14,053 bases of DNA from contig JAJTEH010000045.1 in the NCBI GenBank assembly GCA_021298355.1, positions 1 through 14,053 on the forward strand, in the 5' to 3' direction. A program made the translations under genes and the position numbers. This document shows, piece after piece, positions 1 through 14,053 of this stretch. The DNA is from Flammeovirgaceae bacterium. Its GTDB lineage: Bacteria; Bacteroidota; Bacteroidia; Cytophagales; Cyclobacteriaceae. The notes under the pieces were generated by a model. It saw nothing but the letters and a program-made list of their open reading frames with translations, did no database searches and was not told the origin of the DNA. How positions within the stretch are numbered: position 1 is the stretch's first letter; each line of letters begins with the position of its first letter.

Positions 1-34
1 TCGGAACAGTATTTTTATTGAAAGGAGAAGCGAT

Positions 35-877
35 ATGCAAAACGAAAACGAACAAACGTTAAAGAGAGCCATGGCTGGCGACATCAATGCTTTTCAAGAA
101 TTATTTGCCGTGTTTCAACCCCAACTAAAATCGTACTTATACAGATTGGTTACCGATAGAAACGATGCAGAGGATTTAGCACACGATACGTTTATTCGAG
201 CCTTCGATAAACTATCCGGCTTTAAAGGAAATTCATCTTTTAAAACGTGGGTGTTTCAAATTGCTACTAACCTGGCGTTAGATCATCAACGAAAATTTAA
301 GCGGTGGTCTGTAGACACTAAACAAATTGCAAAAGAATTGGTGTTGAATAATAAAACCGTTCGCGATACACTTTGGCAAGCGGGGCAATCTTCTCCGGAA
401 GGAACTTTTGATATTACCGACCACATCGACCATTGCTTTACCTGTATGGGCAAAACCTTGGCAATAGAAAAACAAGTTGTGTTGATATTAAAAGACATGT
501 ACGATTTTTCTATAAAAGAAATTGCCATCATCATCGATAAATCGCAAGATGTATGTAAACACCTGTTGCAAGATGCACGAAACACGATGGTAACTATTTT
601 CGATCATCGGTGTGCGCTCATCAACAAAAATGGCATTTGCAATCAGTGTTCAGAGTTAAATGGCATCTTCAACCCGAAACAAAATCAGCAAGAAGTAATG
701 AACCAACTCGATTTGGTGAAAGGTTCTAAAAAGTACAACCGCGAAGAATTATTTGAGTTGCGTACTAAACTGATTAAAGCGGTAGATCCTGTGCGTGGTA
801 AAGGAGCAGATTTGCAAGACTTACTGATGAAATGCGACCGCATGGGCATGGGTGAGCTGCCCATACCCCTCAATTAA
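35..877 (+). CDS. ECF-type (sigma-70 family) RNA polymerase sigma factor with a long sigma2-sigma4 linker and a ~90-aa C-terminal extension
   Basis: 280-aa ORF. The N-terminus has typical sigma region 2 (…AFQELFAVFQPQLKSYLYRLV…DAEDLAHDTFIRAF…FKTWVFQIATNLALDHQRK). Region 4 HTH is present (LAIEKQVVLILKDMYDFSIKEIAIIIDKSQDVCKHLLQDARNTM). Extra Cys/His-rich segments lie between and after these regions. AAGGAG at 22-27 sits 7 nt before the ATG. Confidence 0.85.
   Translation: MQNENEQTLKRAMAGDINAFQELFAVFQPQLKSYLYRLVTDRNDAEDLAHDTFIRAFDKLSGFKGNSSFKTWVFQIATNLALDHQRKFKRWSVDTKQIAKELVLNNKTVRDTLWQAGQSSPEGTFDITDHIDHCFTCMGKTLAIEKQVVLILKDMYDFSIKEIAIIIDKSQDVCKHLLQDARNTMVTIFDHRCALINKNGICNQCSELNGIFNPKQNQQEVMNQLDLVKGSKKYNREELFELRTKLIKAVDPVRGKGADLQDLLMKCDRMGMGELPIPLN
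422..445 (+). other. H-x3-C-x2-C motif (HIDHCFTC; H130, H133, C134, C137) inside the sigma2-sigma4 linker
   Basis: Direct translation of cac atc gac cat tgc ttt acc tgt. The spacing is identical to the ZAS (zinc anti-sigma) signature. The presence of the motif is certain; metal or redox function is only inferred. Confidence 0.55.
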
Positions 878-938
878 ACTAAAGCGGATACTACGTGTTT
901 TAATAAAAAGATGCAGTTTGGTGCTAACTGCTAAAAGC

Positions 939-1670
939 ATGAGGTGTATGAGTAAGGTAATCTTATTATGGTTAGTAGCAACATGCATAACCACTCAGGC
1001 ATTCGGTATGGGCGATTCAACCCGAAAGAGTTCGTGGTGGTTTGTTTACAAATACGGTTCTGCACGCGGTAATTTATCGCAGTATAAAAATTGGGCAACA
1101 GCGGAAGGATTAAATAACATTTCATCCTTTAGCAACAGCAGAATGATTAGTATTGATATTATACACAACAGAAATAAAATGGTGTATGGTTTAAATACCG
1201 ATTTTGAATTACGATCGTTCGGAACATCAGAGCCTTATTTCTTTTCTTTTACCTTTAGAAGTGGCTATACTTTTTTTGATAATAATCACGTTCAGGTAAA
1301 GGCATTGGGCGGGGTAGGTTTGGGCTATGTGTTTATCAGATTTGAAAACGGTGTGCCAACTTCCTTACAAGATATTGCAACTAACTATACCGATCCGTTT
1401 GCAAGAGCTGCATTGTTTGTGTCGAGGTTTGAAGTATTGACTTCTTATCGCTTAGCAAAACTAAATCGACAGAATAGAAACTTTGGAATAGAAATCAATA
1501 CGATGTTGAATGCAGGCGTACAACCTGTTCTTTCCCATGGCGGTTGGAATTTCGGAGAGAATGAACCGGATATTGATGGCTCCAGGTTTGTTGGTCAGCG
1601 AGTAGGCATTCCTAAATTTTATAAAGCAAACGCATTTATAAACATTGGCCTCGCCATTGTTTTTGATTAA
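939..1670 (+). CDS. Hypothetical secreted protein, outer-membrane beta-barrel-like
   Basis: The ORF track gives 852..1670, but the first 29 codons overlap the sigma gene. An ATG at 939 (or 948) yields MRCMSKVILLWLVATCITTQAFG, a signal-peptide-like N-terminus. The rest is rich in alternating hydrophobic/polar strands and aromatics and ends …FINIGLAIVFD. I recognise no family. Confidence 0.55.
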   Translation: MRCMSKVILLWLVATCITTQAFGMGDSTRKSSWWFVYKYGSARGNLSQYKNWATAEGLNNISSFSNSRMISIDIIHNRNKMVYGLNTDFELRSFGTSEPYFFSFTFRSGYTFFDNNHVQVKALGGVGLGYVFIRFENGVPTSLQDIATNYTDPFARAALFVSRFEVLTSYRLAKLNRQNRNFGIEINTMLNAGVQPVLSHGGWNFGENEPDIDGSRFVGQRVGIPKFYKANAFINIGLAIVFD

Positions 1671-1730
1671 CAACAGAAATCGTAAGGCTGATAATTATAA
1701 TTGTGAAATTAACCCTAATTATAGGATGCA

Positions 1731-4094
1731 TTACGCATTCAACTCGTAAATGTGTTTCAATTGTTTTAATTCTTTTGTGGTTAATGTAAACAGATTCTCA
1801 TTAACGCATAATTGTTTTAAATTTTTTAATGCAAAAATCCATTTAGGTAACCTAGTAATTTTATTTTTCGAAATATCTAACACTTGTAAAGTAGTTAATT
1901 TACCTAGTGAGTGAGGTAGAGCAGTTAAACGATTATCGTGTACACATAGGTATTTTAGTTTTTTTAAATTGCCTATCGAAGTTGGTATTTCTGTTACTCT
2001 ATTTCCATCAATATCTAAATGCGTAAGGTTTTTCAATTTTCCAATTTCTTTAGGAAGTTTGGTAAGTTGTTGGTGGTTTTCAAAATCTATAGAGTTGTAA
2101 ATTTCTAATCGCTTAAGTGTTTGGCATAAACCAATTTCGGGTGGTAAAAACTTTACCGATAGTTTTAACTCTTGTAGGTTAGGCAGTGCGGCAATTTTAA
2201 TACATGCATCGTGCCAGTTTGAAAATGTATTTCCAAGTAGGGTAAGCTTTTTTAAGTTTCGTAATGCACTAAAATTATCTGGTAGCTTTGGTATGTTGCA
2301 ATCGGTAATGCTTAGCTCAGTAAGGGTATTCAATTGCCCAAAAGTTTCAGGCAGAATTAAATCCGAAGCTTCAATACGTAAGATTCTTAGTTTTTTTAGT
2401 GCTGAAAATTCAGTTGGTAAAATTATTTTGCCTTTTGTGGCCAAACGTAATAGTGTTAAATTCTTCATACCATAAATAGTAGAGGGAATTTTATATTCTT
2501 TTTTGTGCAATAACTCTAGTATTAAATTTTGGAGGTTTTTTAGTTGGCCAATTTCAACCGGAATTTGTTTTGTAGTTTGCACATACAACTCACTTACTTT
2601 TGGGCAATGTTTTATTGTATTGCATATATCCGTAAAGTTAATTGATGCAGTATAATCTGTTTTCAGAGTTTCTAATTTATGCAAATACTGTAATGATGAT
2701 GGTAGTTTTTTAATCGATGTTCTTTTTAAAGAAAGATGTTTTAGGTTTTTTAGTTTTCCTAGATCGTTTGGTAAGGTGGTTAATGGGTTATCGTCTACTA
2801 CTAATGTTTCGAGTTGGGTAAGTTGGCCAATCCACGCGGGTAGTGCTGTAAGGCCGGTATCGTTCAGGTATAATTCTTTTAATTGCGTTAGTTTGCTAAG
2901 GTTTTTGTGCAGTGTTAGTTTATTTTTACCATACGCGCGCAATAGGGCTAGGGAAGTAATGTATTTAAGAGAATTTATCTGCGGTGGTATTTTTTTAGCA
3001 TGAAACCGTAAGGTTTTTAGTTTGGGTAGTTTGCCCAGCACAGGTAGGGTGCGCTCAAGATTAAGTGCAGAACAATAGGCAATAGATAAATTTTGTAATT
3101 GAGTAAGTTTTGAAAAAGATACAGGTAAATGTGTAAGAGATGTGTTCCAATACAACGATAACTTTTTAAGTTTTTGCAGTTTACCTATAGTAGATGGTAG
3201 GGTGATTATGTTTTGATCAGAGAGTTCAAGTATTTCTAAATTTTTTAAGTTCGCTATTGAGTTAGGTAATATTTTAAGGTTACCCCCATTAAATTTAAAA
3301 ACAGTGAGTTTTTGTAGCAAGCCAATAGAATCTGGTAAAAAAGATAGAGAATAATTTCTGGAAAGATTCAGTTCCTTTACGTTAACGCAATAACCTAAAG
3401 CGTGTATGTTCGTTTTATTTTGCCAATCCTGTTGTTCGTCTTCCAGATTTAGCGCTGTAATATTTTCGTACATACCCTCTGTAAACAATGTTTTAGAAGA
3501 AGGTAGGAGCTGATCATCCAACATTTTTTCTACCCATTCTAAAAAAGAAAAAGTTTTAAAAGATGTACCTGATGCTTTATAATAAGGATGGTACATATCG
3601 GCTACATGCCAAATGCGACCACGTTCGGTGCCATTTAAAACGAGTGCCGTAAAACTGGATCCCCAACCTTCATAATTTAAAAACAAGCAACCCGAAATAG
3701 TTGAGGAGCCACTTTCCTGCATGATAGCATGTACATCATTTGCCGGATAAGAATTATAAATGGATTCTTTAATTATCCGATTACCTGTTTTAGTATCAAA
3801 CGGAAAAGATTTTGCCAGCTCTAATTCTACATCATCTAAATAATGAAAGCGCGTTGTTTCACGCAATGGGCGAATATGCCGATAGTTGTTTTCACAATTT
3901 CCGTTTCCCAAAAAACGCAAAAACATTTTGTATTCGCTCGGAAGCGTAATGCCATGTTTGTGCTCAAATTTTTTAATCTCACTATTAGATACTGTATCGT
4001 TTAACGTGTAAGGTTCAACACCATTTTCTTTGCGTAGCAAATTCAGCGCTGTAATTTTCTTTTCAATTCTTGAAATGTTTTCTCGTAAGCCCAT
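1731..4094 (-). CDS. SUKH (SMI1/KNR4)-domain protein fused to a long leucine-rich-repeat array; no signal peptide
   Basis: The 787-aa uninterrupted ORF is the longest in the window. The N-terminal ~200 aa show SMI1/KNR4-like blocks (GITLPSEYKMFLRFLGNG; GCLFLNYEGWGSSFTALVLNGTERGRIWHV; FKTFSFLEWVEKML). Residues ~238-768 are LRRs of the LxxLxxLxLxxNxLxxLPxxIGxL type. Confidence 0.88.
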   Translation of the reverse strand: MGLRENISRIEKKITALNLLRKENGVEPYTLNDTVSNSEIKKFEHKHGITLPSEYKMFLRFLGNGNCENNYRHIRPLRETTRFHYLDDVELELAKSFPFDTKTGNRIIKESIYNSYPANDVHAIMQESGSSTISGCLFLNYEGWGSSFTALVLNGTERGRIWHVADMYHPYYKASGTSFKTFSFLEWVEKMLDDQLLPSSKTLFTEGMYENITALNLEDEQQDWQNKTNIHALGYCVNVKELNLSRNYSLSFLPDSIGLLQKLTVFKFNGGNLKILPNSIANLKNLEILELSDQNIITLPSTIGKLQKLKKLSLYWNTSLTHLPVSFSKLTQLQNLSIAYCSALNLERTLPVLGKLPKLKTLRFHAKKIPPQINSLKYITSLALLRAYGKNKLTLHKNLSKLTQLKELYLNDTGLTALPAWIGQLTQLETLVVDDNPLTTLPNDLGKLKNLKHLSLKRTSIKKLPSSLQYLHKLETLKTDYTASINFTDICNTIKHCPKVSELYVQTTKQIPVEIGQLKNLQNLILELLHKKEYKIPSTIYGMKNLTLLRLATKGKIILPTEFSALKKLRILRIEASDLILPETFGQLNTLTELSITDCNIPKLPDNFSALRNLKKLTLLGNTFSNWHDACIKIAALPNLQELKLSVKFLPPEIGLCQTLKRLEIYNSIDFENHQQLTKLPKEIGKLKNLTHLDIDGNRVTEIPTSIGNLKKLKYLCVHDNRLTALPHSLGKLTTLQVLDISKNKITRLPKWIFALKNLKQLCVNENLFTLTTKELKQLKHIYELNA
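1791..3383 (-). repeat. About 23 tandem ~23-codon (~69-nt) LRR coding units, in two blocks split by a non-repeat insert (aa ~476-510)
   Basis: The protein repeats …LPDSIGLLQKLTVFKFNGGNLKILPNSIANLKNLEILELSDQNIITLPSTIGKLQKLKKLSL… throughout. At the DNA level only short strings recur, e.g. aggttttttagtt near 2533 and near 2743. This is a degenerate coding periodicity, not identical DNA repeats. Confidence 0.8.
3516..3989 (-). other. SUKH / SMI1-KNR4-like domain (aa ~36-193 of the LRR protein)
   Basis: By-eye match to the family hallmarks: an N-terminal helix ending in LPxxYxxFLxxxNG, a central hydrophobic strand block with a G/W-rich turn, and a C-terminal sFxeWlexml helix. Not verified by profile search. 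Confidence 0.65.
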
Positions 4095-4312
4095 AATACC
4101 TAAGTTTAATTAGAAGCAGGATTAGTTTTTACAGAAGCTAAAAGAGAGGGGTAAGGTACACTTTGTTAATTAGTACAATTAATTTTAAAAATTCTAATTA
4201 TCTAGCATACAGCCTTCGGGCTAAGAGGTAGCCAGCTTGCAAGACGTGAAATGTAAATGCTGAAATTTTATAAACAGATTTTGTAATGTGCTTTTTAGCA
4301 GATAACTGAAAG

Positions 4313-4735
4313 TCAATCTGTCATCCTCACACCCAAAGAAGTAAACGCTCTGCCGTGAATAATTTGGTTGAGTTCTTTTTGGGTTTTCATGATCTCGTCC
4401 AGCGAGAGCTTTAATTCGGTGTGGTAAATTTTATAGATCAATACCCACTCATCTTTGGCCATAAACCCATCTGCGTTGGCAATTACACACATCCACGCTA
4501 TGCATCGTATTTGCCACTTTAATTCAAGCTTTTTAATTTCAGTTACTACTTGTTTTAGCGTGGTGGAGTGGTCTGTTATCGATTGTAAGTTTTCTAACTG
4601 TTGATTAAACTCAGCTTCATTAATATTTTCAGCCTCCATCATTTTTCTGCCCAGTATCAACTCGCGCTCGTTAATTTTCCCATCAGCTAACATTAATAGA
4701 TAATACAGATTAACCAGAGTTGATTTGTAGTTCAT
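4313..4735 (-). CDS. TerB-like (tellurite-resistance TerB / DjlA N-terminal-like) small cytoplasmic protein
   Basis: 140-aa ORF with two copies of the TerB-type motif hydrophobic-x-A-D-G-x4-(D/E)E: LLMLADGKINEREL and VIANADGFMAKDEW. All-helical character and no TM segment. Confidence 0.6.
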   Translation of the reverse strand: MNYKSTLVNLYYLLMLADGKINERELILGRKMMEAENINEAEFNQQLENLQSITDHSTTLKQVVTEIKKLELKWQIRCIAWMCVIANADGFMAKDEWVLIYKIYHTELKLSLDEIMKTQKELNQIIHGRAFTSLGVRMTD

Positions 4736-4916
4736 AGACAGATGTAATAATCAATCGAAAATTACAAAAAAAATGAACTATTCATTCTTAAAAAGCCGAT
4801 AAATATGTTTTTAGAATCTTTTTCAGCAAAAACTAAATGTACCAAAAGAGAAAAAATACAAGATTAATCTATCGGGTAACTTGGTTTTACTTTTAAACCA
4901 AAAGCAAATACAAAGC

Positions 4917-6701
4917 TTATTCTATTTCTTCTGTTACCGATTGTTTTTCGAAAAGTTCGCGATAGTGTCCGTTTTTTTCCAACAGCGAATCGTGCGTGCC
5001 GCTTTCTACTATTTCGCCATCTACTAAAACCAATATTTTATTTGCCAGCTTAGCCGATGATACCCTATGCGAAATAATGATTGTGGTTCGGCCTTGCATG
5101 ATTCGTTTTAAGTTATTTAAAATATTGTTTTCTGTTTTGGTATCAACAGCACTTAAGGCATCATCCAACATTAATATTTTTGGCTCGCGCACAATGGCAC
5201 GGGCAATGGAAACCCTTTGTTTTTGTCCGCCCGATAAGGTAATGCCTCGCTCGCCCACACGGGTTTCAAAACTTTGCGGAAAAGAAACAATGTTTTCGTA
5301 TACATCGGCATCTTTGGCGGCTTGCCAAACTTTTTGTTCGCCAGGGTTGTGCATACCAAAGCGTATGTTGTTGTAGATGCTGTCGCTAAACAGAAAAACA
5401 TCTTGTGGTACATAGCCGATTTGCGAACGCAAGTTTTGCAAATGATAATCTTGTATGGGTACGTTATCGATCAAAATTTTTCCTTCGCGTACATCGTACA
5501 TGCGGCTAATTAAATTGGCTACTGTACTTTTTCCGCTTCCTGTGGTGCCAATAATGGCTAACGATTCGCCTGGATTAACTACAAAAGAAATATTTTTTAA
5601 CGCGTTTATGCCGGTATCAGGGTAAGTGAAATACACCTGCTTGAATTCGATTTTTCCTTCTATCGTTTTTTCGCTGTTTTTTTCTGATACCAGAGTACTG
5701 GATGTTTTTAAAAACTCATTGATTCTTTTTTGCGATGCTTCTGCCCGTTGCACAAGAGAGCTTGTCCATCCTAACGATGTAACAGGCCATGTTAATAAGT
5801 TTACATAAATAATAAACTCAGCAATGTTACCAAATGTAAGCGTACCCTGTAAAACTTCAGTACTGCCTGCGTAAATGGTAAGTAAGGTACTTGCGCCTAT
5901 AAGCCCCATAATAAGTGGGTAAAAAAGCGATTGTACTTTGGTTAACTTCAATGATTCTTTTCTGTATTGGTCGCTGGCTTCAGAAAAGTTTTGCATCGAT
6001 TCGTTTTCGCGGTTAAACGATTTTATTACACGAATGCCACTAAAGGCTTCTTGTACAAATGTAGATAAGCCCGATTGGTGTTTTTGTATGGCTTCGCTTC
6101 GTCTTTCAATTTTATTGTTAACAAAGAAAATACTTATCGATAACAACGGTAGCGGGCTTAACGCATACCATGTTAACGAAGGGCTGATGCTAAACATAAT
6201 CGGAATCAACATCACAAAAAGTGTAACGAGTTGTAGGCCATACATAATGGCCGGGCCTAAATACATGCGAACGCGCCCAACATCTTCGCTAATGCGATTC
6301 ATTAAATCGCCTGTGTTGTTTCTTCGGTAGAAACTTAAAGGCAACGTTTGGTAATGATCGTAGATTTCGTTTTTCAGATCATACTCTACCAGGCGCGACA
6401 TAACAATGATGGTTTGCCTGACAAAATACAAGAACACTCCACGTAAAAAAGCCATTAACACAATCAAGCCGGCATACAGAAGAATACCACTGGCAAAAAC
6501 AGAAAAGAATTTTTCTTGTGCAGAAAGAGAATTCAACGCTTGATACAACAAAACATTATCCACTACTAAATCAAGCGAGCTGCGTACCAACTGAGCCGGA
6601 ATGATCTGGAAAAGGTTAGAGATGATCACAAACACCATTCCCAGCACCAAATGCCATTTGTATTTATACAGGTATTTATTGAGGTATTTAAGTTCTTTCA
6701 T
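4917..6701 (-). CDS. ABC exporter, fused permease + ATPase (MsbA/MdlB-type half transporter)
   Basis: 594 aa. The N-terminal ~300 aa carry ~6 hydrophobic helices. The ATPase motifs are Walker A GTTGSGKST, Q-loop, ABC signature LSGGQKQR, Walker B ILMLDDALSAVD and the H-loop (IIISHR). Confidence 0.95.
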   Translation of the reverse strand: MKELKYLNKYLYKYKWHLVLGMVFVIISNLFQIIPAQLVRSSLDLVVDNVLLYQALNSLSAQEKFFSVFASGILLYAGLIVLMAFLRGVFLYFVRQTIIVMSRLVEYDLKNEIYDHYQTLPLSFYRRNNTGDLMNRISEDVGRVRMYLGPAIMYGLQLVTLFVMLIPIMFSISPSLTWYALSPLPLLSISIFFVNNKIERRSEAIQKHQSGLSTFVQEAFSGIRVIKSFNRENESMQNFSEASDQYRKESLKLTKVQSLFYPLIMGLIGASTLLTIYAGSTEVLQGTLTFGNIAEFIIYVNLLTWPVTSLGWTSSLVQRAEASQKRINEFLKTSSTLVSEKNSEKTIEGKIEFKQVYFTYPDTGINALKNISFVVNPGESLAIIGTTGSGKSTVANLISRMYDVREGKILIDNVPIQDYHLQNLRSQIGYVPQDVFLFSDSIYNNIRFGMHNPGEQKVWQAAKDADVYENIVSFPQSFETRVGERGITLSGGQKQRVSIARAIVREPKILMLDDALSAVDTKTENNILNNLKRIMQGRTTIIISHRVSSAKLANKILVLVDGEIVESGTHDSLLEKNGHYRELFEKQSVTEEIE

Positions 6702-6774
6702 GTAAGAAAATTCGGGACACCCCGATTAGAACGAAATATTGTTTTTAAAGTTCGCGCAAACGTTTGAAATGCTC

Positions 6775-6782
6775 TAACTTTG
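6775..6782 (+). promoter_or_regulatory. Candidate Bacteroidota -7 promoter box (TAACTTTG = TAnnTTTG) for the dehydrogenase gene
   Basis: Exact match to the TAnnTTTG consensus, 59 nt upstream of ATG 6841. I found no well-spaced -33 TTTG partner, so this is weak. Confidence 0.35.
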
Positions 6783-6840
6783 CAGTGTATTCGAGTTTAT
6801 CGAGTGCACAAACTTAAGTAAAAACAAACGCAAAATTTCC

Positions 6841-7938
6841 ATGCAGGTAAAAGAACTTGAACGAGTTGAAACGGGAATCTTCGGATCACTCTATCAGATG
6901 GGCCATGAACAAGTAGTTTTTTGTCATGACGAAGCTACCGGCCTTAAAGCCATCATCGGCATTCACAATACGGTGTTAGGCCCCGCGTTGGGCGGCACCC
7001 GCATGTGGCATTATACAAACGAACAAGAAGCCATTACGGATGTTTTGCGTTTATCGCGTGGGATGACTTTTAAAGCAGCCATTAGTGGTTTAAACTTAGG
7101 TGGAGGTAAAGCTGTGATTATTGGCGATGCCAGAAAATTAAAATCAGAAGCCTTCATGAGACGCTTCGGTAAATTTGTAAACAGCCTTAATGGAAAATAC
7201 ATTACTGCCGAAGATGTAAACATGAAAACACAAGACATGGAATACATTTCTATGGAAACCAAACATGTTACCGGCTTACCCGAAAGCATGGGCGGTAGTG
7301 GCGATCCATCTCCTGTAACAGCATACGGGGTTTATTTAGGTATGAAATCCACAGCTAAGAAAGTGTTTGGATCTGATTCATTGGTTGGTAAAAAAGTTGC
7401 TGTGCAAGGTGTAGGCCAGGTGGGCATGCATTTGGTTGAACATTTAGTGAAGGAGGGAGCGAAAGTAACCATCAACGATATTTCAGAAGAAAAAGTAAAA
7501 ATGTTGGTAGAGAAGTTTGGTGTAGCAACAGTTGGTGCAGAAGAAATTTTTGATTTGGATATGGACATTTACGCGCCATGTGCATTAGGTGCAACCTTAA
7601 ACGACAATACCATTCCGAGATTAAAATGTGCGATTGTAGCAGGTGCAGCCAATAACCAATTGAAAGACGAAGTAAAACACGGCTACATGTTACGCGATAA
7701 AAGCATTACTTACGCACCAGATTTTCTTATAAATGCCGGAGGTTTAATTAATGTATATAACGAGTTTTTAGGCAATTACAACCGTAAACGCGCGTTAGAA
7801 CAAGCTGAGAAAATTTATCAAACCAATTTATCGATTTTAAATTTGGCCGATGATGAAAAAATATCGAGCCAGGAAGCAGCCATACAATTGGCAGAAAAAA
7901 GAATTTTAGAAGTAGGAAGAGTAAGAATACCTCGCTAA
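6841..7938 (+). CDS. Glu/Leu/Phe/Val dehydrogenase family, leucine-dehydrogenase-like
   Basis: 365 aa. Contains GLKAIIGIHNTVLGPALGGTRMWHY and the catalytic-Lys block GLNLGGGKAVIIGD. A Rossmann motif VAVQGVGQVGMHL is present, and the length and domain order are typical of Leu/Val dehydrogenases. Confidence 0.92.
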   Translation: MQVKELERVETGIFGSLYQMGHEQVVFCHDEATGLKAIIGIHNTVLGPALGGTRMWHYTNEQEAITDVLRLSRGMTFKAAISGLNLGGGKAVIIGDARKLKSEAFMRRFGKFVNSLNGKYITAEDVNMKTQDMEYISMETKHVTGLPESMGGSGDPSPVTAYGVYLGMKSTAKKVFGSDSLVGKKVAVQGVGQVGMHLVEHLVKEGAKVTINDISEEKVKMLVEKFGVATVGAEEIFDLDMDIYAPCALGATLNDNTIPRLKCAIVAGAANNQLKDEVKHGYMLRDKSITYAPDFLINAGGLINVYNEFLGNYNRKRALEQAEKIYQTNLSILNLADDEKISSQEAAIQLAEKRILEVGRVRIPR

Positions 7939-7960
7939 ACCTTCTTTTTAAACTATCGTT

Positions 7961-8003
7961 AACGTTATTTCGGAATAAACCCCGGAATAACGTTTCTTTT
8001 TTT
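7961..8003 (+). terminator. Rho-independent terminator of the dehydrogenase gene
   Basis: aacgttatttcgg (7961-7973) pairs with ccggaataacgtt (7982-7994). This gives a 13-bp stem with one G-U pair and a loop aataaacc, followed by tcttttttt. Confidence 0.78.
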
Positions 8004-8010
8004 AATTTTG
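8003..8010 (+). promoter_or_regulatory. Candidate -7 promoter box TAATTTTG (TAnnTTTG) for nusB
   Basis: Exact consensus match 25 nt upstream of ATG 8035, immediately after the upstream terminator. Confidence 0.45.
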
Positions 8011-8034
8011 CACTATACAAGTCGTTCTTAACAC

Positions 8035-9174
8035 ATGCTTAATCGTCATAGCCTCAGAGTAAAAACCATGCAAAGCCTATTTGCCTTGCACCAATGCAAA
8101 GAAGCCAACCATGGTCTTTGCCATACCATTATCTCTCAACGATTTTCTCCAGACCTGAACTCGATGGAAGTTCAGAACAAAGAATTACTCAAAGAACAAA
8201 AACAAGTAGCCGTAAAATTTTTCGATGAATCTTTCGCAGCAGGACTCGGAAAAATTACTCACGCAGATGCTAAAATAGAAAAAGTAGTAAACGAATCGTT
8301 AGACTACTACGCCAAACAAAGTAAGAAAGACACCGAACACATGCGTAAAAATCTCGTGCAAAATGCCGAGCAGATTTACGAATACTATATTCTTGTTTTA
8401 AGCTTAGGCAGTGCCATTGCCGATGCAGCAGCAGCCGACAAAAAGTTATCGCATACCAGTTTTCTAAATAACGCCTGGGTAAAAGGCTTACAAAACAGCG
8501 AAGCACTAAAAAAAGATTCGCTTAAACTAAACCGACATTGGAACGACAAAGCAGACCGCGTACGCGTTTGGTTTAAAGATGTAATCCGCCAAGACGATGT
8601 GTACCTCGAATCACTCGATAGAAAATCTCCAACTTTAGAAGATCAGAAAAAACTGATTATTCATATTTTTAAAAAATTAGTTTTAGGACAAACCATCATC
8701 AACGATTTCTTCGAAGAAGAAGTATTGCATTGGGCAGAAGATAAAGACATCGTAAAAGGAATGGTGGAGAAGACATTGAAGAACTTTGATCCTTCTAAGC
8801 AAGACCAACTCGGTTTAATGACACTTTCTGTGGATTGGGAAGACGATAAAAACTTTATCGTTAAGCTATACGATTACGCAGCCGATTTACCTGCTAATTT
8901 CAAACAATTGATTGCTGACAATACCCGCAATTGGGAAGTAGAACGTTTGCCGTTAACCGATCGCGTAATTTTAGAAATGGCTATTGCCGAACTTATTTGT
9001 TTTCCGGGTATTCCGGTTAAAGTAACCATTAACGAATACATCGAATTAGCAAAAGGCTACAGCACACCCAAGAGTCGTCAGTTTATCAATGGTATTTTAG
9101 ATGTAATCGCCAAAGCCTTGCAAGACACAGGCGCGGTTAAAAAATCGGGAAGAGGATTGATTGATAACAAATAG
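8035..9174 (+). CDS. nusB: Transcription antitermination factor NusB, long form
   Basis: The N-terminus MLNRHSLRVKTMQSLFAL resembles NusB helix 1. The C-terminal ~80 aa are classic NusB (NWEVERLPLTDRVILEMAIAEL…PVKVTINEYIELAKGYSTPKSRQFINGILDVI). About 220 extra residues lie in between. Confidence 0.85.
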   Translation: MLNRHSLRVKTMQSLFALHQCKEANHGLCHTIISQRFSPDLNSMEVQNKELLKEQKQVAVKFFDESFAAGLGKITHADAKIEKVVNESLDYYAKQSKKDTEHMRKNLVQNAEQIYEYYILVLSLGSAIADAAAADKKLSHTSFLNNAWVKGLQNSEALKKDSLKLNRHWNDKADRVRVWFKDVIRQDDVYLESLDRKSPTLEDQKKLIIHIFKKLVLGQTIINDFFEEEVLHWAEDKDIVKGMVEKTLKNFDPSKQDQLGLMTLSVDWEDDKNFIVKLYDYAADLPANFKQLIADNTRNWEVERLPLTDRVILEMAIAELICFPGIPVKVTINEYIELAKGYSTPKSRQFINGILDVIAKALQDTGAVKKSGRGLIDNK

Positions 9175-9189
9175 TAAAGATTTTTTTAG

Positions 9190-9217
9190 TCAGCCTGAGG
9201 TTTCAATCTCAGGCTGA
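9190..9217. terminator. Bidirectional hairpin terminator between convergent nusB and the exonuclease gene
   Basis: tcagcctgag (9190-9199) and ctcaggctga (9208-9217) form a perfect 10-bp stem with an 8-nt loop. It is flanked by ttttttt (9181-9187) and ttt (9218-9220). Confidence 0.7.
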
Positions 9218-9233
9218 TTTAAATTGAAACTAC

Positions 9234-10607
9234 TTAACTGAGCTCAATTATTTCCTCCGCTTTTTTATCAGATAAATAAATATTCACCAAATTTTGGATA
9301 GTAGGTGTTTCTGCTCCTCGTTGGATGTAAGGATAGGTATCCAGTAAATTTTTAACAGCAAAATCTTCCGGTAAAAATCCATGCCCTACATATACGCCTG
9401 CGTTAACTACAACAACACTTTTTTCGCCCATGTTTCTTCCTTTACCAACAATAGCAAAAGCTTGCTGAGGAGGTTTTAACTCTTTTAGCATTTTTTGTAT
9501 ACGCTTATTGTATTTGGCAGGCGATTCTATTTCCATACACGCGCCTTTGCATTCGCCCGTTTGATGATGAAAACACAAACCCTTTGTTTGTTGCAAACCA
9601 CAAAGCTTAGGGCATAAAGAAAAAGCATTTACTTTCTCCCAAAGCAAATTCCATACATCGCCTTTGGTACTCAGTTTTACCAAAGGCCTTGATCCTTTTA
9701 ACACAATGTTTACAGAAAAACGGATGTAACCGTTTCTATCTTCGTACATGTAAATGCCCCATTCTTCTGTTTTATATTTTTGAGCCTGATTATACTTAGG
9801 CCACAGCCTTCTTATCTCTTGCGATTCTACAATAAGCGCGAGTAAATCGTTACCGGTTAATTGATAGTGGATGTGATGAATTTCATTTCTGATATTGAGT
9901 TTACTCCACTCACGCGCTTCACCGGAAAAATGCCCGGCAATTCTTTTTTTAATATTAGTTGCTTTGCCTACATAAATCACTTGCTTGCGCGCATTCAAAA
10001 AATAATAAACACCAGGTTTAGCCGGCAGTCTATCGAACTCACTTTTTTCTAAGTTCGGTGGCAAAATGGTTTCGCCACTGTTGCGTTTTAATGCTTTTAC
10101 AATAACACCTTGCTGATCGCGCCTTAACAGCGTGTCGAAAACTTTTACAGTTGCCAGCGCATCACCTTCGGCCCGATGCCGGTTATTAATCGCTATGCCA
10201 AGGCTTTCGGCTAAGTTGCCTAAACTATACGAACGCAAACCCGGAATAATTTTTCGGCTTAGGCGAACGGTACATAACTTTTTAGTCTGCCAACGAATGC
10301 CAACTTGTTCTAACTCTTTTTTTAAAAAAGAATAATCGAAATGCGCGTTGTGCGCGACAAAAATCTTGTCTTTTAACCGATTAAAAATTTCATCAGCTAC
10401 ATCAGCAAATCGAGGAGCCGTGGCTACCATCTCGTTGGTAATACCCGTTAAACCCGTGATATAAGATGGTATATTTCGCTCCGGATTAATCAACGTTCTA
10501 TACACCTCTCCTGCTTGTATGCCATCGTGCCAGGCAATGGCAATTTCTGTAATGCGATGGTTCTCCGCATAGCCACCGGTAGTTTCTATATCTACTATCG
10601 CATACAT
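9234..10607 (-). CDS. DnaQ-like DEDDh 3'-5' exonuclease fused to a GIY-YIG (UvrC N-terminal / Cho-like) nuclease
   Basis: 457 aa. Exonuclease motifs are Exo I AIVDIETTG, Exo II FVAHNAHFDYSFL and Exo III HRAEGDA. The GIY-YIG block is KPGVYYFLNARKQVIYVGKATNIKKRIAGHF…ESQEIRRLWPKYN. A Cys cluster follows: C332, C336, C345, C353, C357. No UvrC C-terminal EndoV/HhH half is present. Confidence 0.88.
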   Translation of the reverse strand: MYAIVDIETTGGYAENHRITEIAIAWHDGIQAGEVYRTLINPERNIPSYITGLTGITNEMVATAPRFADVADEIFNRLKDKIFVAHNAHFDYSFLKKELEQVGIRWQTKKLCTVRLSRKIIPGLRSYSLGNLAESLGIAINNRHRAEGDALATVKVFDTLLRRDQQGVIVKALKRNSGETILPPNLEKSEFDRLPAKPGVYYFLNARKQVIYVGKATNIKKRIAGHFSGEAREWSKLNIRNEIHHIHYQLTGNDLLALIVESQEIRRLWPKYNQAQKYKTEEWGIYMYEDRNGYIRFSVNIVLKGSRPLVKLSTKGDVWNLLWEKVNAFSLCPKLCGLQQTKGLCFHHQTGECKGACMEIESPAKYNKRIQKMLKELKPPQQAFAIVGKGRNMGEKSVVVVNAGVYVGHGFLPEDFAVKNLLDTYPYIQRGAETPTIQNLVNIYLSDKKAEEIIELS

Positions 10608-10673
10608 GTTGCTAATTTATAGCAAAACAAACGAAGCAATTGCACTTCCCGACAAAAAGTTGAACTTTACCGG

Positions 10674-11033
10674 ATGAATTCAATTATCCGATTTTTATTA
10701 ACCGGTTTAGCAGTTGTGTTAACGGCTTATCTACTGCCGGGTGTGCATGTTACAGGGTATGTAGATGCGCTTTGGGTAGCCCTGGTATTAACGTTGGTTA
10801 ATGTGTTGGTAAAACCTGTGCTGATTATTTTTACCATTCCTATCACCTTTATGACATTGGGCTTATTCTTACTCGTAATAAATGCCTTGATGATTTTGTT
10901 AACAGATTACTTTGTTGATGGGTTTGAAGTAGATGGATTTTGGTATGCCTTATTTTCTAGTCTGATATTATCTTTATTCACCAGCATGTTATTTGATATT
11001 ACCGGGGTGAATAAAAAGAAAGACCAACGGTAA
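10674..11033 (+). CDS. Small 4-TM membrane protein of the 'phage holin family 4 / DUF360 (YvlD-like)' type
   Basis: 119 aa. The sequence IRFLLTGLAVVLTAYLLPGVHV…ALVLTLVNVLVKPVLIIFTIPITFMTLGLFLLVINALMILLTDYF is the pattern I associate with PF04020-type proteins. Confidence 0.72.
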   Translation: MNSIIRFLLTGLAVVLTAYLLPGVHVTGYVDALWVALVLTLVNVLVKPVLIIFTIPITFMTLGLFLLVINALMILLTDYFVDGFEVDGFWYALFSSLILSLFTSMLFDITGVNKKKDQR

Positions 11034-11073
11034 TTTTATTCTTTGGTATCCTCATTTAATATTGTGCATTTGA

Positions 11074-11110
11074 TAAAAAAAAGTCCACGATGTACATCGT
11101 GGACTTTTTT
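11074..11110. terminator. Bidirectional rho-independent terminator between convergent genes
   Basis: The palindrome gtccacgatgtacatcgtggac spans 11083-11104, with arms of up to 11 nt. It is preceded by an A-run (11074-11082) and followed by tttttt (11105-11110). Confidence 0.82.
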
Positions 11111-11137
11111 ACATAATGATTAATTAATTAATGGCTT

Positions 11138-11527
11138 TTAATCCTCCTTCTGTTCACAGGGCTCAACAAAGCGAACTTTGTGTTGTTTGGTGCCATCGTA
11201 GTTTACAATGGCCATACACTGTACACCATTAGAATTAAAATTTTCCGGATCAATTTCTACATACGCATTTTCTTTGTTACCAGCATCAGCAGATGCATCA
11301 GTTGGTTTCACTTCGAGGTAAGCAAAAAAAACATTTTGTTCATCGCCAACATTTTCTCCTAAATGATAGAATGCAGGATCTTTAATTTGCAACACGGCTG
11401 TACCGCAAATGCTGCGTAATACGCTTACGTTTACACACGTGCCATTAGATTTGTTTATCACTTCTTGCTGGCATGTAAAGGCAAAGAGGAAAACACTTAA
11501 AAAAAGAACAGATGAGGTGGTTTTCAT
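11138..11527 (-). CDS. Hypothetical small secreted protein / lipoprotein, Cys-containing
   Basis: 129 aa. The N-terminus MKTTSSVLFLSVFLFAFTC is a signal peptide with a lipobox-like FAFTC. There are four further Cys residues. No family recognised. Confidence 0.6.
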   Translation of the reverse strand: MKTTSSVLFLSVFLFAFTCQQEVINKSNGTCVNVSVLRSICGTAVLQIKDPAFYHLGENVGDEQNVFFAYLEVKPTDASADAGNKENAYVEIDPENFNSNGVQCMAIVNYDGTKQHKVRFVEPCEQKED

Positions 11528-11598
11528 ACGAATTAATTTTTCAGTTAGACACAGGCAGTGCGTAATGGGTTGTAACCAGAAAAATTATTTTTAAATAA

Positions 11599-12345
11599 TT
11601 AAGAATTATTCCACTCGTAAATTTTATCTGCGATCTCGCTCAACAAGGCTGGATCTTTTTCTAAAGCATTGCCAATAACAATGCAATCTGCTCCGGCTTC
11701 TAACGCAGTTAATGCCTTATGTGCAGAATTAATACCGCCTCCCACCAATAACGGACATTCAATAGATTTGCGCACGCTGTTTATCATTTTAGCGGATATC
11801 GGACGCTCGGCACCACTGCCGGCATCCAGGTACATCATGCGCAAGCCTAACATTTCTCCGGCCATTGCCGTGCAGGCAGCTAACGAATATTTTTCTTCTG
11901 GTAAAGGAGTAGTGTTGCTCATATAGGCAACAGAAGTAATTTTACCGGAATTTATCAGCATGTAACCCGTTGGGATTACTTCTAACTTTGTATTTTTTAG
12001 GATTGGTGCTGCAATAACATGTTGTCCGATTAACAATTCAGGATTTCTACCTGAGATTAACGACAAAAATAAAATACCATCGGCACTAGGTTCTATTTGC
12101 ATGGTATTGCCCGGAAACAACACCACAGGAATGTTTACACTTTGCTTAATCTGTTTTACAACTTCGTGCAAATTAGTGGTGGTAATTAAACTTCCACCTA
12201 CAAAAAAATAATCGACTAAATTTTCGCTGGCTAAGTTTATTAAATGTTGCAAACGCAAACCATCTTCAACCTTATCGGGGTCGATAAGTACGGCAACTGA
12301 CTTGTGCCCTTTGGCTTTTTTTTCCTGAAACGACTTATAGATCAT
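11599..12345 (-). CDS. Geranylgeranylglyceryl phosphate synthase family (GGGPS / PcrB-like prenyl-glyceryl-phosphate synthase)
   Basis: 248 aa. Family blocks are VAVLIDPDK, YFFVGGSL, VVLFPGN, ADGILFLSLISGRNPELLIGQ, MMYLDAGSGAERPI and PLLVGGGINS…GADCIVIGNA. These indicate a TIM-barrel G1P prenyltransferase. Confidence 0.9.
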   Translation of the reverse strand: MIYKSFQEKKAKGHKSVAVLIDPDKVEDGLRLQHLINLASENLVDYFFVGGSLITTTNLHEVVKQIKQSVNIPVVLFPGNTMQIEPSADGILFLSLISGRNPELLIGQHVIAAPILKNTKLEVIPTGYMLINSGKITSVAYMSNTTPLPEEKYSLAACTAMAGEMLGLRMMYLDAGSGAERPISAKMINSVRKSIECPLLVGGGINSAHKALTALEAGADCIVIGNALEKDPALLSEIADKIYEWNNS

Positions 12346-12730
12346 CGTTAGGTTTGTTTTCTTTCTTCGCTAAATATTCGCCAACTTTTTCTTTTGCTAT
12401 TGCTAAAAGAAAAACGGCAGCCTGGCTTGCCAACACCGTTCCAATTTTTGTTATGGTTTGACTAATGGCCGATGGCTCTTCTGCTTCTACTTCGTTTTCT
12501 TCGCCTTCACCTTTTGCTTTGCTTATTTTTTTCTTCTTTCCTTTCTTATCCGAAACTAAAGTATAAATTAAATAGGTGGCTGCTAACACTCCCCCTACAA
12601 TCAATGCTGTTTTAATAATTTTTTCTGTGCGCTCCGACACAACTTTTACTTCTCCCTGCAAAGCTTCCTTTTGTTGTGCGGCTTTGCGGAGCAACTGCGT
12701 TTTAGGATCTGTTTCTTCTAATAATTCCAT
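12335..12730 (-). CDS. Hypothetical membrane protein: amphipathic N-terminus, one TM helix, Lys/Glu-rich linker, second hydrophobic helix
   Basis: 131-aa ORF. Its stop overlaps the GGGPS start by 11 nt, and its start lies 1 nt after the upstream gene's stop. Contains ALIVGGVLAATYLIYTLV and the KKGKKKKISKAKGEGEENEVEAEE linker. No family recognised. Confidence 0.6.
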   Translation of the reverse strand: MELLEETDPKTQLLRKAAQQKEALQGEVKVVSERTEKIIKTALIVGGVLAATYLIYTLVSDKKGKKKKISKAKGEGEENEVEAEEPSAISQTITKIGTVLASQAAVFLLAIAKEKVGEYLAKKENKPNDDL

Positions 12731-12731
12731 A

Positions 12732-13118
12732 TCAATCGTTGAGCTTTTCTTTTAACTTTTCTTCGAGGGCTGCACTAACAGGTTGGCGCAAGGCCAACAC
12801 AATTATCAACATTAAAAAATAAAACAAGGCTACTGCGCCAAATCCCATCATATAACCCCAAAATGTAGCTAACCACAAGGCTAATGTTATGCTGATAAAA
12901 ATGATGAACAGACTAAAGGCCATAAGCACAACTAGCATAATAGTTATGCGGGCAATGGCTTTGGCTATTTCTTCCTTCACTTCGAGTTTTACTAACTCGA
13001 GGCGCGTTTCAACGTAATCTGTTAAATTGTTTACCAGATTATCAAGGCGAAGTAATTTTAAAATGGATTCTTTCCACATATTGGCAAGATAGAAAATTTG
13101 TTCCATCTGTTGAAGCAA
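12732..13118 (-). CDS. Small 2-TM membrane protein resembling the 'holin-X / phage holin superfamily III' (PF07332-like) family
   Basis: The architecture is an amphipathic helix (LVNNLTDYVETRLELVKLEVKEEIAKAIARI) followed by two TM helices. The start is uncertain: ATGs at 13118, 13106 and 13079, and I consider MWKESIL… at 13079 plausible. Confidence 0.6.
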   Translation of the reverse strand: MLQQMEQIFYLANMWKESILKLLRLDNLVNNLTDYVETRLELVKLEVKEEIAKAIARITIMLVVLMAFSLFIIFISITLALWLATFWGYMMGFGAVALFYFLMLIIVLALRQPVSAALEEKLKEKLND

Positions 13119-13127
13119 AATAAATGC

Positions 13128-13703
13128 CTAAACGCGCGTAACCCATTTAGCAATTACACGCGGATAGTGCTCGTGTTCTAATTGCAATACTTTTCCCCCT
13201 AAAGTTTCAGGGGTATCGGTTTTATCAACTTCACATTTTACTTGTAAAAGAATTTCTCCATCATCGAAATGTTCATTTACCAGATGGATGGTTAAACCAC
13301 TTTCCTTTTCTGCAGAAGCAATAACTGCTTTGTGAACATGCATTCCATACATTCCTTTACCTCCAAATTTGGGTAAAAGAGATGGATGAATATTGATGAT
13401 TTTCTCAGAATAGGCTTTGATTAAATAATCGGGAACCAATAACAAAAATCCGGCTAACACAATATGCGAAACGCCATGGCTTTGCAAGGTTTGCAATACT
13501 GTTCTGCTAGTATAAAATTCTTCTTTATTAATGAGTATGGATTTAACACCAAACTGGTTTGCTTTTTCTAACACACCGGCATTTTCTTTATTGCATACAA
13601 CTAAGGCCACTTCTATGGCTGCATGATTGGCTAAATAATGCATGATGGCTTCTGCATTACTGCCCGAACCAGATGCGAAAATAGCTATGCGAAATGGCTT
13701 CAT
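13128..13703 (-). CDS. purN: Phosphoribosylglycinamide formyltransferase
   Basis: 191 aa. Contains IAIFASGSGSNAEAI, ENAGVLEKA, IVLAGFLLLVP and IINIHPSLLPKFGGKGMYGMHVH…ESGLTIH…FDDGEIL, classic PurN motifs including the catalytic N/H/D triad context. Confidence 0.93.
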   Translation of the reverse strand: MKPFRIAIFASGSGSNAEAIMHYLANHAAIEVALVVCNKENAGVLEKANQFGVKSILINKEEFYTSRTVLQTLQSHGVSHIVLAGFLLLVPDYLIKAYSEKIINIHPSLLPKFGGKGMYGMHVHKAVIASAEKESGLTIHLVNEHFDDGEILLQVKCEVDKTDTPETLGGKVLQLEHEHYPRVIAKWVTRV

Positions 13704-14053
13704 ACTTGTGCCGGCAAAAATAACATGCTGATGATGCCCAGTAACATAATGATTTTACTGAGGTTGCTCAACCACCTGAAATCTTTAACGGTATCCGCTC
13801 TGTGCAAACGCAAGGCAAACCAAGCCAATGGCAAAAACAAAAACGACATAAAATACACAGATGGAAGAATGGTAAAGTAACTGTCTAAGATCAGCACAAG
13901 AAGCACAAACACAACCAACACACTATATAAAAAATATTTTGTTTTTCTAATGCCCCACAAAATTGGTAAGGTTTTACATCCGAACGTAATGTCGCCTTTT
14001 AAATCTTCCATATCTTTTACAACTTCGCGCACCAACGAAATAAAGAAAGCGAA
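13700..14053 (-). CDS. UbiA-family prenyltransferase, C-terminal part (gene continues beyond the window); DGGGP-synthase-like
   Basis: The frame is open to the window edge; the TTG at 14035 is internal. The translation …FAFFISLVREVVKDMEDLKGD… contains the second Asp-rich UbiA motif in the REIxKDxEDxxGD form typical of (di)geranylgeranylglyceryl-phosphate-type enzymes, followed by 3-4 TM helices. Its stop overlaps the purN start (ATGA). Confidence 0.8.
   Translation of the reverse strand, partial: FAFFISLVREVVKDMEDLKGDITFGCKTLPILWGIRKTKYFLYSVLVVFVLLVLILDSYFTILPSVYFMSFLFLPLAWFALRLHRADTVKDFRWLSNLSKIIMLLGIISMLFLPAQV

Follow-up and report, generated by a model that had tools for sequence, protein, structure and literature searches.

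A Candidate One-Component ECF Sigma Factor From a Flammeovirgaceae Bacterium Carries Conserved His/Cys Residues and a C-Terminal Helical Tail

Gene Content and Domain Architecture of the Locus

The window analyzed here, a 14,053-nucleotide stretch of DNA from a Flammeovirgaceae bacterium, is a whole contig and starts 34 nt 5′ of the ATG of an open reading frame (ORF) whose translation comprises a 280-aa ECF sigma factor followed by a stop codon (Table 1). Screening of this protein against Pfam identified Sigma70_r2 (PF04542; residues 24–87; 60.8 bits versus a cut-off of 24) and Sigma70_r4_2 (PF08281; residues 141–184; 25.8 bits versus a cut-off of 25.7) and nothing beyond these, including no region 3 or region 1 domain. 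The sigma70-ECF model TIGR02937 matched with 67.5 bits (cut-off of 42.9). Judged by these profile matches, the protein is a member of the ECF (group 4) sigma-70 factors, with sigma2 and sigma4 and without sigma3 or sigma1. The initial annotation described the linker between sigma2 and sigma4 as long; however, residues 2–185 of the sigma core align with positions 2–180 of the 187-position SigW model, and by this alignment the linker is therefore just slightly longer than usual.

Table 1. Features at the start of the window (forward-strand coordinates).
Feature	Position (nt)	Strand	Evidence
3′ end of SnoaL_5-family gene (last 6 codons and TGA), TCGGAACAGTATTTTTATTGA	1..21	+	Matches the 3′ terminus of the intact SnoaL_5 gene (114 aa) in the 98% relative
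ECF sigma factor gene	35..877	+	Pfam Sigma70_r2 and Sigma70_r4_2; TIGR02937; homologues aligned full-length from residues 1–4
Sigma2 domain, residues 24–87	104..295	+	PF04542, E = 1.1e-16; AF2 helices 17–85, pLDDT 95–98
Helical hairpin in sigma2-sigma4 linker, residues 95–119	317..391	+	AF2 helices 95–105 and 107–119, pLDDT 84–93
H130-x3-C134-x2-C137 on first helix of sigma4, consensus E-H-I-D-F-C-F-T-C	422..445	+	Alignment; AF2 helix 127–139
Sigma4.2 DNA-binding region, residues 141–184; recognition helix extends to C193	455..586	+	PF08281; AF2 helices 144–155, 160–167, and 171–193; sigma region 4 structures matched by Foldseek
C193-x8-C202-x2-C205 knuckle, consensus R-C-A-L-[IV]-N-K-x-G-x-C-x-Q-C	611..649	+	Alignment; AF2 beta-bridge 196/202, helix from 203
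Helical C-terminal tail of ~75 aa, residues 206–280	650..874	+	Alignment and AF2; matches no known domain
Secreted protein gene, family not matched; signal-peptide-like N-terminus MSKVILLWLVATCITTQAFG	948..1670	+	ORF list

Conservation of His and Cys Residues

Translation and residue indexing recovered every Cys and His listed in the initial annotation at its reported position: H130 (nt 422), H133, C134, and C137 (nt 443–445); H191 (nt 605), C193, C202, and C205 (nt 647–649); and C267 (nt 833). Two further residues, C174 and H176, lie inside sigma4. The first cluster reads H130-I-D-H-C134-F-T-C137 and is a literal HxxxCxxC motif. It had been placed in the linker, but the AF2 model sets it on the first sigma4 helix (residues 127–139).

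Conservation was evaluated among 73 full-length relatives drawn from a library whose sequences had been clustered at 50% identity. C134 was retained in 99% of these relatives, C193 and C205 in 96%, H130 and C202 in 85%, and C137 in 82%, whereas H133, H191, C267, and C174 were variable. The pattern in the alignment is far above chance; mean column identity in the 39-sequence subset A1 is 35%. The set of four plus four Cys and His residues proposed earlier is thereby narrowed, with H130, C134, C137, C193, C202, and C205 standing and H133, H191, and C267 falling away. As aligned, the conserved set is one His and five Cys, and it spans phyla. No conserved His or Cys was found in residues 88–129 among the 73 relatives. 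The alignment supports the proposal that conserved Cys and His residues fall into two clusters, the first where the linker meets sigma4 and the second immediately after sigma4, with a helical tail behind it.

The full HCCCCC pattern occurs in 48 of the 73 diverged relatives, with C134, C193, and C205 being near-invariant. C137 was lost in three independent lineages, each of which kept four Cys. H130 and C202 were lost jointly in one clade, and a different set of four Cys was kept there. The joint loss was considered as support for a shared site and was downgraded, since one clade represents one evolutionary event.

The survival of four Cys in each lineage that lost C137 would suit an Fe-S cluster, ligated for example by C134, C193, C202, and C205, that makes the protein a sensor of O2, NO, or iron. 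In function it would then resemble WhiB-like proteins, which target sigma region 4, with the sensor being fused in cis. The location of the site on sigma4 is in keeping with this, as is OrbS, in which an ECF C-terminal Cys motif responds to Fe(II) (PMC9023288). We nonetheless consider an Fe-S sensor very unlikely, since the sequence carries nothing diagnostic for Fe-S over Zn and the clade without H130 and C202 retains another set of four Cys. Moreover, no Fe-S assembly or iron-uptake genes were found in the neighborhoods of related loci (75 upstream and 73 downstream), and weak Foldseek matches to WhiB7-sigmaA4 chimeras (E about 0.4) stem from the sigma4 part of the matched chains.

Predicted Structure of the C-Terminal Extension

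The C-terminal extension of ~90 aa in all is mostly helical and consists of the Cys knuckle and four helices without a known fold. Conserved positions in the tail are L239, R243, L246, D251, P252, and G257. The tail matched no Pfam family, and a sequence search of the PDB returned nothing beyond the sigma core. Foldseek was queried with two models, the full-length protein and sigma4 plus tail, and likewise gave matches limited to the sigma core, among them SigG1 and SigJ.

In the full-length AF2 model (pTM 0.86), sigma2 and sigma4 are arranged as in the anti-sigma-bound forms of SigW (TMt 0.83) and CnrH (TMt 0.81, rmsd 3.0 Å), on which the model superposes; it does not superpose on sigmaH or sigmaE bound to RNAP (TMt 0.3–0.4, rmsd about 27 Å). 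The predicted fold is compact and resembles anti-sigma-bound sigma factors; compact models of ECF sigma factors are a tendency of AF2 regardless of biology. Tail helices had pLDDT values of 85–94 in the full-length model versus 57–74 in a model without sigma2. This drop hints at packing of the tail on sigma2 and is only suggestive, because the two models were built from unequal alignments (110 versus 80 sequences). The loop between C193 and C205 is predicted with low confidence (pLDDT < 50), residues 194–201 being low.

Residue couplings were evaluated by DCA at an effective depth of 144 sequences, without control for phylogeny and with a shuffle null as threshold. Just seven pairs exceeded the null, including K96-M138, K96-F125, and T95-H133, which involve the linker hairpin, and D83 (sigma2)-H176 (sigma4). 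The tail-sigma2 pairs N43-K248 and D41-L242 fell at the boundary of the null.

Gene Neighborhood

L021, the locus of a relative whose sigma factor is 98% identical, contains an intact SnoaL_5 gene (114 aa) at positions 5646–5990. In the window, a spacer of 13 nt separates the end of the SnoaL_5 gene from the sigma ATG. A tblastn search with the SnoaL_5 protein from L021 identified nothing else in the genome of the window, and the rest of the gene is missing from the assembly. L021 also features a terminator-like hairpin between a lipoprotein gene and the SnoaL_5-sigma pair, and an HMA/P-type ATPase gene is located about 5.5 kb downstream in this relative.

It was initially noted that no anti-sigma gene is adjacent to the sigma gene. 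The window alone cannot be read in the upstream direction, as it starts at the contig edge, but the statement holds for related loci, which were retrieved with an 11-sequence alignment. In a Pfam census of these loci, anti-sigma families were detected neither at the −1 position (75 loci) nor at the +1 position (73 loci). A co-conserved anti-sigma gene just upstream, which the initial annotation had named as the observation that would speak against self-contained sensing, was thus looked for in 75 related loci and was not found.

At the −1 position, the 75 loci encode SDR proteins (35 loci), Zn-ADH/MDR-type oxidoreductases (16 loci), or other proteins of SnoaL, SpoIIAA-like, or DoxX type. The operons are short and end with the sigma gene; their other products are SDR, MDR-type oxidoreductase, glyoxalase, SnoaL, DoxX, or NmrA-type proteins. 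In an Acidobacteriota clade, a glyoxalase/VOC gene occupies the −1 position, and genes for MBL-fold, cysteine dioxygenase, and rhodanese proteins are found nearby. Since the conserved neighbors are SDR, quinone-oxidoreductase-type MDR, glyoxalase, NmrA, DoxX, and SnoaL genes, they point to redox or electrophile stress over metal homeostasis.

Downstream of the sigma gene, no family is conserved at +1 among the 73 loci. The product of the secreted protein gene in the window has no Pfam or NCBIfam match, and the gene also lies 3′ of the sigma gene in L021. As a functional partner it was rejected, since it is not conserved at +1 (73 loci); the beta-barrel-like gene to which attention had been drawn in the initial annotation is conserved with the sigma gene in its closest relatives only.

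Promoter Conservation and Probable Autoregulation

A conserved ECF-type promoter, CCGTTT-N13-14-[CT]GTC, was identified 5′ of the sigma operons. A loose ECF-type pattern has at least one match in 57 of 80 loci (same strand, 2.5 kb upstream), most with extended conserved flanks, and in SDR-type operons the site precedes the first gene's start codon by about 20 nt. Three types were distinguished: type A (CGCCCGTTTTG...TTCGTCTAA), found in the subclade of the window, including the 98% relative; type B (CGACCGTTTTG...TCGTCAA); and type C (TTTCATCCGTTT...TTGTCA). An example of a cognate promoter is CCGACCGTTTTG-N9-CT.A.TCGTCAA, and the Acidobacteriota clade has a distinct motif, GGCGGAAT-N16-CGAC. 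A scan of the genome of the window with a 34-nt PWM and relaxed regular expressions yielded no convincing promoter site, and the start of its own operon falls in an assembly gap.

The presence of a conserved ECF-type promoter ahead of the sigma operons suggests that the sigma gene probably drives its own transcription. A self-activating sigma factor without an anti-sigma factor would require a brake, and we infer that the tail and the Cys cluster are the sole conserved candidate for it.

The main rival explanation assigns the residues to a structural zinc site that stabilizes an elaborated sigma4 and tail, with control exerted elsewhere through a second promoter or regulator, proteolysis, or an unlinked partner that binds the tail. 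Near-invariant Cys are equally expected of a purely structural zinc site, and the near-invariant Cys and His with CxxC spacing are typical of structural zinc knuckles. Regulators are also encoded near some loci, namely TetR (L009 and L021) and ChrB_C-AraC (13 of 77 loci) as well as Crp-like genes; the hairpin ahead of the SnoaL_5-sigma pair in L021 may reflect additional transcriptional inputs; and the C-terminal extension of ECF42 is thought to work via protein partners (PMC8999054). However, no regulator family is conserved beside the sigma gene across the 75 loci, and positive autoregulation without a post-translational brake would be unstable. Furthermore, some clades do without C137 or without H130 and C202, a variability that suits a tunable sensory site as well as a rigid scaffold. 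Taken together, we regard a solely structural site as rather unlikely. Were the site structural only, the question would shift to how a self-activating sigma factor is restrained without an anti-sigma factor.

Comparison With Characterized Regulatory Systems

The sigma factors CorE and CorE2 of Myxococcus xanthus carry a CxC in the linker and a Cys-rich C-terminal domain, both of which are essential for activity (PMC4937300), and the initial annotation had described this mode of control correctly. The C-terminal motifs are C184-X4-C-X2-C-X-C in CorE and C173-C-X3-C-X2-C-X-C in CorE2 (PMC9023288), and in CorE, CorE2, and OrbS the Cys-rich C-terminal regions act as on-board sensors (PMC4937300, PMC9023288). 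Like the family described here, CorE and CorE2 (formerly ECF44, now inside ECF238; PMC4937300, PMC8999054) are ECF sigma factors that lack an anti-sigma factor and have Cys both between sigma2 and sigma4.2 and after sigma4.2. They differ in having a CxC linker and a tail of 28–38 residues with six Cys, as opposed to H-x3-C-x2-C, C-x8-C-x2-C, and a further ~75-aa helical tail. The regulons are different as well, with metal homeostasis genes controlled by CorE/CorE2 and oxidoreductase and detoxification genes in this family. No homology was detected between the extensions of CorE/CorE2 and those of this family.

The shared layout, with Cys at the sigma2-sigma4 junction and right after sigma4.2 and no anti-sigma factor (PMC4937300), would also be expected if the protein were a CorE/CorE2-type metal sensor, in which Cu, Zn, or Cd bound to the Cys cluster is required for activation of a metal resistance regulon; the HMA/P-type ATPase gene that the 98% relative carries about 5.5 kb downstream would be compatible with such a function. 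This gene is not conserved in other loci, however, and the conserved genes that share the operons encode NAD(P)H oxidoreductases, glyoxalase, and SnoaL/DoxX proteins rather than metal efflux or chaperone proteins. Of the features that characterize CorE-like factors, the absence of an anti-sigma factor was found in the census (75 and 73 neighbors), whereas the CxC between sigma2 and sigma4.2 is replaced by a CxxC and a His located four residues N-terminal to it, and instead of a short (about 20–38 aa) C-terminal domain with six Cys there are three conserved Cys after sigma4 and a long helical tail. The available HMMs gave no support for membership in SigZ/CorE: as proxies for ECF238, the SigZ models TIGR02959 (59.5 bits versus a cut-off of 168.65) and NF007215 (65.3 versus 212 bits) scored far below their cut-offs and were not specific, with other ECF sigma factors from the same genome outscoring the protein on TIGR02959. 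A CorE-type metal sensor is therefore improbable.

OrbS, an iron-starvation ECF sigma factor of Burkholderia cenocepacia, also lacks an anti-sigma factor and has its first Cys at the region 4.2 boundary with more Cys thereafter (PMC9023288). Its Cys-rich C-terminal extension modulates activity, and the protein, which governs siderophore genes, is responsive to Fe(II) (PMC9023288). In contrast to the family described here, the motif is a short C196-X2-C-X3-C-X5-C, with neither Cys at the sigma2-sigma4 junction nor a long tail.

The literal HxxxCxxC motif is shared with the ZAS systems SigR-RsrA, RpoE-ChrR, and SigL-RslA. In these systems, oxidation or alkylation of a zinc-thiolate frees the sigma factor to transcribe thiol, redox, or electrophile defense genes and its own gene, and by analogy this switch logic is likely common to the family considered here. 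Whereas the ZAS motif resides in a separate anti-sigma protein (zf-HC2; helical bundle of the class I ASD), with a further ligand on an upstream helix of the anti-sigma domain, the motif in this family lies in the first sigma4 helix of the sigma factor itself and the candidates for further ligands follow sigma4. The motif had been read as a ZAS signature; it is present, but on a sigma4 helix and in a protein without an anti-sigma domain that supplies a fourth ligand from an upstream helix. Homology to ZAS proteins was rejected, as neither zf-HC2 nor any other anti-sigma Pfam family matched the whole protein or the tail, even at E ≤ 10.

ECF41/ECF56 (SigJ and SigG1) and ECF42 resemble this family in being one-component, and their extensions pack on sigma2 and sigma4 in a compact state. 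Those extensions are SnoaL_2 or TPR domains, in contrast to the Cys knuckle and four helices seen here. No SnoaL domain was matched by Pfam in the sigma protein, as opposed to the fusion that characterizes ECF41/ECF56; in the subclade of the window, the SnoaL_5 protein has a gene of its own, immediately upstream of the sigma gene.

Proposed Mechanism

The reading that we favor, with confidence evenly divided for and against, is that the protein is a one-component ECF sigma factor with an on-board regulator, its activity being gated under redox or electrophile stress by the tail together with a His/Cys metal-thiolate centre. In this mechanism, the six His and Cys residues would bind a putative metal, most likely Zn(II) or possibly an Fe-S cluster, and the centre would tie the tail to sigma4 and, via the tail helices, to sigma2. 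This closed form would bind neither RNA polymerase nor promoter DNA. Once oxidants, quinones, aldehydes, or reactive sulfur species had oxidized or alkylated the thiolates, or metal occupancy had changed, the tail would be released or reshaped, allowing the sigma factor to transcribe its own small detoxification operon. Re-reduction of the thiols would reset the positive feedback. The switch could run in either direction, with the metal-bound form being off (as in RsrA) or on (as in CorE).

It is also possible, and we suggest it tentatively, that these proteins represent a distinct and widespread class in which a metal-thiolate centre embedded in sigma4 and a new tail serve as an intramolecular anti-sigma factor that directly senses electrophiles, quinones, and reactive sulfur and oxygen species. 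The centre would switch on a minimal, self-contained detoxification operon, and the logic of SigR-RsrA would be placed in one polypeptide that arose independently of CorE.

Family Distribution and Relevance

ECF sigma factors that carry a regulatory extension in the same polypeptide form a recognized class, of which few types have been studied experimentally (ECF41, ECF42, CorE/CorE2, and OrbS), and literature searches found no characterized member of the family described here. The family is readily amenable to testing: its candidate ligands number six, its tail is well delimited, its cognate promoter is well conserved, and its regulon has one to four genes. If the Cys centre is sensory, the protein would be a compact thiol/electrophile sensor operating at the level of RNA polymerase, and it might furnish an orthogonal, inducible sigma/promoter pair for Bacteroidota. 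The searches identified 1,896 close homologues and more than 579 genome loci, and the family ranges across at least three phyla: Bacteroidota, Acidobacteriota, and some Chloroflexota.

Domain Organization and Conserved Residues

Pfam matches in P0001, the ECF sigma factor encoded at the start of the window, were limited to Sigma70_r2 and Sigma70_r4_2, and NCBIfam assigned the protein to the generic sigma70-ECF superfamily, far under the cut-off of each specific equivalog (including SigZ, SigW, and SigM). Residues 2-185, the sigma core, aligned with positions 2-180 of the SigW model, which is 187 positions long. Because this coverage is nearly full, the linker is only slightly longer than usual, and the 'long linker' of the initial annotation is not upheld; the genuine extra part of P0001 is the ~90 residues after sigma4. 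The Cys and His residues of the initial annotation (H130, H133, C134, C137, H191, C193, C202, C205, and C267) lie where they had been placed, C174 and H176 being present in addition, with the literal HxxxCxxC formed by H130-x3-C134-x2-C137.

Homologs of P0001 numbered 1,896 proteins at E <= 1e-3, the best of those listed being full-length with at least 60% identity. A library clustered at 50% identity yielded 61 representatives at E <= 1e-30, a number that rose to 2,505 at a threshold of E <= 1e-10. Many were 255-285 aa long and aligned end to end down to ~27% identity. Among 73 full-length representatives from this library, C134 (99%), C193 (96%), C205 (96%), H130 (85%), C202 (85%), and C137 (82%) were conserved. 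Six of the four linker and four C-terminal Cys/His residues originally proposed are thus retained, whereas H133 and H191 are variable, as are C174 and the additional tail residue C267.

One His and five Cys, some on the sigma4 N-terminal helix and the others in the post-sigma4 segment, are therefore conserved as a set. All six residues were present in 48 of the 73 representatives; C137 was replaced with the other five kept in 10, and H130 and C202 were both replaced in 7. In a maximum-likelihood tree, losses of C137 represented three events, whereas H130 and C202 had been lost together in one clade, which was thus counted as a single event. Judged from these alignments, the invariant core is C134, contributed by the sigma4 N-terminal helix, together with C193 and C205 from the extension, the other candidate ligands varying with lineage. 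A Cys core could also belong to an Fe-S sensor, which we consider a slim prospect. Family members carry the signatures E-H-I-D-F-C-F-T-C and R-C-A-L-[IV]-N-K-x-G-x-C-x-Q-C, and a tail signature of L239, R243, L246, D251-P252, and G257. The tail, which alone matched no Pfam family, is both conserved and novel.

Features of the P0001 gene and protein and of the associated promoters
Feature	Position	Strand	Detail
P0001 gene	window 35-877	+	ORF, 280 aa
Sigma70_r2	residues 24-87		Pfam
Sigma70_r4_2	residues 141-184		Pfam
Sigma2 helices	to residue 85		AlphaFold2
Helical hairpin	residues 95-119		AlphaFold2
Helix	residues 127-139		AlphaFold2; bears H130, C134, C137
Sigma4 helices	residues 144-193		AlphaFold2; C193 ends recognition helix
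Short beta-bridge	residues 196/202		AlphaFold2
Post-sigma4 helices	residues 203-212, 219-229, 236-247, 258-271		AlphaFold2
Promoter type A	window's own subclade		CGCCCGTTTTG...CT.GTTCGTCTAA
Promoter type B	~20 nt 5' of SDR start codon		CCGACCGTTTTG-N9-CT.A.TCGTCAA
Promoter type C	ahead of MDR-type operons		TTTCATCCGTTT...CTC..TTGTCA

Distribution and Relation to Known Systems

A genome scan confirmed more than 579 loci of the P0001 family, and most of the 80 kept for analysis belonged to Bacteroidota (Chitinophaga, Niabella, Mucilaginibacter, Pedobacter, Hymenobacter, Cyclobacteriaceae, and Saprospiraceae), with a few from Chloroflexota. A diverged clade in Acidobacteriota (Terriglobales, 'Acidiferrales', and Sulfotelmatobacter) shared ~32% identity over the sigma4-plus-tail region. 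When this region was used as query, the distribution within Bacteroidota was patchy (11 of 401 sampled genomes; 10 of 180 genera), and a single copy was identified in the window's own genome (3.6 Mb in 82 contigs, of which the window is one entire contig of 14,053 bp).

The likeness to CorE suggested by the initial annotation extends to layout but not to the defining motifs of CorE/CorE2, namely a CxC in the linker and a domain of 28-38 residues containing six Cys (PMC4937300; motifs quoted in PMC9023288). Since these motifs are missing, we do not claim membership of ECF44/ECF238 for P0001, and CorE-like metal sensing, with which the common layout would agree, is improbable. Similarly, the HxxxCxxC string is the same as that of ZAS anti-sigma factors but lies outside any anti-sigma domain. 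Our literature search found no paper describing a family member, and the family may already be numbered in the ECF Hub, yet unstudied. This widespread, uncharacterized family represents a variant of an established class, the ECF sigma factors that bear a regulatory extension.

Genomic Context and Promoters

The contig starts 34 nt 5' of the P0001 ATG, and window bases 1-21 are the final six codons and stop of a SnoaL_5 gene, the remainder of which is absent from the assembly. The gene is complete in a Cyclobacteriaceae MAG with a 98% identical sigma factor, where it precedes the sigma gene by 10 nt. Related loci were characterized by ORF calling and clustering followed by a Pfam census. The gene at -1 was nearly always on the same strand as the sigma gene, with a gap of ~0-90 nt, and in 75 loci encoded SDR (35), Zn-ADH/MDR (16), SnoaL-type (4), SpoIIAA-like (2 by Pfam; 6 by neighbor clustering), or DoxX (1) proteins; according to the clustering, 8 loci carried a 197-aa lipoprotein that was left unclassified. 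At +1 (73 loci), every family occurred in at most 4 loci, and the downstream secreted-protein gene (948-1670) recurred in the closest relatives only. Anti-sigma families (zf-HC2, RskA, FecR, and the like) were detected at neither position in these loci, so that the absence of an adjacent anti-sigma gene, first noticed in the window, holds for the relatives; the P0001 family is without an associated anti-sigma factor.

For the Acidobacteriota clade, the gene at -1 encoded a 118-aa glyoxalase/VOC protein. An MBL-fold hydrolase and a cysteine dioxygenase, joined at one locus by a rhodanese, are encoded close by and hint at a metabolism of thiols or reactive sulfur. Among 77 related loci, 13 had a ChrB_C-AraC-type regulator and 9 a Crp-like cNMP-binding regulator no more than three genes away from the sigma gene, at varying positions and strands.

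Enumeration of bipartite k-mers in 71 operon-upstream regions recovered CGACC-N17-CGTC and CCGTT-N14-CGTC. The full sites are highly conserved and comprise three sub-types, all with CCGTTT-N13-14-[CT]GTC. By a loose form of the pattern, 57 of 80 loci had at least one site on the strand of the sigma gene and no more than 2.5 kb upstream of it. Type A occurred once in the relative with the 98% identical sigma factor (at 4931, ahead of the lipoprotein, SnoaL_5, and sigma genes), three times within 2.6 kb in a second locus of the subclade, L022 (2315, 3119, and 4853), and twice in a third, L024 (5249 and 5947), once directly 5' of the sigma gene. Acidobacteriota loci carried another conserved ECF-like motif ahead of the glyoxalase gene, GGCGGAAT-N16-CGAC.TAG. 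The sigma gene forms the 3' end of operons that have a conserved ECF-type promoter and whose products are NAD(P)H oxidoreductases, glyoxalase, SnoaL, DoxX, and NmrA-type proteins. Detoxification gene sets of this kind are typical of thiol-based electrophile/quinone sensor regulons (MhqR, YodB, NemR, and SigR). We infer autoregulation, with the sigma factor driving transcription of the short operon to which its gene belongs. No further sites were found in the window's genome, where the operon start falls in the assembly gap.

The subclade form, CGCCCGTTT[TC]G...TTCGTCT[AG]A, is repeated within a few kb in L022 and L024. Across these loci and that of the relative with the 98% identical sigma factor, it lies ahead of the unclassified, Cys-containing 197-aa lipoprotein, of a fragmentary SDR, and of a SnoaL_5-SDR-sigma unit. 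This arrangement looks like a small clustered regulon.

Predicted Structure and Putative Mechanism

An AlphaFold2 model of P0001 (110-sequence alignment; mean pLDDT 85.8, pTM 0.86; low confidence at 194-201 and 227-232) placed H130, C134, and C137 on one helix face (i, i+4, i+7). Foldseek matched the sigma core alone, best to closed, anti-sigma-bound sigma factors (SigW-RsiW, TMt 0.83-0.84; CnrH-CnrY, TMt 0.81, rmsd 3.0 Å) and poorly to RNAP-bound sigmaH/sigmaE (TMt 0.3-0.4, rmsd ~27 Å). In a sigma4-plus-tail-only model (pLDDT 71.7), which matched PDB structures in sigma4 alone, the pLDDT of the tail helices fell from 85-94 to 57-74; this drop fits a tail packed on sigma2, although the alignments behind the two models differ.

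Mean-field DCA (493 sequences, effective depth 144) yielded seven couplings that exceeded a column-shuffle null. L150-A181 and V149-I167 are both inside sigma4, and G15-L23 is close to the N-terminus; three more (K96-M138, K96-F125, and T95-H133) connect the linker hairpin with the His/Cys helix, and D83-H176 ranked third overall. The last joins the end of sigma2 (nt 281-283) to the sigma4 recognition helix (nt 560-562), suggesting an evolutionarily maintained sigma2-sigma4 contact, i.e., a closed state. The tail-sigma2 pairs N43-K248 and D41-L242 fell at the null boundary.

A self-activating sigma factor without an anti-sigma factor needs an intrinsic brake, an argument also applied to ECF41, ECF42, and ECF238 (PMC7826278, PMC8999054). 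Because the tail and Cys centre are the sole conserved candidate, we favor, at roughly even odds, a putative metal-thiolate switch coupling tail docking to thiol chemistry, in which thiol chemistry at the centre would change how the tail docks. Zinc with a structural role only would be in keeping with the conserved Cys/His set, the need for a brake arguing for the switch, and we regard it as rather unlikely. The initial observation holds, with its ligand list corrected, and the self-sensing originally proposed is supported in part, namely in the conserved Cys/His set and the lack of an anti-sigma factor. The switch hypothesis is clear and testable, with the promoter and regulon as a ready-made read-out.

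Other Genes in the Window

A 787-aa protein (1731-4094, minus strand) combines an N-terminal SMI1/KNR4 (SUKH-1) domain with a long leucine-rich-repeat array, an immunity-protein-like or sensor-like architecture. Between its gene and that of an ABC exporter (4917-6701) lies a gene for a 140-aa TerB-domain protein (4313-4735, minus strand). A 379-aa protein (8035-9174, plus strand) has a NusB domain at residues 269-360 only, preceded by a long N-terminal part without a Pfam match. Finally, a 457-aa protein (9234-10607, minus strand) fuses a DnaQ/RNase T-type 3'-5' exonuclease to a GIY-YIG nuclease domain resembling Cho or the UvrC N-terminal domain.

Follow-up and report, generated by a model that had tools for sequence, protein, structure and literature searches.

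A SUKH-1 domain joined to a duplicated leucine-rich repeat solenoid in a rare Cytophagales protein, a possible stand-alone immunity-type binder

In a stretch of 14,053 nucleotides from a Flammeovirgaceae bacterium, the whole of which we call the window, we analyzed a gene for a 787-residue protein that combines an N-terminal SUKH-1 (SMI1/KNR4) domain with a long leucine-rich repeat (LRR) solenoid. The SUKH-LRR protein is a so far uncharacterised variation on known scaffolds for protein binding or immunity and not a new kind of system. It would be a soluble, cytoplasmic, non-catalytic binder with two protein-binding modules, namely the SUKH-1 domain and a SHOC2-like horseshoe of 24 LRRs derived from a duplicated 12-LRR unit. 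Our best reading, which we hold tentatively, is that the protein stands alone as an "orphan" immunity-type trap and catches foreign proteins, toxins among them, as they enter the cytoplasm; an endogenous scaffold is nearly as likely. We infer that such ligands would be neutralised by stoichiometric binding and sequestration. The SUKH head would contribute a conserved binding site, and the enlarged, more variable C-terminal LRR surface might add extra or broader specificity.

The open reading frame reported in a preliminary description of this DNA is real, but its strand had to be corrected to minus, since the plus-strand translation of the same positions is rich in stop codons (Table 1). The protein is 99% identical to its counterpart in a Chryseotalea sp. 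MAG (P0001). With a GC3 of 0.27, the lowest among the 12 window genes, the gene deviates in composition, which we count in favor of a toxin trap. Upstream, also on the minus strand, are a TerB-domain gene and an ABC exporter, and the intergenic region that follows the TerB gene probably holds a promoter of the SUKH-LRR gene's own.

Table 1. Coordinates in the window of the SUKH-LRR gene, its domains and its upstream region
Feature	Position	Strand	Basis
SUKH-LRR coding sequence, complete, 787 aa	1731..4094	minus	ATG open reading frame and translation; stop codon 1731-1733
SUKH-1 (SMI1/KNR4) domain, N-terminal, aa 1-205	3480..4094	minus	Pfam, AF2, Foldseek, PDB profile, phmmer
LRR block 1, aa 212-499, N-cap and repeats 1-12	2598..3461	minus	Repeat register; AF2 strands, pLDDT ~90
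Irregular 26-residue LRR, repeat 12, aa 474-499	2598..2675	minus	Repeat register and AF2
LRR block 2, aa 500-787, repeats 13-24 and C-terminal helix	1734..2597	minus	Duplicate of block 1 (BLASTP, autocorrelation)
Upstream intergenic region, 218 bp, between SUKH-LRR gene and TerB-domain gene	4095..4312	minus	Sequence

The N-terminal part matched PF09346 (SMI1_KNR4/SUKH-1) at residues 35-179 with E=1.8e-6 and 29.0 bits, above the gathering cut-off of 25.4 bits, whereas SUKH_6 and SUKH_5 scored under their cut-offs. The same PF09346 annotation was precomputed for 7/7 orthologues. An AF2 model of residues 1-212 from a 32-sequence alignment reached a pLDDT of 94.8 and a pTM of 0.90; in the full-length run with 8 sequences the SUKH domain stayed below a pLDDT of 50. 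When the model was compared with the PDB by Foldseek, the top 20 matches were all SUKH proteins (BF1740 3d5p, YobK 2prv, 2icg, Knr4, FBXO3), with probabilities of 0.35-1.00 and target TM up to 0.59. The E-values were modest (5e-3) because the domain carries extra helices, i.e., a long N-terminal helix (residues 3-23) and an inserted helical pair (residues 101-128). The former is part of the SUKH domain and occurs in stand-alone relatives as well. A PDB profile search again found 3d5p (E=1.3e-4) and 2prv (2e-3). From profiles and models, residues 1-205 are a genuine SUKH-1 domain with a predicted alpha+beta SUKH fold. The preliminary description had assigned this domain, subject to a significant profile match, and here Pfam, AF2 and Foldseek all agree. 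In other family members the SUKH-1 cleft is the binding site.

Residues 212-784 are, by repeat register and structure prediction, a single continuous solenoid of 24 LRRs, close to the roughly 23 proposed earlier. Pfam matches were strong (LRR_14 5e-61, LRR_8 7e-33). The repeats belong to the typical/SDS22-like class of 23-24 residues; they are 20-30 residues long with a mode of 23, those of block 1 being mostly 23-residue LxxLxLxxNxLxxLPxxIGxLxx units, and the full-length AF2 model places 24 evenly spaced beta-strands at residues 214-763 with a pLDDT of about 90. The preliminary description had seen two blocks, with a cysteine-containing non-repeat insert at residues ~476-510. This insert is actually an irregular LRR, repeat 12, modelled within the solenoid with a strand (476-478) and a helix (487-494) at a pLDDT of about 90 or higher, and its type recurs in repeats 6 (residues 333-358) and 18 (614-639). 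The solenoid is continuous, and its two blocks are collinear. BLASTP aligned residues 213-499 with 500-787 over 269 collinear residues at 29% identity (E=4e-30), the irregular repeats falling at matching positions, and the protein's autocorrelation peaked at 23, 46, 142 and 285 residues; both indicate that a unit of 12 LRRs was duplicated in tandem long ago. At the DNA level no repeats are left, and a recent repeat expansion was rejected. Among only seven sequences, conservation of the concave face was high in repeats 2-5, 8 and 16 (0.66-0.83) and low over most others (0.34-0.51 in 9-15, 19, 23 and 24), a pattern that we count for the trap. Foldseek matched the LRR region to SHOC2, plant LRR-RKs and Leptospira LRR proteins (E ~1e-19 to 1e-20).

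The N-terminus of the protein is hydrophilic and helical, and is kept in all orthologues. Kyte-Doolittle hydropathy did not exceed 0.61 over the first 60 residues or 1.05 over the whole protein. No signal peptide, lipobox or transmembrane segment was found by hydropathy, Pfam or NCBIfam, and Pfam and NCBIfam gave no match to a T9SS C-terminal domain (Por_Secre_tail or other). The protein is hence likely soluble and cytoplasmic, as had been proposed before from the lack of a signal peptide and lipobox, and it is no ordinary surface LRR adhesin of the internalin/BspA-like or T9SS-cargo kind. It is improbable that a eukaryote-like LRR protein of this sort is sent non-classically into a protist, an alga or another bacterium, where LRR and SUKH modules would hijack host proteins. 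In its favor, eukaryotes and viruses that infect them do have SUKH domains (PMC3113570), some phages encode LRR proteins (phrog_6688; Leptospira phages), and the LRR region belongs to the SHOC2/plant-NLR type. Moreover, its best NCBIfam matches were the Xanthomonas T3SS effectors XopL, XopAE and XopAC (NF041351, NF041400, NF041381), whose LRRs are of the same subtype (E-values 1e-49 to 1e-61 across the repeats; XopAE best, 2.7e-61). These matches cover the LRR region only, however, and their scores fall about threefold under the cut-offs (208 vs 600, 185 vs 450, 168 vs 500). Unlike the Xop proteins, the SUKH-LRR protein has no E3-ligase, Fic or other enzymatic effector domain and no T3SS context, and no secretion-system gene lies nearby. 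To our knowledge, Cytophagales have no T3SS, which we also count against export.

True orthologues are extremely rare. Only about 8 clusters were found in 5.8-15 billion proteins, all from Cytophagales-like genomes or metagenomes. Two genome scans found no relative in 185,579 GTDB species representatives, and JGI metagenomes contained only two loci of the family. No SUKH-LRR is present in 50,697 phage records, and phage carriage was rejected. The orthologues align collinearly over their full length with 39-46% identity, and their SUKH domains are 40-46% identical with many invariant residues. By these comparisons the gene is distributed like an accessory gene, and we count this for a toxin trap. 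The same holds for two close relatives in which the SUKH-LRR N-terminus is 81% identical vs 86-95% for the flanking genes. With the N-terminal domain alone, a word-indexed homologue search gave zero matches and a 32-sequence profile only 11; an exhaustive phmmer search with the SUKH domain yielded 427 relatives, mostly proteins of ~200 residues.

The genomic contexts are variable, which also speaks for a trap. The preliminary description had found no toxin, secretion or NTPase gene beside the SUKH-LRR gene, and this holds in the window and at every orthologue locus. We saw no toxin or secretion gene in the window or at loci L001, L002, L003, L043/L053, L044 and L046, and no adjoining toxin, Rhs/CDI/LXG/PAAR or secretion gene in any of seven independent SUKH-LRR contexts. 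The adjoining toxin gene or polyimmunity cluster expected around an Imm-SUKH gene was thus missing, which we count against a trap. FG-GAP/TcdB_midN proteins near P0132 are ~800-residue proteins and not Rhs/Tc toxins. Weak hints of immunity come from L003, where an Imm50 gene lies 2.5 kb from the SUKH-LRR gene, and from L026, where a SUKH-HEAT relative and a SuFu protein are clustered on one strand. The orthologue of bacterium 336/3 sits at a prophage edge. Two apparent syntenies were discarded: the downstream 272-aa open reading frame showed no similarity to the L003 OMP or the 272-aa frame of L005, and the Amidase_2/DUF900 arrangement common to L001 and L005 is trivial because these are close relatives (81-95% amino acid identity).

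No gene is common to four independent orthologue neighborhoods, a lack of conserved partners that the preliminary description had itself named as a point against its proposal. Its candidate partner TerB, like the ABC exporter, is absent from every orthologue locus, and both were rejected as partners. This bears on a further suggestion made there, namely a sensor or adaptor in a conflict or stress system that is yet uncharacterised. In a sensor subunit of this kind, the LRRs would detect a molecule of an invader, while coupling to an effector encoded elsewhere, e.g., TerB or the ABC exporter, would fall to the SUKH domain. LRRs do sense in NLR/STAND systems, many LRR-only matches were ROCO or NB-ARC proteins, and in the window both candidate effectors are encoded upstream in the same orientation. 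Against this, 218 bp separate the gene from TerB. Furthermore, Pfam detected no NB-ARC, NACHT, Roc-COR or effector domain, no NTPase or enzyme domain was found by Pfam, NCBIfam or PADLOC, and the PADLOC defence-system models gave zero matches. The protein hence does not belong with NLR/STAND/ROCO LRR sensors or known anti-phage systems, and we regard a sensor role as the most far-fetched of the readings considered.

The preliminary description had treated the architecture as an orphan, which does not hold. Of the 122 best-matching SUKH relatives with a coverage of 140 aa or more, 17 carried C-terminal LRRs, nine of them outside the Cytophagales SUKH-LRR family, and other relatives of the same SUKH subfamily carried HEAT, TPR or LRV repeats. 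"SUKH head + solenoid tail" is therefore, as judged from sequence, a recurrent design. In a crude NJ tree, the SUKH domains of SUKH-LRR proteins are interleaved with solo, HEAT-fused and TPR-fused ones, which gives no support to a single origin of all SUKH-LRR fusions. SUKH-solenoid fusions in other phyla likewise lack conserved partners.

The wider subfamily shares strong motifs across phyla and is found among housekeeping genes, e.g., beside SelO and GNAT in cyanobacteria. This fits a conserved endogenous partner and counts against a trap. In such a case the protein would be a scaffold or adaptor that assembles or regulates a complex of the cell's own proteins, with the SUKH domain binding one conserved partner and the LRRs another. 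Precedents are SHOC2, acting via its LRR horseshoe, and FBXO3, Knr4 and Syd, acting via SUKH domains. The toxin-free, housekeeping-type neighborhoods, the collinear orthologues, the conserved concave face of the N-terminal repeats and the presence of cytoplasmic SHOC2 among the best LRR structural matches are all in agreement with this role. Also, a GNAT fusion among the relatives (P0256), together with the GNAT/SelO adjacency, hints at cellular enzymes. A scaffold is possible rather than probable, however, as the distribution is exceedingly patchy and rare for a housekeeping role, no conserved adjoining gene names a partner, GC3 is deviant, and one orthologue borders a prophage.

For an immunity-type trap, we can additionally point by analogy to documented SUKH, LRR and HEAT immunity scaffolds and to fused immunity domains. 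Some properties do not sit easily with it. In contrast to fast-evolving immunity genes, the orthologues keep a well-conserved SUKH domain and align collinearly throughout, 787 residues are very many for an immunity protein, and the LRRs differ in length from the 28-29 residues of ribonuclease-inhibitor-like ones. We may speculate further, though this more general proposal is doubtful, that SUKH fusions with LRR, HEAT, TPR or LRV repeats make up a so far unrecognised class of "innate" binders, which act alone in the cytoplasm and trap injected toxins, phage or other foreign proteins without a cognate toxin gene. The Cytophagales 24-LRR version would then be a member whose specificity was expanded by duplication of the LRR block.

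If the trap reading is true, bacteria would carry partner-less neutralisers of broad specificity that use the LRR logic of eukaryotic innate immunity, and the concept of the orphan immunity gene would be widened. What is documented is that one SUKH subfamily has repeatedly been joined to solenoid repeats and that the Cytophagales family represents this design in a rare form with duplicated LRRs. The gene neighborhood offers no handle on function; therefore, only interaction experiments can resolve it.

Among characterised folds, the N-terminal 205 residues are closest to YobK (PDB 2prv) and BF1740 (PDB 3d5p). The former, from B. subtilis, is the immunity protein of the YobL toxin, and the latter is from Bacteroides fragilis. 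Such bacterial SUKH-1 proteins share with our protein the motif LPxxYxxFLxxxGNG, a central G...LVxxGxxxGxVW sheet and a C-terminal FxxWxxxxL helix. They are stand-alone proteins of 130-220 residues, often beside toxin genes, whereas the SUKH-LRR protein has an extra helix and a helical insert, 580 residues of LRR and no toxin neighbor.

SHOC2, a cytoplasmic protein of eukaryotes, serves the SHOC2-MRAS-PP1C complex as its LRR scaffold. Here it is the best-matching solved LRR architecture (TM up to 0.66, ~25% identity), although the likeness is that of a generic LRR class. Neither protein has a signal peptide, and each contains at least 20 LPxxIGxL-type repeats of 23-24 residues. Where our protein carries the SUKH domain, the N-terminus of SHOC2 is disordered.

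Imm-SUKH, Imm-LRR and Imm-HEAT proteins (Zhang et al. 2011, 2012) bind toxins in the cytoplasm without catalysis and are built on the same two scaffolds. The listed scaffolds of immunity proteins include SUKH, LRR and HEAT, and fusions of immunity domains are known (PMC3482391); furthermore, heterogeneous polyimmunity loci and orphan arrangements have been described (PMC3482391; PMC3113570). Neither of these papers describes a SUKH+LRR fusion, and unlike their examples the SUKH-LRR gene has no toxin or polyimmunity locus around it. In a Stenotrophomonas poly-immunity cluster, an LRR protein adjoins Knr4/Smi1 proteins (bioRxiv 2026). The ribonuclease-inhibitor-like LRR type cited for that protein is not the one seen here, and no RI-type Pfam family was among the matches of the 787-residue protein.

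The nearest counterparts in domain order are shorter SUKH-LRR proteins of 419-556 residues from MAGs, such as MBS2027387.1 (Deltaproteobacteria, annotated "SMI1/KNR4 family protein") and MBN2693468.1. They are singletons without conserved partners, as here, and their SUKH domains form no single clade with the Cytophagales family in the crude NJ tree. They align collinearly to residues ~29-480, i.e., SUKH plus block 1, across the junction with 24-28% identity, and some also contain the irregular 26-residue repeat. Where these relatives have a single block of about 12 LRRs, the Cytophagales protein has two.

Pfam places SMI1_KNR4 (SUKH-1) at aa 35-179 of the 787-aa protein with 29.0 bits, above the gathering score of 25.4; SUKH_6 and SUKH_5 match more weakly. 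For aa 1-212, a second AF2 run with an alignment of 32 relatives gave a model with pLDDT 94.8 and pTM 0.90. Its 20 best Foldseek matches in the PDB were all SUKH structures, including BF1740 (3d5p), YobK (2prv), 2icg, yeast Knr4 and FBXO3, and a sequence profile also recovered 3d5p and 2prv. The SUKH assignment made in the preliminary description is therefore solid. That description also had the 787-aa ORF at the right position; its strand, however, has to be corrected, because the ORF reads from an ATG on the minus strand, while the plus-strand frame at window 1731-4094 has stops throughout.

Beyond the SUKH domain, Pfam finds LRR_14 (5e-61) and LRR_8 (7e-33). In the full-length AF2 model, a first run with 8 sequences in which the SUKH part is unresolved, aa 205-784 form a single unbroken solenoid (pLDDT ~90) with 24 evenly spaced beta-strands. 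Manual register likewise yields 24 repeats, close to the ~23 counted before. A Cys-containing non-repeat insert proposed at aa ~476-510 was rejected: this region is repeat 12, an irregular LRR of 26 residues, a type it shares with repeats 6 and 18. The two LRR blocks of the preliminary description do exist as halves, but have a different origin. Residues 213-499 are collinear with residues 500-787 over 269 positions (29% identity, E=4e-30), irregular repeats being in register, and autocorrelation of the array peaks at 23, 46, 142 and 285 residues. The array hence goes back to an ancient tandem duplication of a unit of 12 LRRs; repeats at the DNA level are no longer detectable. The second block has the lowest GC3 of all (0.24), and plus-strand GC skew is strong across the LRR region, reaching 0.26.

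A Chryseotalea sp. MAG (Cytophagales) encodes a protein with 99% identity to that of the window, and six orthologue clusters, full-length or partial, show an identical architecture, collinear end to end at 39-46% identity. An exhaustive phmmer search with aa 1-236 in 1.84 billion representatives returned 8 proteins below 1e-30 and 427 below 1e-3. None of 185,579 GTDB species representatives yielded a relative in two pattern scans, and a scan of 241 million JGI metagenome records gave only two family loci: L004, which matches the window protein at 99% identity across the searched N-terminal 212 aa, and L005, a close relative of bacterium 336/3. The family therefore is real, rare and under purifying selection. 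In a crude NJ tree of SUKH domains it forms a tight clade.

A cytoplasmic location is predicted, since the N-terminus is hydrophilic (maximum Kyte-Doolittle value in the first 60 aa, 0.61), the N-terminal helix belongs to the SUKH domain, being kept in orthologues and stand-alone relatives, no stretch of the protein comes near a TM segment by Kyte-Doolittle, and Pfam and NCBIfam give no match to a T9SS tail. These databases also match no NTPase or enzyme domain, and no PADLOC model matches the protein. We are thus dealing with a polypeptide that is cytoplasmic and non-catalytic and combines two modules for protein binding. That it is an exported effector has little support and is improbable; NCBIfam matches to XopAE, XopAC and XopL are confined to the LRRs and stay ~3-fold under the cut-offs.

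The protein had been taken for a paradigm-breaking orphan. That its domains are fused and that it lacks a partner holds true; the orphan status does not, as 17 of the 122 best SUKH relatives (coverage of at least 140 aa) carry C-terminal LRRs, and HEAT, TPR and LRV fusions occur in the same subfamily. Nine of these 17 lie outside the 787-aa family. They are MAG singletons of 419-556 aa, e.g., Deltaproteobacteria MBS2027387.1, named 'SMI1/KNR4 family protein', and are collinear with aa ~29-480 (the SUKH domain and a single 12-LRR block), with identities of 24-28%; their contexts are unrelated and mostly housekeeping. In the crude tree they interleave with solo, HEAT-fused and TPR-fused SUKH domains, which means recurrent fusion or poor resolution. 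The 787-aa protein is a rare, LRR-duplicated member of a recurrent, database-annotated design of SUKH head plus solenoid tail. Placement of stand-alone subfamily members next to SelO and GNAT genes in cyanobacteria, together with a SUKH-GNAT fusion, hints at a functional tie to acetyltransferases.

Features of the window and of related loci
Feature	Position	Strand	Description
SUKH-LRR CDS	window 1731-4094	-	ORF list, translation
ECF sigma factor	window 35-877	+	280 aa; HxxxCxxC motif (HIDHCFTC) between regions 2 and 4; Cys-rich C-terminal tail CALINKNGICNQCSELNG
272-aa ORF	window 852-1670	+	overlaps sigma gene end; signal-peptide-like start from internal Met (MSKVILLWLVATCITTQAFG)
TerB-domain protein	window 4313-4735	-	stand-alone, 140 aa, PF05099 1.2e-8; downstream of ABC exporter
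NusB homologue	window 8035-9174	+	379 aa; NusB domain aa 269-360 only; ~260-aa N-terminal extension without annotation
DEDDh exonuclease + GIY-YIG	window 9234-10607	-	457 aa; PADLOC candidate model PDC-S48 at 3e-45
L001 (bacterium 336/3)	6073-18235		P0003 flanked by Amidase_2 + DUF900 hydrolase and by ParB-methylase, small/large terminase, Mu-like portal
L002			one flank: cytochrome oxidase genes, MarR, NERD/UPF0102 gene; opposite flank: TPR protein
L003			between TonB_C gene and OMP gene; Imm50 gene at 2.5 kb
L005			context as in L001
L005, 1072-aa protein	1706-4924		signal peptide, no Pfam match; between amidase and DUF900, L001 otherwise syntenic
L026	5337-8794	same	SuFu (353 aa), 160-aa unknown protein, SUKH-HEAT (444 aa), Zn-ribbon protein
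L048-L051 (Nostoc/Hassallia)			stand-alone SUKH-subfamily members between SelO and GNAT acetyltransferase gene
SUKH + HEAT			P0183, P0205, P0251; by sequence inspection metagenome loci L006, L015, L026, L029
SUKH + TPR			P0184, P0264; by sequence inspection P0136
SUKH + LRV			P0151
SUKH + second SUKH			P0243; by sequence inspection P0127, P0128
SUKH + GNAT			P0256

In the window, an ABC exporter and the TerB gene lie 5' of the SUKH-LRR gene on the same strand (gap 218 bp), and the gene converges with the ECF sigma gene and the unannotatable 272-aa ORF. None of these neighbours is conserved in the orthologue loci. TerB hence drops out as a conserved partner. A role as defence sensor, coupled to TerB or to some other partner, has little support and is very improbable; no other ter genes lie near the window TerB gene. 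Genes for toxins, Rhs/CDI, secretion systems or NTPases do not adjoin the SUKH-LRR gene in any locus. The orthologue of bacterium 336/3 is located at a prophage edge, and may for this reason be phage-associated cargo; the Amidase_2 there weakly matches the PHROGs phage-lysis amidase family. That L005 has this context too merely reflects the close relationship of the two genomes (81-95% amino acid identity).

As to the other window genes, the ECF sigma factor may sense metals or redox state and carry its own regulatory extension. At L046, another SUKH-LRR locus, an ECF sigma gene is likewise convergent, probably by chance. The 272-aa ORF, without matches in Pfam, NCBIfam or PADLOC and without similarity to the OMP adjoining the L003 orthologue, may encode an outer-membrane or secreted protein under ECF sigma control. 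The DEDDh/GIY-YIG protein probably serves housekeeping repair in Bacteroidota rather than defence.

We tentatively favor the possibility that the SUKH-LRR protein would act as an immunity-type trap that stands alone. An immunity role is documented for both scaffolds: SUKH, LRR and HEAT have each separately been described as immunity scaffolds, and fusions of immunity domains as well as heterogeneous polyimmunity loci are also on record (PMC3482391; PMC3113570; bioRxiv 10.64898/2026.07.13.738213). No SUKH-LRR fusion is described in the literature searched, these papers included. Moreover, the gene is rare and compositionally deviant (GC3 0.27, lowest among 12 window genes, range given 0.30-0.45), and its contexts shift, including a prophage edge. 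Conservation of the concave face, 0.66-0.83 in repeats 2-5, 8 and 16, falls to 0.34-0.51 in repeats 9-15, 19, 23 and 24, the face being variable across most of the remaining solenoid, and two close relatives share 81% identity in the SUKH-LRR N-terminus, compared with 86-95% for neighbouring genes. A SUKH-HEAT relative, finally, is encoded in one cluster with a SuFu protein, on the same strand (L026). This cluster looks like a heterogeneous polyimmunity locus, the sole such context seen among SUKH-solenoid proteins.

Against a trap stand the absence of a toxin neighbour in seven independent SUKH-LRR contexts, the good conservation of the SUKH domain, with subfamily motifs common to several phyla, and a size of 787 aa, which few would expect of an immunity protein because it is so large. 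As the main rival, a scaffold or adaptor of the SHOC2 type for endogenous proteins would account for the conservation and the housekeeping contexts, but leaves the rarity of the family unexplained; we consider it only slightly less probable than the trap. The SUKH domain differs from the solved ones it matches (~130-220 aa) by an additional helix at the N-terminus (aa 3-23) and by a helical pair inserted at aa 101-128. In structure comparison, the closest solved LRR architectures are cytoplasmic SHOC2 (TM up to 0.66), the ectodomains of plant LRR receptors and LRR proteins of Leptospira.

Follow-up and report, generated by a model that had tools for sequence, protein, structure and literature searches.

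Genes for two archaeal-type ether-lipid enzymes, a geranylgeranylglyceryl phosphate (GGGP) synthase (GGGPS) and a UbiA-family prenyltransferase that resembles DGGGPS, are found in one densely packed gene array in a 14,053-nucleotide stretch of DNA from a Flammeovirgaceae bacterium (GenBank assembly GCA_021298355.1, contig JAJTEH010000045.1; hereafter called the window). By comparing this array with related loci, we found that two older gene blocks were fused recently, at the genus level, which brought these enzyme genes side by side. This result corrects an attractive inference: the adjacency is an accident of recent rearrangement rather than a conserved pathway operon. The enzyme pair in the window is thus a known one whose arrangement is new and specific to the lineage, and the three-gene block that contains GGGPS in Cytophagales is a new lead.

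Coordinates were re-read from the open reading frame (ORF) list and the sequence, and all five genes of the array are present and densely spaced on the minus strand (Table 1), as the first-pass annotation of the window had described. Several finer details of that description were also confirmed in the sequence. The UbiA and purN genes overlap in an ATGA at positions 13700-13703, a 1-nt gap at 12731 separates the genes for the 128-aa and 131-aa proteins, and the 131-aa gene overlaps GGGPS by 11 nt (12335-12345). The gap of at most 9 nt that had been assigned between purN and the 128-aa gene holds for the frame that is open from a TTG at 13118. However, homologues align from an ATG at 13106 or 13079, which makes a gap of 21 or 48 nt more likely, and one of these two ATG codons is the likely start of the gene.

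The UbiA gene is interrupted at the contig end, and contig C9 supplies its first 202 codons (L003:9059-9664). An overlap of 113 identical bases links C9 to the window, and joining the two contigs gives a UbiA protein of 282 aa in total. This join is backed by a colinear 287-kb contig from a congeneric metagenome-assembled genome (MAG; L004). A misassembled join was considered as the source of the UbiA-GGGPS adjacency and was ruled out by the exact 113-nt overlap and the independent 287-kb contig.

Table 1. Features of the minus-strand gene array in the window
Feature	Positions	Strand	Basis
GGGPS, group IIb, 248 aa, last gene of the conserved trio	11599..12345	-	PF01884, NF003198, TIGR01769
131-aa membrane protein, no Pfam model; stop overlaps GGGPS start	12335..12730	-	36-homologue alignment, AF2 model
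128-aa frame, two-TM PF07332 protein (holin-X / DUF1469 type), first gene of the trio	12732..13106 (open to 13118)	-	PF07332, alignment
TATTTTGC box between purN stop and 128-aa gene	13115..13122	-	Motif match only
purN (GAR formyltransferase)	13128..13703	-	TIGR00639
DGGGPS-like UbiA prenyltransferase, C-terminal 117 codons of 282 aa	13700..14053	-	NF009513, PF01040

The proposal that the 248-aa protein is a GGGPS is supported. This protein matches PF01884 at 1.8e-37 (129.4 bits; cut-off 23.9), NF003198 at 285.7 bits (cut-off 247), and TIGR01769 at 180.9 bits (cut-off 161.55). Among solved structures, its best match is the GGGPS from F. johnsoniae (4jej; 231 bits over residues 2-233), and 4mm1 scores 140 bits, whereas structures of PcrB, the heptaprenylglyceryl phosphate synthase, score about 31 bits and A. 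fulgidus GGGPS (2f6u) scores 28.5 bits. On this score comparison, with published trees alongside, we assign the protein to group IIb, Bacteroidota-type GGGPS and not to group I GGGPS or PcrB. Peterhoff et al. (2014; cited in PMC9385802) place the F. johnsoniae enzyme, a member of the same TIM-barrel family, in group IIb, and it is reported to have GGGP synthase activity with sn-glycerol-1-phosphate (G1P) in vitro (PMC7852524). By analogy with this characterized relative, the protein encoded in the window would catalyze the formation of GGGP from GGPP and G1P. The genomic contexts differ, in that PnuC comes after GGGPS in three Flavobacteriia-like loci, whereas the Cytophagales GGGPS is the third gene of a trio. 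At the Flavobacteriia-like loci L075 and L076, a phosphopantetheinyl transferase-like gene precedes GGGPS, and a NadR-like AAA gene is present at L076, the sole locus of this kind scanned for it.

The N part of the UbiA protein matches PF01040 at 105.9 bits, and model NF009513 recognizes both the N part (275 bits) and the C part (136 bits). A full-length orthologue in L004, which is 97-98% identical to both UbiA fragments of the source genome, scores 339 bits against NF009513 (cut-off 288). This is the only curated model that UbiA passes, and it is named “prenyltransferase” at NCBI. After NF009513, the orthologue scores highest against the DGGGPS models NF009512, NF009521, and NF009522 (182, 144, and 113 bits), which is below their archaeal equivalog cut-offs of 278, 296, and 353 bits, respectively. 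Chlorophyll synthase (62 bits) and EboC (46 bits) come next, and the fragments give 28 bits for heme O synthase and 24.5 for the UbiA model (N part) and 22 for MenA (C part). The best solved relative is M. jannaschii DGGGPS (6m31; 2e-18 over residues 47-274), and both Asp-rich motifs of the full-length orthologue, NDYYDIKID (NDxxDxxxD type) and DMEDLKGD (DxxxD type), align to those of the M. jannaschii enzyme. Sequence similarity between the two is weak, however, and the protein from the window falls in a bacterial model.

In published trees, Bacteroidetes UbiA sequences are placed among archaeal DGGGPS proteins (Lombard et al. 2012, PMC3533463). Judged from these trees and from the curated-model and solved-structure scores, the UbiA homologue belongs to the DGGGPS branch and not to MenA, heme O synthase, UbiA, or chlorophyll synthase. 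Its earlier description as DGGGPS-like is therefore upheld, and clustering with quinone or heme prenyltransferases was not observed. Transfer of a geranylgeranyl group to GGGP would be the expected reaction, based on characterized relatives. Separate MenA and heme O synthase genes are present elsewhere in the source genome, as is a further UbiA paralogue in a type III PKS cluster, and these paralogues fill the other UbiA roles. The paralogue in the PKS cluster, the fourth UbiA paralogue (contig C26), lies beside a GGR-like flavoprotein; it was considered as an ether-lipid gene and rejected, given that its cluster consists of a type III PKS, a methyltransferase, and an FAD oxidoreductase.

Gene order was compared at 75 related GGGPS loci and at 40 further GGGPS loci across the phylum sample. 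UbiA-purN lies beside GGGPS at one of the 75 related loci, which is that of the congeneric MAG (L004; 88% DNA identity), and at none of the 40 further loci. Apart from L004, the five-gene arrangement of the window is absent from the other 114 Bacteroidota GGGPS loci. Relatives hold two separate blocks, one composed of TonB receptor, UbiA, and purN genes and the other of holin-X-like, 131-aa, and GGGPS genes, and the distance from UbiA to GGGPS is 91 kb in G110 and 0.77 Mb in G134. The first-pass annotation had taken the coupling of the two prenyltransferases as support for a two-step pathway, but the gene order is not conserved. The adjacency consequently adds little to the case for such a pathway, which rests instead on how the two genes co-occur in the phylum.

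The presence of purN in the array, initially unexplained, is accounted for by the fact that UbiA and purN form a conserved pair, adjoining in four of eight same-family genomes (G110, G134, G198, and G214). In G110, this pair is preceded by the TonB receptor gene and followed by a convergent gene. The purN product scores 151.4 bits against TIGR00639 (cut-off 150.1), and a tblastn search of the whole source genome yielded no second copy. Elsewhere, the usual neighbors of UbiA are housekeeping genes, a KdsC-like HAD hydrolase, and Maf.

The two small proteins encoded between purN and GGGPS had been described as a holin-X-like protein with two transmembrane (TM) segments and a bitopic protein. The former description stands, in that the 128-aa protein matches PF07332 at 43.6 bits (cut-off 28.4) and has TM segments at residues 58-76 and 92-110. 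The 131-aa protein has two hydrophobic helices (residues 41-59 and 93-111) and need not be bitopic. Its N-terminal helix continues into the TM helix, the linker is Lys-rich and then acidic, and the C-terminal helix is hydrophobic or amphipathic. An AF2 model (pTM 0.29) consists of two long helices (9-62 and 88-125) and a disordered linker (65-85), an architecture that is too simple for a fold search. Pfam searches across the 131-aa family (all 36 members) produced noise only, and the ESM Atlas returned only unnamed Bacteroidota clusters.

The order of holin-X-like, 131-aa, and GGGPS genes is found at 66 of the 75 related loci, and 61 of 64 relatives retain the overlap between the 131-aa stop and the GGGPS start. 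Recognizable homologues of the 131-aa gene sit immediately upstream of GGGPS, both in the related loci and in each class-sample genome that has one. Furthermore, the trio is present in all GGGPS-bearing sample genomes of f1, f2, and f69, with every sampled Cytophagales genome that has GGGPS among its carriers as well as one further family, and at none of 36 loci in other families. Across relatives, it is these two small membrane proteins that GGGPS keeps as partners. They had been suggested as candidate accessory factors. However, two complete same-family genomes that lack GGGPS but keep UbiA (G198 and G214) still carry, at this locus, a holin-X-like gene with a second small gene after it. Because this similar pair is kept without GGGPS, a dedicated accessory role is not established.

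It is conceivable, although we regard it as rather doubtful, that the holin-X-like and 131-aa proteins act as a Cytophagales-specific membrane adaptor. Such an adaptor might recruit soluble GGGPS to the membrane or pass its lipophilic product to the membrane prenyltransferase, and the overlap of the 131-aa and GGGPS genes might set the stoichiometry. If so, archaeal-type ether-lipid enzymes of bacteria would have their first known accessory factor. A YqjD/YqjE/YqjK-type module was also considered for the small proteins and is kept only as a lead. E. coli YqjE, an inner membrane protein of the yqjCDEK cluster that we presume to be a PF07332 member itself, resembles the 128-aa protein in its N-terminal vETRLxL..E motif, its two TM helices, and the second gene for a small membrane-associated protein alongside. 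However, the match is weak (hhalign probability of 52% over 36 columns, limited to this motif), the 131-aa partner matches neither YqjD nor YqjK, and a link to a prenyltransferase is absent in E. coli.

A TATATTGC-type box, read by eye from upstream sequences, is located about 10-25 nt upstream of the first trio gene in most of 68 relatives, and the box TATTTTGC at the same place in the window is a one-mismatch version of it. This box may be a -7 element kept from the ancestral promoter of the trio, and the trio may still have its own promoter within the fused array; gene spacing and motif matches are the basis for both the operon structure and the internal promoter. A generic sigma-70 promoter and terminator scan of the array gave sites that are no more numerous than in shuffled sequence. 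Upstream of the trio, the canonical Bacteroidota box TAnnTTTG, to which the conserved TATATTGC box is related, shows no enrichment (6 of 68 loci).

Across 301 Bacteroidota genomes, 119 carry GGGPS and all 119 also have a DGGGPS-like UbiA match (presence threshold of E at or below about 1e-23; tally read from two tables). The rule in the sampled genomes is that GGGPS never occurs without UbiA, whereas UbiA without GGGPS does occur, both in G198 and G214 and in about eight more sample genomes. Since G198 and G214 keep UbiA without GGGPS, the enzyme may act on a different substrate, or on a further one as well. Searches of the source genome (97.3% completeness) for further pathway genes gave a best score of 24.6 bits for G1P dehydrogenase (PF13685; cut-off 28), no match for CDP-archaeol synthase (PF01864), and a best score of 102.9 bits for geranylgeranyl reductase (TIGR02032; cut-off 158.8). 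Since none of these three enzymes is recognized in the genome, the pathway is truncated relative to that of archaea. Two polyprenyl synthases are present. To our knowledge, no member of the Bacteroidota has a known lipid product of these enzymes.

The phylum-level co-occurrence follows a pattern that has already been published: Coleman et al. (2019, PMC6431249) found GGGPS and DGGGPS orthologues in each of the 12 FCB phyla that they surveyed. Moreover, according to Villanueva et al. (2021, PMC7852524), Bacteroidetes GGGPS is active in vitro, and E. coli makes archaeal-type lipids with the Cloacimonetes GGGPS/DGGGPS pair. The pair in the window is like those of the FCB group (PMC6431249, PMC7852524, PMC3533463) in that both families occur together in a bacterium with otherwise fatty-acid lipids, the UbiA branch stands alongside archaeal DGGGPS, and G1P dehydrogenase is absent, as reported for most FCB phyla. 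What sets it apart is that GGGPS and UbiA lie side by side and apparently share a transcript with purN and the two genes for small membrane proteins.

The account that we favor, and consider reasonably probable as a whole, is that two transcription units, which remain separate in related Cytophagales, were recently fused at the genus level and that their enzymes give an archaeal-type ether lipid. Within this account, the comparisons show the fusion itself, along with what the genes encode and how each block is conserved. The first unit comprises the TonB-dependent receptor, DGGGPS-like UbiA, and purN, and the second comprises the holin-X-like protein, the 131-aa membrane protein, and GGGPS. 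By analogy with characterized relatives, GGGPS would convert GGPP and a glycerol phosphate to GGGP, the UbiA enzyme would add a second prenyl chain in the membrane, and the product would be a minor mono- or di-ether lipid. A dedicated five-gene ether-lipid operon, in which translational coupling of the prenyltransferases reflects a two-step pathway and the small proteins are accessory factors, strikes us as quite unlikely. The very tight gene spacing, the shared arrangement of a second species (88% DNA identity), the joint occurrence of both enzymes across the phylum, and a 131-aa gene found only beside GGGPS, overlapping its start, would all suit such an operon. Nevertheless, the UbiA-GGGPS adjacency is missing from 74 of the 75 related loci and all 40 phylum loci, purN is a single housekeeping copy that simply moves with UbiA, a holin-X-like gene and a second small gene remain at this locus in G198 and G214, which have no GGGPS, and a promoter-like box is retained before the trio.

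It is possible, though not probable, that UbiA prenylates a different acceptor and that its adjacency to GGGPS is coincidental. GGGPS would then give rise to a mono-ether only, as does PcrB of Bacillus, whose product undergoes dephosphorylation and acetylation. Retention of UbiA in the genomes that lack GGGPS points in this direction, as do its usual neighbors, its scores under the archaeal DGGGPS equivalog cut-offs, and the failure to find a CDP-archaeol synthase that would process DGGGP further. This possibility must be weighed against the presence of UbiA in all GGGPS-positive sample genomes, the fact that its nearest solved relative and nearest curated models are DGGGPS, and the lipids made in E. 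coli by the homologous Cloacimonetes pair (PMC7852524).

The complete same-family genomes that lack GGGPS but have UbiA and the small-gene locus are natural “knock-outs” suited to comparative lipidomics. The small-protein pair, which is apparently coupled to GGGPS in translation, offers a usable handle throughout Cytophagales, including cultured genera. Cultured relatives in this order include Chryseolinea, Ohtaekwangia, and Chryseosolibacter.

The array in the window consists of genes for geranylgeranylglyceryl phosphate synthase (GGGPS), a 131-aa protein, a 128-aa holin-X-like protein, PurN, and a DGGGPS-like UbiA prenyltransferase (UbiA). The spacing described in the first-pass annotation (4-nt ATGA overlap, 1-nt gap, and 11-nt overlap) matches both the ORF list and the sequence. 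The window is one entire contig (C65) of a Cytophagales-like genome (3.6 Mb, 97% complete), and UbiA codons 1-202 are located on another contig of this genome (C9; L003:9059-9664), whose end shares 113 identical bases with the end of the window. The complete protein is 282 aa. An independent 287-kb contig from a congeneric MAG (locus L004) is colinear across this join (88% DNA identity over 8 kb), with the order TonB-dependent receptor, UbiA, purN, 124-aa gene, 131-aa gene, and GGGPS.

Genes of the array in the window
Feature	Coordinates	Strand	Evidence	Remark
GGGPS	11599-12345	minus	ORF list and sequence	
131-aa gene	12335-12730	minus	ORF list and sequence	
128-aa frame	12732-13118	minus	ORF list and sequence	
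purN	13128-13703	minus	ORF list and sequence	
UbiA fragment	13700-14053	minus	ORF list and sequence	gene continues past contig end

Downstream of GGGPS, at a distance of 71 nt and on the minus strand as well, is a gene for a 129-aa protein (11138-11527). It has a signal-like hydrophobic N-terminal segment and several Cys residues and matches no family; its only homologue is in the congeneric L004.

The first-pass identification of both ether-lipid enzymes stands when judged by curated-model and solved-structure scores. In profile searches, GGGPS scores above the cut-offs of PF01884, NF003198, and the GGGP equivalog TIGR01769. Among solved structures, it scores 231 bits with F. johnsoniae GGGPS (4jej, group IIb), 140 bits with the M. 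thermautotrophicus enzyme, and only about 30 bits with PcrB and with the group I A. fulgidus enzyme. The UbiA orthologue of L004, which is 97-98% identical to the two UbiA fragments of the source genome, reaches 339 bits on NF009513 (cut-off 288). Its scores are 182, 144, and 113 bits for models of archaeal DGGGPS and 62 bits for chlorophyll synthase. The fragments themselves score <30 bits on the models for heme O synthase, UbiA, and MenA. Furthermore, M. jannaschii DGGGPS (6m31) is the best solved relative of UbiA (2e-18), both Asp-rich motifs are present, and heme O synthase and MenA are encoded by separate genes in the source genome, where purN is single copy. The 128-aa protein is assigned to PF07332 and contains two TM helices. 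The 131-aa protein belongs to no Pfam family and is predicted to form two long helices with a disordered linker, Lys-rich and then acidic.

To survey related loci, one genome per species was scanned, which yielded 75 GGGPS loci, mostly from Cytophagales MAGs and Chryseolinea, Ohtaekwangia, or Chryseosolibacter. The proposal that operon structure supports a two-step pathway fails on this comparison: among the 75 loci, UbiA and purN stand beside GGGPS only in L004, and at 40 GGGPS loci sampled across the phylum, no UbiA was found within 3 kb. The adjacency of UbiA and GGGPS, newly described here, is lineage-specific. UbiA and purN are adjacent in four of eight same-family genomes; in G110, a TonB receptor gene precedes them and a convergent gene follows purN. 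The distance from UbiA to GGGPS is 91 kb in G110 and 0.77 Mb in another same-family genome (G134). Because UbiA and purN are adjacent and GGGPS is distant in these relatives, we conclude that the array arose when two older blocks fused and that purN was brought in along with UbiA.

Located where the two blocks meet, purN shares only 80% protein identity with its L004 counterpart (L004:4645-5220), versus 93-98% for flanking genes, a divergence that would reflect faster evolution or exchange. In two other Bacteroidota families (loci L080, L092, L106, and L108), UbiA has a KdsC-like HAD hydrolase gene on one side and maf on the other, a housekeeping string without a link to GGGPS.

The other block is well conserved. 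Searches by tblastn with the window's proteins recovered the order 128-aa gene, 131-aa gene, and GGGPS (the trio) at 66 of these 75 loci. The nine exceptions comprise four truncated loci, two in which the middle gene is divergent, and three Flavobacteriia-like ones with another context. The 131-aa stop and the GGGPS ATG overlap in 61 of 64 relatives, and the overlap measures 14 nt in 50 of them. In five loci checked other than L004, the gene upstream of the trio encodes a Na/Pi cotransporter. By profile searches of the 40-locus phylum sample, all four Cytophagales loci carry the trio, and the 36 loci of other families lack it. Of 121 genomes of the class, five have a member of the 131-aa family, always directly upstream of GGGPS. 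As a new finding, every sampled Cytophagales genome with GGGPS, plus one further family, carries the trio with conserved translational coupling.

In the three Flavobacteriia-like loci (L075, L076, and L078; Polaribacter, Flavobacterium, and an unclassified MAG), GGGPS is directly followed by a PnuC-type nicotinamide riboside transporter gene. The gene before GGGPS in L076 is phosphopantetheinyl transferase-like, as is that in L075 with a score below the Pfam cut-off, and a divergent Crp-type regulator gene is upstream in L078. L076, the only locus scanned for it, has a NadR-like AAA gene after PnuC, and also a PAP2 phosphatase gene 1.3 kb downstream. Separately, GGGPS resides in open frames of 382 aa in L131:2996-4141 (genome G074) and 512 aa in L158:2233-3768 (G143), which suggests a fusion at the N or C terminus or an in-frame extension upstream.

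GGGPS is present in 119 of 301 Bacteroidota genomes, all 119 of which have a DGGGPS-like UbiA match at E <= about 1e-23 (tally read from tables), and UbiA occurs without GGGPS in about ten of the 301; this co-occurrence is a pattern rather than a statistic because related genomes are not independent. Published surveys agree with it (PMC6431249; PMC3533463). Genomes that lost GGGPS yet retain UbiA are also new. GGGPS is absent from G198 and G214, two same-family genomes that are both 100% complete and retain UbiA-purN. Their trio locus retains the holin-X-like gene and a second small gene (in G214, a weak match to the 131-aa profile, E 7e-4), followed by convergent AraC-type regulator and acyl-CoA dehydrogenase genes, as after GGGPS in genome G174. 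Therefore, this pair persists without GGGPS. The two small proteins are candidate accessory factors.

Transcription signals were assessed at motif level only. On contig C9, the 42-nt gap between the TonB receptor gene and UbiA holds a 12-pair hairpin with seven T behind it (L003:9039-9069). The hairpin carries a TAtcTTTG box in its loop and overlaps the first in-frame ATG of UbiA; codon 8 is the next ATG. These elements may terminate transcription of the receptor gene, act as promoter of UbiA, or do both. Most relatives have a conserved TATATTGC-type box in front of the trio. Since the window retains it as TATTTTGC (13115-13122), after the purN stop and ahead of the 128-aa gene, the trio's own putative promoter may still be inside the fused array. 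Elsewhere on C9, the mutually overlapping selD (selenide, water dikinase) and mnmH (tRNA 2-selenouridine synthase) genes (L003:4121-6165) are transcribed divergently from the TonB receptor-UbiA block.

The window's enzyme pair corresponds to the known GGGPS/DGGGPS pair of the FCB group. The structure of F. johnsoniae GGGPS has been solved and the enzyme is active in vitro, and the Cloacimonetes pair made archaeal-type lipids in E. coli (PMC7852524). No G1P dehydrogenase, CDP-archaeol synthase, or geranylgeranyl reductase was found at family cut-off in the source genome, in line with the published picture for most FCB phyla (PMC6431249); two polyprenyl synthases are present. Any product is likely an unsaturated ether lipid (mono- or di-ether) of minor abundance.

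The fourth UbiA paralogue of the source genome lies within a type III PKS cluster (L162:3668-7554; contig C26:6167-10053) encoding an FAD-dependent oxidoreductase, the UbiA-like prenyltransferase, a type III polyketide synthase, and a methyltransferase. The oxidoreductase is GGR-superfamily-like (102.9 bits). This cluster resembles Srs/Agq-type clusters for prenylated alkylresorcinol or alkylquinone lipids.
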